DNA of 49,318 bases from Candidatus Kaiserbacteria bacterium. GTDB lineage: Bacteria > Patescibacteriota > Minisyncoccia > Phycocordibacterales > UBA2100. How positions within the stretch are numbered: position 1 is the first letter of the stretch; each line of letters starts with the position of its first letter. This document shows positions 1-49,318 of the stretch, in pieces. A program made the translations under genes and the position numbers. The stretch lies in NCBI GenBank assembly GCA_016186695.1, contig JACPLC010000003.1, positions 1 to 49,318 of the forward strand, written 5' to 3'. The notes under the pieces are model-generated. The model was given only the letters and a program-made list of their open reading frames with translations. It had not been told where the DNA came from and made no database searches.

Positions 1-684
1 AAGCTCTTCAGGTGTCAGCTTGTTGAGACTGAAGTTGAGCGTATCGCCCTGTGTACCCTGCATCGTCATCTGAATGTAGACTTTGTCTGCCACCAGAGGG
101 AACGCAACGGTTATTGGATTATCCTTCGTGAAGACTTTCCACGTGCCGCTTGTTGCATCCTTTCCATCGTACATATCCACTGCCGTGCCATCGGCCTTGA
201 ACTCGCGCGTAAATTTCGCGTCGTCGACGCTCTGCCATTTGCCGACGATGCTCTCGCTCACGATAAGTCCGACGTCCTGCTTGATACCGCCTCCCTCGCC
301 GGCATCGCCCCAGTTCCACGGCGGCGAGTCGGTGCTCGGCACAGGATTGCAGACCGCGCTCTCACTGCCTACGGTAAGCTGCACTTCCTCTCCCGCGCCG
401 ACGAACACAATGACGCTGTCTCCGGCACTGCCTTCATAGCGTGCGCCTGCCGTTGATTCCTTCTGCTGCAACGTAACGTCTCCCGTAAACATGCCCTGTG
501 ATCCCGCAGAAAGTTTGATGGACGTCACGTCGGCCGAAGGCGACATCGTAAACTGCGAACCGTTGTCGCATGTGTACGCGTACGTACCCAAATCTTCCGC
601 GACGGGAGCATTGCTCTGCTGCATTACAAAATACCCGCCAATAAGAATTACTATTAAAACTACTACCCACACTAAGCCTTTCAT
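1..684 (-). CDS. Membrane-anchored/secreted protein with MliC/PliC-like N-terminal domain and lipocalin-like C-terminal domain; runs off the window edge
   Basis: Not in the ORF track. Manual translation from ATG at 684 is open to position 1: MKGLVWVVVLIVILIGGYFVMQ (TM) ...YTCDNGSQF...ESTAGARYEG...VCNP...IVGKWQS...FKADGT...SGTWKV. Confidence 0.75.
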   Translation of the reverse strand, partial: MKGLVWVVVLIVILIGGYFVMQQSNAPVAEDLGTYAYTCDNGSQFTMSPSADVTSIKLSAGSQGMFTGDVTLQQKESTAGARYEGSAGDSVIVFVGAGEEVQLTVGSESAVCNPVPSTDSPPWNWGDAGEGGGIKQDVGLIVSESIVGKWQSVDDAKFTREFKADGTAVDMYDGKDATSGTWKVFTKDNPITVAFPLVADKVYIQMTMQGTQGDTLNFSLNKLTPEEL

Positions 685-825
685 GAACGACAGTATGCAG
701 AATCGATCGCCGATGTCAAAGAGGATAAGGTAAGTGCATATGGCGGCCTCGCAGGGTAACGAAACGACAACGTCTCTTCTCTCGGATCATAACAGCCGGC
801 TTGCCCGCCTACGCCAACAAACCAG

Positions 826-1230
826 CTACATCTCCGAGGGTTGGAGCAAACTTACACGATTGCCTTCCGTGTCTTCGATAGAGATATACAAACCAACACC
901 TGGGATCATGTCGGGCTCTTTGCCCTTGCTCGCTCCGATGATTTTTCCCCCACCCTCTTCTACCCTTTTCATGGCAGCCTTGATGTCGTCGACCGCAATA
1001 ACCACGGAAGGATACTGGTTTTCCTTCGATTTCTTGAAAAAACCACCATCTATCATACCGGGATTTTTCGGCCGATTCGTTTTTGCGTCTGTTTCGGAGG
1101 TCATGACGACGACGTAGTCGCCCATCTCAGGCCCGAGCTTGTTTGCCTGCCAGCCAAATGCTTTCGAATAAAAATCCGCCATACGATTCTTGTCCTCGTA
1201 CGGCATCTCAAAGTGAACCACTGGATTCAT
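826..1230 (-). CDS. VOC/glyoxalase family protein
   Basis: N-terminal VVHFEMP...ADFYSKAFGW, internal IAVDDI, C-terminal IEDTEGNRVSLLQ. Confidence 0.9.
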   Translation of the reverse strand: MNPVVHFEMPYEDKNRMADFYSKAFGWQANKLGPEMGDYVVVMTSETDAKTNRPKNPGMIDGGFFKKSKENQYPSVVIAVDDIKAAMKRVEEGGGKIIGASKGKEPDMIPGVGLYISIEDTEGNRVSLLQPSEM

Positions 1231-1390
1231 ACGATTTTTGTTAATAACTAATGCGGACGGGCATTATAGCAAATGACCTCGTTTTACTGGCCATCTCGGG
1301 CTAGAACCCTGATCGGCTAATCCCTGTTTGACGGAATAAGTGCATTTTACATGACCGAAACGACAGGTCTCGGGCAGACACACTTTAAAT

Positions 1391-1888
1391 TCATTCGACC
1401 ACAGCTTTATTGAACTTTTCCGCTACTTTATTCCAGGCAAACTTTATCTCGTCGTCATTAGCACTCCCTACCAACTGGAGACGGTAAATACCCCAGCGAT
1501 CGACTTCCATCGACATCGTTTCGAGATCGTCGTTCCATTTCTCAGCCGAAACTAACTGCAGCGAAATATTGGGATTGTTTAATTCTTCCCGCAACCCTGT
1601 TGTCACATCCTCCGCGAACTTACTTATCTTATTTGCCATACGCTTGCTTCCCGGAAAAAAATGGAGATTGAGTTGAATATACGAACCCCATCCCTTAAAA
1701 GGGGAGGTCGTTAAACCAGCAGAACTTGCAATTGTCTCGATACCTGTTTGTCGTATTGCTCTTATTGCCGGTACAATCTCGATATCAAGATTAGATTCGT
1801 CCGGATCTGGACCTAAAACCCATCTCCGTTTATTTTGTTGTTCAGAATCAAACCGCCCAAGGGGTACAGGTTTTCGTTCCTTGTCCAT
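1391..1888 (-). CDS. Hypothetical protein (AT-richer, downstream of tRNA-Gln)
   Basis: 165-aa ORF; TATAAT lies 8 nt before the ATG; no family recognised. Confidence 0.7.
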   Translation of the reverse strand: MDKERKPVPLGRFDSEQQNKRRWVLGPDPDESNLDIEIVPAIRAIRQTGIETIASSAGLTTSPFKGWGSYIQLNLHFFPGSKRMANKISKFAEDVTTGLREELNNPNISLQLVSAEKWNDDLETMSMEVDRWGIYRLQLVGSANDDEIKFAWNKVAEKFNKAVVE

Positions 1889-1979
1889 ATTAACTCATTA
1901 TACCGCTTCGATTTGATTTCCTAAGTAAGCGTCGCGAACCGCTCAGGGTCGCTAATCGTTTCATGCCGGCTCAATTTTG

Positions 1980-2050
1980 CTGGGGAGTAGGGACTCGAAC
2001 CCCAATTAACGGGACCAAAACCCGCTGTCCTACCATTAGACGACTCCCCA
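1980..2050 (-). tRNA. tRNA-Gln(TTG)
   Basis: Acceptor TGGGGAG/CTCCCCA; anticodon arm GCGGG-TT TTG GT-CCCGT; T-loop TTCGAGT. Confidence 0.96.
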
Positions 2051-2140
2051 ATACGCCTTGAGGATACCAGACATCCGACAACATTGCATATCAATATTGG
2101 TATTTGCTTATTCGTTTGAATTAACAAATAATAATCAGTG

Positions 2141-2425
2141 ATGGCCGACAAGCACAATTACATTGTCGAAACTGAACGGGTCTTCAAGGCGCTGGCCAAT
2201 AGGCGACGGCTAATGATTGTTCAGCTTCTTCGGGCAAAAGGCCGAAGAGACGTTGGTTCAATCGCTGAGCACATACGGCTTTCTTTTGCTGCCACTTCGA
2301 GGCACTTGCGCGTGCTTGCGAACGCCGACCTTGTGGAAAGCGAACAGGTAAATACCACGGTCAACTATTATCTACCCAGATCTCGAAATGCTGTACTCGA
2401 TACGGCACTTAGAATATTGCAGTAA
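2141..2425 (+). CDS. ArsR/SmtB family HTH transcriptional regulator
   Basis: FKALANRRRLMIV...SFAATSRHLRVL...LVESEQ. Confidence 0.9.
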   Translation: MADKHNYIVETERVFKALANRRRLMIVQLLRAKGRRDVGSIAEHIRLSFAATSRHLRVLANADLVESEQVNTTVNYYLPRSRNAVLDTALRILQ

Positions 2426-2494
2426 CTTCTTTAGACGTTAATTCCAGCGCACCTATATTTGTTTATTCAATTGAATTAGCAAATTTGATCCGTC

Positions 2495-3532
2495 TCAACC
2501 ATCCTCACAAATTTCAATAACCGCAAGTTCGAGCGGCAGGTGTGGCACGGCGGCATAGGCCATTTGTGAGTACGCTTCGAGGAGCGCGCGGAGCGTATCG
2601 GAATTCACGCCGCGCTCTTTGACAAGCGACTTTGCGAGCACGAGGTCGGTTTCCGAAAGCTCTTTCGAGAACGACTCTGCAAGCTCCGGCGCATAGCGCA
2701 TAAGGAGGACGACGCGCATCCGATGGATGAGAAGCTTGGCGAGCGTGCGCGCATCCATGTTTTCTGATACAGCTTGCTGTATCACCCCGAGCGCAGTCGA
2801 GGGGCTTTTTTTTGCGATTCCTTCCAGAAGTGCACGGACGAGTTCCCCGCGCGGGGCACCAGAAACAGCTTCGACTTCTGCGATTTCCACTTTTTTATTG
2901 TCCGAAACCGCAAGCACTTTTTGTAATATCGAAAGTGCGTCACGAAAAGACCCCTCGGCCAAAAGCGCAACGAGCTCTGCCGCAGAGCGCTCGAGCGAAA
3001 AGCCTTCTTTTTTTGCTACGTCGGCGACGACCTCCGCGAGCATCTCGCGTGTCGGCTGTTTAAAAGAATATATTTCGCAGCGCGACTGTATCGTCTCCGG
3101 CACCTTGTCGCGCTCGGTCGTCGCCAAGACGAATATCGCGTGCGCGGGCGGTTCTTCGAGTGTTTTTAAAAACGCATTCCATGCGTCTTTGGTGAGCATG
3201 TGAGCCTCGTCGATAATGTAAAACTTGTAGGGCGATTCGAAGGGCATCACATAGACACCCTCACGCAAGCTACGGATGTCGTCGATGCCGCGGTTCGAGG
3301 CCGCGTCGATCTCGTACAGATCTTTCGACGAAACGCCAAGCTCTTTTGCCAAGATGCGTGCGACCGAGGTCTTTCCCGTCCCGCGGCTTCCAGAAAAGAG
3401 GTACGCATGCGCGACCTTTTTATGCTTTATCGCCTTCTCGAGCGTGTCAGTCACCTGCGGCTGACCGTGTACTTCCTTGAAGCTCTGCGGCCGGTACACC
3501 CGATATAGTGTCGTCGAGCCAGCCTTTTTCAT
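2495..3532 (-). CDS. dnaX: DNA polymerase III subunit gamma/tau (compact, 345 aa)
   Basis: LYRVYRPQSF, Walker A GSRGTGKT, EIDAAS, IIDEAHML, LKTLEEPP, SRC motif. Confidence 0.96.
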   Translation of the reverse strand: MKKAGSTTLYRVYRPQSFKEVHGQPQVTDTLEKAIKHKKVAHAYLFSGSRGTGKTSVARILAKELGVSSKDLYEIDAASNRGIDDIRSLREGVYVMPFESPYKFYIIDEAHMLTKDAWNAFLKTLEEPPAHAIFVLATTERDKVPETIQSRCEIYSFKQPTREMLAEVVADVAKKEGFSLERSAAELVALLAEGSFRDALSILQKVLAVSDNKKVEIAEVEAVSGAPRGELVRALLEGIAKKSPSTALGVIQQAVSENMDARTLAKLLIHRMRVVLLMRYAPELAESFSKELSETDLVLAKSLVKERGVNSDTLRALLEAYSQMAYAAVPHLPLELAVIEICEDG

Positions 3533-4572
3533 GCCGACACTATACCATCCTGAAGAATGCTAGTTGCTTCACCCACATTATTTGTCGCCATCATCCTCAC
3601 CCGGAGTTCTTTCGCGCCGTTCCAGCCGGAGATATATGCCTTGAAGTGCTTTTTCATAACGGTATAGCTTGTCGTATCTGAAAGAAGTTCATCGAAGAGT
3701 GCGAGGTGCTCCAAAAGCGCTTGTATTCTATCCTCTGGACTATGTTCTAATTCGCGCGAATTAGAAAATAGCCACGGGTTGCCAAAGATAGCGCGGCCGA
3801 GCATTACGCCATCGCACTTCGTCTCTTCTGCCTTCGCTCGCGCGTCGTTTAAGTCTTCTACATCTCCATTCCCAATTATCAGCGTCTGTGGCAAGGTCTT
3901 ACCTTGCCATTTGTTGCGAATCTCCACTGCATGTTTGATGCGATCCCAGTGTGCTGGTACATCCGACATTTCTTTGCGCGTACGTGCGTGGAGCGTGATC
4001 GCTGCAAGGTTCTCCGCGAGCAATTCCGGCAGCCACGTCTCAAGCTCATCTTTGTTGTACCCGATGCGAGTCTTTACCGAAACCGGCAAACCGGATTTTG
4101 CGGCGGCACGGATGAGTTTGCGCGCGAGCGCAGGACTTTTGATAAGCGCTGCGCCGCAGCCTCCCTTTTCGACGGCCCGATCAGGACATCCCATGTTGAC
4201 ATCGACACCGTCAAAGCCGAGCTCCGCGACAAGCGCCGAAGCTCTCTCAATGTTTTCAGGGACCGAACCGAAAATCTGCGCGACGATCGGTCGCTCGGAT
4301 TCGGAATAGATAAGTTTTTTACGAAGTTTTCTCTGTCCTTCCTCGTGCGCAAGCACTAAGCCATCGGCCGAGGTAAATTCAGTGAACATTACATCGGGCC
4401 CGCCTACGCGAAACGCTTCGGCGGGTAAACTTTCCTTTGATTCGTCTCCAACATCGCGTCCACCGTATTTCGAGTATTTCGCTATTAATCTTCGAAACGC
4501 CGCGTCAGTCACGTCCTCGAGCGGAGCGAGTGCGAAAAATGGCTTCGGCAATTTTTCCCAGAAGTTTTGCAT
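3529..4572 (-). CDS. dus: tRNA-dihydrouridine synthase
   Basis: LAPLEDVTD, DVNMGCP, VSVKTRIG, LHART, IGNGDV, GVMLGRA; start placed at MQNFW. Confidence 0.93.
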   Translation of the reverse strand: MQNFWEKLPKPFFALAPLEDVTDAAFRRLIAKYSKYGGRDVGDESKESLPAEAFRVGGPDVMFTEFTSADGLVLAHEEGQRKLRKKLIYSESERPIVAQIFGSVPENIERASALVAELGFDGVDVNMGCPDRAVEKGGCGAALIKSPALARKLIRAAAKSGLPVSVKTRIGYNKDELETWLPELLAENLAAITLHARTRKEMSDVPAHWDRIKHAVEIRNKWQGKTLPQTLIIGNGDVEDLNDARAKAEETKCDGVMLGRAIFGNPWLFSNSRELEHSPEDRIQALLEHLALFDELLSDTTSYTVMKKHFKAYISGWNGAKELRVRMMATNNVGEATSILQDGIVSA

Positions 4573-4613
4573 TCGCGCACGATACCATATCCCCCATTTC
4601 ATGAAGCACAGCA

Positions 4614-4642
4614 TTGACGTCGTTCTCTATAAACGCTATAAG
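4614..4642 (+). promoter_or_regulatory. Sigma70-type promoter for the 4703 ORF
   Basis: TTGACG-17 nt-TATAAG. Confidence 0.55.
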
Positions 4643-4702
4643 CTCTCGCAGGAGGCCACATCAAACCCTTTTCCTCCTAAGGGTAAATGCAGGGGAAACG
4701 AA

Positions 4703-4969
4703 ATGCCCGAAATCAGACGTCTAGGTCGGCCTATCCTCGTACAAGAGGAGCGCCGAGCAATCGCAAATAGAAAGACGCAGCAAGTTTCTGCGAGGGGGCT
4801 GGTTAGCTCTCTCGCAAGCCTTCTCGAGCGGGACGAGCCACTCGAGGACGACGTCGTCGCCGTCCTCGCAGATATGCGCTATCTCGACTGCATACCGTTC
4901 GAAGCATTGTTGCTGATCGACCGGTTACTCCAAAAGTATCCGCCGAAGAGACCGCCTAGCAGAATCTGA
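4703..4969 (+). CDS. Small hypothetical protein (88 aa)
   Basis: 3' part of ORF 4382..4969; AGGGG SD-like motif upstream; flanked by a promoter and a terminator. Confidence 0.6.
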   Translation: MPEIRRLGRPILVQEERRAIANRKTQQVSARGLVSSLASLLERDEPLEDDVVAVLADMRYLDCIPFEALLLIDRLLQKYPPKRPPSRI

Positions 4970-4994
4970 ATCAGATTCCGCAAAGCACTCGCTT

Positions 4995-5024
4995 GAGCGG
5001 CCTCACACAGGCCGCTCCTTTTTT
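4995..5024 (+). terminator. Intrinsic terminator
   Basis: GAGCGGCCT-cacac-AGGCCGCTC followed by CTTTTTT. Confidence 0.8.
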
Positions 5025-5943
5025 ATGGAGCCGTTTGTTGCGCAGCACCTTTCAACTTATAGTAGACGCGATTGCCGAAGCGGAGGTCGATATATTCGAG
5101 CTCACCTTCTTTGCCGCGCAACGCTTCGGACGCAAGAATAAGTTCGAGATTTTTTACGAGTAAACCGACGTCGGTCCCGAATGTCGCATGGATCTCAAAG
5201 CCGCGCGAAAGCTCTACCGAGAAATCTTGTTCACCCTCGACCGAAACTTTTTCGGCAGATATGCCCGCCTGCCCCAAACGCTCGAGAAGCGTGAGAATTC
5301 CCGCAAATCGTCCCGGTAAATATGTTTGCCCGATCGGGGAGGATCCTTCGGAGATTGAACCTTCGAAAATGTACGACGATGTAAAACGCGTAGTGCTCGT
5401 CGCGGAGGCAAATATAAATCCGGTCGTATCCACCGCGTAACACTCTGTGGCTGCACCTGCCCTGAGCGTTGTCGAAGGGCACCAGCGGGCAAACGCTTCG
5501 CGTTCATGTACAGAAACGCTGATCGCGTTTGCAAGCAGCGATTCGCGGGAAATCTTTGCGCTCTCAATGCGCGGAAAATATTCCCTTAGCCCCATCTCGA
5601 TCGCACCGCGCGGATAGAAAAAGATGTTGCGTGGAGAGAGATACGCAAACGAATTGCTTTCGAGTTTGTTATCCACAAAGGTGCGGATTTGGTCTGGCTG
5701 GATATCGTTTGTTCCGGCAACTTCGATATGCTGAATGGAAAACCGCGGGAGGTACGACGCGAAACTCACGCCGTATGCGACAATCGCGAGGAGTACAGCA
5801 AGCGAAAGGAGTACGACTGTGCGCGTGCGTCTCCGGCGCGTGCGCAGGGGCGAACGCCTCGCGGGCGGATCTCTAAACGCGAGTGGGCGCGTCATGTGCC
5901 CCGGCTTTCTCTTTCTTAAATCAACGACTCGTCCTGATTTCAT
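5023..5943 (-). CDS. ftsQ: Cell division protein FtsQ/DivIB-like
   Basis: Basic N-terminus, one TM helix, POTRA-like IQHIEVAG...FPRIESAKI...VSVHER, C-terminal YIDLRFGNRVYYK. Confidence 0.8.
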   Translation of the reverse strand: MKSGRVVDLRKRKPGHMTRPLAFRDPPARRSPLRTRRRRTRTVVLLSLAVLLAIVAYGVSFASYLPRFSIQHIEVAGTNDIQPDQIRTFVDNKLESNSFAYLSPRNIFFYPRGAIEMGLREYFPRIESAKISRESLLANAISVSVHEREAFARWCPSTTLRAGAATECYAVDTTGFIFASATSTTRFTSSYIFEGSISEGSSPIGQTYLPGRFAGILTLLERLGQAGISAEKVSVEGEQDFSVELSRGFEIHATFGTDVGLLVKNLELILASEALRGKEGELEYIDLRFGNRVYYKLKGAAQQTAP

Positions 5944-7192
5944 TCTTGCCCATGTAGCCCCGCAGAGCCTCGGGGATTGTTATCGAGCCGTCAGCCTGTT
6001 GATTGTTCTCGACGATTTGCGTGAGGATTCGCGGAGTCGCGAGCGCAGTGTTGTTGAGCGAATGCACGTAGCGCAGTGTGCCGTCTTCGTCGCGGTAGCG
6101 GATGTTGAGGCGACGTGTCTGGAAATCGTGGAAGTACGAAGAGGAATGCGTCTCGCGATACTTCTTCTCGCTCGGCATCCACGCCTCGATGTCATACTTT
6201 TTCACCTGCCCCAAACCAAGGTCAGCCCCGCAATTTATGACGACGTGGTAGGGAAGCTGGAGCTCCTGCAAAAGCTTCTCTGCATTCTCGGTGATTTCCT
6301 CGTGGAGGCGGACGGATTCCTCGTGCTTCGCCTCGCACAAAAGCACCTGCTCGAACTTCTGAAATTCATGGATTCGGAAAATCCCCTTCGTATCCTTGCC
6401 ATGACTTCCCGCCTCGCGGCGAAAGCAGGGCGAGAATGAGAAAAACTTCAGCGGCAGATCGTTCTTCTCCAAGACCTCGTCCATGTAGTAACCCATCGTC
6501 GCTACCTCCGCGGTTCCCGCGAGGTAATCGCCGTCTTGCGTTTTGTAGAGATCTTCCTCACTCTGCGGCAGGTAGCCGGTGCCGACGAAACTCTCGCGCC
6601 GCACGAGCGAGGGCACGATCATCGGCGTAAAGCCTTTATCGGCAAACCTATCCTGCACGAATCGCTCGAGCGCCCATACCATGCGCGCGCCGTCGTTCTT
6701 AAGAAAGTAGCCGCGAAAGCCTGCAACCTTCGCGCCGCGCTCGTAATCAGCCATATCGTGCATGAGAAGGAGTTCCGTGTGGCTCTTGGGCTCGAAGGCA
6801 AACATGGGCTTTTCTCCCCATGAACGTATTTCTTTGTTGTCTGCATCCGAATCCCCTTCAGGTACCGAAACATCGGGCACATTGGGCACCTGCACCATGA
6901 GCGACCGCCACTCTTTGAGGATACCCTGCATGGATTCCTCTTCGAGTCGAAGCGTTTCTTTCACTTCCTGCATACGCGCGATAATTTTTTGTTTCTCGCC
7001 GGTGTCTTTGGCAGAGGTTATCGCGTCCGAGGCAGCGTTTTGCTCCGCGCGTTTCTCATCTATCTTCGCCTGCAGCTCACGGCGTTTGTCGTCGAGCGCA
7101 ATCAGTGCATCGAGGTTTATCTCGATGTGTTTCTTCTTTGCTCCCGCCGCGACAATATCCTTATTCTCGCGGATGAATTTGATGTCGAGCAT
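5921..7192 (-). CDS. serS: Serine--tRNA ligase
   Basis: MLDIKFIREN start, N-terminal coiled coil, LAGTAE, CFRREAGS, RIHEFQKFEQ, HSLNNTALA. Confidence 0.97.
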   Translation of the reverse strand: MLDIKFIRENKDIVAAGAKKKHIEINLDALIALDDKRRELQAKIDEKRAEQNAASDAITSAKDTGEKQKIIARMQEVKETLRLEEESMQGILKEWRSLMVQVPNVPDVSVPEGDSDADNKEIRSWGEKPMFAFEPKSHTELLLMHDMADYERGAKVAGFRGYFLKNDGARMVWALERFVQDRFADKGFTPMIVPSLVRRESFVGTGYLPQSEEDLYKTQDGDYLAGTAEVATMGYYMDEVLEKNDLPLKFFSFSPCFRREAGSHGKDTKGIFRIHEFQKFEQVLLCEAKHEESVRLHEEITENAEKLLQELQLPYHVVINCGADLGLGQVKKYDIEAWMPSEKKYRETHSSSYFHDFQTRRLNIRYRDEDGTLRYVHSLNNTALATPRILTQIVENNQQADGSITIPEALRGYMGKNEIRTSR

Positions 7193-7338
7193 GTTAGATT
7201 TTGTTACGAGCAAAGCGAGTTAGAAAATCTTACACCCTGTTAAATCCTCGCGCGACGCGCGAGGCCGGCAAAGCCGGATTTAACAGGGTCATCGTACTGT
7301 CTGCCGCTCGCAAAGCTCGCATGCATACAGTACGATGA
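7193..7338. mobile_element. Putative non-autonomous hairpin/inverted-repeat cassette (empty counterpart of 15954..16328)
   Basis: Left hairpin with CGAGCAAAGCGAG loop; IR ACCCTGTTAAAT/ATTTAACAGGGT (7234-7289) enclosing two mini hairpins; right 12-bp hairpin 7289-7338. Confidence 0.65.
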
Positions 7339-7345
7339 TAGCATC

Positions 7346-8212
7346 ATGGACGACTCGCTCAAATTGATTTCCCCTTCCGATTTCCCGCCGCTCTTGCGAC
7401 AAATCCCCGACGCACCGAAGCAGCTCTACCTGCGCGGTAAGCTTCCGAGCACGGAGCTCTCATGGCTTTCGGTCGTCGGCTCGCGGGCTCTCACTCCCTA
7501 CGGCATTGCCGTCTGCAAACACTTAATAGAGGGACTGCGCGGCTATCCGGTTGTGATTGTCTCCGGCTTGGCATACGGAGCTGATGCGGCCGCCCACTAT
7601 GCCGCGCTCGAAGTCGGCTTGCCTGCCGTGGCCGTCCCTGGAAGCGGTTTGCACTGGAACACGCTCTACCCACGTGCAAACGTCGGCCTCGCGCGTGAAA
7701 TTCTGAAAGCCGGCGGGGCACTCGTATCAGAGTTCGAACCAGAAACAAAAGCCGCCGATTGGACCTTTCCGAAACGAAATCGGATTATGGCGGGGCTCTC
7801 GCGCGCAACCCTGATCGTCGAGGCGAAAGAACTCTCCGGTTCACTCATCACTGCGCGACTTACTGTGGAGTACAACCGCGAACTCCTCGTTGTCCCCGGC
7901 TCGATTTTTTCAGAGGAGAGCAAAGGAACACATCAATTCTTGCGTCTCGGCGCAACGCCGGTGACGAGTCCGGAGGACATTCTTGTTGCGCTCGGCATCG
8001 CAAAGCGCGATGAGAGCGAGACCCTTACCTCGCTTCGCGAAGATCTCTCCGACGAGGAGCTGCGGGTCATCGAAATCATTAAATCTCCCCTCTCCCGCGA
8101 TGAGCTGATTCAGACGCTGGAACTACCCATCACCGAAGCTAACATCCTTCTCTCGACCATGGAGATTAAAGGCCTTATCATAGAGGAACTGGGTGTCGTT
8201 CGCATACGATAA
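7346..8212 (+). CDS. dprA: DNA-processing protein DprA
   Basis: VVGSRA, IVSGLAYGADAAAH, FPKRNRIMAGLS, SGSLITA. Confidence 0.96.
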   Translation: MDDSLKLISPSDFPPLLRQIPDAPKQLYLRGKLPSTELSWLSVVGSRALTPYGIAVCKHLIEGLRGYPVVIVSGLAYGADAAAHYAALEVGLPAVAVPGSGLHWNTLYPRANVGLAREILKAGGALVSEFEPETKAADWTFPKRNRIMAGLSRATLIVEAKELSGSLITARLTVEYNRELLVVPGSIFSEESKGTHQFLRLGATPVTSPEDILVALGIAKRDESETLTSLREDLSDEELRVIEIIKSPLSRDELIQTLELPITEANILLSTMEIKGLIIEELGVVRIR

Positions 8213-8213
8213 A

Positions 8214-9050
8214 ATGAAAATCTACTCGTGGAACATATTCTTCCGCAACGGGAAACTTGAGCGGGCATTCAAGTTCATCAAGGAACTCGATTACGATGTG
8301 CTCTGTCTGCAGGAAGTACCGGAGGAATTTCTTGATAAGCTCCGAAAACTGCCGGTGCACATCGCCTTCGCGCCCGACGTCGATCGCATCTATCCCGAAC
8401 GGATCGAGCGCAACTTCCTTGTCATCTTGAGTCGCCATCCCATAGTCGCGCACAGCGCGTTCGCGCTCGAGGTACCCTTTCAACCGCTACGCACGCGGCT
8501 ATTCGCAAAAGCGATGCGCCCCATCTACTGGTCGCGTGTGCGAAACCGCCACGGCTTTTTTGCAGACATTCAGATTGAAGAGCTTCCAACACCCGTGCGT
8601 GTCTTTTGTCTCCACCTGACTCTCGCGCATCCCGAAGCGCGCCGCAGAGAATTCGAGATTGCGATGCGTGAGTATGACGCTACGCTTCCTACTATCGTCT
8701 GTGGAGACTTCAACATTCTCGACACGCCGCTCGTCGCGCCGTTCAACTGGCTGCTCGGCGGACGCGTGAGCGACGCACTCCGCTACCAGCGTGAACGTGC
8801 GCAATTCGAGGAACGCATCGCTCGCTTAGGCCTCGCAAATCCTCTGAACGGCAAGCGAACGCACCTTATTAGCGGACAGCTCGATCACATCCTTATTTCC
8901 CAAAATCTCTCCATCGAATCCGCGCACGTGGTTTCGGAGCGCATCGGTTCGGACCACTATCCGATCCACGTTGAGATTGATATTGAGATGCCGTATTTAG
9001 CAGAAAAACTAGAGACTGAGAGCCTTCAGCAGAAGGTTGTCAGAATGTAA
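8214..9050 (+). CDS. Endonuclease/exonuclease/phosphatase (EEP) family protein
   Basis: SWNI, DVLCLQEV, CGDFN, LDHILIS, SDHYPI. Confidence 0.92.
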   Translation: MKIYSWNIFFRNGKLERAFKFIKELDYDVLCLQEVPEEFLDKLRKLPVHIAFAPDVDRIYPERIERNFLVILSRHPIVAHSAFALEVPFQPLRTRLFAKAMRPIYWSRVRNRHGFFADIQIEELPTPVRVFCLHLTLAHPEARRREFEIAMREYDATLPTIVCGDFNILDTPLVAPFNWLLGGRVSDALRYQRERAQFEERIARLGLANPLNGKRTHLISGQLDHILISQNLSIESAHVVSERIGSDHYPIHVEIDIEMPYLAEKLETESLQQKVVRM

Positions 9051-9127
9051 TAATTGTGGCATAACATATAGAGTTGCGGTTCTCGGTTGCGTGGCGTACT
9101 CACTCCATCAATTGAAAGGACCAGGCG

Positions 9128-9661
9128 ATGCGAAAAAAACCCGAAGACCAAGAAAAACTTTGGTATCGTCGCCCGGAGGAACGCGTATGCTTAGTAACAC
9201 TGGGTGGGTTGTTCTATAAACAAACAGAGCTTGCGGTATTGCTCGAGACAAGCTCGAGCACACTCGCTGGGTTCCGACGGGATAACGACATCTATATGCC
9301 CGTCGAGAAACTCCCCCGCTCAGACAGTCGATTTCTCGAGTTCACCCAACTGTTGAAGAAAGTAAGTCTCCCAGCGGCTCCGCTAGTCCCGTTCACGGAA
9401 GACCCGAAACTGGACAGAGAAGCCGGATATTTCCTCGCGAACCTCATCATCAAAAAAATGGAGGGGGATAGAACGATACCGCGCTGGGGAAAATGCTGGT
9501 GGCCGACGGTCCCTGAACGCGGAGGCGGGCCCGTTCGGTACTTGTGCGAGAGTAACGGATCGCCACTATGCGGTGACCATCAGCAGGAGCTCGGAGGTAA
9601 ACCACTCATCCTCCACCTCTCCTCGCCTTATCCTCCGAAAAGAGATCGGGTTTCAGGATAA
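9128..9661 (+). CDS. Hypothetical protein
   Basis: 177-aa ORF followed by a terminator; no family recognised. Confidence 0.6.
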   Translation: MRKKPEDQEKLWYRRPEERVCLVTLGGLFYKQTELAVLLETSSSTLAGFRRDNDIYMPVEKLPRSDSRFLEFTQLLKKVSLPAAPLVPFTEDPKLDREAGYFLANLIIKKMEGDRTIPRWGKCWWPTVPERGGGPVRYLCESNGSPLCGDHQQELGGKPLILHLSSPYPPKRDRVSG

Positions 9662-9677
9662 CTGCGACGCGAACATG

Positions 9678-9711
9678 CGCTGCGCCGGGCAACTGGCGCA
9701 GCGATTTTTTT
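9678..9711 (+). terminator. Intrinsic terminator
   Basis: CGCTGCGCCGG-gcaa-CTGGCGCAGCG then ATTTTTTT. Confidence 0.75.
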
Positions 9712-9762
9712 ATACACTCGCTTGACACATGCTAGGCTGTTGAGATATCAATGCGAACTCAT

Positions 9763-11934
9763 ATGAAGCTTGTAATAGTTGAATCACCAGCAAAAGCAAA
9801 GACGATCGAAAAATATTTGGGCGAAGGATTCACCGTGCGCGCGAGCGTAGGACACATCCGCGATCTGCCGAAGTCGAACAAAGACGCCGTCGACATCGAG
9901 AACGGATTCGTACCGCGCTATCAGATGGTGAAAGAAAAACAGCACGTTATCGACGCCATTCACAAAGAAGCCGAGAGGGCAGACGAGGTAATCCTTGCGA
10001 CAGACCCCGACCGTGAGGGTGAGGCGATTGCGTGGCACCTTTCGGAGACAATCGGGCTCAAAAACCCTAAGCGAATCGTCTTCACCGAAATCACCGAACG
10101 TGCCGTTCAGGAGGCACTTGCGCATCCACGCGGCATCGACGAAGAGCTCGTGAAAGCGCAGGAGGCCCGCCGCGTGCTGGATAGATTATTCGGCTACGAC
10201 CTTTCGGGACTCGTGTGGAAGAAGGTCCGCTATGGTCTCTCGGCAGGCCGCGTGCAATCCCCCGCGCTTCGCATACTCATGGAGCGGGAGCGCGAGATAC
10301 GCGCCTTCGTCCCCGAGAAATTTTGGGTCGTTAGTGCCGACCTCAAGCCAAAAATCGGCAAGCCATTCACTGCTACCTGCGTCGAAGAGCCCAAGTCTGC
10401 AGATGAGGCAGAGAGAATCGTCAAAGCGGCGCAGTCCGGCAAGTGGAGTGTGCGGAGCGTGGAGGAAACTGAAGCTGTGCGAGCTCCCCGTCCGCCGTTT
10501 ACAACCTCAACACTCCAACAGGCGGCTTCGACACGTCTCGGATTTTCCCCATCGCGGACGATGCGCGCCGCCCAAAAACTCTATGAGTCGGGACACATAA
10601 CCTACATGCGCACCGACAGTCCCAACCTCGCGAAGGAAGCGCAAGCGATGCTGATCGCAACGGTTCGCGACGAATTTGGAGAGAGTTATGTTTCGCCGCG
10701 CACCTACAAGACTAAAGCAAAAACAGCGCAGGAAGCGCACGAAGCAATACGGCCGACAAATGCAAAAAAGCTCTCGCGCGGAGCGACAGATGACCAGAAA
10801 AAGGTCTATGCACTCATACGGATACGTGCGCTCGCATCTCAAACGGCGGACGCCAAGATCATGCGCACGAAAGTCACGGCCAACATCTCTGACAAAGGCA
10901 TTCCGGATTTCACGGCGAACGGCTCGCGTGTGATGTTCGACGGATGGCTCAAAGTCGATCCGGCCGCTCGCGGCGAAGACGTTGAGCTTCCGAAAGTAAT
11001 TTCCGGTGACACACTCGAACTTATTGATGCACACGCAGAGGGAAAGGAAACGCAACCGCCCGCGCGCTACAGCGAAGCAGGCCTCGTGAAAGAGCTCGAA
11101 AAACGGGGTATCGGCCGCCCTTCGACATACGCGACCATTATCAAGACACTCGAAGACCGCGGCTACGTGGACAAGCAGGGTCGCACGCTCCTCCCGACAC
11201 ACACGGGAGACGTTGTCTCTACCTTCCTCGAAGATCACTTCGGAGAATACATCAGTGATACGTTCACCGCAGAAATGGAAGATGAGCTCGATGAAATAGC
11301 CGACGGAAAACGTGAATACGGGAAGACACTGAAGTCCTTCTACGGTCCGTTCAAAAAAGCGGTCAAGGGAAAAGAAAAAATCCCGAAGCTGACCAGTATG
11401 GGTGACGCTCCGGCGGAATTTCCCTGCCCTATTTGCAGCGGACCGATGGAGTACAAACTCTCGCGTACGGGGCGATTCATGAGCTGCAAGCGCTTTCCGG
11501 AGTGCCTCGGCGCCCGCAAAGAAGACGGCTCCGAGATCGCCCCGCCCAAAGAGATCGGTGAGGCCTGCCCACAGTGCAAAGACGGCAAGCTCATAGAACG
11601 CGAGGGCCGCTTCGGACGCTTTATCGCCTGTTCCAACTACCCCAAGTGCAAATTCGTGAAGCAGGACCCGAATGAACTCGAAAGGGCAAAAACGGGTGTC
11701 GAGTGCCCCGTCTGTAAGAAAGGCGAAATGATGGAGCGTCGTGGTAAGTTTGGCGTTTTCTATGCCTGCTCCAACTATCCGCAGTGCAAACACGCCATCA
11801 AGGCAAAACCGACCGGGCGCACGTGCCCCGAGTGCGGTTCGCTCATGATGGAGGGCACGAAAACGATTCCTGAACGCTGTTCGAACAAAAGCTGCCCGAA
11901 CCACAACCCGCACAAGAAGGCAAAAAGCCAATAG
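9763..11934 (+). CDS. topA: DNA topoisomerase I
   Basis: LVIVESPAKAK, ATDPDREGEAI, SAGRVQS, ITYMRTDS, C-terminal zinc ribbons. Confidence 0.98.
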   Translation: MKLVIVESPAKAKTIEKYLGEGFTVRASVGHIRDLPKSNKDAVDIENGFVPRYQMVKEKQHVIDAIHKEAERADEVILATDPDREGEAIAWHLSETIGLKNPKRIVFTEITERAVQEALAHPRGIDEELVKAQEARRVLDRLFGYDLSGLVWKKVRYGLSAGRVQSPALRILMEREREIRAFVPEKFWVVSADLKPKIGKPFTATCVEEPKSADEAERIVKAAQSGKWSVRSVEETEAVRAPRPPFTTSTLQQAASTRLGFSPSRTMRAAQKLYESGHITYMRTDSPNLAKEAQAMLIATVRDEFGESYVSPRTYKTKAKTAQEAHEAIRPTNAKKLSRGATDDQKKVYALIRIRALASQTADAKIMRTKVTANISDKGIPDFTANGSRVMFDGWLKVDPAARGEDVELPKVISGDTLELIDAHAEGKETQPPARYSEAGLVKELEKRGIGRPSTYATIIKTLEDRGYVDKQGRTLLPTHTGDVVSTFLEDHFGEYISDTFTAEMEDELDEIADGKREYGKTLKSFYGPFKKAVKGKEKIPKLTSMGDAPAEFPCPICSGPMEYKLSRTGRFMSCKRFPECLGARKEDGSEIAPPKEIGEACPQCKDGKLIEREGRFGRFIACSNYPKCKFVKQDPNELERAKTGVECPVCKKGEMMERRGKFGVFYACSNYPQCKHAIKAKPTGRTCPECGSLMMEGTKTIPERCSNKSCPNHNPHKKAKSQ

Positions 11935-12000
11935 CCACTAGCCACTAGGAAAAGAGACGCGTATTATGGATTTACGCTAGTGGCTAAACCCTAGTGGCTA
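11925..12000. repeat. Heptamer tandem/inverted repeat (TAGCCAC)n...(CTAGTGGCTA)
   Basis: aagccaa tagccac tagccac tag ... ctagtggcta aacc ctagtggcta. Confidence 0.75.
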
Positions 12001-12007
12001 ATTTTCT

Positions 12008-13549
12008 ATGACCACGCCGCGTCCACTCTCGGATATTCTCGGAGCAATGGTCGGCAAGAGCGACGCCGATGTCGCATTGGTGACGAAGGCATACGAATTC
12101 GCAAAGGAGGCGCATAAAAACCAGAAACGGTACTCCGGAGACCCGTACTTTGTGCACCCGGCTGAAGTAGGCCACCTACTTGCAACGGCAGGCATGGACG
12201 TGCAGGCGATCGCTGCCGGACTCATTCACGACACCATCGAAGACGCGGGGGTGAAGCCGAAAGTTATCGAGGAGACATTTGGTGCGGAGGTACTCTCTCT
12301 CGTGCAAGGCGTGACGAAACTGGGAACGCTGCGTTACCGCGGACTCGAGCGACACACCGAGAGCCTACGGAAACTTTTCGCGGCAACTGCCAAAGATCTC
12401 CGCGTGCTTATCATCAAACTGATGGACCGCCTGCACAACGCGCGCACCCTCGAACACGTGCCACGTAAGGAAAAGCAGATGCGCATTGCGCAGGAAACGC
12501 TCGAGATCTACGCACCGATCGCCGACAGGCTCGGTATGAGCGTCGCGAAGCAAGAGCTCGAGGACGCAGCATTCCCCTTTGCCTACCCGAAGGAGTACGA
12601 AAAGACGCGCGAATTCTTCAAGCAGCGACGAGGTGAAAACGAGAAGCGTCTTGAAAAAACGGAGCGCGACCTGAAGCGTGAACTCGCCGAGGCAGGTCTT
12701 CGTGCGTTCAGAACCGAAGCACGCATTAAAGGCACCTACAGCCTCTTCCTCAAACTCGAGCGAAAGCAGTGGGACATCTCGAAGATCTACGATGTTCTCG
12801 CGCTCCGGATCATTTTTCCCACGCTCGCTGATTGCTATACCGCGCTCGGCATCATCCATGCACACTGGCGACCTGTCCCTGGAAAAATCAAGGACTATAT
12901 CGCTTTTCCAAAACCCAATGGGTACCAATCAATTCACACAACTGTCTATACAGGAGATGGAGGCGCTCTTGAGATACAGCTTCGCACCGAGGCACAACAT
13001 CGCGAAGCCCAGTACGGAATCGCTTCCCACCTTACGTACAAAGAAGTGCAAAGCGGTGCCGAGGCCTCTCGAGGAGGCCTTGAGTGGATACGACAGTTCG
13101 TCCCCGTGTGGCGCAGAAGCTCGCAGAAACCAGAGCCCGTGGCACATGAGAGCGTCACCGGAACCATTCCCGAATGGGTGAAGGAGCTCGCCCACGCACA
13201 CGCAGAAGGGAGTGCTTCCCAAGAATACCTCGACACCTTGAAGGCTGATTTCTTCAGCCACCGCGTCTTCGTCTTTACGCCGAAAGGTGACGTTATCGAC
13301 CTGCCTGTCGCCGCAACACCGATCGACTTTGCCTATGCGGTCCACTCCGATCTGGGAGATCACATGTCGGGCGCACGGGTAAACAGTAAGATGGTTTCCA
13401 TCGACACGCCTCTGCGGAACGGAGATTTAGTGGAGATCATCACGAAATCATCAGCACACCCGACGCGAAAATGGCACGACATCGCAAAAACGAGCATGGC
13501 GAAAAAACACATACGCGCCGCGCTTGCGAAGAAAGCCGGCGAGGCGTGA
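12008..13549 (+). CDS. RelA/SpoT homolog (HD + synthetase + TGS, no ACT)
   Basis: HKNQKRYSGDPYFVHP, IHDTIED, DRLHNARTL, KDYIAFPKPNGYQSIHT, EIQLRT, TGS VFVFTPKG...DFAYAVHS. Confidence 0.93.
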   Translation: MTTPRPLSDILGAMVGKSDADVALVTKAYEFAKEAHKNQKRYSGDPYFVHPAEVGHLLATAGMDVQAIAAGLIHDTIEDAGVKPKVIEETFGAEVLSLVQGVTKLGTLRYRGLERHTESLRKLFAATAKDLRVLIIKLMDRLHNARTLEHVPRKEKQMRIAQETLEIYAPIADRLGMSVAKQELEDAAFPFAYPKEYEKTREFFKQRRGENEKRLEKTERDLKRELAEAGLRAFRTEARIKGTYSLFLKLERKQWDISKIYDVLALRIIFPTLADCYTALGIIHAHWRPVPGKIKDYIAFPKPNGYQSIHTTVYTGDGGALEIQLRTEAQHREAQYGIASHLTYKEVQSGAEASRGGLEWIRQFVPVWRRSSQKPEPVAHESVTGTIPEWVKELAHAHAEGSASQEYLDTLKADFFSHRVFVFTPKGDVIDLPVAATPIDFAYAVHSDLGDHMSGARVNSKMVSIDTPLRNGDLVEIITKSSAHPTRKWHDIAKTSMAKKHIRAALAKKAGEA

Positions 13550-13564
13550 AAGGCGTCGCGATTT

Positions 13565-14524
13565 TCAGACGGTAAAATTCCGTATCGAGTAGAGGTCTTC
13601 CTGCTGCTGCCCGCTACCCTTTTCAGAAACTGTTTCCGCAGGCTTCACCGCTCCTGATATTTCGGCCGATCGCGACACAGCGCTTTCTTGTGAGACCGAC
13701 GCTGATTCGATAGTTGTGAGCATCTTCCGGATGTGTGCGAGATCGTCGACAGAAAAGAAATCGATGGTGACTTTTCCTCCTTCTTGTTTTTTCTCGATGC
13801 GCACGCGTGTGCCGAGCTTTTCGGTGAGCTCGCGCTCGAGGAGCAAAAGCTCCGGTGTGAGATCGGACTTGCGGGTTTTCTCGGGAGTTACGCGACGCGC
13901 GAGCTGTTCGGCATCGCGTACATTCAGTTTACGCGTAATGATTTCCACAAAGAGCGTGCGCTGCTCTGCGGGACGATCCATGAGCATCAAAAGCGGGCGC
14001 GTGTGGCCTTCGCTGATTTCGCTTTTCGAAAGAGCGTCGAGCATATCCTGCGGCAAAAGGAGGATGCGTAGAGAATTCGAGACGTATTCGCGGCTTTTGC
14101 CAACGCGCTTGCCGATCTCGACATGCTTCAAGCCAAACTCCTCGACGAGCCGCTTGAACGCATGCGCACGATCGACTGGATTTAAATCTTCTCGCTGCAA
14201 ATTTTCGATGATGGCGAGTTCGAGCTTGAGACGATCATCGTCCTCGCCACTCCGGATGACGACGGGAACCTCGCGGATACCCGCGAGCTTCGCCGCGCGA
14301 AGGCGCCGCTCGCCCGCGATGAGTTCGTATTCGACCGCGATCCCCTCTCCTGCTTTTTCGATCTCCTTGCGCGTGACCGTAAGCGGCTGCAAGACACCGT
14401 AGCTCCGGATGGATTCCGCGAGTGAGGCAAGCGAGGCCTCATCGAAAGATTTGCGAGGCTGGAAGGGATTGGGCTTTATCCGCTCGACTTCAACCCAGAA
14501 TATTGAATTGTTGAAATACGCCAT
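13565..14524 (-). CDS. parB: ParB/Spo0J partition protein
   Basis: PNPFQPRK, ELIAGERRLRA, IENLQREDLNP, HTH GKSREYVSNSLR. Confidence 0.95.
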   Translation of the reverse strand: MAYFNNSIFWVEVERIKPNPFQPRKSFDEASLASLAESIRSYGVLQPLTVTRKEIEKAGEGIAVEYELIAGERRLRAAKLAGIREVPVVIRSGEDDDRLKLELAIIENLQREDLNPVDRAHAFKRLVEEFGLKHVEIGKRVGKSREYVSNSLRILLLPQDMLDALSKSEISEGHTRPLLMLMDRPAEQRTLFVEIITRKLNVRDAEQLARRVTPEKTRKSDLTPELLLLERELTEKLGTRVRIEKKQEGGKVTIDFFSVDDLAHIRKMLTTIESASVSQESAVSRSAEISGAVKPAETVSEKGSGQQQEDLYSIRNFTV

Positions 14525-14542
14525 AAAAAAAGTATATCACGT

Positions 14543-14721
14543 GTGCCGGGAGAGAGACTTGCCCGCGGCTCTCGGCTCGTCGTCACTCGCCTCGGCCTGG
14601 GCACCAGCTCGCAGCCTCGCGTGCTCGCTCGGCATCGCTCCGCTGTTCAAGTCTCTCACGCTGCGTGCGCAGGCACGCAGCTTCCCAATGCTCGCTTCGC
14701 GAGTGCCGGGAGAGAGACTTG
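14543..14721 (-). mobile_element. tRNA-3'-associated structured element, copy 1 (behind tRNA-Leu CAA)
   Basis: 19-bp direct repeat GTGCCGGGAGAGAGACTTG at 14543-14561 and 14703-14721; 141-nt interior homologous to 24895-25037. Confidence 0.8.
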
Positions 14722-14787
14722 AACTCTCATGACCTTGCGGTCGAACGATCTTGAGTCGTTTGCGTCTGCCAATTCCGCCATCCCGGC
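14704..14787 (-). tRNA. tRNA-Leu(CAA)
   Basis: Acceptor GCCGGGA/TCCCGGC; AACGA-CT CAA GA-TCGTT; long variable arm; T-loop TTCAAGT. Confidence 0.96.
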
Positions 14788-14810
14788 TTGCTGGCTATAA
14801 TACGCCAGCA

Positions 14811-15716
14811 ATGACTACGAGACAAAAGATTTTGGTCATCATCGGGCCGACAAGCTCAGGTAAGAGCGCCCTTGCCATCGAGCTTGCGCGAAAATTCAAC
14901 GGTGAGGTGATTTCCGCGGATTCGCGGCAGGTCTACAAAGGGCTCAACATCGGCACAGGAAAAATCACGAAGAAGGAGATGGGGAGCGTCAGACACCATC
15001 TCTTGGACGTTGCATGGCCGAAAAAGATTTTCACCGCACAGAATTTCGTCGTACAAGGACGAAAGGCAATCGCGGATATCGCCGCGCGAGGCAAACTGCC
15101 CATTGTCGCCGGTGGCACCGGCTTCTACATCGACACATTGCTCGGACGAATTGCGCTGCCCGACGTCCCGCCTAACCAAGAACTTCGCGCAAAGCTTGAA
15201 CAAAAAACCATCAAGCAATTGTTCGCGCTTCTTAAAAGCAAAGACCCCCGCCGCGCACGCAGTATTGATTCACACAATAAGCGCCGCCTGATTCGCGCCC
15301 TCGAAATCGTCTCCGCTCTCGGTAAAGTTCCAAATAACGACCTACGAGGTCGTTATTCGATACTATGGATCGGGCTCAGCGCACCGATAAAAATACTGGA
15401 GAAAGAGATTTTAATTCGCTTACGCGTGCGAATTAGAGGAGGGATGGTCGGTGAGGCGCGATGGCTGCACAAGGCCGGTCTCACCTATCGCCGGATGGAA
15501 CAGCTTGGACTCGAGTACCGTGCCCTCGCTCGTCATCTGCAGGGAAAAATCTCTCACGACCAAATGGTTCACGAACTAAACCATAACATCCGCCGCTATG
15601 CGAAGCGCCAACTCACTTACTGGAAACGCAATCGCTCAATCCACTGGTTCAATCCGATGCGGAGAGAAAAAATATGCAAATTGGTCGGCATGTGGCTCCG
15701 TACAAGCGGGCGCTGA
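14811..15716 (+). CDS. miaA: tRNA dimethylallyltransferase
   Basis: GPTSSGKS, ISADSRQVY, GGTGFY, RRLIRALEI, RRYAKRQLTY; 3' end overlaps tRNA-Trp on the opposite strand. Confidence 0.96.
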   Translation: MTTRQKILVIIGPTSSGKSALAIELARKFNGEVISADSRQVYKGLNIGTGKITKKEMGSVRHHLLDVAWPKKIFTAQNFVVQGRKAIADIAARGKLPIVAGGTGFYIDTLLGRIALPDVPPNQELRAKLEQKTIKQLFALLKSKDPRRARSIDSHNKRRLIRALEIVSALGKVPNNDLRGRYSILWIGLSAPIKILEKEILIRLRVRIRGGMVGEARWLHKAGLTYRRMEQLGLEYRALARHLQGKISHDQMVHELNHNIRRYAKRQLTYWKRNRSIHWFNPMRREKICKLVGMWLRTSGR

Positions 15717-15777
15717 GGGAATCGAACCCCCGACGTCGGTTTTGGAGACCGAAGTTATACCATTTAACTAAGCGCCC
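15707..15777 (-). tRNA. tRNA-Trp(CCA)
   Basis: Acceptor GGGCGCT/AGCGCCC; TCGGT-CT CCA AA-ACCGA; T-loop TTCGATT. Confidence 0.96.
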
Positions 15778-15794
15778 AACGCGGGCAGTATACC

Positions 15795-15953
15795 TCACTT
15801 TTTTGTCTCTTTGTGAACGGTGTGCGCTCTACACCAGCGGCAGTACTTCTTGACTTCGATTTTGCGCTCGACAAGCTTCTTGTTCTTACGCGACCAGTAG
15901 TTGGTGCGCCCGCACTTGCTGCAGGCCATTTTTATCAATTGCTCTTGGGACAT
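15795..15953 (-). CDS. rpmG: 50S ribosomal protein L33 (zinc-binding type)
   Basis: Below the ORF-track cutoff; manual translation MSQEQLIKMACSKCGRTNYWSRKNKKLVERKIEVKKYCRWCRAHTVHKETKK. Confidence 0.95.
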   Translation of the reverse strand: MSQEQLIKMACSKCGRTNYWSRKNKKLVERKIEVKKYCRWCRAHTVHKETKK

Positions 15954-16328
15954 GTTAGTTTTTCTTACGAGTGGAGCGAGTTAGAAATAACTTACACCCG
16001 CCTAAATTTTGAACGAAAGATTTTTAATGTATCTGGAATAGACCTCTCTAGATAATTCCTACCCCACCCAGTCTTAAGGTACGTCTCGCGTTGCATTGCG
16101 TCCTTCCGACTCGCATGCAACTCGCAGTACAAAAGTTCGAGCGGTCTTCGCAAAGATGTTGCCGGAACGCGTCCAGCATTATGCTCTGCGAGTCGCGCCT
16201 TTATATCACGGCATGAACCTGTGTACAAATTGCCGTCTTTCAGACTACCGAGGACGTAGACGCAATGCATCGTTCAAAATTTGGGCGGGTTAGAAAAATA
16301 TAGTCGCTTCACTCGTTATTTTTCTAAC
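15954..16328. mobile_element. Putative GIY-YIG-carrying hairpin/inverted-repeat cassette
   Basis: 21-bp IR with 1 mismatch (15996-16016 / 16270-16290) brackets the nuclease ORF; outer hairpins at 15954-15995 and 16289-16328. Confidence 0.7.
15992..16270 (-). CDS. Small stand-alone GIY-YIG nuclease
   Basis: VYVL...LYTG...RLAEHN...T..RRP..L...E...AMQRETYLK. Confidence 0.92.
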   Translation of the reverse strand: MHCVYVLGSLKDGNLYTGSCRDIKARLAEHNAGRVPATSLRRPLELLYCELHASRKDAMQRETYLKTGWGRNYLERSIPDTLKIFRSKFRRV

Positions 16329-16728
16329 AAACCTCGTTCCATGGACCGAACAATGCGCCTTCGCTCACGAGCGTTTTCATTATGATATCTACGATAAGCC
16401 ACGCGGCTAGAATGAGCACGAGGCCGACCCCGACCGTCCAGAAAATCTTTTTTGCATTAGTCGCCTTGCCAGAATCCCCTCCCGCGGTAATGTATTGCCA
16501 TCCGGCGTAGGCAAAAAGAAAGGCGGCGAGGAAAATGGCGATGTAGATGCCGGCATTGATCGTGTTTTGCGCAAGCTGGGCGATGTCACAAATGCCGCAG
16601 GTTTTCGCGGCGCCTGCGCGGCAGTGCTCCGGCACAATCGTGGGGATTTGCGCGAATGCAATTGAGGGAGCGAGCACGATGAGAATCAGACCCCTCCTTA
16701 GCCATCTGACCGCGCGATTTTCAAACAT
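16324..16728 (-). CDS. TrbC/VirB2-like pilin-type membrane protein
   Basis: Signal ending AFA, Cys motif, two TM helices around YITAGGDSGKATNAKK, LILAAWLIV. Confidence 0.8.
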   Translation of the reverse strand: MFENRAVRWLRRGLILIVLAPSIAFAQIPTIVPEHCRAGAAKTCGICDIAQLAQNTINAGIYIAIFLAAFLFAYAGWQYITAGGDSGKATNAKKIFWTVGVGLVLILAAWLIVDIIMKTLVSEGALFGPWNEVC

Positions 16729-16808
16729 GGAACGATTGTAGCATCGGTGGACAGCAGCACATACGCACTAGAAGTAATCAAATCTGGTGTGTCCATGAAT
16801 ATGTAGCC

Positions 16809-16836
16809 TTGACATCGCTGCAGTGTTGCTTACCAT
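16809..16836 (+). promoter_or_regulatory. Sigma70-type promoter, probably leaderless, for the 16843 ORF and tRNA-Tyr
   Basis: TTGACA-16 nt-TACCAT, then 6 nt to the ATG. Confidence 0.55.
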
Positions 16837-16842
16837 TCCCCT

Positions 16843-17460
16843 ATGTCTGCAATTCCGCAAAATGAATGGAAAAAAGTTGGAGAATTGTATTCATCTGGTC
16901 TGCCGATGAGAGCGGTTGCCAATCAGATGAGCGTATCGATAGATGCGGTGACATACGTGTTACGCCGAATAAAAGTGCCGCGGCGTGATTTTAAAGCAGC
17001 AAGTCGTCTCGCCTACGAAGCTAAGACGCCAACATTCAGCATTCGCGCGGGGAACGCCAGACGTGTGTCCGAGTTAGATGCAGTGGGAGCCATGCTCTAT
17101 TGGGCGGAAGGATATAAGAGAGAAACAGCTAGCGGGATAGATTTTGCAAATAGTGATGCCGATATGAGCAAGTTATTCCTTAAATTCCTCCAAAAAAGGT
17201 ACCGGCTTGATGAAAATCGGTTGCATTTTTCGATCTACTATTACGCTGATCAGGACTTGGAGAGTATTCTTGCTTTTTGGTCCCAAAAACTAGAGAAGCC
17301 ATTAGGGCAATTCAAAAATCATTATCGTAAACCAAATCCACGGGATGGTACCCGTAAACTCCCATACGGTGTGCTTCACATCAGGTACAATGACAAGAAG
17401 CTTTTACGAGATGTACTAAGTTTGATAGAATCCTACAAACGCAAGTATGTATTGCGTTGA
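16843..17460 (+). CDS. HTH plus LAGLIDADG-like endonuclease-family protein
   Basis: N-terminal HTH-like ELYSSGLPMRAVANQMSVSIDAVTYVL; GAMLYWAEG helix, IDFANSD, KLFLKFL, YGVLHIRY. The fold assignment is inferred. Confidence 0.7.
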   Translation: MSAIPQNEWKKVGELYSSGLPMRAVANQMSVSIDAVTYVLRRIKVPRRDFKAASRLAYEAKTPTFSIRAGNARRVSELDAVGAMLYWAEGYKRETASGIDFANSDADMSKLFLKFLQKRYRLDENRLHFSIYYYADQDLESILAFWSQKLEKPLGQFKNHYRKPNPRDGTRKLPYGVLHIRYNDKKLLRDVLSLIESYKRKYVLR

Positions 17461-17463
17461 AAT

Positions 17464-17546
17464 GCGCCGGTGGCGGAGCAGCTAACGCACGTGACTGTAG
17501 ATCACGCGGACTATGTCCTTCGGGGGTGCAAGTCCCTCCCGGCGCA
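17464..17546 (+). tRNA. tRNA-Tyr(GTA) with non-canonical D and T loops
   Basis: Acceptor GCGCCGG/CCGGCGC; CGTGA-CT GTA GA-TCACG; variable arm; T arm GGGGG-TGCAAGT-CCCTC. Confidence 0.9.
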
Positions 17547-17548
17547 CA

Positions 17549-17761
17549 ATGAAATTGTTACTTATGATAGTGATTGGAATGGTCGCGTACGACCTCTCAA
17601 TCCATTTGTTATACCTTTTTGGGAAGGAGCAATATTTCTTGCAACGCAAGCTGAACTATTGGCCGTACTGGAAAGAGCATGGGCGCTCCTATCAGATATT
17701 TTGGAGCCTGTTTTGGGGAACAGCACTAGCCTTACTGCTCGTGTACTTTGTTACGCTCTAA
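17549..17761 (+). CDS. Small two-TM membrane protein (70 aa)
   Basis: [15 protein letters not shown]...[20 protein letters not shown]; starts 2 nt after tRNA-Tyr. Confidence 0.6.
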
Positions 17762-20432
17762 CAGCCGCGCGCGCGCGAGCGCTGTGTGAGCGCACGGGAC
17801 CCTTGCGAACGTCAAAGGTAAACTCGCCATCTTTGATATCAACGGAGACCGAACCTCCTTCCATCACACCGCGGGCGACCATCATGTTTGCGATCGGTGT
17901 CATGATCTTCGTCTGGATGAGACGCTTCAGCGGCCGTGCACCGTACTGCGGGTTGTATCCTTCTTTTGCAAGATGCGTGAGCGCGGCCGAAGAAAGCGAG
18001 AGTGAAATGTGTTTTTCCTCGAGACGCTTCGCGACGATATCCACCTGCATACGCACAATGTCGCGCACAGCCTCCTCGGAGAGAATGTTGAAGAGCACAA
18101 TTTCGTCGAGACGATTGAGGAATTCCGGGCGGAAAAAATCCTTCAAGGCGTCCATTACCTTCTGCTTCGCGTGGTCGTAGCGCTCGGCCTGCGTAGTACC
18201 GGCTCCGCTGCCGAAGCCCAGAGAAGACATACGGTCGATGTGCTCCGCGCCGATGTTGGAGGTCATGATGATGACGCAGTTCTTGAAGTTGACCGTGCGC
18301 CCCTTCGCATCCGTGAGACGGCCGTTGTCCAAAACCTGCAGGAGGATATTGAATACCTCCGGATGTGCTTTCTCTATCTCGTCGAAAAGAATCACCGAGT
18401 ACGGGCGATGCCGCACGAGCTCGGTCAAGCCGCCTCCTTCGTCGTAGCCCACATACCCCGGCGGAGAGCCGATCATCTTCGAAATGGAGTGTTTTTCCAT
18501 GTACTCCGACATATCGACGCGAATGAGGGCTTTGTCGGTGTTGAACATAAATTCCGCAAGTGCTTTCGTAAGCTCGGTCTTGCCGACACCCGTTGGGCCG
18601 AGGAAGAGGAACGAACCAACGGGGCGCTGAGGATCCGCAATGCCTGCGCGCGAGCGTTTGATGGCATCCGAAACTTTTTGGACTGCTTCGTCCTGTCCCA
18701 CGATGCGTACTTTTAGCTCGCCCTCCATGCGCGAGAGCTTTTCGGCTTCCTCTTCGAGCATGCGGGAGACGGGAACGCCGGTCCAGCGCGAGACAACATG
18801 CGCGACGTCCTCCTCCGTAATCTCTTCTTTGAGCACCCGTCTCGTTTGCTGAAGCTTCTTCATGCGCTTCATCGCGGTATCGAGTTCCCGCTCGAGCGCA
18901 GGAATGCGCCCGTAGCGGATTTCGGCTGTTTTGGTGAGATCGGCAGCATTTTCTGCCGTCTCGGACTCGACACGCGCCTTCTCAAGATCCGCCTTCAGGC
19001 GCTTGATCTCGGTGAGCGTTTCTTTCTCGTTCTTCCATTTGAGTTCGAGTTCTTTGGTGGAATCGCGCAGATCGGCGATTTCCTTCTCGATTGCCTTCGT
19101 GCGTGTGCGCGCCTTGCCAGCCTCTTCGGCTTCTTTCTTCAGAGCTTCGCGTTCGATCTCGAGACGCATGATGGTGCGGTGTGCTTCTTCCAAAATAGGC
19201 GGCTTGCTCTCAAGCGAGAGGCGAAGCGCCGAAGAGGCCTCATCGATAAGGTCGATCGCTTTGTCAGGAAGAAATCGCTCCGTGATGTAGCGGGTGGAAA
19301 GCTGTACGGCCGCGACAATAGCGTCGTCGGTGATGCGCACGCCGTGGTAGAGCTCGTAGCGCTCCTTCAATCCGCGCAAAATCGCGACCGCGTCCTCGAC
19401 TGAAGGCTCGTTGACATAGACGGGCTGGAAGCGACGTGTGAGTGCAGGGTCGTGCTCGATGTGCCGCTGGAACTCTTTCAGGGTCGTCGCGCCGATAACG
19501 CGGATCTCGCCACGCGCGAGCGCGGGCTTTAGCATGTTGGAAGCGTCCATCGAGCCTTCGGCAGCCCCGGCTCCCACAAGTGTATGGATCTCATCGACAA
19601 AAAGAATGATCTTCCCTTCGGAGCGCTCCACCTCACGCATCACCGCCTTCAAGCGCTCTTCGAATTCGCCGCGGTATTTCGTTCCCGCGATCAGTAGGCC
19701 CAGATCGAGCTGAACGATTTCCTTCCCCTTCAGACTCTCCGGCACATCGCCCGAGGCAACACGCTGTGCAAGCCCTTCGGCGACCGCCGTTTTGCCGACA
19801 CCCGCCTCGCCTATCAAAATCGGATTGTTCTTCGTGCGGCGCGAGAGGATCTGAATGACACGTAAGATTTCTGTATCGCGCCCGATGACGGGATCGAGCT
19901 TATTCTCGCGGGCACGCTCCGTGAGCGAGCGCGCAAAACGCGAGAGCGCGCGGGGTTTCTTCGGCTCCTCGGCATCGCGAATCTTCCCTTCTTTGATGTC
20001 GGTCAAGACACGCGCGAGCGCGGCACGATCGATACGAAAGCGCGCGAGCACATCGGAAGCCGGCCCGGGATGTTCGATGAGGCCGAGAAGGAGATGTTCG
20101 GGCGAGACGAACTGGTCGTTGAACGAAGCTGCGATACGCGGAGCCGCTTCAAAGACGCGCACTAATTCTGGTGTGAGATAGAGTTGGAATGAGGGAGAAA
20201 CCGCGGTATTGCCCGAAGAGCCCTCAATGAGCTCCAAGACAGAGTCAGAAAGGTGGGCAACGTCGATATCCACCTGCTCGAGCATCGGCACGACGATAGT
20301 TTCCTCCTGCATGAGAAGCGCGGTAAACAAATGGAGTGTTGAGACCTGGTTGTTCCCGCGCTCGACCGCGAGCTGGTGGGCCCGCTGGATGGCTTCTTTG
20401 GCCTTGGTTGTGTAGTTGTGGAATGGTGTCAT
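17751..20432 (-). CDS. clpB: ATP-dependent chaperone ClpB
   Basis: Clp N repeats, GEAGVGKT, long middle coiled coil, [25 protein letters not shown]. Confidence 0.95.
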
Positions 20433-20637
20433 ACCCGGTTAGTAGAATGTGCCTTTGCGCCAAGCGGAGGCGCGCTGGCGCGGCGTGAGCGACCAACTCT
20501 CAGCTGGTGCACTTTGGATATATTCGTTATTTGTTTTCATGATTTGTGTAAGCCTAAGGCACATTACACTACCGGGTCATACGAAAAAGCTTCAAGCTGC
20601 TTCAAAGAATACAGCAAAAAGGCTTTGGTTTCAAGCG

Positions 20638-21456
20638 CTACTCGGTGGCCGCAGGACTTTCTTCAGGTTGCTTCACGAGGACCGAAGTTGGCATGAAGGC
20701 TGCAGGAGAAGACGCTCGGGAAACTGAAGTACTTACACCGATAACTCCTCCTTCCGTATCTATAAGAGGGCTCCCGTCCATCACAAAGTCGGCCGAAACA
20801 TTGGTATCTATGACAGCAACCCCCCCTTCATCGCGCGGGATGAGTGCGGTCACGAGACCGTCTGTAATACGTGAGATAGTTTTCCCCGAAAGAACGACGA
20901 TTGTTTGCCCGAGTGTGGGAGAGCCGACCGAAAGTGTGGCAGGCGTGAATTGCACTATCTTCCCGTCCGCGGTCGTGGTAGCGGCACGCAGGGTCGCAAC
21001 GCCGCTCTTCGAATCACGGGAAGCAGGCGATGCGCTGACGCGTGTGCCGTCGGCAAGGGCAATCATAATATTCTTCACCTCGCCGATAGCCGAGACATCA
21101 CTGACAACATCTCCATCTGCATCAACGATAATGCCAAGCCCTAGGAAAACTGGCTCGGAAGAACTTGCGTATATGTGCACGAGGCTCGGTCGTACTTTTT
21201 CCACGGCTTTTGCGATGAGTTCAGACTCCTTCACCACGATGGTTTTCTCGGTCGTTACGACAGAAGAGGCAGTCTGACCGCTCGGCACCACCTTTTCAAC
21301 GGTGCGTTCGACGATGCGATTCACCGTCTGCGCGATAGCGGGCGGCGCCTGATCCATGAGGGAGACCGTGACGATGCCAGTAGCAATAGAGGTGACAAAG
21401 CTCACCAAGAGCGTAAGGAGGACGATTTGGGATTTGGAAAGCTCCTCCATGTCCAT
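20638..21456 (-). CDS. Membrane-anchored trypsin-like (S1C/HtrA-like) protein, apparently inactive
   Basis: TM helix, AVEKVRPSLVHI, GLGIIVDADG, GSPLIDTEGGVIGV; catalytic triad residues not found. Confidence 0.75.
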   Translation of the reverse strand: MDMEELSKSQIVLLTLLVSFVTSIATGIVTVSLMDQAPPAIAQTVNRIVERTVEKVVPSGQTASSVVTTEKTIVVKESELIAKAVEKVRPSLVHIYASSSEPVFLGLGIIVDADGDVVSDVSAIGEVKNIMIALADGTRVSASPASRDSKSGVATLRAATTTADGKIVQFTPATLSVGSPTLGQTIVVLSGKTISRITDGLVTALIPRDEGGVAVIDTNVSADFVMDGSPLIDTEGGVIGVSTSVSRASSPAAFMPTSVLVKQPEESPAATE

Positions 21457-21490
21457 GGCCGCAATATAGCAACTTTCCGAAACCGCGCAA

Positions 21491-22678
21491 TTATGGGGTT
21501 TTCCCTACTATCCTTACGATCCTTGTGAGCGCCGAGACAATACTGCCTATGTCGCGCTGACGGGTATCGCGCCCCAATGATATACGGATAGTATTCGCTG
21601 CCCTCCACTCCTCTCCGCCGAGGGCAGCGACAACGTGCGAACGAGATTCTTCTCCTTCGCGGCACGCGCTCTTCGTCGAAACGGCGAAGCCTGCGTGATC
21701 GAGCGCGAGCGTCACATATTCGCTCTGAATATTAGGTATCGAAACATTGAGCATGTGCGGAAGCGAGTGCTTTAAGTCGCCGTTAACGATAAGAGACGGA
21801 ATTCGTGCGGCGAGTTCGTGCGCGAGCTCGTCACGCAATTTTTTAAGTCGCTCCGTCTCAAGCTTCCTCTCATACGCCACAAGCTCGAACGCCGCGGCAA
21901 ATCCCGCAGCGAGTGCGACACTCTCCGTGCCGGCGCGGAGCCCGCGTTCTTGTTTCCCGCCAAAGGTAATCGTGGCAAGTTCGACTTTGTTCGAGATATA
22001 GAGCGCGCCGACCCCATGCGGGCCATAGAGCTTGTTGCCACCGAGAGAGAGAAGGTCGACGCCGAGACTGCTGATGACCGTCGGAAGATAGAGCAGCGCC
22101 TGTCCTGCGTCGGTGTGAAATGCAATATGCCTTTTATGGTGGTCGCTAAAATTTTTCAGTACGCGGGCAATTTTTCCGAGCGGTTGAACCGTTCCGATTT
22201 CATTATTCGCCCAGCCGATAGAAACAAAAACGGTTTCGGGTCGAAGCATCCGCCCGATAGCATCGGGAGAAATTATTCCCCGTTCGTCCGGATCGACGTG
22301 CGAGACTGTTCCGCCGAGACGCTCGATCTCTGCAAAACAACCGAGAACAGAATCGTGCTCGATCGAACTTACGAGCCAATGCGTGCCAGAAAGCGACCTT
22401 CGCGTTTGCTCGAGTTTTCTCGCAAAACCAATAATCGCGAGATTGTTCGCCTCGGTAAGACCGCTGGTTATGATAAGCTCGCGCGCTTTGCAGCCCAAGG
22501 GAATCGCAATCCTCGCGCGCGAATCTTCGAGAGACTTTTTTGCCGCGACCCCTTCCGTGTGTATCGCGCCGGCATTGCCGACGAGCTGCTCCGCATCACG
22601 CATCGCGACGATCGCATCCCGTAAAACAGGCGGCGCGCTCGCGTAATCGAGATAAATCCGACGTTTGGAAAACAACAT
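21491..22678 (-). CDS. iscS: Cysteine desulfurase (IscS/NifS)
   Basis: IYLDYAS, ANNEIG, HTDAGQ, NKLYGPHGVG, RAGTE, STKSAC. Confidence 0.9.
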   Translation of the reverse strand: MLFSKRRIYLDYASAPPVLRDAIVAMRDAEQLVGNAGAIHTEGVAAKKSLEDSRARIAIPLGCKARELIITSGLTEANNLAIIGFARKLEQTRRSLSGTHWLVSSIEHDSVLGCFAEIERLGGTVSHVDPDERGIISPDAIGRMLRPETVFVSIGWANNEIGTVQPLGKIARVLKNFSDHHKRHIAFHTDAGQALLYLPTVISSLGVDLLSLGGNKLYGPHGVGALYISNKVELATITFGGKQERGLRAGTESVALAAGFAAAFELVAYERKLETERLKKLRDELAHELAARIPSLIVNGDLKHSLPHMLNVSIPNIQSEYVTLALDHAGFAVSTKSACREGEESRSHVVAALGGEEWRAANTIRISLGRDTRQRDIGSIVSALTRIVRIVGKTP

Positions 22679-22727
22679 AAGAGGAGTATACTGCCGAAAA
22701 CTGCCTGTATGGCAATCGCTGCAACAT

Positions 22728-24242
22728 ATGTCAAAACCAACCGCACAGGCCGAGCGTCCTCCTATCGTCGTGGTGATGGGCCATGTCGATCACGGCAAAT
22801 CGACGCTCCTTGATTTCATCCGCAAATCGAACACCGTCGCAAAAGAAGCCGGCGGCATCACGCAGCACGTAGCAGCGTACGAGGTAGAGCGCCCTTCTAC
22901 ACGTTCAGGACAAACGAAAAGAATTACGTTTATTGACACTCCCGGACATGCCGCGTTCCAGACGATACGCGCGCGCGGCGCAAATGTAGCCGACATCGCG
23001 ATCCTCGTCGTCGCCGCAGACGACGGCGTGAAGCCGCAGACGCTGGAGGCATTGCAGAGCATCAAAGGCGCAGACATCCCCTACATCGTCGCCATCAACA
23101 AGATCGACAAACCAAACGCAAACGTGGAACGCACGCAGGCATCTCTCATGCAAGAGGGCGTTTATCTCGAAAAACTCGGCGGTGACGTCCCATGGGCAGC
23201 AATTTCCGCAAAAGTTGGGACCGGTGTCGAAGAACTGCTGGATCTCATTCTTCTCGTTGCGGAAGTGCACGAATTGAAGGGTGGTGCGGAGGCACCGGCG
23301 TCGGGTTTTGTCATTGAGGCGCACCGCGATCCGAAACGGGGTCTTGCGGCAACGCTCATTATTACAAGCGGAACACTACGCTCCGGCATGACAGTCGTTG
23401 CCGGTCGCGGTATCTCCCCTGTGCGCATCATGGAAACGACGGGCGGTGTTGCTTTACGCGAGGCTTCATTTTCAACGCCGGTACAACTCGTGGGATTCGA
23501 CGAGCTGCCCGACGTCGGTGCGGAATTCCTTGCATTCAAGGGAAAGCGCGAGGCAGAAGAGGCGCGCTCGGCTGCGAGCGAAACGCGTGTGAAGGAGGGA
23601 AAGGCGGCGTATATTCCCGAGGAACATCCGGCGCAATTCAGCCTCCCGCTCATCGTACGCGCCGACACCTCCGGTTCTCTTGAAGCGATAGAACATGAGA
23701 CCGTGAAGCTGGGAGACGAGCATGCATCGGTGCGAATTGTGCAATCGGGAATCGGCGCCGTTTCCGAAAACGACGTGAAAGCTGCACTCGCGGGCTCTGT
23801 GCAAGCGGTCGTCATTGGCTTCAACGTGAAGGTAGACCCGATCGCCGAAGAGCATGCGCGGCAGCATATGGTGCGTGTTGAGACCTTCGACATCATCTAC
23901 AAACTGACCGAGCGCGTCGAGGAACTTTTGCACCAGACTCGGCCAAAGCGTCTCGTCGAAGAAATCGTGGGTAAAGCAAAAGTGCTCAAACAATTCTCGA
24001 GCCGCAAAGATCAACACGTCGTCGGGGGCTCGGTAGCCGAAGGCTACCTTGCACGCGGTGCTTCCGTGCGGGTGCTACGCCGCAGGACGCTCATCGGCGT
24101 CGGAAAAATAAAGAACATTCAGTCGCACAAGGCAGATGTCGAACGCGTTGAGTCTGGTAGTGAATTCGGTGCTCTCATCGTAAGCCCGTTCGAGGTAGTA
24201 CAGGGTGACACGTTGGAGTGCTTCACGAGCGCGATGAAATGA
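22728..24242 (+). CDS. infB: Translation initiation factor IF-2 (short form lacking the N-terminal extension)
   Basis: [42 protein letters not shown]. Confidence 0.96.
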
Positions 24243-24574
24243 ACATGAGCCGCAGGCACGTACAGGTGTCCGAAGAACTCGCACACATGGCCGGTGAATT
24301 TCTCGCGCGCGAGGTGGCAAATCCATCGGTCTACGGCCTCATAACCGTGACTCGCGCGGAACTCTCGGACGACTTCAGGAACGTTACCGTTTTTCTTTCG
24401 GTCCTTCCACAGACGAAGGAGAACGAGGCCATTCATTTTGCGAAGCGCGCACGAAGTGATTTCCGGAAATACGTGAAGGAGCACAGCTTTCTGCAACCCA
24501 TTCCGATCATCGATTTTGAAATCGACTATGGTGAGAAAAACCGCCAGCGCGTCGACGAATTAACAAGGAAATAG
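24239..24574 (+). CDS. rbfA: Ribosome-binding factor A
   Basis: Follows infB with an ATGA overlap; ITVTRAELSDD, P.IDFEID. Confidence 0.9.
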   Translation: MNMSRRHVQVSEELAHMAGEFLAREVANPSVYGLITVTRAELSDDFRNVTVFLSVLPQTKENEAIHFAKRARSDFRKYVKEHSFLQPIPIIDFEIDYGEKNRQRVDELTRK

Positions 24575-24578
24575 GTTG

Positions 24579-24650
24579 AGGCCACGGCGGGACTCGAACC
24601 CGCGCATAAGAGTTTTGCAGACTCCCGTGTTACCCCTTCACCACGTGGCC
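24579..24650 (-). tRNA. tRNA-Cys(GCA)
   Basis: Acceptor GGCCACG/CGTGGCC with discriminator T; anticodon loop CT GCA AA. Confidence 0.96.
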
Positions 24651-24694
24651 GACGCGTGTACTTTAGCATAAATTGAGCTAGGATTAGCGACATT

Positions 24695-24777
24695 GCCGGG
24701 GTGGCGAAAATGGTAATACGCGCACGACTTAAGATCGTGTTCCGAAAGGAGTGTGGGTTCGACTCCCACCCCCGGCA
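24695..24777 (+). tRNA. tRNA-Leu(TAA)
   Basis: GCCGGGG/CCCCGGC; CACGA-CT TAA GA-TCGTG; variable arm. Confidence 0.96.
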
Positions 24778-24819
24778 CATCGTTCTCAAAAATAATCCCG
24801 TCGTGTACAATCTGACAGA

Positions 24820-24892
24820 CCGCCCGTAGCTCAACTGGTAGAGCAGCCGCCTCTTAAGCGGTTGGTTCCGCGTTCGAGTCGCGGCGGGCGGA
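24820..24892 (+). tRNA. tRNA-Lys(CTT)
   Basis: CCGCCCG/CGGGCGG; GCCGC-CT CTT AA-GCGGT; T-loop TTCGAGT. Confidence 0.95.
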
Positions 24893-25056
24893 CACGAACG
24901 GAGTGAGTGCCGCTCGAGCAGTGTGCCTTCGCACACTGCGTCCCGACGAGAACGCCGGAGCGATGAGAGGCGAGCTCGCCGAGCAGCGAGGCGGTGCCCA
25001 GACCGAGGCGAGCGACGGCGAGCCGAGAGTCGAGGGAGAGTCGCGGCGGGCGGACA
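24876..25056 (+). mobile_element. tRNA-3'-associated structured element, copy 2 (behind tRNA-Lys CTT)
   Basis: 19-bp direct repeat GAGTCGCGGCGGGCGGACA at 24876-24894 and 25038-25056; 143-nt interior homologous to 14562-14702. Confidence 0.8.
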
Positions 25057-25088
25057 AGAAAACTTTTTTGCTATAGGATGAACGTCTC

Positions 25089-25169
25089 GGGCAGGTGGCG
25101 AAATGGCAGACGCGCTAGGCTTAGGACCTAGTCCCGCAAGGGGTGAGAGTTCGAATCTCTCCCTGCCCA
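25089..25169 (+). tRNA. tRNA-Leu(TAG)
   Basis: GGGCAGG/CCTGCCC; CTAGG-CT TAG GA-CCTAG; variable arm. Confidence 0.96.
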
Positions 25170-25207
25170 CACGCTATAGAAATTTCCAGACGCAATTATT
25201 ATGAACC

Positions 25208-25235
25208 ACCGGCTAATTCGTGCGAATTAGCCGGT
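25208..25235. repeat. Palindrome of the CTAATTCG-NN-CGAATTAG family
   Basis: ACCGGCTAATTCG-tg-CGAATTAGCCGGT; same core at 3745-3766 inside dus. Confidence 0.7.
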
Positions 25236-25446
25236 AAGACGGCAGGCCGGCAAAACCACAATGAGACGGGTACAAATCGGCTCGAAACTCATTTTGAATT
25301 CGGGAAAAGAAAATTTTTACGCATACGAGACAAGAAATGAGGTCGGTAGTTTTTTGGGCTGAACTCTTGTAATCAATCCAACTTTGTGGCATAGTCTCGC
25401 GAGACAGTCAGACCGAGCAAACGCGCAATGGAGGTGCGAAGTGACG

Positions 25447-25890
25447 ATGACAGAAGTGGTTGGAACCGAGCCCAAAATCGGTTCACGAGTACACGCGGAC
25501 GGTCCACAGACGACGAGTCTGCTGGAAGAAATCGAAGAAGCCCTGACCAACGGCGTCATCGACTCGACACAGTTCGTCGGTCGAAGGGTACGCGTCAATG
25601 GCTATAACTATGTGCTCGAAACCACGATCTCGGGCATGCAGATTGCCATCGTTCTGCATTCGAAGTTCGCCGAGAGACCGGACCTGAAGAACGTGCGGTT
25701 CACCCTGAAGGATTCTGTCGTATCGATCGACAAGAAACGGTATCGAATGACCAGGACGATCGACCACCTCAGCTACGCTTATGGCTGGACCACGAAGAGC
25801 ATGAAGGTTGATTCCGGCGATATGAAAGTTGTCTTCAAAGACGACGGCTTGGAGACCATCAAGGCTGCGTCGATGGACCTTCTTGACTAG
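25447..25890 (+). CDS. Hypothetical protein
   Basis: GGAGGTG SD upstream and terminator downstream. Confidence 0.7.
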   Translation: MTEVVGTEPKIGSRVHADGPQTTSLLEEIEEALTNGVIDSTQFVGRRVRVNGYNYVLETTISGMQIAIVLHSKFAERPDLKNVRFTLKDSVVSIDKKRYRMTRTIDHLSYAYGWTTKSMKVDSGDMKVVFKDDGLETIKAASMDLLD

Positions 25891-25925
25891 CTGATGCTGG
25901 ACTCTTGAGGCCATCAACTGGTTCT

Positions 25926-25957
25926 GGCTCGCGCCAAGTGCGCGGGCCTTTCTTTTT
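25926..25957 (+). terminator. Intrinsic terminator
   Basis: GGCTCGCGC-caagt-GCGCGGGCC then TTTCTTTTT. Confidence 0.75.
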
Positions 25958-26110
25958 GAAAGAACAAAATTGTGCGCTTCCCTCCTTCACTAAAGCTACG
26001 GATGGGCAAAGCGCGCGCTCGAATCTAGTCCGCCAAACCTACCTGCCGCCACGTTTCACTTTTAATACGTTAGAATTACGGTATGGCCGGTTAGGACGTG
26101 ATTTGAATCT

Positions 26111-27001
26111 ATGGACTTAAAATACTTTTCAAAGAACGGGAAAATCCTACCCATCGGAGAAGCGGCGATTCCGCTTTCGAACATTGAATATCAGTACGGC
26201 TTCGGCGTGTATGAGAACATTCGCGTGAACGATGGGATTCCCTACTTTCTTGACGATCACGTAGAACGTCTGCTCGAATCTGCACGAATCATAGGCATCG
26301 CGCACAGCTTCAGTGAAGCATCTGTCCGAAAGAGTGTTACCGATCTCGTTAAAAAGAACGGCGCCGGCACACCCGCCCGACCGAATGACGGTCATTCGGG
26401 CAGGTACAACCTTAAAGTCCTTCTCATCGGAGGAAAAGAGCCCGCGCTCTATATAGTGTGTCTCAATCCCCTTTTCCCCGACAAGAAACTCTATACCGAA
26501 GGCGCAGACTTCGTCACCTACGAGTATGAGCGCCCGTTTCCCCATGCAAAGACATTGAACATGCTACAGAGCTACCTCGCATACAAGGAGGCATATGAGG
26601 CCGACTGTTACGATGCGCTCCTCATCAATGGAAAAGGCTGTATCACGGAAGGGACCCGTACCAACTTTTTCTGCATACAGGGCCGGACGCTCGTCTCCGC
26701 GCCCGAGAGCGAAATACTTCTTGGCGTCACGCGAAAGGCCGTGCTCAAGATGGCAAAGGAAAACGGATACACTCTCGAGGAGCGGGAACTTCGCTTCTCC
26801 GATGTTATACATTCCGACGGAGCCTTCGTCACGAGCACGTCCTCAAAAATTATTCCCGTCCGCTCCATCGATAAGCACGCTATCACGGTAGCGTCCAATA
26901 CACTCCGAGAACTCATGGAGCTGTTCGACGAATTCCTTCAGAACTGCAAGGGAAAGCTCATCCCGTTAGAGGCAGGAAGCGATGCTTCCCGTGCGCAATG
27001 A
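26111..27001 (+). CDS. Aminotransferase class IV (BCAT/PabC-like)
   Basis: YGFGVYE, HVERL, AKTLN, ITEGTRTNFF, ILLGVTR, FVTST. Confidence 0.92.
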   Translation: MDLKYFSKNGKILPIGEAAIPLSNIEYQYGFGVYENIRVNDGIPYFLDDHVERLLESARIIGIAHSFSEASVRKSVTDLVKKNGAGTPARPNDGHSGRYNLKVLLIGGKEPALYIVCLNPLFPDKKLYTEGADFVTYEYERPFPHAKTLNMLQSYLAYKEAYEADCYDALLINGKGCITEGTRTNFFCIQGRTLVSAPESEILLGVTRKAVLKMAKENGYTLEERELRFSDVIHSDGAFVTSTSSKIIPVRSIDKHAITVASNTLRELMELFDEFLQNCKGKLIPLEAGSDASRAQ

Positions 27002-27081
27002 AGTGCTGCCAATCGATCTCATCACCATTCGATACCGATATTACATTTGTAGAGTTCGTCTTCCGCAGCCTCTAACGGGAC

Positions 27082-27390
27082 TCACTTGAAAAGGGGCGGA
27101 ATGTCGATGTCCTGCCAGCGGCTCACGTCGGGATTCGCCGAAAATGCATCGAGGCCAAAGGTATTGTCGAGAAGCGCGAGGATCCCGTAGACGGATGCCA
27201 TCACAAACATCCCCACGACGCCCCAGAGCATATGCTGAATGTGCTCTTCGCGGTTCGCACCCTTGTCGAGATCGAGAATGAAGCGCACGAGACCCCACAC
27301 GAAGAGAAAAAAACCCGCCGTGAAGACCACGAGTATCGCGGGATTGATGATGTAGGTGACGAAATTCTCAAGAATTTGTGCGCCGCTCAT
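27082..27390 (-). CDS. VirB2/TrbC-like pilin-type membrane protein
   Basis: FVWGLVRFI...HMLWGVVGMFVMASVYGI. Confidence 0.78.
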   Translation of the reverse strand: MSGAQILENFVTYIINPAILVVFTAGFFLFVWGLVRFILDLDKGANREEHIQHMLWGVVGMFVMASVYGILALLDNTFGLDAFSANPDVSRWQDIDIPPLFK

Positions 27391-27394
27391 CCCG

Positions 27395-27754
27395 TTAGTA
27401 GGTTCTGCCTGGGTTTACGACAATGCCTTTGGGAATCACAGGATCGGTCGAGGTCACTTTGAGCGTGCTCTGCAGCAAGCGGATGATGCCCCAGATACTG
27501 ACCATCACGAAAATCGCAATGATGCCCCAGAACATTATCTTGAGACCTTCATTGGCATTGTCGTGGTCCAAGCTGATGAGATACTTGATGAGCCCCCAGA
27601 AGAAAACCACGATTGCAAGCGTAATAAAGAGCCCGATGACGCCGTTCAAGAAGGTGCTCGCAAGAACGAGCGTGTCTATCAGGGTCGCGGCACTCGCAAT
27701 CGAGGGCAGCAGGAGCGCAAGTATCGGAAATGCGGCACGGGTGAAGCTTGCCAT
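27395..27754 (-). CDS. VirB2/TrbC-like pilin-type membrane protein
   Basis: Signal LLLPSIASA; FFWGLIKYL...MFWGIIAIFVMVSIWGIIRLL. Confidence 0.8.
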   Translation of the reverse strand: MASFTRAAFPILALLLPSIASAATLIDTLVLASTFLNGVIGLFITLAIVVFFWGLIKYLISLDHDNANEGLKIMFWGIIAIFVMVSIWGIIRLLQSTLKVTSTDPVIPKGIVVNPGRTY

Positions 27755-27860
27755 ACGTATTAAGCAATTTTTAGATAAGTAACTAAGTACTCTCATGCTA
27801 CCGAGCTTGCCCAAAAACACAATCGGTCATGCGTCAACCGTGTGGATAACGAATCGACAG

Positions 27861-28310
27861 CTAGCGGCGTGCAGGTGGCCTCGCGGGGGGTCTCGCGGGG
27901 GGTCTTCCGGAAGGTCTCGGAGGGGGCTTTGGCCGCGTCGCGAAAACCCGCACAACGAAGAAAACAACGGCAATAATGATAATAAAGGCGATGATCGGGA
28001 GCGCGATCGCACCGTGATGCTGGATCGCATTGACGATCGAGAGTATTACGAGAAGGACGAAAAGCATGACGACTGCCCACTCGAGCACGCGTATCGCATT
28101 GTCGCGGTACGAGGGCCACGTGTTGAAGCGTGCCACGTATACGGCAAAGGCCGTTACGAAGAGGAGAACAATGCCAGTGAGGATAAGACCAACGGCAATA
28201 TGAAAGAGGCCAACAACCTGCGGGAACGTCAGCGCCGAGACACACTCCGGAAGAAGCAGCGCCGCGAGTGTACTGACGGGAAGGAGATTTTTGTTTTGCA
28301 TAGCGTTCAT
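27861..28310 (-). CDS. Pilin-cluster membrane protein (3 TM, Pro/Arg-rich tail)
   Basis: Signal LLLPECVSA; C-terminal PPRPSGRPPARPPARPPARR; ATGA coupling to the upstream gene. Confidence 0.7.
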   Translation of the reverse strand: MNAMQNKNLLPVSTLAALLLPECVSALTFPQVVGLFHIAVGLILTGIVLLFVTAFAVYVARFNTWPSYRDNAIRVLEWAVVMLFVLLVILSIVNAIQHHGAIALPIIAFIIIIAVVFFVVRVFATRPKPPPRPSGRPPARPPARPPARR

Positions 28311-28699
28311 ATATTGAGTTCTCCGACAGAGCAATCGCCAAAGCTGTCGCACAGCGTCACGGCCGGCTCCCCCGAGTTTGGAGAAAACGGCGTGCCACCG
28401 AAGAGTGTGTTCTGAAGAAGCTGGATGATCCCCCATATTGAAACCATCACAAAAAGGATGACGAGCCCCCAGAAAAAAAATGATTTCTGCTTTTCGGCTC
28501 CTTTCTCATCGCCGAAGTGCGGAATGTTCGTCGCGATGCCCCAGAAATAGACGACGAGCCCGAAAATAATAAGCGTGAAAGTTGCTGTGTCGAGGATCTC
28601 GACGACATCGAACGCGAGCTCCTGAAACGTATTCGCCGCCGCGAGTGTGACTGAAGGAAGCAAGAGTATTCCCGCCATACTCCATACCCTATACTCCAT
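28307..28699 (-). CDS. VirB2/TrbC-like pilin-type membrane protein
   Basis: LLLPSVTLAA; YFWGIA...FFWGLVILFVMVSIWGIIQLL; start uncertain (28699 or 28678). Confidence 0.8.
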   Translation of the reverse strand: MEYRVWSMAGILLLPSVTLAAANTFQELAFDVVEILDTATFTLIIFGLVVYFWGIATNIPHFGDEKGAEKQKSFFFWGLVILFVMVSIWGIIQLLQNTLFGGTPFSPNSGEPAVTLCDSFGDCSVGELNI

Positions 28700-28701
28700 A
28701 C
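28674..28701. repeat. Heptamer tandem repeat
   Basis: gccatac tccatac cctatac tccatac. Confidence 0.65.
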
Positions 28702-28704
28702 TTA

Positions 28705-29079
28705 CTATCTGCCGGTAAGCTGCGAGACCGTGCCCGCGATCAGCGTCGCAAGGATCCATGCGCCGAGGATGAGGAGCGCGCCGATAACGACGTAGAAAAA
28801 ATTGAGCTTCGCCTTCTGAAGCTTGTCCTGATTCCCCTGCGCGGTGATGAAGTAAAAACCGGAGATGACGAGAAAGAGCGTAATGATAGGAAGCGCGATC
28901 ATTGCGAGCGCTTTCAAGGCACCCGCGATGAACTCAGGAATGCTGCAAAAATTGAGAGGGTTTTGGAGAAGGGAGCCTGAAGTGGTATGGCACGCGGCCT
29001 CGGCGATGAGCGTAGTAGAAGCGAAAAGGAGCACCGCGACCGAGTGAGCGAAAATCAAGTATGTGATGCGTCGTATCAT
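28705..29079 (-). CDS. VirB2/TrbC-like pilin
   Basis: LQNPL, SGFYFITAQGNQDKLQKAK, VVIGALLILGAW. Confidence 0.85.
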   Translation of the reverse strand: MIRRITYLIFAHSVAVLLFASTTLIAEAACHTTSGSLLQNPLNFCSIPEFIAGALKALAMIALPIITLFLVISGFYFITAQGNQDKLQKAKLNFFYVVIGALLILGAWILATLIAGTVSQLTGR

Positions 29080-30377
29080 TGTCCGATCGCTTGCGCGAGT
29101 TCCTGATTCGCGCGGCCGATAGCTTCCGTGAGTCGCGCCGAGCCGGTGGTCACGCTCTCAATCATACCGCGAAAGACCCCCTCCGTCTTTTCCGGATCGG
29201 GATCGATCCACGAACGCGCAATGAGGGCCTGCCCCTCAAAGAGCACATTTTCACCTTCAAGTGTCTCCGAGAGCACGTCGCGCCGTGCGGAGGGAATCCC
29301 GAGCGCAACCGTGAGTGCACGTGAGACTGTTGCATCGGCAATCAAGGCCGCAATCGTCATCGCGCCTGCAGGATTCCTGCTCGTGCGCGAGACCGCAAGT
29401 GCGTACACGTGCGCCGCGTTGGTCGCCCGTGTTCCCACCCTGCTCTGCGGCACTGCAGCTCCCGCGAAGTTGAGGTTTGGATTCCCGCGCACGAGTGACG
29501 TCGCCTCCGAGCCGTAGCCGAGGTAGAGCGCAAGATCGCCTGCTGAAAATTCTGCCCGAGAGCCGGGAAGCGAACGGTTCCATGAGTAGTGTACCTTCGA
29601 AGGATCGGCAAATTCCGTGTAGAAACGCAGAGCCGACTCCGCTGCCTGCGAGGGCGAGCCCGCGACACGAAGCGAGAGCGCAGGAACGAGGCGGCCGGTG
29701 CTGTCGAGCTGCGTGATCGAGCCGCCCGCCTGCTGTATCAGGAGTGTTATGATGTCTTTTGCATGGTCGACATTCGCGTACTCGCCAAATGAAATAGCGG
29801 AGCGGACGATCGTACCGGGATCATCCTTCTTGGTTACCTTCTTTGCAAAATCTGGCACATCTTCCCAGTACACCGGCGGCTTCGCAAATCCTGTGGCAGC
29901 AAGAATATCGCGGTTCCAATAGAGAATGAGCGGATCGACGGAGAGCGGAATGCCAAGCACTCCTTCCGGCGCAAGGTAGGGATTCGCTGCTTCCACGAAC
30001 GTGTCCTTGAATTTTGATTCTGAAAGAAAGCTGTAGGGAACAGGAACGACTTTTCCCTTGTCGCGTATCGCGTAATCCTGCCGTAAAAGGAAGAGATCGG
30101 GCCCCGTGCCGCTTGCGAGCGCTTCGGTGAGATCTGTCTCAAACGTCGCCGGATCTTTTTGCACGTATGTTATCTGCGAGAGCCTGCCGTCGTTTTCCGA
30201 TGCCTGCCTCAAGACGACCGCAAACGCGTTGGGTTCCAACGTTCCCCAGATTGTTATGGGGCCGATAGAATTTCTCGCGCCAGCGCCGACGAAGAGCGCG
30301 AAAATGAGCATGCCCGAAATTGCGAGCGCTCCGAATACCGAAAGCAGGATTATCTGAAAGACAGAGAGACTTTTCAT
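29076..30377 (-). CDS. Extracellular solute-binding protein (sugar-binding family 1-like), TM-anchored
   Basis: ITIWG, ALASGTGPD, GIPLSVDPLILYWNRD, FSAGDLA. Confidence 0.85.
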   Translation of the reverse strand: MKSLSVFQIILLSVFGALAISGMLIFALFVGAGARNSIGPITIWGTLEPNAFAVVLRQASENDGRLSQITYVQKDPATFETDLTEALASGTGPDLFLLRQDYAIRDKGKVVPVPYSFLSESKFKDTFVEAANPYLAPEGVLGIPLSVDPLILYWNRDILAATGFAKPPVYWEDVPDFAKKVTKKDDPGTIVRSAISFGEYANVDHAKDIITLLIQQAGGSITQLDSTGRLVPALSLRVAGSPSQAAESALRFYTEFADPSKVHYSWNRSLPGSRAEFSAGDLALYLGYGSEATSLVRGNPNLNFAGAAVPQSRVGTRATNAAHVYALAVSRTSRNPAGAMTIAALIADATVSRALTVALGIPSARRDVLSETLEGENVLFEGQALIARSWIDPDPEKTEGVFRGMIESVTTGSARLTEAIGRANQELAQAIGQ

Positions 30378-30958
30378 ACGCGTGGGGGAATCGGAACGGG
30401 CCGGAGAATTAAACCATAGTGATGCGCACCTGCGACAAATTCCCTTTCGAGCGCGAGGCCAGCCTTTTGGCAAAGTTCGAGCGTGGCTTCTCTTCCGACA
30501 ACGTCTTCTTGTATCGGTCCCATCCCGCCGAATGATTCGGACCAGTCGATGATAGCCACGCGGCCGACAGGCTTTACGATTCGCCGCGCTTCACGAAGTA
30601 TGGGGGTCTTGTCCGGCACTTGAAAGAGAAGGTTCGAGATAAGCACAAGATCTATCGAGCTGTCGGCAAGCTTCGAGGCGCGCGGGACCTCGAGATCCGC
30701 CCAGATTACCTCGACGTTTTTGTAGCCGTGGCGAGCTGCTTCGTTGTGGATCCGACGCAAGAGCTCGCGCTGCACATCGATCGCATACACGGCTCCGCTA
30801 CCTTCGAGTCGCTCTGCGATCAGAAGTACGTACGCGCCACTGCCTGCGCCAAAATCTGCAACACGCATGCCGCTTTGTAATCCAAGCGCGGCAACATTGC
30901 TTCGCGGGTGCGCAAAGCCTTCCGTTTTCAACGGTACATGACGTGCGACCTGTTGCAT
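30374..30958 (-). CDS. Class I SAM-dependent methyltransferase
   Basis: VADFGAGSG, VYAIDVQ, RIVKPVGRVAIIDW; start placed at MQQV. Confidence 0.9.
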   Translation of the reverse strand: MQQVARHVPLKTEGFAHPRSNVAALGLQSGMRVADFGAGSGAYVLLIAERLEGSGAVYAIDVQRELLRRIHNEAARHGYKNVEVIWADLEVPRASKLADSSIDLVLISNLLFQVPDKTPILREARRIVKPVGRVAIIDWSESFGGMGPIQEDVVGREATLELCQKAGLALEREFVAGAHHYGLILRPVPIPPRV

Positions 30959-31006
30959 CGAACACATTATAGCCGAGCTATCGAGCATTAATCGTTTCTT
31001 TATACA

Positions 31007-31037
31007 CATATTATGGATGTCGGACATCCATAATATG
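31007..31037. repeat. REP-like palindrome, left of the transposase
   Basis: CATATTATGGATGTC-g-GACATCCATAATATG (15-bp arms). Confidence 0.9.
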
Positions 31038-31050
31038 CTACGCTCGCTCT

Positions 31051-31719
31051 ATGGAGTTGTATCATGTGTTGAACAGAGGAACCGAGAAACGCGACATATT
31101 CATGGACGATCGCGATCGAGCGCGCTTCGTGCATGACCTGTTCGAATTCAACGACACAAAACCCGCGAGCAACGTCGCATATTCATTCAAAAGAAATATG
31201 GATGTCGGACATCCATATATTGAGCGGGAGCGAATCGTCGATCTTCATGCATGGTGTCTAATGCGCAATCACTATCACCTTCTAATCTCCGAACGAATGG
31301 ATGGTGGTACCACCACGTTTATGCGAAAGCTCAACACTGGATATACCAACTATTTCAACGAGCGGTACAAACGCAGCGGCGTGCTTTTTCAGGGAAAAAC
31401 AAAGAAAGTTCTCATCCATTCACGAGCACATTTTTTGCATGTCATCCACTACATTCACCTAAATCCCCTGGACTACGTTTCAAGCGCACGGGAGTGGCGA
31501 AACGGCCGAGTCGCTGACGCCGCGACTGCAAAGAAACGTCTTGAACAGTATCGCTGGAGCAGCTTCTTGGATTATTCCGGAAAAAAGAATTTCCCCTCTG
31601 TCCTATACCCCGACTTCTTTCGGGACGCCATCGGCGACGTGGGAAAGAAGACTCTGGAGTATCTCGGCAAGCCGCGTAACGCGCTTGACGATACGTTGCC
31701 TTCCCGATTTCTCGAGTAA
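31051..31719 (+). CDS. REP-associated tyrosine transposase (RAYT; IS200-like HUH/Y1)
   Basis: YHVLNRG, CLMRNHYHLL (HUH), YTNYFN, GVLFQG, YIHLNP, YRWSS. Confidence 0.93.
   Translation: MELYHVLNRGTEKRDIFMDDRDRARFVHDLFEFNDTKPASNVAYSFKRNMDVGHPYIERERIVDLHAWCLMRNHYHLLISERMDGGTTTFMRKLNTGYTNYFNERYKRSGVLFQGKTKKVLIHSRAHFLHVIHYIHLNPLDYVSSAREWRNGRVADAATAKKRLEQYRWSSFLDYSGKKNFPSVLYPDFFRDAIGDVGKKTLEYLGKPRNALDDTLPSRFLE
31196..31218. repeat. REP-like palindrome inside the transposase ORF
   Basis: ATATGGATGTC-g-GACATCCATAT, read in frame as NMDVGHPY. Confidence 0.9.
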
Positions 31720-31730
31720 AATTATGTATG

Positions 31731-31753
31731 TTATGGATGTCGGACATCCATAA
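31731..31753. repeat. REP-like palindrome, right of the transposase
   Basis: TTATGGATGTC-g-GACATCCATAA. Confidence 0.9.
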
Positions 31754-31811
31754 TATATACTGTGGAATATATAGAAACTCTGCGAAGACTATTCTGATGG
31801 GAAATCGGTGT

Positions 31812-32654
31812 TCACCTTGGACGACCTCTTTTAATTTTGTCCTGTATAACTTTGAGTGTTCTATCATTAAACGTTTTATACCTTCCTCCCCCTCCTGTAA
31901 GATAATATGAAAGTGCCCCGGGCTTTCTGTGGTTACTTTTAGCAATATCGCTCGCGGTCATTGAACCCGAGAGCGCTTGTGCAAGAATACGGAGCACTTC
32001 TTCCAAAAGGACAGGGTGTCCATGGGCTCGTGCGCGCGAATCTGCCGTACCGGGCGCTCTCCACAAGAATGCTGACGGAATACAACCTTCAGTGAATATT
32101 TCTTCAGGCGTAAGTCCGCTTAATTGCTCAATCTCAGCAAGAGATTTCTGAATTCCCGGAAATCGATCAAGGTGACGAAAAGGAAACGTTTCGCGCTGGT
32201 GATTTGCAAGTCTGAGAGCATCTTTAAATGCGGGAGAGCCCATTCCTCTAAGTTTGCCGGCTCCTTCATTTTCACCAAAAAATTGCTGCCTTTCCTCCGC
32301 TCGAACACCCAATAGATGCAGATTCGCGTTGCGTACCAGAGTCTCTCTTCCCCGCGCTTGCAGGGGAATGTCGGTAAATAATCCCGCAGGATTTTTCTCC
32401 GAATTGTAGAGTCTGGAATTCAGCGAAAATCGGCCGAGGAACAGTTCGGGAACCGCGGGATCCTTCGCCTCGCATAAGTAGCAAACCGCTTTTGGGACCA
32501 TCAAACTCTGTCCCCGCGCGACAAGTTCGTGCACAGGTTTGTCGAGGCCAAGTATTTCCTCTTCAGTAAGAGCTGCAATTTGTTCCGGACCAACCGTGAG
32601 GACTTTCCCTCGTAATGCCTGATCAATTGTTTTTGGTTTCTCAGGTGAAGACAT
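31812..32654 (-). CDS. Hypothetical protein (AT-richer)
   Basis: 280-aa ORF directly downstream of gyrA; no family recognised. Confidence 0.7.
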   Translation of the reverse strand: MSSPEKPKTIDQALRGKVLTVGPEQIAALTEEEILGLDKPVHELVARGQSLMVPKAVCYLCEAKDPAVPELFLGRFSLNSRLYNSEKNPAGLFTDIPLQARGRETLVRNANLHLLGVRAEERQQFFGENEGAGKLRGMGSPAFKDALRLANHQRETFPFRHLDRFPGIQKSLAEIEQLSGLTPEEIFTEGCIPSAFLWRAPGTADSRARAHGHPVLLEEVLRILAQALSGSMTASDIAKSNHRKPGALSYYLTGGGGRYKTFNDRTLKVIQDKIKRGRPR

Positions 32655-32665
32655 GGCAGGTTGAC

Positions 32666-35152
32666 TTACACGGTACTTTCTTCAGCTTCGAAGACGACAA
32701 ACGAGGCGACGGAGTCGCCTTCGCGCATTTTCATGACGCGGACGCCCTGCGTCGCGCGGGAGAGTGTTGGAATTTCGTCGAGGCCGGTGCGGATAGTCTG
32801 CGACTTTTTGGACATCGCGACCAATTCTCCGCCACCGAGAACGACGACTGCACCCACGAGCTGCTTGGTCTTTGCAGTGATCGACATCGTCTTGATGCCG
32901 GAGCCGCCCCTACCTTGCACCTTGTATTCATCGAGTTTCGTCTTCTTGCCGTAGCCGGTGGAAGAGAGTACAAGCAATTCACCTTTCGCCCCCTTCGGCA
33001 CGACACCGGTGCCGACGATCTCATCGCCCTTCCCAAGCTTCATGCCGCGCACGCCGGCGGCTTGCCGTCCCATCTCGCGCACACTCTTTTCATCAAATCT
33101 GATGGATTGTCCCTTGGCGGTCACCAAGACGACCGAATCGCCTTTGTGCACAAACGCTGCCGAAATCAGCGCATCGCCTTTGTCGAGACCGATCGCGATA
33201 AGGCCGCTCCTCCTGACTTCGTGAAATTTGTTGGCCGCTACTTTCTTCACGGTCCCGCGCTTCGTCGCCATCAGAAGCGAGAGGCCTTCGACTGCTTTCT
33301 TTTCCTTCGGCATCGCCAAAATCGAGGTCACATTCTCGTCCTGCTCGAGTGAGAGAAAGTTCATGATTGATTTTCCTTTGGTCGCCCGTTTCCCTTCCGG
33401 TAGCTCGTACATCTTGAGCTGGTAGACCTTGCCGCGATCAGAGAAAAAGAGAAGGTCCGAGTGTGCAGAGGCGGTAAGGAACTGCGTCACGAAATCCTCT
33501 TCTTTCGTGTCGAGATCGACGACACCCACACCGCCGCGCTTCTGGCGCCGGTACTCGGCCGGATTGGTACGCTTGATATAGCCGCCCTGCGTGAGGACGA
33601 CGACATAATCTTCATCTGCGACGAGGTCTTCCGCGGAGAGAAGTTTGGCCGGACGCTTCACGATTTTTGTGCGACGATCATCTCCGTACTTCTCTATCAC
33701 CTCGCGGATCTCCTTCTTGATGAGCTCGAGAAGCTTCTTCTCGCTCTTTAAGAGCGCCGAGAGCTCCTCGATCAAGGCCTGCACCTCTTTCAATTCGTCC
33801 TCGATCTTTTTGCGCTCAAGGCCCGCAAGCTTTTGCAGGCGCATGTCGAGAATCGCGTTTGCCTGCCGCTCGGAGAATTTGAATGTCTTCATCAAGCTTG
33901 CACGGGCGTCGTCCACGTCTTTGCTCTTCTTGATGAGCTTGATGATTTCGTCTATATGATCGAGTGCTTTCTTAAGACCAAGGAGAATGTGTTCACGTTC
34001 CTGTGCGCGCGCAAGATCAAACTTCGTCCGTTTGGTAACGACTTCGCGGCGAAATGCGATGAAGTATTCGAGGAGCGCTTTGAGCGCGAGCGTCTGAGGT
34101 ACGCCGTCGACGAGTGCAACGATATTGTAGTGGAAGGTTTCCTCGAGCTGGGTATGTTTGTAGAGATAGTTCAAGACCGTTTGTGCGTTGGCATTGTTTT
34201 TGAGTTCAACCACAACACGGATATCTTTCGTCGACTCGTCGCGGATGTCGCGGATGCCTTCCAGTTTTTTCTCGTGCACAAGGTCTGCGATCTTTGTGAG
34301 AAGGTCGGCCTTGTTCACGCGGAACGGGATCGAGGTGATGACGACTTGATAGTCGCCCTTTTTACCTTCGACAATCTCCGCATCGCCACGCACGACGACG
34401 GGCCCGCGGCCTGTTGCGTAGGCATGCGCAATGTCTTTCTGATTGAAGGCAATGCAGCCGGTCGGAAAATCCGGCCCCTGCACGAAGGAGAGAAGCTCCT
34501 CGGTCGTCGCTTCGGGATTTTCAATGAGATGTACGGCGGCCTCGCACACTTCGCGCAGGTTGTGCGGCGGAATGTTGGAAGCCATGCCGACCGCGATCCC
34601 CAGCGTGCCATTCAATAGGAGGTTCGGTATCGCCGCGGGCATCACCGATGGTTCCTGTTTAGTGTTGTCGTAGTTGGGGCGAAACGCCACCGTTTCTTTT
34701 TCGATGTCGTGCAGGAGCTCTGCGGCGAGGCGTGACATCTTCGCCTCTGTGTAGCGGTATGCCGCGGGCGCGTCGCCGTCGATGGAGCCAAAGTTGCCCT
34801 GCCCGACGATAAGCGGGTAGCGCATCGTGAAATCCTGCGCCATTTTCACCATCGCGTCATAGACGGCTGCGTCGCCGTGCGGGTGGTACTTGCCGATAAC
34901 GTCGCCCACGACCGTTGCCGATTTGCGCGTCTTTGCAGAAACGGTGAGCCCTGCCTCCTGCATCGCGTACAAAATACGCCGGTGCACTGGCTTCAAGCCG
35001 TCGCGCACGTCGGGGAGCGCACGCGCCGTGATGACGGACATCGCGTAATCGAGATAGCTCTCCCGCATCTCTATGGAGATGTTTCGCGGGACTATGCCGC
35101 GCGCGCGGAGGGGCGCGGAAGCATCAGCTGGTTTGTCCTTTTCGCGCGCCAT
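32666..35152 (-). CDS. gyrA: DNA gyrase subunit A
   Basis: [29 protein letters not shown], GyrA box QKRGGVG, C-terminal repeats. Confidence 0.98.
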
Positions 35153-35216
35153 GATTTACGCTTAGTATAGCAGAAAAATGCCTACATTGCAGCTCCGATA
35201 TCGCTCAAAAACCGCT

Positions 35217-35579
35217 CTACTGCGGGCTCGTTTCGTAGCCACCAAACGAGGACGAGTCGCCTCCCGATGTGTCCTCGTATGCAGGGACAGGCTGATACTG
35301 CTGCGAGGATTGATTCCGAGCCTCCATGAGCGCATCAACATCGCTGAACGACTCCATCAATTCAGCTTGGGCATCACGCACCGTAGAAAAATTGAACTCG
35401 TCCTGTGCCCCGCCACCGAGTTGCTGCAGCTGCGCGCCACGCTGAATTTTTCTGAAAAAGAAAAACCCCCACCCGACGAGAAGTATCAATACAACCGCAA
35501 CCGCGATCCCGCCCGCCACAGCTTTTTTCTCGTCCTTCGACTTGTCCTTAAGATTGTCGACAGTTTTTTGTATCACCAT
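35217..35579 (-). CDS. Single-TM hypothetical protein
   Basis: AVAGGIAVAVVLILLVGWGFFFF. Confidence 0.7.
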   Translation of the reverse strand: MVIQKTVDNLKDKSKDEKKAVAGGIAVAVVLILLVGWGFFFFRKIQRGAQLQQLGGGAQDEFNFSTVRDAQAELMESFSDVDALMEARNQSSQQYQPVPAYEDTSGGDSSSFGGYETSPQ

Positions 35580-35581
35580 AG

Positions 35582-36199
35582 TCAGGATGAAAGTACCACG
35601 ACCTCGCTTTCTTTGCCGACGACATCGCGCGGCTTCAGCGTAAGCTTCTCGACAGGCTTCGCTTCTTCACCTGCTTCTTTCAAAAATTGTTTCAACGCTT
35701 TGTCGTCATACAAAACAGGAACAACGATCTTCGCTTCGAGTTTGACGGCAAGTTTCTGGGCTTCAGAGGGTGAGAGTGCGCCTGCGCCACTGACTGGAAT
35801 GATGAGAATGTCGGGCGCGTCCATCTCCAATATTTCCGAAGGGAGATCGAGGTCGCCGAGCGCGCCGAGGTACATGACGGAAAGTCCGTCGAAGTGGACC
35901 GAATACACAGTATTTGTGCGCGCCTCGCCTCCGTACTTCGAGCCCGAAGGGAAACCGGTCGCCGTAATGTCCTTCACCTCATATTCGCCCGGACCCGCGA
36001 CCACGAACGGCTGTTTATCTCCACGTCCAGCTTCCTCCACACCATTCATGTCGGGATGATTGAGCGAGATGAATGCGATATCGGCACCGAAATTTGTCTG
36101 CTTAAAATTCTTTGAGCCTTTCGAGATGGGCCCGAAGACGAGCGTCGTATCCCCTGCCTGTGCCCGTACGCATGCACCTTCATGGAACGTCAAAATCAT
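35582..36199 (-). CDS. Metallo-beta-lactamase-fold protein with a degenerate metal motif
   Basis: ADIAFISLNHPDMN, GPGEYEVKD, DILIIPV, KIVVP. Confidence 0.85.
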   Translation of the reverse strand: MILTFHEGACVRAQAGDTTLVFGPISKGSKNFKQTNFGADIAFISLNHPDMNGVEEAGRGDKQPFVVAGPGEYEVKDITATGFPSGSKYGGEARTNTVYSVHFDGLSVMYLGALGDLDLPSEILEMDAPDILIIPVSGAGALSPSEAQKLAVKLEAKIVVPVLYDDKALKQFLKEAGEEAKPVEKLTLKPRDVVGKESEVVVLSS

Positions 36200-36332
36200 G
36201 CGCATAGTATACATCCACGTGCGCGGGATTGACGAACACCGTGGCAGGTTCATAGTGAATGGAGTACCTGGTGGAGAGACCCATCACCCAACAGGAATGT
36301 ACCAACGATGGGAGGAAACACTGGAGGCCGCT

Positions 36333-36713
36333 ATGAAGTCGCGTCTCCTTGTCGGAATACTGACACTCTTCTTGACTCCGTCGACTACATTGGCAGAAGA
36401 GAAGGGCATACCAGTTCACGGCTACTTCTATATTTCGGGCGACGAGTGGGCAACGTTTTCGGCCACGGTCGAGACAAATTCACCCCGCGAAGCACTCTGG
36501 GGTGGAATGTTGACTATGCGTGGGTTTGCCGAGTGGACTCGAGAGGCAAAACGACTCGCAGGAACCGTCATCCTGCCTGGAGGAGAACGTCTCGTCACGT
36601 ACTCCGCCGACAGTAGGAACAACCTCGCCGGCATCAAGGATCCTGCCCCCGCCGAAACATCGGAACACAAATTGAGAAATTTTGGGGCAGTTCCGATCTT
36701 CAACTTCAAATGA
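36333..36713 (+). CDS. Hypothetical secreted protein
   Basis: GGAGG SD; signal MKSRLLVGILTLFLTPSTTLA; hairpin at 36731-36756 downstream. Confidence 0.65.
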   Translation: MKSRLLVGILTLFLTPSTTLAEEKGIPVHGYFYISGDEWATFSATVETNSPREALWGGMLTMRGFAEWTREAKRLAGTVILPGGERLVTYSADSRNNLAGIKDPAPAETSEHKLRNFGAVPIFNFK

Positions 36714-36903
36714 CGGCGGCTCAATCTTGCGAACCCCGGCACTTTTGCTGGGGTTCATCATTTGCATTTTCCCGATCTCTACTATATATTGTGCGGGCGC
36801 CTAAGGGCGTATTTTAGTAGAGTCTATTATAAAGAGCGTTCGGTAAGACTTCCCTGCAGAGAGTCACAGTAGCGTAGGCAGGATAGTCCGAGCGCACAGA
36901 AGC

Positions 36904-38031
36904 ATGAGTTCAACAGCAGTCGAAGAAAAGAAGGTCGTTACGAACGAGGAAAACGAAACCGAAGCGGCTCCCAAAAAGGAAGGGCCGATGGCGGAACTTT
37001 TGAATTCGGTCGGGAAGCCTCCGGTCGTTGACGACGTGGTCGAAGGACCGGTGGTGGCAGTCGGCCGCGCACGTGTCTTTGTCGATTTGCATCCCTTCGG
37101 CACCGGCATCATTTTCGGCCGCGAATATCTCTCGGCGCGCGAAACTCTAAAAAACGTCAACCTCGGCGATACCATCACGGCGAAGGTGGTCGGGACGGAC
37201 AATGTGGAGGGATACATCGAGCTTTCACTCCGCGAGGCACGGCAAGCGCTCATCTGGAACGAAGCAGAGGGCGCAATGCAGAAAAAGACCGTCTTCGAAC
37301 TTCCGGTTGCCGAAGCAAACAAGGGCGGGCTCATCATTCAGTGGAATGGTTTACAGGGATTTCTCCCCGCCTCGCAACTTTCTCCCACGCATTACCCGCG
37401 CGTTCCCGACGGAGATAAAGACAAAATATTTGCCGAACTGAAAAAACTTGTGGGCACCAAACTTGAAGTTGCGATTATTACCGCGAGCCCCAAGGAGAAC
37501 AAACTTATCTTCGGGGAAAAAGGGGCAGGTGGAAGCGAGCGCGCATCGCTCGTGGAGAAATACCACGTGGGCGATGTCGTCGAAGGCGTTGTCACCGGAG
37601 CAACAGAATTTGGTGTTTTCGTGAAGCTCGAGGAAGGGCTGGAGGGCCTCGTACACATTTCAGAAATGGATTGGGCGCTCGTCGAAAATCCGAAGACACG
37701 CTATCGCGTGGGCGAGGGCGTGAAGGTGAAGGTCATTGAGATCAAGGAAGACAAAATTTCACTCTCCATCAAAGCGCTTGTTGATGATCCGTGGAAAGCG
37801 GCAGCAGCAAAATATCACAAGGATCAGAAAGTGGATGCCGTCATCATTAAATACAACAAGCATGGCGCACTCGCCTCAATAGAAGAAGGTGTCGCCGGTC
37901 TCGTGCACATCTCCGAATTTGCAAACGAAGAAGACCTACGCTCAAAACTCGAGCTGGGAAAGGTATATCCATTCACCATCACCTTCTTCGAACCAAAAGA
38001 TCGCCGGATGACTCTCAAACCAGCTGGGTAA
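36904..38031 (+). CDS. rpsA: 30S ribosomal protein S1 (short form)
   Basis: ANKGGL, GFLPASQL, FGVFV...EGLVHISE, AGLVHISE. Confidence 0.92.
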   Translation: MSSTAVEEKKVVTNEENETEAAPKKEGPMAELLNSVGKPPVVDDVVEGPVVAVGRARVFVDLHPFGTGIIFGREYLSARETLKNVNLGDTITAKVVGTDNVEGYIELSLREARQALIWNEAEGAMQKKTVFELPVAEANKGGLIIQWNGLQGFLPASQLSPTHYPRVPDGDKDKIFAELKKLVGTKLEVAIITASPKENKLIFGEKGAGGSERASLVEKYHVGDVVEGVVTGATEFGVFVKLEEGLEGLVHISEMDWALVENPKTRYRVGEGVKVKVIEIKEDKISLSIKALVDDPWKAAAAKYHKDQKVDAVIIKYNKHGALASIEEGVAGLVHISEFANEEDLRSKLELGKVYPFTITFFEPKDRRMTLKPAG

Positions 38032-38052
38032 TCCTTCCACTCCCACTCCCCG

Positions 38053-38176
38053 GCACCGCGAAATGTGCGCGGCAGGTTGTGAGCCGTCTTCTCGCAGCGC
38101 GTCGGCGCGAGAGGGAGCGCCGTGCGAGCACGCACGGACGCGACGGCGAACACCTGCTGCGGGCGTTTCGCGGTGC
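38053..38176. other. Long GC-rich structured element between convergent rpsA and pth
   Basis: Nested stems GCACCGCGAAA/TTTCGCGGTGC, CGCGGCAGGT/ACCTGCTGCG and GCCGTC/GACGGC with a branched apex. Confidence 0.6.
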
Positions 38177-38766
38177 TAATTAAACTTATTCATCGCTCGT
38201 TCACGGCCATCGCGCACGATTGTTTCGAGTGCATCCGCGACCCGTTTGAAAACTGGCTTCAGTGTGGCGAGCTCGTGTGCACGAAACTTCGTGAGAATAA
38301 AATTGTTGACCACCTTCTTCCCTTCCGGTTTTCGCAGAGTACCGGTTGCCGTCGATGGCGAGACGCCGATACGCACGCGGGTAAACTTCTGCGTCTTCAC
38401 CGAGCGAATTATCGACTCAAGTCCCTTGTGTCCACCGCTTCCACGGTCAAATGAGATCTTTATCTTGCCAAGCGGCAGATCCAGATCGTCATGCACGACC
38501 ACCATCCGCTCGGCCGCTTTCTGATTTTTGACGTATTTTGCGAGGGCTGTGCCTGATTTATTCATAAATGTGTCGGGAAGCACCAAGGCAACGGCTGTTT
38601 TGCCCACCATGCCGCCCCCCGTGATCGATTTTTTCGCTTTATCCGGCTTAAAGCCGTTCAATCCCGCAGTTTTTGCGAAAAATTCGACCGCCATACGGCC
38701 GCAATTATGCCGCGTCGAGTCATATTCCTCTCCCGGATTCCCCAAACCGACGATGACCCAAGCCAT
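38176..38766 (-). CDS. pth: Peptidyl-tRNA hydrolase
   Basis: IVGLGNPG, TRHNCG, FMNKSG, VHDDLD, GGHKGL, RVRIGV. Confidence 0.97.
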   Translation of the reverse strand: MAWVIVGLGNPGEEYDSTRHNCGRMAVEFFAKTAGLNGFKPDKAKKSITGGGMVGKTAVALVLPDTFMNKSGTALAKYVKNQKAAERMVVVHDDLDLPLGKIKISFDRGSGGHKGLESIIRSVKTQKFTRVRIGVSPSTATGTLRKPEGKKVVNNFILTKFRAHELATLKPVFKRVADALETIVRDGRERAMNKFN

Positions 38767-38822
38767 AACGCGCCATTCTATCAGAAAATTTCCTTATTAC
38801 CTCACCCAAAGCATGCAAATGA

Positions 38823-38920
38823 GGCGCGATGTGGCGGCTGGAGACTCTCGAGTTCGGCGGAACGAGAGCGGAGAAATTTTTCAGCAGAAAAATTTCGTAC
38901 TCCAGCCGCCATTTCGTGCC
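38823..38920. other. Three-way-junction structured element between divergent pth and lepB
   Basis: Stem TGGCGGCTGGAG/CTCCAGCCGCCA enclosing CTCTCG/CGAGAG and GAAATTTTTC/GAAAAATTTC hairpins. Confidence 0.6.
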
Positions 38921-38982
38921 GAAGCTACATGCAACACTCCCCCCGCTTGGTGTCAATGCATGCGGGAGAGTAGAATGCCGCG

Positions 38983-39579
38983 ATGGAACATCCCGTGATG
39001 AAGGGAAACACATCACCGGAGACTCAAAAAAAGAATTCGCAGGGCTCACTCTTGGGTTATACAGTTGTCGCGCTCGGCCTTGCTCTCTTTATCCGTTTTT
39101 TTGTCGCGGCGCCGTACGTCGTTTCGGGCGCTTCGATGGATCCGGGCTTTGAAGACTGGCACTACCTCATTATTGACCGTATCTCGTACGATATCGGCGA
39201 CCCACAAAGGGGCGACGTCATTGTTTTCGACCTTCCGCAAGAGGGCGGACGCTCACTCATCAAGCGTGTTATCGGCATCCCTGGAGAAACCGTCATTCTC
39301 AACGGGCAGAGCGTGACCATTGTGAACGAAAAACACCCGAAAGGATTCACTCTTGAGGAACCCTACCTCGACCCCAAGAATCTCGAAGGCTCAAACGACA
39401 TGCGTGTCACGCTCGGGGAGGATGAATATTTCGTGCTCGGCGACAATCGCCGTGTTTCGGCAGACTCGCGCATCTGGGGAACGCTTGCCCGCGAGAACAT
39501 TGTCGGCCGCGCACTCATCCGTCTCTACCCGCTCGATCAAATCTCACTCCTGCCCGGAGAAGCGCGGTACGAAGAATAA
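38983..39579 (+). CDS. lepB: Signal peptidase I
   Basis: GASMDP (Ser), LIKRVIG (Lys), GDNRRVSADSR. Confidence 0.96.
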   Translation: MEHPVMKGNTSPETQKKNSQGSLLGYTVVALGLALFIRFFVAAPYVVSGASMDPGFEDWHYLIIDRISYDIGDPQRGDVIVFDLPQEGGRSLIKRVIGIPGETVILNGQSVTIVNEKHPKGFTLEEPYLDPKNLEGSNDMRVTLGEDEYFVLGDNRRVSADSRIWGTLARENIVGRALIRLYPLDQISLLPGEARYEE

Positions 39580-39719
39580 ATCCGAAGTACGAAATCCTAA
39601 ACTCGAAACAAATTCGAAATATGAAATTCGAAATCAAAAACGAAATGCCGAGTTCGTTTCGAACTTTGAATTTGAAAATTTGTGCTTGTTTAGGATTTCG
39701 AGTTTAGGATTTAGAATTT
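39578..39719. repeat. Heptamer tandem/inverted repeat (AAATCCG-like left arm, AGGATTT-like right arm)
   Basis: aaatccg aagtacg aaatcct aaactcg ... aggattt cgagttt aggattt agaattt. Confidence 0.85.
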
Positions 39720-39721
39720 TT

Positions 39722-40915
39722 ATGCTTCGGCTCAAAGACACGCAGTATCAGAGTACGGCATTATTTCTCCAGTCCGCTATCGCGATCGCGGAATATTTCG
39801 GATTCACTCCGCTCGAAGAAATGCCGCGTAGAGACCCTTCCCAGATCAGAGAAATGCGCCGGAGAGCGCGCACAAACGAAAAGGAAATCTCTTTCGCACG
39901 CAAGGAGGAGCGACCGCTTGCGGGAGTGGCAAAACGCTGTGCTCTGCTTGCGCGCCCTTCCGAAGAATCGCTTCTCGTGTGGCGCATCAGCAAAGATACG
40001 AAAGGAAACGTCCCAACGGTCTCGCTCGAGCTTCACATCATCGGCACGCAATCTGCGATTGCAGAAGCACTCCTCATTGTGATTGCCAACTCGATCGCGC
40101 GGGAAGCCGGAGCGCCCGAGCGCGTGCTCTCGATCAACAACATTGGTTCGCCCGAATCGTCGGGGCGCTTCGTGCGCGACGTTGCGACTTTCCTACGCAA
40201 ACATATCGAATCGATATCCGCAACCTTGAGGCCGCGCGCGGCCACTGACCCTCTTGGAACGTTGATTGCGCTTATCGAGCGCGGCCATCCTGTGGTTCCG
40301 CGCTCGCCACAACCGATGGAGTACCTTACCGAGGAAGAGCGCCGGAAGTTCTGGGAACTGCTCGAGTACCTCGAGATGTTCGGGCTCCCCTACGAGCTTA
40401 GCCCGAGCGTTTTGGGAAGCCGCGATTGCTGGGCACATTCACTCTTCCAGATCTCCGTTATTGATCCTGAGAGCCACTCGCGGGTACCGATTGCGTTCGG
40501 CGGTCGCTACGATCCGCTCGCAGCGCGTTTTGCCGCCGCGCCGCTTCCCGCCTCGATGATCGCGATCACCTGCGAGATACGCGGCAAAGTCCGCGTAAAG
40601 CGCGAACCCATGGCCACCCCTTCCATCTACTTCGCACACCTAGGCGCGGAAGCGCGCCGCCGCTCGCTTTCTGTCTTGGAGAGCCTGCGCGAAGCCGGCA
40701 TTCCTGTGCGGCACGGGCTCTATCACGAACGCATCGGAGAGCAGATGGCGGCGGCACGCCGACACGCCGCTCCCTGCGTCCTTATCATGGGACACAAAGA
40801 AGCAGTCGAGGGAACGATCCTCGTGCGGGAGGTCGCGACAAATTCGCAAGATGCGATCCCGCTCCCGGAGCTCACCGGCTATTTGAAACGCAGGAGATTT
40901 GCCTCTGTCGCCTGA
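39722..40915 (+). CDS. Histidyl-tRNA synthetase-like paralog (degenerate catalytic domain, anticodon-binding domain retained)
   Basis: INNIGSPESS, FGGRYD, C-terminal HGTP-like domain; class II motif 2 not recognisable; the ORF-track start runs through a repeat. Confidence 0.75.
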   Translation: MLRLKDTQYQSTALFLQSAIAIAEYFGFTPLEEMPRRDPSQIREMRRRARTNEKEISFARKEERPLAGVAKRCALLARPSEESLLVWRISKDTKGNVPTVSLELHIIGTQSAIAEALLIVIANSIAREAGAPERVLSINNIGSPESSGRFVRDVATFLRKHIESISATLRPRAATDPLGTLIALIERGHPVVPRSPQPMEYLTEEERRKFWELLEYLEMFGLPYELSPSVLGSRDCWAHSLFQISVIDPESHSRVPIAFGGRYDPLAARFAAAPLPASMIAITCEIRGKVRVKREPMATPSIYFAHLGAEARRRSLSVLESLREAGIPVRHGLYHERIGEQMAAARRHAAPCVLIMGHKEAVEGTILVREVATNSQDAIPLPELTGYLKRRRFASVA

Positions 40916-40976
40916 CACCGCCGGTTTGCAAAATTGGGGTTGCCTATAGCTCTTTCCTCTGCTACACTCCCGCGAC

Positions 40977-41279
40977 ATGAGTGTTAATGCAGAGGTCCAG
41001 AAGAGCGGGAACGAAACCGCGATTTCCATCATCCGGAAATTCAGCCGCCGCGTGCAGGGCGCCGGCGTGATGAAAACAATGCGCGATCGTCGCTACTTTG
41101 CGCGCGACACTTCCAAGATCGTAAAAAAGAAACGCGCGCTTAAACTCCTGAAACGCCGCGCCGAATATAAACAGCTCGTCAAGGAAGGAAAGATTGCTGA
41201 GGCGCCCGTGCGCGGACGCCACGGCCCTACAAGAGATTCTTCGCAGCGGCTCGGCGAAGGCACTCCTATTGCACGTTAG
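40977..41279 (+). CDS. rpsU: 30S ribosomal protein S21
   Basis: EVQKSGNE...IRKFSRRVQGAGV...RRYF; promoter TTGCCT-17-TACACT upstream. Confidence 0.85.
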   Translation: MSVNAEVQKSGNETAISIIRKFSRRVQGAGVMKTMRDRRYFARDTSKIVKKKRALKLLKRRAEYKQLVKEGKIAEAPVRGRHGPTRDSSQRLGEGTPIAR

Positions 41280-41281
41280 AG

Positions 41282-41668
41282 ATGCGTCGTTCCCCGTCGG
41301 TCGAAGTGAGAAACATGATCCGCGGCACCGTGCCGCGGATCCCGTTTGAGAAAATCGCACGTAAAATCCTCGGGAGGCACTACCAGCTCTCGCTTGTTAT
41401 TTGCGGCGATTCGCTCGCGAAGAAAATGAACCGTGCATATCGCAAGAAAACGTATGCGGCAAACGTGCTTTCTTTTCCACTCGATAAAAACGAAGGGGAG
41501 ACTTTTTTGAACATCCACGCAGCTCGGCGGGAAGCAAAAATATATGATGTTAGCCTTCGGGCCCGCCTCACGCTCCTTTTTGTACATGCGTGCCTGCATC
41601 TCAAGGGCATGCGACACGGGCAAGCAATGGAACGGAAAGAACAGCAGTTCCTAAAACTGTTTGTCTAA
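41282..41668 (+). CDS. ybeY: rRNA maturation RNase YbeY
   Basis: MNRAYRKK, NVLSF, HACLHLKGMRH. Confidence 0.92.
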   Translation: MRRSPSVEVRNMIRGTVPRIPFEKIARKILGRHYQLSLVICGDSLAKKMNRAYRKKTYAANVLSFPLDKNEGETFLNIHAARREAKIYDVSLRARLTLLFVHACLHLKGMRHGQAMERKEQQFLKLFV

Positions 41669-41723
41669 ACTATCCCCGCTTGTCCCTGTTTCTCGGGCAA
41701 AACGGCGCGGTACAATAACGCTA

Positions 41724-42893
41724 ATGCGTAAGATCTATACCGGCATCGATATCGGCACCTACCACGTGAAAGTCGTGATCGCCGCTGCCGGCGAATCGCC
41801 CGAGCTCCCTATGCAGATCCTCGGCACCGGTACCTCGAATTCAAAGGGCATGCGGCATGGCTATATCATCGACACGAGAGAGGCGACCAAGAGCGTCCGC
41901 GAGGCACTGCATCGCGCGGCAAGTCAGGCGAAAGTACGCGTGCGAAGAGCACGCATCGCGCTCGGCGGGGTGGGGCTCGATGAGGTGCGCTCGACCGGCG
42001 AGGTAACGCTCACCGCCTCCGGCGGTATCGTCACGGAGCACGAGATGGAGCGCGCGCTTCGTGAGAGCGAGAAGCGCGCGTCGTCGAAACTCACCAACCG
42101 TACTGTCCTGCACACCATCCCGCTGGAATTTCGCGTAGACGGCACGAAAGTCTTCGGAAAGCCGCAGGGCCTGCAAGGCACGAAGCTTTCGGTGGACGCT
42201 ATTTTGATTACGATTTTGACCCACCACCACGATGACCTCGTCGAGGCGGTTGAAAATGCGGGAGTCGAAGTGGATGGCATCATGGCAGCGCCTCTCTCGG
42301 CCTCGCTCGTAACGCTCACGAAGGCCCAGAAGACAGCGGGAGTCGTGCTTGCAAACATCGGCTCGGAAACATTCTCTATCGCTGTTTTTGAGAACGACGT
42401 TCCGATCTCGATCAAAGTATTTCCCGTTGGCTCTTCCGATATCACCAACACGATTGCGCTTTCGCTGCGAATCCCGCTGCCGGAAGCGGAACAAATGAAG
42501 CGCGGCGCGGTGACGGGAAGTGATGTGCCGCCACGGCAAATGCTCGGGATCGTCTCGACGCGTTTGAAAGATATGTTTGCGCTCGTGAACGCGCATCTCA
42601 AAGAGATCGGCCGCCTGCGCCTCCTTCCGGCAGGCATCGTTATCACCGGCGGTGGCTCCGGCCTTTCGGGCGTCTCCGACGTCGCACGGGCAATTTTGAA
42701 ACTTCCCTCACAGGTTTCCCAGATAGGCTACCTTCCGCGATCTTCTTCTGTCGACGCAACATGGGCTGTCGCCTACGGTCTCTGCCGCTGGGCATATGCC
42801 GAAGAAGTCGCCGGAAGCGGACACACACTCGGCGAGATAATCGAGAACGCGTGGGACTCGGTGAAGCAGGCCGTACGCTCTCTTCTTCCATAA
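41724..42893 (+). CDS. ftsA: Cell division protein FtsA
   Basis: GIDIGT, SKGMRHG, NIGSET, AEQMKR, GIVITGGGS; upstream of ftsZ. Confidence 0.95.
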   Translation: MRKIYTGIDIGTYHVKVVIAAAGESPELPMQILGTGTSNSKGMRHGYIIDTREATKSVREALHRAASQAKVRVRRARIALGGVGLDEVRSTGEVTLTASGGIVTEHEMERALRESEKRASSKLTNRTVLHTIPLEFRVDGTKVFGKPQGLQGTKLSVDAILITILTHHHDDLVEAVENAGVEVDGIMAAPLSASLVTLTKAQKTAGVVLANIGSETFSIAVFENDVPISIKVFPVGSSDITNTIALSLRIPLPEAEQMKRGAVTGSDVPPRQMLGIVSTRLKDMFALVNAHLKEIGRLRLLPAGIVITGGGSGLSGVSDVARAILKLPSQVSQIGYLPRSSSVDATWAVAYGLCRWAYAEEVAGSGHTLGEIIENAWDSVKQAVRSLLP

Positions 42894-42970
42894 AACGCAA
42901 ATAAGCGAGATAACAGAGACACAAAAGTGTCAAGTTTGTGCTTTTCTCGAAAGTGATACTATTGCCCCAA

Positions 42971-43100
42971 TATGCCCCGCACACGAAACGGCATAACTTC
43001 GTCACTCGCAGGGGCAGCGGGGATGAACGTCGATTTTATTACCGGACAGACTAAGCTTTACGGAGCGGCATCCATGATGCCGTTTCGTGTGTAGGGTATG
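42971..43100 (+). promoter_or_regulatory. Structured ftsZ leader; long-range stem covers the start codon
   Basis: TATGCCC-c-GCACACGAAACGGCAT pairs with ATGCCGTTTCGTGTGT-a-GGGTATG. Confidence 0.55.
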
Positions 43101-44276
43101 ACCAAGCAGGTGAAGCCCGATGTGGAGTCGTTCGCGAGAATTCGGGTTGTGGGAGTCGGGGGTTCGGGCGGAAATGCGGTCAATCACATGGTCGCAAGCC
43201 ATGTGCTGGGCGTTGATTTCATTGCGGTCAACACCGACGGTCAGGATCTCCACAAGAATAAATCGAAGCGCAAGATCCACATCGGGAAAGCCCTCACGCG
43301 TGGATTAGGCACCGGCATGAATGTCGATTTGGGGAAGCAAGCCGCCGATGAGACACGCGAGGAAATTCAGGACGCGATAAAAGGCTCCGATATGGTCTTC
43401 GTGACCTGTGGCATGGGTGGAGGCACGGGCACCGGCGCGGCACCCGTCGTCTCAAAGATCGCGCGCGAAATGGGAGCGCTTACCGTCGGTGTCGTCACCA
43501 AACCCTTCAGCTTCGAGGGAGCGCAGCGTGCGAGGCTTGCCGAGCAGGGTATTTCAGAACTCCGGAAAGCCGTCGACGCTGTCATCGTCATTCCCAACGA
43601 TAAGCTCCTCTCTATCGTCACACGCGAAACGGGGATAAAGAATGCCTTCGCGATGTGCGACGACATCTTGAAGCAGGCGGTGGAAGGAATCTCCGACATC
43701 ATCACGCAAACGGGCATCATCAACGTCGACTTCGCCGATGTCCGCGCTGTCATGCAAAACGCAGGGAGTGCTCTCATGGGCATCGGCACAGGGATCGGCG
43801 AGAAGCGCGCCGAGCTTGCCGCGCGTGCCGCAATCAATTCTCCGCTTCTCGATGTTTCGATCCACGGCGCAAAAGGCGTTCTCTTCTCGATCGCAGGCGG
43901 CGAGGATTTGGGAATGCTCGAGGTGCAGGATGCCGCCAACGTCATCACCGAGGCAATCGATCCGGATGCGAAGGTCATCTTCGGCGCGGTTACCGATCCC
44001 TTGCTCAAGAAAGGCGCGGTACGCGTGACGGTGATAGCGACAGGTTTCCCCGAGGCAGGAGCGTCGCGGGCATCACTTTTCGGAGGCGGCGCGCAACGCT
44101 TTACCACGAAGAAAGAGGCTGACGTCCCACCCGCAACAACACGCGATCGTGATGAAAAGAAGAATGAAAAATCTGCGCACACCGATAAGCCGAAAGCCAA
44201 AGAGCCAGTACGCGTTGCTGCAGAAGACGAAGACGAAGGATGGGGCGGCTTGCCGTCGTTCCTCCGGAGAAAGTAG
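43098..44276 (+). CDS. ftsZ: Cell division protein FtsZ
   Basis: GVGGSGGNAV, GMGGGTGTG, INVDFADV, C-terminal PSFLRRK. Confidence 0.99.
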   Translation: MTKQVKPDVESFARIRVVGVGGSGGNAVNHMVASHVLGVDFIAVNTDGQDLHKNKSKRKIHIGKALTRGLGTGMNVDLGKQAADETREEIQDAIKGSDMVFVTCGMGGGTGTGAAPVVSKIAREMGALTVGVVTKPFSFEGAQRARLAEQGISELRKAVDAVIVIPNDKLLSIVTRETGIKNAFAMCDDILKQAVEGISDIITQTGIINVDFADVRAVMQNAGSALMGIGTGIGEKRAELAARAAINSPLLDVSIHGAKGVLFSIAGGEDLGMLEVQDAANVITEAIDPDAKVIFGAVTDPLLKKGAVRVTVIATGFPEAGASRASLFGGGAQRFTTKKEADVPPATTRDRDEKKNEKSAHTDKPKAKEPVRVAAEDEDEGWGGLPSFLRRK

Positions 44277-44342
44277 AATTAAGAATAAGGAATAAAGAAT
44301 GATACGTTATAATGTCGTATCGACTTTTCTATTCTTGATTCC
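44274..44342. repeat. Heptamer tandem/inverted repeat (AAGAATA-like)
   Basis: tagaatt aagaata aggaata aagaatg ... ctattct tgattcc around a GATACG/CGTATC hairpin. Confidence 0.55.
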
Positions 44343-45269
44343 ATGCCTTACGATCTCATAATTGTCGGTGGTGGTCCTGCGGGAGTCGCCGCGGCAGTCT
44401 ATGCTGCGCGCAAGCGCCTGAAAACCCTGCTCGTCGTTGATGAGTGGGGTGGGCAGAGCAACGTTTCGCTCGACGTGCAGAACTGGATCGGTACACCCTC
44501 CATCTCCGGATTGGATCTTGCGAAAAATCTCCGCTCTCACGTGGAAGCATACAAGGATGGCTACATTGAGATTGTCTCTCCGGCGCGCGCCGCTTCTCTT
44601 GATACTGCGACGGAAAAGATAACGGTGACACTCAAGGATGGCTCAAAAAAAGAGACGCGCGCGCTCCTCGTCACAAGCGGCGCGCGCCGGCGCGCGCTTG
44701 ATATTCCGGGTGCCAAAGAATACGACCAAAAGGGCCTTACCTACTGCGCCTCTTGCGATGGCCCCTTATTTGCCGACAAAGATGTCGCGGTGATCGGCGG
44801 CGGAAATGCCGGATTTGAAACAGCACTCCAGCTCCTCGCATACTGCAAGAGTGTAACCCTCTTGCACCGCGGAGACGCCTTCAAAGCCGACGAGATAACG
44901 GTGAGCGCAGCAACGGCGCACAAAAACATGCGCGCACTTTTGAATGCCGCTCCGACAGAAGTCATCGGAGAGACCTTTGTGACCGGCTTGAAATGGAAAG
45001 ACGGAAAGACCGGCAAAGAAGAATTGCTGCCAGTGGAGGGAATTTTTGTCGAAATCGGGCTTTTACCGAATACGGAGTGGATAGGAGACAAACTTGAGAT
45101 GAACACCGTCAAACAAATAAAAGTTGACCCGAAAAACCAGCGCACCTCGCACCCGCGCGTATGGGCGGCGGGCGACGTCACCGACGGCCTCTACCATCAG
45201 AACAACATCGCCGCCGGCGACGCCGTCAAAGCCCTCGAGGACATCTACATGTCTTTGCACAGGACTTGA
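44343..45269 (+). CDS. trxB: Thioredoxin reductase/AhpF-like FAD oxidoreductase
   Basis: GGGPAG, YCASCDG, VIGGGNAG, WAAGDVT. Confidence 0.9.
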   Translation: MPYDLIIVGGGPAGVAAAVYAARKRLKTLLVVDEWGGQSNVSLDVQNWIGTPSISGLDLAKNLRSHVEAYKDGYIEIVSPARAASLDTATEKITVTLKDGSKKETRALLVTSGARRRALDIPGAKEYDQKGLTYCASCDGPLFADKDVAVIGGGNAGFETALQLLAYCKSVTLLHRGDAFKADEITVSAATAHKNMRALLNAAPTEVIGETFVTGLKWKDGKTGKEELLPVEGIFVEIGLLPNTEWIGDKLEMNTVKQIKVDPKNQRTSHPRVWAAGDVTDGLYHQNNIAAGDAVKALEDIYMSLHRT

Positions 45270-45320
45270 AAATGAAGACCGCCCGGAAGAGCGGTCTCCG
45301 AGCGGTTGCTGGATTTGGAC

Positions 45321-45614
45321 TTATCCTTTGGCCAACTCAACTGTAAGCACTAGCGCCCAGATTGTTGCTGCGCGGGCATTTGGGTCATTCGGGTGCGGCC
45401 TCGGATTCGGGCCACTGCGACAGACAACCGTGTCGCCGTTGATGGGAGCCGGAACCTTCTCGCCGACAAACGGACGCCGAATCTTGCCATTCTCGTATAC
45501 GCCCATGACAGAAGCAGGAAGAAAAACCGTAACCCCGTCGGGAGATGTCGCAAGCCCGTAACCCTTGCCTGCATCAAAGAACCTGACTGCACACCTCTCA
45601 AGATCGTCAGCCAT
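45321..45614 (-). CDS. Divergent cold-shock-domain protein
   Basis: VRFFDAGKGYGLA...VTVFL (RNP1/RNP2-like). Confidence 0.65.
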   Translation of the reverse strand: MADDLERCAVRFFDAGKGYGLATSPDGVTVFLPASVMGVYENGKIRRPFVGEKVPAPINGDTVVCRSGPNPRPHPNDPNARAATIWALVLTVELAKG

Positions 45615-45700
45615 GACGAAACTCCTGATGTTTGAGAAAACAATAACTGCAGTGCGAGCAGATACTAGCTGTTATGAAAAAAAATCAACTTTATCTGGCT

Positions 45701-46672
45701 TCAGTGCCTGAAATGGCGGACGCCGGTGAAGACCATTGCCATGCCGAATGTGTCGGCGGCGTCAATTGAGTCTTGGTCTTTTTGTGAGCCGCCGGGCTGG
45801 ATGATTGCCGTTGCGCCTGCCGCGTGTGCGGCTTCGACAGTGTCGGGGAACGGAAAAAATGCATCGGAGGCCATGACCGAGCCTTGAATCCGATGAGGTC
45901 TGACCTCATCGGATTTCATAGCAGCGAGACGAGCCGAATCGATGCGACTCATTTGCCCCGCGCCGATGCCGACGGTCGCGCCATCTTTCGCATAGACGAT
46001 TGCGTTCGATTTGACGTGCTTGCACACAGTAAATGCAAATTCGAGGTCTTTCATCTCCTGCGGCGTCGGCGCGCGTTTGGTGACGACTTTGGTCTCGGCG
46101 ACAGTCGTGTTGTCGCAGCTCTGCACGAGCACGCTTCCGGCGATCGAACGGAGCGTAAGCGATGATGCCTTTGGATCGGGCATGCTGCCGGTGAGAAGAA
46201 CACGCACATTTGGTTTGCCCGAAAGTATTTTGAGCGCAGCATCGTCGGCCTCGGGAACAATGACAACTTCGAGAAATAGTTTGACGAGCTCGTCGGCAGT
46301 TGCGGCGTCGAGCGTGCGATTCAGCGCGACGATGCCGCCAAAAGCAGAAACGGGGTCACACGCGAGTGCTTTTTTGTACGCTTCAAGCGGCGCCGCGCCG
46401 AGCGCGGCGCCGCATGGGTTCGTATGTTTAACGATGACGCACGCAGGCTCAGAGAATTCCGCGACGCACTCAAACGCCGCATCGGCATCGAGGAGATTGT
46501 TGTACGAAAGATCTTTTCCTTGCACCTTTCGCGCGTTCGCGGCACCCGGCCGCTCGGAATCGAGCGGGTTTTTGTAGAGCGCTGCGCTCTGGTGGGGATT
46601 TTCGCCGTAGCGAAGGATCTCGCGTCGTTCGAGGTCAAGTTTTAGTTTCTCCGGCAAATCCGGCTCTACCAT
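45701..46672 (-). CDS. purH: AICAR transformylase domain of PurH only (no IMP cyclohydrolase domain)
   Basis: [55 protein letters not shown]. Confidence 0.9.
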
Positions 46673-47018
46673 TGCTCCAAGATAACATAACAAGCGCCAA
46701 AGCCATTGCCGCTATAGATATGTCGCGGAAAAGCACTTGAAAGTTACTGGGGTTGAACATAACGATTCCCAGTAACATTGCCGCCGCAATAAGAGAGGGC
46801 CAGAAAATCCTCCATCCTGAAAGAATCCACAGAGCGATACCTACCTCGACAACGCCGAATGCATGCAGAAGTATCGCGTCGGGCACATATCCTTTAACGA
46901 ACGCCGGAAAATACCCTATCCACGAGTTCGGGTCAACGAGGGCATTGAGTGGAGGATAAAGGAACGCAAATGCAACGCCCGCGCGAAGTAAGAGATGGGC
47001 GACTTTCTCCGCATTCAT
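46635..47018 (-). CDS. DoxX-like membrane protein
   Basis: [26 protein letters not shown]; four hydrophobic segments. Confidence 0.75.
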
Positions 47019-47065
47019 GCTACTAGTAGTGAGCTTGCTTGTGGTGAGTGTATCGAATCATCGAA

Positions 47066-47524
47066 CTACTCAACGACGATAACCTTGCCGAATTTCTGCG
47101 TGCCCAAATGGTCGTGGTAGTTCCACGTACCTACCTTCTGGAACGTAAAGCTGTAGGTGCCGGTGCTTCCCGCACACTGATCGAATGCTGCTCCCGTAGC
47201 ATCAGGGCAGTGCTCTTCACGCGACGTGCCGGCATATACCATGTGCGAAGGGTGTTGTGCCGAGGCGACCCACATCTGCCCACCGCTTGAATTTGTCCAC
47301 GTAACAGTACCTCCCTTCTTGATGGTCACTTCCGCAGGACTAAATCCGCTCGCGGAATAGGTGACCGCCGCGGACATCGGCGCGCCGGACGGCGTCGGAG
47401 TTGGCGTTGGCGACGGAGTTTCTGTCGGGGTCGGTGTCCCGCCTGTGCCAAGACCACCCTGCCACACCAAGTACCCGCCTCCAAGGATAATTACGATAAC
47501 AATAGCCCAAATAAAATTTTTCAT
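47066..47524 (-). CDS. Membrane-anchored cupredoxin-like protein
   Basis: TM helix, PT-rich linker, FSPAEVTIKKGGTVTWTN, HPSH, FTFQKVGTWNYHDH. Confidence 0.8.
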   Translation of the reverse strand: MKNFIWAIVIVIILGGGYLVWQGGLGTGGTPTPTETPSPTPTPTPSGAPMSAAVTYSASGFSPAEVTIKKGGTVTWTNSSGGQMWVASAQHPSHMVYAGTSREEHCPDATGAAFDQCAGSTGTYSFTFQKVGTWNYHDHLGTQKFGKVIVVE

Positions 47525-47571
47525 ATGCGCTGTAAACCTAGTAATAAGATGAATAGTATACCATATCGATC

Positions 47572-48207
47572 CTAAGCCAATTTTTGAGCTGCAAATTCAC
47601 GTCCATGGCCAATATCGGTGTTCACCGGAATTCCTTTTTTGCAAAGCTCGCAATCCGCCGTTTCCCACGATTCGAGGTGCAGATTTACCAGCGATTGGAA
47701 TTCGTCAGGGTTCCCGACCTGCTCTTTCGTGACCCCGCCGCGATTCACGATGGCGATCGCACCGACGACGTTTCCCCCCGCGGCGCGCACTGTCTCGACG
47801 ACCTTCTTGATCGAGCCGCCGGTCGTCGTGAGATCTTCGACGACGAGAACACGCTTCCCTTTTACAATCTGGTCGTAGCCACGCTTGAGAATGAATCCCC
47901 CCTGTCCGTCTTTGTCGGCGTAGGCTCCGTAGACCTCCTCTCCGCGCATATCGGTGAGGTGGTAGGCGACCCATTGTGAAAGAATGGCTGCGCCGATCGC
48001 GGGACCGACAACAACCTCAATACCCTTCTTTGCAAATCGCTCCGCCATCGCTTTGCACAGGTGCGAGGTGTCGTGGGTGTACGGGTAGAGTGCGTCTTTG
48101 TTGACGTAGGAGTCGCTGTGTCTGCCTGACGTAAAGACGAAATGGCCGCTGCGAAATGCGCCTACCTTTTGGAGAAGATCGAGGACTTCGGATTCAGTCA
48201 TGGTCAT
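47572..48207 (-). CDS. pyrE: Orotate phosphoribosyltransferase
   Basis: GHFVFTSGRHS, VLVVEDLTTTGGS. Confidence 0.93.
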   Translation of the reverse strand: MTMTESEVLDLLQKVGAFRSGHFVFTSGRHSDSYVNKDALYPYTHDTSHLCKAMAERFAKKGIEVVVGPAIGAAILSQWVAYHLTDMRGEEVYGAYADKDGQGGFILKRGYDQIVKGKRVLVVEDLTTTGGSIKKVVETVRAAGGNVVGAIAIVNRGGVTKEQVGNPDEFQSLVNLHLESWETADCELCKKGIPVNTDIGHGREFAAQKLA

Positions 48208-48216
48208 AGGAGCATA

Positions 48217-49047
48217 CTACATCCCTTTCCTAATCCTCTCGTGAAGTTCTTGTGCTCTCGTTCGGGCGACCTCGGCAAAGTCGCTCCCACGCGAGGCAAA
48301 AATGATAGAGCGTGAGGCATTCACGATGAGACCGCGGTTGCGACTATCGCGTCCCATCTTAAGCGTCTTTTCGAGGTCGCCGTCCTGTGCTCCGATGCCT
48401 GCGACCAAAATCGGCATGTCACCCACAATAGTGCGGACTTCCCCGAGCTCCTCGGGATATGTTGCGCCAACGAAAATGCAGCAATTGCCTTTCTCATTCC
48501 ATCGCGTCGCGGCGGAACGTGCCACGTGTTTGTATAACTCCTCGCCACCGTCGACAGAGAGATTCTGAAACTCTCTCGCGCCCGGATTTGAGGTATGACA
48601 GAGCACAATGACACCTTTGTCCTCGCGGTCAAAAAAAGGTTTCAGCGGCTCCGCGCCAAGATACGGGTTCACCGTAATTGCGTCCGCGCGCAAATATTCG
48701 AAGGCGGAGATCGCGTACTGCTCGTTCGTGGATACGATGTCGGCACGTTTCGCGTCAAGAATTACCGGTACGTCGGGCGCGACGTCGAGAATGTATGAGA
48801 TGGTCTCCCGCAGTGCGGCAAATCCCTCGTCGCCACGGGCTTCGTAGAAGGCGGGGTTTGGTTTGTAGGCACAGACGAGATCCTTCGTCGCATCAACGAT
48901 GGCGCGGTTGAAGGCGACGATGGTCGCACGCGTATCTTCTTTCCGTACCGCCTCGGGGAGCTTCTCTATGTTGCTATCGAGTCCCACGCACAAAAATTTG
49001 CCTTCGTCCCATTTGGTTTCCAGAAGCTCCCGGAAATCGCGGCTCAT
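48217..49047 (-). CDS. pyrF: Orotidine-5'-phosphate decarboxylase (type 2)
   Basis: LCVGLD, YKPN, LDAKRADI, TVNPYLG, TSNPG, VGAT, GIGAQ, NASRSI. Confidence 0.95.
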   Translation of the reverse strand: MSRDFRELLETKWDEGKFLCVGLDSNIEKLPEAVRKEDTRATIVAFNRAIVDATKDLVCAYKPNPAFYEARGDEGFAALRETISYILDVAPDVPVILDAKRADIVSTNEQYAISAFEYLRADAITVNPYLGAEPLKPFFDREDKGVIVLCHTSNPGAREFQNLSVDGGEELYKHVARSAATRWNEKGNCCIFVGATYPEELGEVRTIVGDMPILVAGIGAQDGDLEKTLKMGRDSRNRGLIVNASRSIIFASRGSDFAEVARTRAQELHERIRKGM

Positions 49048-49076
49048 TGGGCTCCATCCTACCACGGCCCCTGTAC

Positions 49077-49137
49077 AAAAAGGAAAGCCGGCGGGTCCCG
49101 AGAGAATGCAATACTCTCTGGAAACCCCGCCGGTTTC
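49077..49137 (-). terminator. Hairpin with T-tract upstream of pyrF
   Basis: Minus strand GAAACCGGCGGG...CCCGCCGGCTTTC then CTTTTT. Confidence 0.6.
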
Positions 49138-49145
49138 ACTACGCT

Positions 49146-49316
49146 TCAGTCGTCCTTCTTTCCCGCTTCAAAGGCAGGCTTAAAAACATCCCTGCCGGTG
49201 GTGGCGGGTCTTGCCGAGGCCTTAGTTTTTTCAACCTCAGCTGACGGCTTGACGTAGGTCGGTGAATCTGCCGGCCCAGGACTCAACTCGACTCGCGAAG
49301 TCGACGGCTTGAGTGG
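49146..49316 (-). CDS. Possible C-terminus of a gene entering from beyond the window
   Basis: Open frame PLKPSTS...AFEAGKKDD* stops just before the hairpin; another frame is also open for 26 codons. Confidence 0.35.
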   Translation of the reverse strand, partial: PLKPSTSRVELSPGPADSPTYVKPSAEVEKTKASARPATTGRDVFKPAFEAGKKDD

Positions 49317-49318
49317 AG

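Follow-up and report, generated by a model that had tools for sequence, protein, structure and literature searches.

A family of short structured elements at the 3' ends of tRNA and tmRNA genes in Patescibacteria carries a segment complementary to the host tRNA

Introduction

Elements that integrate by tyrosine integrases into tRNA and tmRNA genes target the stretch from the T-loop to the 3' end, rebuild the tRNA with a repeat ending at the 3' end, and are found as filled and empty sites. The locus described here resembles them in all of these respects; unlike them, it is only ~140 nt long and gene-free, combines a conserved, covarying core with an antisense version of its target, and occurs in up to 20 copies per genome. 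CTX-phage attP(+), the substrate of XerCD, and integron attC are built from an inverted copy, a structured spacer, and a direct copy, with the structure on one strand, and our element has the same order, i.e., an inverted copy, a ~90-nt structured spacer, and a direct copy. A passage of Weinberg et al. 2017 (PMC5737381) describes a predicted "RNA motif" that matched integron attC sites. Unlike attP(+) and attC, our element imitates a tRNA gene and not dif or attI, has neither phage genome nor cassette gene, and its recombinase is putative.

Three further systems use complementarity. IS200/IS605 elements, PATEs, and REP/RAYT are small non-autonomous hairpin elements in genomes with Y1 genes, and bases next to the foot of a hairpin pair with the cleavage or target site; in our element, however, the complementarity is 13+7 nt instead of 4-5 nt, the duplication is long, there is no correlation with Y1, and no strand bias is seen in the genome G078. 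Group II introns (EBS/IBS) and the IS110 bridge RNA likewise carry target-complementary segments in a structured non-coding part, but the 141-143-nt inserts studied here contain no gene for an intron-encoded protein or a DEDD recombinase, both parts of our guide find their partner on a single contiguous strand, and the element is unlike them in size and fold. The primer-binding site of retroviruses and LTR elements complements one particular tRNA in its 3' part; our antisense differs in that it has no CCA complement and is split by a hairpin, and no reverse transcriptase was found in the window's genome (G000) or in G078. Here, we report an analysis of the window, i.e., the whole 49,318-nt stretch of contig JACPLC010000003.1 of a Candidatus Kaiserbacteria bacterium (GCA_016186695.1).

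Results

On the tRNA-sense strand, the element consists of an intact tRNA, a variable linker hairpin, the antisense copy, the core, a second sense copy of tRNA positions ~57-73, and the original flank (Table 1). The preliminary description of this DNA had placed repeats behind tRNA-Leu(CAA) and tRNA-Lys(CTT), and our search recovered direct repeats of 25 nt at 92% identity at the Leu site (14537-14561 / 14697-14721, spacing 160) and of 23 nt at 96% identity at the Lys site (24876-24898 / 25038-25060, spacing 162). An ungapped 87-nt core proposed to be shared by the two inserts was reproduced at 69/87 identical positions, with 39/44 in the distal part; among 20,000 pairs of random 87-mers taken from the window, the highest value was 41/87. 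Both arm pairs of the claimed hairpin with compensatory pairs are present, and so is the 13-nt stretch that is perfectly reverse-complementary to the Leu T-arm; for the claimed pairing of CGTCCCGAC with GTCGCGGCG in the Lys copy, a hand count gives 8/9, including one G.T, with a C.C as the mismatch. We read the Lys 3' antisense as probably a recurrent variant, with GA facing G57-A58, rather than a degenerate copy; the variant recurs behind further tRNAs whose T-loop reads TTCGAG. The ORFs overlapping the inserts were not taken as genes because the same ORFs also span the tRNA genes.

Table 1. Coordinates of the two element copies and their host tRNAs in the window
Feature	Position	Strand	Basis
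Host tRNA-Leu(CAA)	14703/4-14787	minus	ARAGORN + Rfam
Leu copy, proximal repeat (tRNA T-loop C56 to A73)	14704-14721	minus	repeat search
Leu copy, linker mini-hairpin CTCGC-GAA-GCGAG, includes GCGAAGC	14691-14703	minus	sequence
Leu copy, 5' antisense segment TTGGGA; partner acceptor 3' strand TCCCGG, two G.U	14683-14688	minus	sequence + family statistics
Leu copy, conserved hairpin, covarying 9-bp stem, loop CTGC	14660-14681	minus	helix 1: 9/9 pairs changed on both sides
Leu copy, 3' antisense segment GAGAGACTTGAAC, perfectly complementary to tRNA positions 53-65	14645-14657	minus	sequence
Leu copy, structured core: P1/P2 domain + long P3 hairpin (tandem G.A, GACG loop)	14562-14644	minus	covariance model E 4.9e-35
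Leu copy, distal repeat of tRNA-Leu 3' end (CAAGTCTCTCTCCCGGCA), then original parB-side flank	14544-14561	minus	repeat search + orthologous-site comparison
Host tRNA-Lys(CTT)	24820-24892/3	plus	ARAGORN + Rfam
Lys copy, proximal repeat	24876-24892	plus	repeat search
Lys copy, 5' antisense segment CCGCTCG; partner acceptor 3' strand CGGGCGG, one G.U	24910-24916	plus	sequence
Lys copy, conserved hairpin GCAGTGTGC / CTTC / GCACACTGC	24918-24939	plus	sequence
Lys copy, 3' antisense segment CCCGACGAGAAC; 9/12 paired with tRNA 53-64, GA facing G57-A58	24942-24953	plus	hand count from sequence
Lys copy, structured core	24954-25037	plus	covariance model E 6.7e-29
Lys copy, distal repeat of tRNA-Lys 3' end	25038-25054	plus	repeat search

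The two window copies belong to a family of ~120-170-nt protein-less structured elements located at tRNA/tmRNA 3' ends in Patescibacteria (CPR), which are very small symbiotic bacteria. The window's genome has five copies in total; of the three further ones, two lie on contig C10, behind tRNA-Pro(GGG) and tRNA-Val(CAC), and one, which belongs to a different subtype, lies on contig C7 behind tRNA-Gly(GCC). With a covariance model, 106 of 116 genus genomes gave matches, 876 in all (0-20 per genome, median 6), in counts where related genomes are not independent of one another; genome size in the genus is ~0.9 Mb (range 0.6-1.6 Mb). No match was found in the other 10 genus genomes, one of which is 99% complete, or in 142 of 151 genomes sampled across the phylum, the nine with matches including the window's own. 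Named contigs with the core, at least 119 stretches, are from Patescibacteria, and core nucleotides are exactly kept in named records from many CPR lineages; the loci of set A4 were chosen by an exact 23-base core pattern. The homologs are tied to tRNA 3' ends, as anticipated: of 159 unique copies, 133 follow a tRNA or tmRNA gene on the same strand within 520 nt, and 123 do so within 70 nt, with hosts assigned by ARAGORN and thus dependent on an intact proximal copy. The hosts represent nearly every amino-acid type, and in the sets yielding these 159 copies the model matches are ~104-167 nt long. There are three core subtypes, with few invariant unpaired bases common to them. At gathering score, Rfam 15 matched tRNA alone in the window and 8 other loci, in scans that covered subtypes 2 and 3 where these are present in the scanned loci; in E-value mode, the top non-tRNA match at 14500-14800 had E 1.4. 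The family thus matched no known Rfam family, and our literature search did not find it described.

The antisense segment co-varies with the host tRNA, which had been put forward from the two window copies and now extends to the family. The mean paired run of the 3' antisense is 11.1 nt with the cognate tRNA and 7.0 with non-cognate ones (the highest of 100 shuffle means is 7.36), and that of the 5' segment is 7.1 vs 5.1. Variants at T-loop position 55, which falls outside the distal repeat and is still covered by the antisense, are complemented in 10/10 copies. At loci with non-identical proximal and distal copies, the antisense is the better complement of the real tRNA in 29 cases and of the distal copy in 2, and 7 cases are ties. 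Two features escaped the preliminary description: the complement usually has two parts on either side of a hairpin (anti-acceptor, hairpin, anti-T-arm), and it extends to T-loop positions that the distal repeat lacks. It covers tRNA positions ~53-73, either contiguous or hairpin-split at the T-stem/acceptor junction, and by inspection of printed copies it ends at or near the discriminator without a complement of CCA.

The core is a covarying two-domain fold. Of 32 RNAalifold pairs, 28 have compensatory changes. In a comparison with shuffled alignments, 30 of 32 pairs have changes on both sides, with 95.7% paired cells vs 68.1% in shuffles and a covariation score of 0.633 vs 0.162, in model alignments that are biased toward the model's own structure; none of 500 shuffles reached this score, and slid controls were at most 0.098. 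The stems contain 145 G.U and 26 A.C, and the structure is therefore that of a single strand, i.e., the tRNA-sense one. One-strand structure with freely varying sequence is also what folded ssDNA att sites have.

Among 30 loci compared, the orthologous tRNA-Leu(CAA)/parB site was empty in seven relatives (G124, G068, G078, G021, G098, G109, and G123) and filled in two genomes, the window's own and, with a different subtype, G014; two more filled sites, again of different subtype, are in G120 and G018. The flank beyond the distal copy in the window resembles the flank beyond the tRNA in G124. Empty alleles in relatives had been anticipated, and because they exist, an insertional element is supported. 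The insert is flanked by the direct repeat of the tRNA 3' part, with 68 of 123 copies at 16-17/17 identical positions and 29 of 123 decayed distal copies at 10/17 or fewer. The repeat ends 0-2 nt past position 73 in 56 of 76 copies, as expected if the element-borne copy must rebuild the tRNA. Two cores with 1 difference in 87 nt lie behind tRNA-Cys and tRNA-Arg; their linkers are unrelated, their flanks are host-matched, and the identity block stops at T-loop 58|59 on both arms.

No longer copy with a nuclease or transposase gene was found, and Y1/IS200-like genes, the one candidate enzyme family, are uncorrelated with copy number. Our search for a free or circular form, a recombinase, or a nuclease of the element found none; the 141-143-nt inserts carry no integrase, and by eye there is no recurrent ORF beside nine solo copies. 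The complete genome G078, with 18 copies, has one Phage_integrase match.

Discussion

With a stretch complementary to its own host tRNA in each copy, the element may represent a novel type of insertion element or a tRNA-linked RNA. We tentatively consider the family to be a non-autonomous insertion element of tRNA/tmRNA 3' ends that is structured as a single strand, and we give this reading, in which the mechanism is inferred, a probability of roughly 0.4. In the single-stranded form (ssDNA or RNA), the antisense would base-pair with the tRNA 3' part that the element itself carries. The resulting duplex, capped by the core, would imitate the T-arm/acceptor region of a tRNA gene, and this folded mimic would resemble CTX phage attP or integron attC. 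A host function, its enzyme putative, would exchange strands within the T-loop; the element-borne copy would complete the tRNA, and the displaced original, no longer kept from decaying, would stay downstream and form the distal repeat. The antisense would have a double role, i.e., it may both build the site and match the target because it forms the folded tRNA-gene mimic. The target may be chosen by base-pairing. A programmable version seems unlikely to us: a protein-less insertion element in which a ~20-nt antisense guide on a structured scaffold would direct insertion at a tRNA gene and would be re-templated from the new target, with a putative CPR host enzyme. Such a guide would account for the Cys/Arg cores with all host-matched segments replaced and the identity block ending at 58|59.

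If the family is an insertion element, it would represent a new way for mobile DNA to locate tRNA genes, by a scaffold plus an antisense and without any gene, and could indicate a novel recombination activity in tiny CPR genomes; if it is instead an RNA switch linked to the tRNA, tRNA maturation would have its first structured regulator on the 3' side. On either reading, the element is among the most abundant conserved non-coding structures of the genus, and the family offers hundreds of natural variants for testing the function of antisense, hairpin, and core.

Several observations speak against the insertion reading. Copies within one genome are old with no sign of a recent burst, as in G078, where they are diverged (30-138 bits). 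Tandem G.A and G.U pairs are typical of RNA. Some copies without an upstream tRNA are preceded by promoter-like -35/-10 motifs (read by eye), which favours an expressed RNA gene. Please note also that insertion must account for the resetting of three host-matched segments at a new tRNA.

An alternative that we consider unlikely is a cis-acting RNA switch or processing element, i.e., a co-transcribed trailer that would control the amount of mature tRNA. The antisense would either sequester the tRNA's 3' half or close the core with the distal decoy like a riboswitch P1, with a ligand or protein at the core deciding. The minimum-energy folds are consistent with it: in tRNA plus element, the antisense takes the proximal 3' half and the distal copy closes the tRNA body, and the element folded alone closes on itself (z-scores -4.46 and -3.28), so that two mutually exclusive pairings are present in the predictions. 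Selection of structure on the tRNA-sense strand, an antisense following the real tRNA even at position 55, the core nucleotides exactly kept across many CPR lineages, and the promoter-like motifs at solo copies all point the same way. However, the element is dispensable, being unmatched in 10/116 genus and 142/151 phylum genomes, the orthologous sites of close relatives are empty, distal copies have decayed, and the three subtypes keep few invariant unpaired bases; several copies have a terminator-like hairpin between tRNA and element (read by eye), and near-identical cores behind different tRNAs are left unaccounted for.

We find it quite improbable that the family is a non-autonomous relative of IS200/IS605 (PATE or REP-like), moved as ssDNA by Y1 (HUH) transposase-like proteins, with guides by the hairpin feet pairing with cleavage sites. 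The geometry is compatible, with the antisense 5' of a hairpin/core foot, the partner outside, and the cleavage sites putative, and Y1_Tnp is matched in 108 of the 116 genus genomes, including three times in the window's genome. GCGAAGC, which we take to be an unusually stable ssDNA mini-hairpin, is present in 11 of 123 linkers vs 1 for its complement. However, copy number does not track the number of Y1 matches (Spearman -0.12, p 0.20): at least 8 copies are present in each of four genomes lacking a Y1 match, and 9 of the 10 element-free genomes have Y1. No model match adjoins any of three Y1 genes inspected. The Y1 protein in the window (31051-31719) scores 38.9 bits against an NCBIfam cut-off of 80, the G078 copies are interleaved on both strands, and a repeat of 17-25 nt is unlike the 4-5-nt targets of IS200/IS605, which are not duplicated.

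It is very improbable that the copies are scars of integrase-borne islands or phages in tRNA genes, with nearly everything between attL and attR lost. Such scars would share the T-loop-to-3'-end target and the tRNA-rebuilding repeat of classical integrative elements, and an integrase gene does lie beside tRNA genes elsewhere in the window's genome (C10:62649-63098). The constant layout with its narrow length (~104-167 nt), the covarying, strand-specific core, the host-matched antisense in each copy, and up to 20 copies in genomes of 0.6-1.6 Mb all argue against this, as do 0 matches of the exact core pattern in viral contigs. A T-loop intron, in which a ~160-nt insert would be removed and the distal copy would complete the tRNA, seems highly implausible to us: when the whole transcript is folded, its minimum-energy structure takes just such a shape, but the tRNA splicing endonuclease family (PF01974) was found in 0/5 genomes and RtcB in none of the element-bearing G000, G078, and G084, Rfam matched no intron or ribozyme family, and the proximal copy, which already gives a complete tRNA, stays intact while the distal one decays. 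T-loop 58|59 is where reverse transcriptase stops on a tRNA primer, and the near-identical-core block ends there, yet a relic of a tRNA-primed retroelement, its antisense a primer-binding site complementing the tRNA 3' part as in retroviruses, is hardly credible with RVT_1 missing from G000 and G078 and an antisense that lacks the CCA complement and is usually hairpin-split.

As to the assembly of the Leu locus, Logan contigs of two DNA runs are exact to 14250-14643 and 14758-15050 and are broken within the repeated middle, and a single diverged Logan contig (27 differences, 2 gaps) spans 14542-14742.

Inserts behind two tRNA genes of the window

In the window, tRNA-Leu(CAA) and tRNA-Lys(CTT) are each followed by an insert of ~141-143 nt and then by a second copy of their own 3' end. 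The direct repeat is 25 nt long (92%, spacing 160) in the Leu copy, i.e., the element behind tRNA-Leu(CAA), and 23 nt long (96%, spacing 162) in the Lys copy. The preliminary description had compared the two inserts over 87 ungapped nucleotides, and our recomputation agrees with it (identity at 69/87 positions, and at 39/44 distally); none of 20,000 random 87-mer pairs drawn from the window exceeded 41/87. We also found the hairpin arms that it reported and, for the Leu T-arm, the perfect complement of 13 nt, and the 8/9 pairing in the Lys copy was present on a hand check. The genome itself (G000; 902 kb, 10 contigs) carries five copies, two in the window and three elsewhere, against 48 ARAGORN genes (47 tRNA calls and one tmRNA). 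Four sequencing runs were compared with the window as assembled contigs: the exact-strain contigs leave 14643-14758 of the Leu copy unbridged, and the contigs of the two RNA runs, which match only the tRNA and parts of the downstream gene parB, are uninformative on transcription of the element.

Copies of the element in G000 and other located features (L-numbers, fetched loci; other G-numbers, genomes of relatives)
Feature	Sequence	Position	Strand	Remark
tRNA-Leu(CAA)	window	14703/4-14787	-	ARAGORN, Rfam
tRNA-Lys(CTT)	window	24820-24892/3	+	ARAGORN, Rfam
Copy behind tRNA-Pro(GGG)	G000, contig C10			
Copy behind tRNA-Val(CAC)	G000, contig C10			
Copy behind tRNA-Gly(GCC)	G000, contig C7			different subtype; found via direct repeat
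Linker heptamer GCGAAGC, example	window	14694-14700	-	
Antisense variant ...GACGAGAAC, Lys copy	window	24947-24950		
Antisense variant ...GACGAGAAC, further examples	L059, L111, L155, L171			
ORF with Y1_Tnp match	window	31051-31719	+	222 aa
Second Phage_integrase match	G000, contig C10	62649-63098	-	74.7 bits; outside the window
Tandem array	L024 (G058)	1142-1567		
Tandem array	G138, contig C11	9428-9731		
Tandem arrays	L147, L029			
Copy behind 'tRNA-Stop'	L051 (G080)	177-323		
Copy after putative transposase ORF	L059 (G105)	1754-1900		
tRNA-Leu(CAA) opposite to parB	L069, L074-L076, L079, L082, L085, L087, L089, L097			

A family of structured elements behind tRNA genes

With the Leu insert as BLAST query, 28 of 61 relatives were matched, G000 included. 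An alignment of 25 copies (A2) was the basis for a covariance model (R1); of the 32 pairs that RNAalifold predicted on the alignment, 28 show compensatory changes. R1 gave four clear matches in G000 and 876 in the genus, spread over 106/116 genomes (median 6, maximum 20 per genome), and it matched 9/151 genomes drawn evenly across the phylum, G000 included; please note that these counts are lower bounds because R1 misses subtype 3, and that the related genomes among them are not independent. The core comes in at least three subtypes, and a subtype-3 query against five genomes without model matches returned one 19-nt match only. An exact 23-base core pattern occurs in at least 119 stretches of species-representative genomes. 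Titles among 80 listed matches name Candidatus Kaiserbacteria, Taylorbacteria, Jorgensenbacteria, Uhrbacteria, Woesebacteria, Paceibacterota, and 'Saccharibacteria', and three of the 80 carry other labels (Bdellovibrionales, Chitinophagaceae, and Gammaproteobacteria MAGs). Rfam scans of the window and eight other loci matched the element to no family. Full-text searches of an open library listed no description of such an element, with the proviso that the 224 motif diagrams of PMC5737381 (Supplementary File 1) could hold a related motif; the TIGR-Tas work (PMC12045711) concerns a system unrelated to tRNA trailers.

Applied to fetched loci, R1 gave 68 (A3) and 102 (A4) matches, which make 159 unique copies. 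A tRNA or tmRNA lies upstream on the same strand within 520 nt in 133 of them and within 70 nt in 123; the hosts, as far as ARAGORN calls assign them, cover nearly all amino-acid types and tmRNA. On the tRNA-sense strand, the intact tRNA comes first in a typical copy and is followed, in order, by a variable, usually hairpin-forming linker; a short complement of the acceptor 3' strand, often extending into the trailer of the proximal copy (the tRNA's own 3' part); a conserved hairpin (9-bp covarying stem, CTGC/CTTC loop); 12-13 nt complementary to tRNA positions 53-65; the core, which comprises a P1/P2 domain plus a long P3 hairpin that has tandem G.A pairs and a loop of the GACG type; and, in the sense direction, tRNA positions about 57-73 again. 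Subtype 3 lacks the hairpin in the middle of the antisense, which there runs unbroken for 16-19 nt. The distal repeat is identical at 16-17 of 17 positions in 68/123 copies and at 10 or fewer in 29/123, and it ends 0-2 nt past position 73 in 56/76. The linkers are strand-specific: the heptamer GCGAAGC, which we take to be an unusually stable DNA mini-hairpin, is found in 11/123 linkers (about 0.75 expected at the background rate of all fetched loci) and its complement in one, and CGAAG occurs in 27 vs two with CTTCG. Some copies are arrayed in tandem, two or three units to an array and without an intervening tRNA; in the L024 array the antisense of each unit fits its own distal copy, not the preceding repeat. 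At L051, the host is a tRNA with anticodon TTA ('tRNA-Stop' in ARAGORN), perhaps of a suppressor-like kind, perhaps a miscall.

Strand of the fold

Standard pairs fill 95.7% of the cells of A4 vs 68.1% in column shuffles, both-sided changes occur in 30/32 pairs, and the covariation score is 0.633 vs 0.162 shuffled (0/500 shuffles as high; slid partners ≤0.098), figures to be read with the bias of R1-based alignments toward the structure of the model, as A4 is fitted to it and its loci were picked through an exact match to a stretch of the core. The stems of the 159 copies hold 4532 Watson-Crick, 145 G.U, 26 A.C, and 81 G.A pairs; since G.U exceeds A.C 5.6-fold, it is as the tRNA-sense strand that the fold is under selection, which is compatible with RNA in the direction of the tRNA or with single-stranded DNA of that strand. 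As RNA, the tRNA plus element (251 nt) is predicted to fold at -123.2 kcal/mol (z -4.46), with the antisense segments pairing the proximal 3' half and the distal copy closing the tRNA body, and the element alone (153 nt) adopts a self-closing fold at -77.2 kcal/mol (z -3.28). By these two predicted folds, the sequence supports two mutually exclusive pairings.

Antisense segments follow the host tRNA

The longest unbroken run paired between the 3' antisense and tRNA positions 53-67 averages 11.1 nt with the cognate tRNA and 7.0 nt with other types, the highest of 100 shuffle means being 7.36; for the 5' antisense the values are 7.1 and 5.1 (shuffle maximum 5.40). T-loop position 55, which lies beyond the distal repeat, is C or G rather than T in 10 hosts of 82 well-registered copies, and it is complemented in 10/10. 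The proximal and distal copies differ within positions 57-65 in 38 copies, where the antisense favours the real tRNA in 29, the distal copy in two, and neither in seven, many of these differences falling at the repeat's left edge, which is variable. Hosts with a TTCGAG T-loop often face ...GACGAGAAC instead of the exact complement ...GACTCGAAC; the variant sets GA opposite G57-A58, and a tandem G.A is possible there.

Gain, loss, and exchange of cores

The gene parB was used to fetch 30 orthologous tRNA-Leu(CAA) loci. Seven genomes (G124, G068, G078, G021, G098, G109, and G123) have no insert between the tRNA and parB, which are adjacent and in the same orientation; the ParB of G124 is 87% identical. 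Among filled sites, G000 has a subtype-1 copy, G014 a hairpin-less one, and G120 and G018 further variants at the same tRNA. The G000 sequence past the distal copy, CACGTGATATACTTTTTT, corresponds to the G124 sequence directly past the tRNA, CCCGTGGTATACTTTTTT. An empty site could alternatively originate by recombination between the repeats; the presence of several subtypes at one site favours repeated insertion. In 10/30 genomes tRNA-Leu(CAA) is opposite to parB, 54-135 nt away, so members of the genus differ by a local inversion of this tRNA gene.

For each copy, the nearest core at any other locus was identified: its host has the same anticodon in 20/123 cases (shuffled mean 3.3, maximum 13) and belongs to a different amino acid in 97/123. 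In the clearest pair, L127 (tRNA-Cys) and L117 (tRNA-Arg), the cores differ at 1/87 positions, the linkers and hairpins are unrelated, and the flanks each fit their own host; the stretch they share starts with the complement of T-loop 53-58 and continues through sense 57-58, which places its boundary at 58|59 on both arms. L155 (tRNA-Val) and L112 (tRNA-Ser) are homologous throughout except in the host-matched segments. From these two pairs, the host-matched parts are replaced faster than the core diverges. The complete genome G078 has 18 copies of 30-138 bits, interleaved on both strands, and there has been no recent burst.

Proposed insertion into the T-loop and an RNA alternative

These observations establish the family, its location, its single-strand structure, its host-matched antisense segment, and that it is gained and lost. 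We conclude that the family is a structured element of tRNA 3' ends which is insertional and non-autonomous. Insertion into the T-loop is favoured by the repeat stopping at the tRNA end and by the decay of the distal copy with the proximal one intact; like classical integrative elements, the inserting element would supply a tRNA 3' part of its own. CTX phage shows the same order of inverted copy, structured spacer of about 90 nt, and direct copy in its folded single-stranded attP. An insertion of this folded-attP-like kind into the T-loop is our preferred mechanism, to which we assign a probability of about 0.4; under it, neither the enzyme nor the way in which host-matched segments are reset is accounted for.

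An RNA switch acting on tRNA maturation is an alternative that appears less likely. It would account for the two exclusive folds, for the antisense pairing with the real tRNA, and for promoter-like motifs ahead of solo copies (elements without an upstream tRNA), i.e., TTCG(C/A)G-N17-TA(T/C)AAT, by our own reading, before L014, L056, L114, L121, L125, L162, and L007; it leaves the dispensability of the element and the exchange of cores unexplained. The switch and the T-loop insertion are compatible, as a mobile element could need an RNA fold to be harmless to its tRNA. About 100-250 nt ahead of several solo copies there is also a GC-rich block, conserved and containing two hairpins, and L072 has a similar block upstream of parB; an Rfam scan of L056, L114, L121, and L125 found no match.

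Candidate enzymes and carriers

The IS200-like (RAYT-like) tyrosine transposase family Y1 was considered as mobiliser. Y1_Tnp matches are present in G000, and the ORF inside the window has an HYH motif, a weak Pfam match (27.5 bits), and 38.9 bits to the NCBIfam model of REP-associated tyrosine transposases, whose cut-off (80 bits) it does not reach. The genus is rich in paralogs, 220-300 aa in length (108/116 genomes, 1-16 matches each). This candidate finds no support: Y1 and element counts are uncorrelated (Spearman -0.12, p 0.20), Y1 matches are missing from four genomes with at least eight copies and present in nine of ten that lack the element, and the surroundings of three Y1 genes contained no element.

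Archaeal-type splicing is rejected, the tRNA splicing endonuclease family being found in 0/5 genomes tested and RtcB, sought also in G000, G078, and G084, only in G124, a genome without the element. Reverse transcription as a current mechanism is rejected with RVT_1 absent from G000 and G078, and a dedicated integrase with a single Phage_integrase match each in G078 and G084. Against a viral origin stand 0 matches of the exact core pattern in viral contigs, and against REP-like dispersal of the hairpin alone stands its motif in G000, confined to three element copies. The nearest ORFs of nine solo loci, compared by eye, have nothing in common, and no recurrent neighbouring protein gene is apparent at these loci.

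The second Phage_integrase match of G000 adjoins tRNA-Phe and tRNA-Arg(TCT) and looks like an ordinary integrative element at this tRNA pair. In L059, a putative IS3-family DDE transposase ORF (by our reading of the translation) immediately precedes the copy with its C-terminal end, and an insertion sequence may have separated this element from its tRNA.

Follow-up and report, generated by a model that had tools for sequence, protein, structure and literature searches.

The 375-bp cassette at positions 15954-16328 (minus strand) of the window, the 49,318-nucleotide stretch of Candidatus Kaiserbacteria DNA analyzed here, is a candidate mobile element. We consider it probable, at roughly 60%, that the cassette is an autonomous, gene-carrying member of a family of small mobile elements of Kaiserbacteria-like CPR bacteria, whose encoded GIY-YIG nuclease would act by cutting the hairpins of the element. 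The cassette has a defined hairpin structure, its relatives occur at multiple loci, empty sites and gene-less derivatives are present in related genomes, copies adjoin start codons, and the intact nuclease gene is under purifying selection. Other explanations for this arrangement, including a regulatory RNA, a homing endonuclease gene and a domesticated nuclease system, are considered below with the evidence that bears on them.

Structure of the cassette and its nuclease

The cassette occupies the entire gap between two genes encoded on the minus strand: upstream, a T4SS_pilin-like membrane protein gene (16324-16728; Pfam PF18895, E 3.1e-8), and downstream, rpmG, encoding ribosomal protein L33 (15795-15953; Pfam PF00471, E 3.9e-18). 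The preliminary description of this DNA had already placed it between the pilin stop and the rpmG start. The pilin stop codon (16324-16326) lies within the outer stem of the left terminal hairpin module and the rpmG ATG follows the last base of the right one. The left module, H1 (16289-16328, minus strand), has a perfect 12-bp stem (16289-16300/16317-16328); the H1 of this copy is of type A, and related H1 modules can be aligned with it. The right module, H3 (15954-15995, minus strand), is A-rich and forms an imperfect stem, and its end, ...TAAGAAAAACTAAC, abuts the rpmG ATG (15953). Across the family, no other part of the element is as well conserved as H3, for which alignment A1 has a mean column identity of 86%. 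The loops of H1 and H3 (16304-16316 and 15967-15979) are 92% complementary, which bears out the earlier claim of outer hairpins with loops that are near reverse complements. Folded as single-stranded DNA, the cassette has a z-score of -6.6, with 0 of 100 shuffles equally stable.

Between the terminal modules lies the central inverted repeat, H2, with its 5' arm at 16270-16290 and its 3' arm at 15996-16016 (both minus strand). The arms are 21 nt long with one mismatch (95% complementary), as had been described. Searching the window for the arm pattern with up to three mismatches returned these two sites only, where shuffled sequence leads to an expectation of 0.03 hits and two hits were obtained in 0 of 100 shuffles. 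The outer base of the 5' arm, ACCC, is conserved family-wide. The loop of H2 is the nuclease gene itself, a single-domain GIY-YIG ORF of 92 aa (15992-16270, minus strand; Pfam PF01541). The earlier observation that this ORF starts at the inner edge of one arm and is read through the other at its C-terminus is confirmed: the 5' arm ends on the A of its ATG (16270), the 3' arm encodes its last seven codons, and its stop codon (15992-15994) lies just after that arm.

The GIY-YIG catalytic set consists of the two tyrosines of the GIY and YIG motifs, an arginine, a histidine or tyrosine, and a metal-binding glutamate. Residues 1-67 of the 92-aa protein match the Pfam GIY-YIG family PF01541 with an E-value of 2.6e-13 and 50.5 bits (cut-off 22.6). 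Six residues (Y16, G18, R26, H30, E62, K66) do not vary among 29 aligned relatives, two more (Y5, E50) reach at least 90% conservation, and the window protein has all eight. Its C-terminal six residues, SKFRRV, which are encoded in the H2 3' arm, do not differ among the five nearest copies, of which four are intact and one has an internal stop. The dN/dS values obtained for the ORF are 0.06-0.17 and, judged from these codon substitutions, it is under purifying selection. An AF2 model of the protein has a pLDDT of 95.8, and the best PDB matches of this predicted model in Foldseek are UPF0213 BH0048, Slx1, HIGLE and EF2693, all of which are GIY-YIG domains. As a separate observation, no family or solved relative was found for a 205-aa ORF located beside tRNA-Tyr.

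Gene-carrying and gene-less copies

Close copies of the GIY-YIG gene, defined by at least 66% protein identity, were searched for in 116 congeneric (Kaiserbacteria-like) genomes. Seven were found, in 6 of the 116 genomes, and two of the seven have an internal stop. With flanking genes named by Pfam, they occupy five different gene junctions: pilin|rpmG in the present genome (G000), G063 and G042; rplN|rplX in G016; infC|rpmI in G127; ssb|rpsR, again in G063; and a gene pair without names in G087. The gene is thus not fixed at the pilin-rpmG junction, as 23 of the 26 examples of this junction examined in the genus are without the cassette and close copies are found at the four others. The junctions filled in one genome can be seen empty in another: rplN|rplX in G000 is a 6-nt spacer, and pilin|rpmG in G016 is an 84-nt spacer from which the cassette is absent. 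Copies at different junctions have diverged to dS values of 0.8 to >2. An inverted repeat bracketing the ORF with a score of at least 12 is present at 18 of 34 related GIY-YIG loci, the score of 12 being the 99.9th percentile for 1500 equally spaced pairs of segments drawn at random from this genome. These flanking repeats, the empty junctions and the gene-less versions described next all support the proposal, made in the preliminary description, that this is a small palindromic mobile element in its autonomous form.

DNA matching a 139-nt gene-less copy is found in 47 of the 116 genomes (BLAST, E <= 1e-3). The gene-less miniatures keep the three-hairpin layout of the cassette, with a filler of 6-85 nt as the loop of H2, and they account for 23 of the 25 distinct copies with the full layout. 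The 139-nt copy folds as single-stranded DNA into three hairpins with a z-score of -8.2 (equally stable shuffles, 0 of 200). At rplN|rplX, a gene-less version of 132-138 nt with the layout and right end of the cassette is present in 2 of 30 junctions. The present genome has two gene-less copies, one before dnaK and one before serS. The latter lies in the window at 7193-7340 (minus strand; identified by BLAST match, with flanks named by Pfam): its H3 ends in ...AACAAAATCTAAC and abuts the serS ATG (7192), its H2 arms span 7234-7245 and 7278-7289, and next to the dprA start (7346) there is a hairpin resembling H1 (7290-7340). Two features of the miniatures count against our reading. The H2 arms of both gene-less copies in this genome differ from the arms of its gene-carrying copy, and many genomes with miniatures are without a close GIY-YIG copy (47 of 116 against 6 of 116).

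Two ways of finding copies by short motifs were set aside. A motif search of the present genome with arm and loop, allowing few mismatches, found no further copies, a misleading result, as BLAST with a gene-less copy gave two with different arms. A 14-nt right-end motif was dropped as a copy counter when our own tally, at one mismatch, came to 136 occurrences for the motif and 113 for its reversed form; because the motif is barely commoner than its control, the copy counts given here rest on the full layout and BLAST. Among 35 occurrences of the right-end motif in the retrieved loci and in three additional stretches of DNA, 26 have the full layout, 5 are apparently partial copies beside an ATG and 4 are apparently chance matches.

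An ATG follows immediately after 22 of the 25 distinct copies, with its gene co-oriented; in the remaining three the copy is followed by C and ATG (two copies) or by AC and ATG (one copy). The search pattern used to collect the copies contained no ATG. The stems of these copies are conserved as pairs. H2 arms, of which there are 15 types, pair at 96% of positions compared with 68% when partners are exchanged by shuffling (at most 79% across 1000 shuffles), and type-B H1 stems pair at 82.5% compared with 71%, a level reached by 0 of 1000 shuffles; the H1 test covered the type-B stems of other copies and left out the type-A H1 of the window copy. On these pairing statistics, the type-B H1 and H2 stems are maintained by compensatory change. 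Neither strand is favored among the mismatches in H2 (as we read them, 7 are wobble-compatible in the sense and 5 in the antisense direction), which thus give no signal for the folding strand or for DNA versus RNA.

No target-site duplication was seen at pilin|rpmG or rplN|rplX, where the left junction is not placeable to the base. As to insertion polymorphism, the contigs of four groundwater runs, in which rare variants are dropped, contained neither a joint across the whole cassette nor a link from the pilin gene to rpmG without it. In one metagenome run, contigs connect both arms with the ORF missing, with a side of only 21 nt.

Possible mode of movement and alternative readings

The element consists of three consecutive hairpins, the terminal H1 and H3 of ~40 nt, with loops that are inverted copies of each other, and the central H2, a 21-bp inverted-repeat stem whose loop is either the GIY-YIG ORF or a short filler. 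It is oriented as the downstream gene, with its right end on the ATG of that gene, and its left end lies at the stop codon of the upstream gene or provides that stop. As the ends fit both the upstream stop and the downstream ATG, a tightly packed operon is left intact. By analogy with Ssn, discussed below, and Slx1, the 92-aa protein may be a hairpin-specific single-strand nuclease that recognizes the hairpins of the element in single-stranded DNA and cuts at the hairpin base. The element would thereby be released or nicked, leaving host repair or replication functions to finish the move, and gene-less copies would be mobilized in trans by the same nuclease. The preliminary description remarked that transposition is not the usual activity of GIY-YIG domains, and this reservation stands. 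The cassette contains no transposase of a known class (DDE, HUH, or serine or tyrosine recombinase), its sole ORF being the GIY-YIG domain. GIY-YIG enzymes hydrolyze DNA and we know of no joining activity among them, so that the element cannot be self-sufficient.

An alternative that we regard as unlikely is that the cassette is a transcribed cis-acting RNA module kept by the host, serving as an RNase III-type processing site formed by the 21-bp stem or as an A-rich, SD-free translation leader, with the GIY-YIG gene a passenger in its loop. This would agree with the constant orientation relative to the downstream gene and the end exactly on the ATG in most copies, with the compensatory change that keeps the stems, and with the high conservation and A-richness of the right module. 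In 23 of 26 relatives, rpmG is preceded by its own spacer of 18-159 nt, and most of these spacers, read by eye, contain a promoter-like site, TTGCG/TTGAC-N17-TATAGT, ~7 nt before the ATG. This native spacer is entirely missing at the cassette-bearing pilin|rpmG junction, a loss that simple insertion does not explain and that counts against the mobile element. Since the cassette replaces the promoter-like spacer, expression of rpmG must run through or from the cassette. H1 holds a promoter-like TAGAAA-18-TATATT, from whose position an RNA start would fall at the 5' arm, but its score of 9/12 is not above shuffle expectation. No terminator was found by the promoter and terminator scan of the cassette, and the Rfam search returned tRNA as its sole match, with the cassette and the gene-less copy both unmatched. 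The patchy presence within the genus and at one junction would be unexpected for a needed regulator; the element also occurs before genes as unrelated as rpmG, rplX, rpmI, rpsR, dnaK and serS, and strong purifying selection on the nuclease ORF would be needless for a passenger. An RNA function is moreover compatible with mobility, and would account for tolerance of the element rather than for its spread.

We also find it improbable that the cassette is a free-standing GIY-YIG homing endonuclease gene, which would cut the empty pilin-rpmG junction in related cells and be copied in by recombination repair, with the inverted repeats and hairpins acting as expression or processing signals rather than as the ends of a transposon. 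Free-standing GIY-YIG homing genes occur in T-even phages, and the pilin-rpmG junction is filled in G000 and G063 and also in G042, which by their flanks are not nearest relatives, the G042 flanks resembling those of cassette-free genomes more than those of G000. Other GIY-YIG paralogues, in this genome and in relatives, are found directly 5' of a tRNA gene, after a diverged duplicate of its 5' part, an arrangement that resembles homing with co-converted flanks. However, homing to a cognate site cannot yield close copies at five unrelated junctions and gene-less copies at many more, and nothing upstream of the ATG is common to the empty pilin|rpmG and rplN|rplX sites. The protein itself is a bare 92-aa catalytic domain that lacks a DNA-binding extension of the I-TevI type; no NCBIfam family reached its cut-off (TIGR01453, 18.3 bits against 56.05), and I-TevI and UvrC rank lower than Slx1 and UPF0213 in the fold search.

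A domesticated Ssn-type system, for example one restricting incoming single-stranded DNA in natural transformation, with copies that are old and no longer moving, seems to us no more probable than homing. According to the Ssn report, SsnA cleaves NTS-bearing single-stranded DNA and reduces transformation, and domestication of an IS-like NTS-ssnA-NTS unit is proposed (PMC11893778). DprA is encoded beside one of the gene-less copies in this genome, and purifying selection on the ORF would suit a host function. The dS values of 0.8 to >2 fit old events, but the internal stops in 2 of 7 close copies and the patchy distribution are more in keeping with gain and decay than with a fixed function for the host. 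The number of copies is also far below the hundreds known for NTS, the genome with the most giving at least 11 scored BLAST matches where up to 7 candidates were scored in some genomes, and the published SRM motif is found at 0 of 34 loci.

If the nuclease moves the element, as in the mobile-element reading that we prefer, then at 375 bp it would be among the smallest autonomous mobile elements of bacteria, and it would be driven by an enzyme class not known to drive prokaryotic transposition. A bolder proposal, which we hold tentatively and rate as possible rather than probable, is that this is a new class of prokaryotic transposon whose only protein, a GIY-YIG domain of ~90 residues, reads the three-hairpin single-stranded fold of its own element and inserts it in one orientation before start codons, and of which the Ssn/NTS repeats would be decayed or domesticated relatives. 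The partnership of Ssn nuclease and hairpin repeat, known so far as a biochemical activity and a modulator of transformation, would gain a plausible mobile-element origin. Exact placement on start codons would give a parasite a way into the operons of a 0.9-Mb genome while leaving genes unbroken. For annotation, it matters that such cassettes replace promoters and spacers and give upstream genes their stop codons. Each subfamily would pair a tiny nuclease with its own hairpin, the type of enzyme and site pair that the Ssn authors propose as tools for single-stranded DNA (PMC11893778).

Comparison with known systems

Our search of the literature on GIY-YIG proteins in mobile, intergenic or CPR contexts found no description of such an element. 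A study of CPR rRNA insertions mentions GIY-YIG ORFs in non-intron inserts (PMC11270868), and GIY-YIG genes are noted among transferred genes (PMC12455944). Two features of IS and MITE families are present here: gene-carrying and gene-less copies have inverted-repeat ends in common, and they occupy unrelated loci with empty sites in relatives. The Correia/NEMIS, ERIC and RUP elements are MITEs that are co-transcribed with genes; they derive from DDE-type insertion sequences or are mobilized by them, and they duplicate their target. Like them, the present element is short and palindromic, has terminal inverted repeats, lies in transcribed intergenic DNA and may affect the expression of its neighbors. 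It differs in that a GIY-YIG gene is all that its full-length form encodes and in that no duplication was found.

Among GIY-YIG proteins, free-standing homing enzymes are represented by the Seg genes of T4-like phages and by the I-TevI catalytic domain. The cassette shares with Seg and I-TevI (PDB 1ln0/1mk0) the catalytic fold, the placement of a small selfish gene between conserved genes, and patchiness at one junction. Unlike them, it lacks a DNA-binding extension, its ends are structured, and it is found at several unrelated junctions and is accompanied by gene-less derivatives. Slx1 and UPF0213 (PDB 7cq2/7cq3/6seh, 1zg2 and 1ywl) provide the best structural matches, the predicted model aligning with a Foldseek probability of 1.00 and TM-scores of 0.54-0.66 over the query. 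Slx1 is a structure-selective nuclease whose substrates are branched DNAs, among them flaps and junctions, but it is a repair enzyme with a RING domain and a partner, Slx4, and does not belong to a mobile element. In sequence, the window protein matches UPF0213 weakly (E 3e-4).

In its organization, the element resembles the REP/REPIN sequences and their RAYT (TnpA_REP) genes, in which a small gene lies between inverted hairpin repeats, gene-less repeats are dispersed between genes, and stems are kept by compensatory change. RAYTs are HUH/Y1 enzymes able to cut and join DNA, and REPs are mostly found 3' of genes. The two systems thus have in common a single small gene, flanking hairpin repeats, dispersed gene-less copies and compensatory stems; the Ssn authors cite REP/REPIN-RAYT in their Discussion (PMC11893778). 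They differ in that the only protein of the present element is a GIY-YIG hydrolase and in that its copies, all facing one way, abut start codons.

Of the published systems, Ssn/NTS is the closest. The Ssn report describes GIY-YIG proteins of ~94 aa that cleave single-stranded DNA beside hairpin repeats flanking their own genes, represented by SsnA of Neisseria meningitidis with its NTS/SRM repeats and a proposed role in transformation (Chenal et al., Nat Commun 2025, PMC11893778). The authors call the layout "identical to" that of an insertion sequence and put forward mobility as a hypothesis, and they assign proteins to the Ssn family (cd10448) by a blastp E < 1e-10 with 75% coverage to N. 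meningitidis SsnA, or by the top CDD hit. Both systems have a single-domain GIY-YIG protein of ~90-95 aa (92 aa in the window) and genes flanked on two sides by hairpin repeats that are also dispersed gene-less in the genome. In contrast, the published SRM motif occurs within 500 nt of 0 of the 34 loci analyzed here, where a control, the Azospirillum plasmid locus L075, gave 4 hits; genome-wide there is no excess, the count being 7 where 10 shuffled versions gave 4-10. Identity to the SRM-flanked Azospirillum homologue, used as a proxy for SsnA, is only 31% (46 bits), and the window protein clusters apart from that homologue and from UPF0213/YazA, the mutual scores of the window protein and 27 relatives exceeding their scores to the SRM-flanked homologue or YazA. 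Also unlike Ssn, the ORF here sits in the loop of a long-range stem, the copies abut start codons, and movement from one locus to another can be deduced by comparing genomes.

Cassette architecture and occupied junctions

Five different gene junctions carry close copies of the GIY-YIG cassette at window positions 15954-16328 (minus strand, 375 bp). Together with empty sites in related genomes and with gene-less miniatures, this supports the proposal of the preliminary description that the cassette is the autonomous form of a small palindromic mobile element, as regards both its mobility and its gene-carrying status. We consider this reading well supported, with a probability of roughly 0.85-0.9.

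The anatomy set out in the preliminary description was confirmed throughout. A 92-codon ORF on the minus strand (15992-16270) matches the GIY-YIG domain (PF01541, E = 2.6e-13) and is bracketed by a 21-nt inverted repeat with one mismatch (arms 15996-16016 and 16270-16290). One arm ends on the A of its ATG, and its last seven codons are encoded by the other. With up to 3 mismatches allowed, the arm pattern occurs at no third place in the window; the shuffle expectation is 0.03, and two hits were reached in 0 of 100 shuffles. Two outer hairpins, both on the minus strand, complete the cassette: one with a perfect 12-bp stem on the left, or pilin, side (16289-16328) and one with an imperfect stem on the right, or rpmG, side (15954-15995), their loops being 92% mutually complementary. 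The cassette also fills the entire gap between its neighbors, as the stop codon of the T4SS-pilin-like gene (16324-16728, minus) lies within the left hairpin stem and the last base of the cassette directly precedes the ATG of rpmG (15795-15953, minus), rpmG itself being followed by tRNA-Trp. The host genome, G000, comprises 0.90 Mb in 10 contigs at 54% G+C, and the window is its contig 2. As the nearest named record with this cassette in this position is a "Candidatus Kaiserbacteria" metagenome-assembled genome (G063), the host belongs to the Patescibacteria/CPR.

GIY copies with at least 66% protein identity number seven, in 6 of 116 genus genomes, and two of the seven have an internal TAG. 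Their flanking genes, named by Pfam, place them at the pilin/rpmG junction (G000 and the related genomes G063 and G042), rplN/rplX (G016), infC/rpmI (G127), ssb/rpsR (G063) and an unnamed gene pair (G087). G000 itself has just a 6-nt spacer at rplN/rplX, and G016 has an 84-nt spacer without a cassette at pilin/rpmG.

We fetched 30 rpmG loci from the genus. In 26 of them a co-oriented pilin gene lies directly upstream; the remaining four were set aside (two without a pilin match, two with pilin elsewhere or inverted). Comparison of the 26 junctions revealed a patchy distribution, with the cassette present in two (G000 and G042), spacers of 18-159 nt in 23 and an unrelated 472-nt spacer in one. 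The genome nearest to G000 among the loci compared by MiaA and pilin identity is G063, which carries the same cassette at the same locus, and their two copies may therefore share a single ancestral insertion. The flanks of G042 are closer to those of cassette-free genomes (pilin identity 56-58%, versus 46% to G000), which points to a second gain at this junction or to many losses.

By eye, most of the 18-159-nt spacers contain TTGCG or TTGAC, 17 nt and TATAGT about 7 nt upstream of the rpmG ATG (L036-L064). A promoter-like site ending at this distance suggests, from its sequence, that rpmG mRNA may be leaderless in the cassette-free relatives. In the window, the cassette stands in place of this site. 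The 159-nt cassette-free spacer of another genome (G019, L052) contains a stretch resembling the 3' arm of a different GIY subgroup (...TCTCTAACGGGG), which may be the scar of an element lost from the same junction.

Gene-less copies and conservation of the fold

Among 30 rplN/rplX junctions examined, one holds the GIY cassette, two hold a gene-less version of 132-138 nt (left hairpin, arms around a short GC-rich filler, right hairpin ending on the ATG), one holds another inverted-repeat element and at 22 a spacer of 0-34 nt separates the genes. Five junctions, among them the GIY-bearing one, carry an insert of another kind (L077, L091, L098, L101 and L103). This is a hairpin of about 60 nt that follows rplX codon 7 and has a diverged duplicate of the gene's first 21 nt upstream of it; it would be a second small element rebuilding a gene start.

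A genus search with the 14-nt right end, in which one locus was fetched per genome, gave 35 occurrences in the sources examined. The full layout was present in 26, of which 25 are distinct; two of these 25 contain the ORF, and in the remaining 23 the arms are 6-85 nt apart. As a copy counter the 14-nt motif was dropped, as it gave 136 hits at one mismatch versus 113 for a reversed control. In a BLAST search with a 139-nt gene-less copy from G000, 47 of the 116 genomes gave matches at E <= 1e-3, with up to at least 11 in a genome among the matches scored.

This 139-nt copy (contig 9, 42732-42870; L137:733-871) is directly upstream of dnaK, and the ORF before it extends into the left hairpin, where a TGA ends it, so that the element supplies the stop codon of that gene. 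A second gene-less copy lies in the window at 7193-7340 (minus; BLAST match 7193-7289), between the divergent genes serS (ATG at 7192) and dprA (ATG at 7346). The right hairpin of this copy runs up to the serS start, ending ...AACAAAATCTAAC, its arms are at 7234-7245 and 7278-7289, and a hairpin with an 11-bp stem occupies 7290-7340. A stricter motif search of G000 for further copies recovered neither of the two, as both have arm and loop sequences unlike those of the GIY-bearing one.

In contigs from metagenomes of what is probably the source habitat, the left hairpin module (window 16252-16345) reaches 6- to 24-fold the local baseline depth in four groundwater runs (X1, X2, X5 and X6) and has loose ends and unlike sequence on both sides. 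The excess depth and the unlike flanks indicate that the module is frequent elsewhere in those communities, in other genomes or at other loci. Two contigs from one run, with short sides, join the arms without the ORF and probably derive from other loci or organisms.

Folded as ssDNA, the 139-nt copy forms three hairpins (-37.8 kcal/mol, z = -8.2), and 0 of 200 shuffles were equally stable. In the fold of the full cassette (z = -6.6, 0 of 100 shuffles), pairing joins the arms across the ORF and one outer loop to the other, making two conformations possible. Pairing at the 12 arm positions reaches 96% over the 25 copies, compared with 68% when partners are exchanged at random between copies (at most 79% in 1000 shuffles), and the commoner left-hairpin variant is 82.5% paired versus 71% (0 of 1000 shuffles as high), shuffles that overstate independence as the copies are related. 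The arms comprise 15 types, with several pair types at positions 5-12 and the four outermost pairs nearly constant. The right module is near-invariant (86% mean column identity) and thus contributes no covariation evidence. Stem mismatches show no strand bias and hence fit DNA or RNA on either strand, and Rfam returned no family match for the cassette or the gene-less copy.

Insertion sites and repeats across the gene family

An ATG follows at once in 22 of the 25 distinct full-layout copies, after C in two and after AC in one; the pattern used to find the copies contained no ATG. Codons downstream of this ATG are unconserved, and the empty sites compared have no common sequence upstream of it. 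In most of the simpler relatives that lack outer hairpins, the 3' arm (...GGGT) also adjoins the ATG of the next gene. The left end starts at or includes a stop codon, either TAG or TAA, or TGA in one left-hairpin variant. We found no target duplication at pilin/rpmG or rplN/rplX. Where the cassette is present, the native pilin/rpmG spacer is wholly absent, promoter-like site included, a loss that plain insertion does not explain. At two loci (L015 in G039 and L018 in G009) the 3' arm of a GIY cassette continues into a stretch reading GGAGGAAAGTCCG, probably the conserved 5' part of RNase P RNA, so that rnpB rather than a protein start may be the neighbor of these copies.

The flanking repeats extend to GIY-YIG homologues. 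Searching 40 other genomes (24 of the same genus, 16 from other families of the order) provided 29 loci with protein relatives, which were combined with the five small GIY-YIG genes of G000, and the best ungapped inverted repeat between the ORF start and end regions was scored at each. Eighteen of the 34 loci score at least 12, against a 99th percentile of 10 and a 99.9th percentile of 12 for 1500 pairs of windows with matching geometry drawn at random from G000; four of the 18 (L014, L015, L017 and L020) are from other families of the order. The 5' arm lies about 5-20 nt upstream of the ORF start or just within the ORF, and at the other end the 3' arm and the stop codon overlap. Subgroups differ in arm sequence, but the outer end is mostly CCCG or ACCC. 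The inverted repeat is a property of this GIY-YIG gene family.

Three other small GIY-YIG genes of G000 (G000:C3:51965-52201, G000:C2:60788-60982 and G000:C8:95302-95526) and loci L009, L012, L021 and L025-L028 have no bracketing repeat. Each directly adjoins the 5' end of a tRNA gene, and before each stands a diverged copy of the 5' part of that tRNA, often split by a GC-rich hairpin. Within the protein group they look like a branch that targets tRNA genes. Just downstream of 60788 on contig 2 (L005), a tRNA has a 21-nt tandem duplication in its D-arm/anticodon-stem region, reflecting either a broken tRNA or an assembly slip. In the window, a 205-aa ORF (16843-17460, plus) ends 3 nt before tRNA-Tyr (17464-17547); it has no Pfam family and no solved relative, and may be a homing-endonuclease cassette adjoining a tRNA gene.

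The GIY-YIG protein and its relation to Ssn

Among the five closest copies, the pairs for which dS is computable give dN/dS values of 0.06-0.17 (one copy has an internal stop). Residues Y16, G18, R26, H30, P43, E62 and K66 are invariant in 29 aligned relatives, and Y5, Y48 and E50 nearly so. The AlphaFold model is confident (pLDDT 95.8), and its best solved structural matches are the UPF0213 protein BH0048, several Slx1 entries and At-HIGLE, with I-TevI and UvrC ranking lower. A sequence search for solved relatives returned just two UPF0213 proteins (E = 3e-4). In view of the precedent set by Ssn, the resemblance of the protein fold to Slx1 and the conservation of the element's own fold, we give even odds that the protein would move the element by cutting its hairpins in ssDNA. 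The statement as a whole, a mobile element with nuclease-driven movement, is somewhat favored.

The precedent is provided by the Ssn proteins, cd10448 GIY-YIG proteins of about 94 aa that cut ssDNA beside NTS/SRM hairpins and whose genes are flanked by the same hairpins (Chenal et al. 2025, PMC11893778). The layout of NTS-ssnA is said there to be one that "is identical to" that of an insertion sequence, leading the authors to propose domestication; the portions of that paper on which we draw demonstrate no movement of the gene-hairpin unit (PMC11893778). A literature search of article texts found no description of start-codon cassettes or miniatures like those reported here. The SRM motif as published occurs at none of the 34 loci, and it is unenriched in G000 (7 hits versus 4-10 in shuffles). 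On an Azospirillum plasmid, four copies of this motif flank a GIY-YIG gene that lies between sufB and sufC and encodes a protein with 31% identity to the window protein. All-against-all scores set the window protein and 27 relatives apart, as a group, from both the Azospirillum protein and B. subtilis YazA. YazA draws five UPF0213-like loci, and the Azospirillum protein draws L030 alone, a locus with a 30-nt repeat that starts with CGTC and ends with ATCCAG, as in NTS. Given the absence of SRM and the separate protein group, we file the cassette as a unit that, judged by its sequence, would work like the partnership of Ssn and its hairpins, and as at most a putative member of the Ssn family itself.
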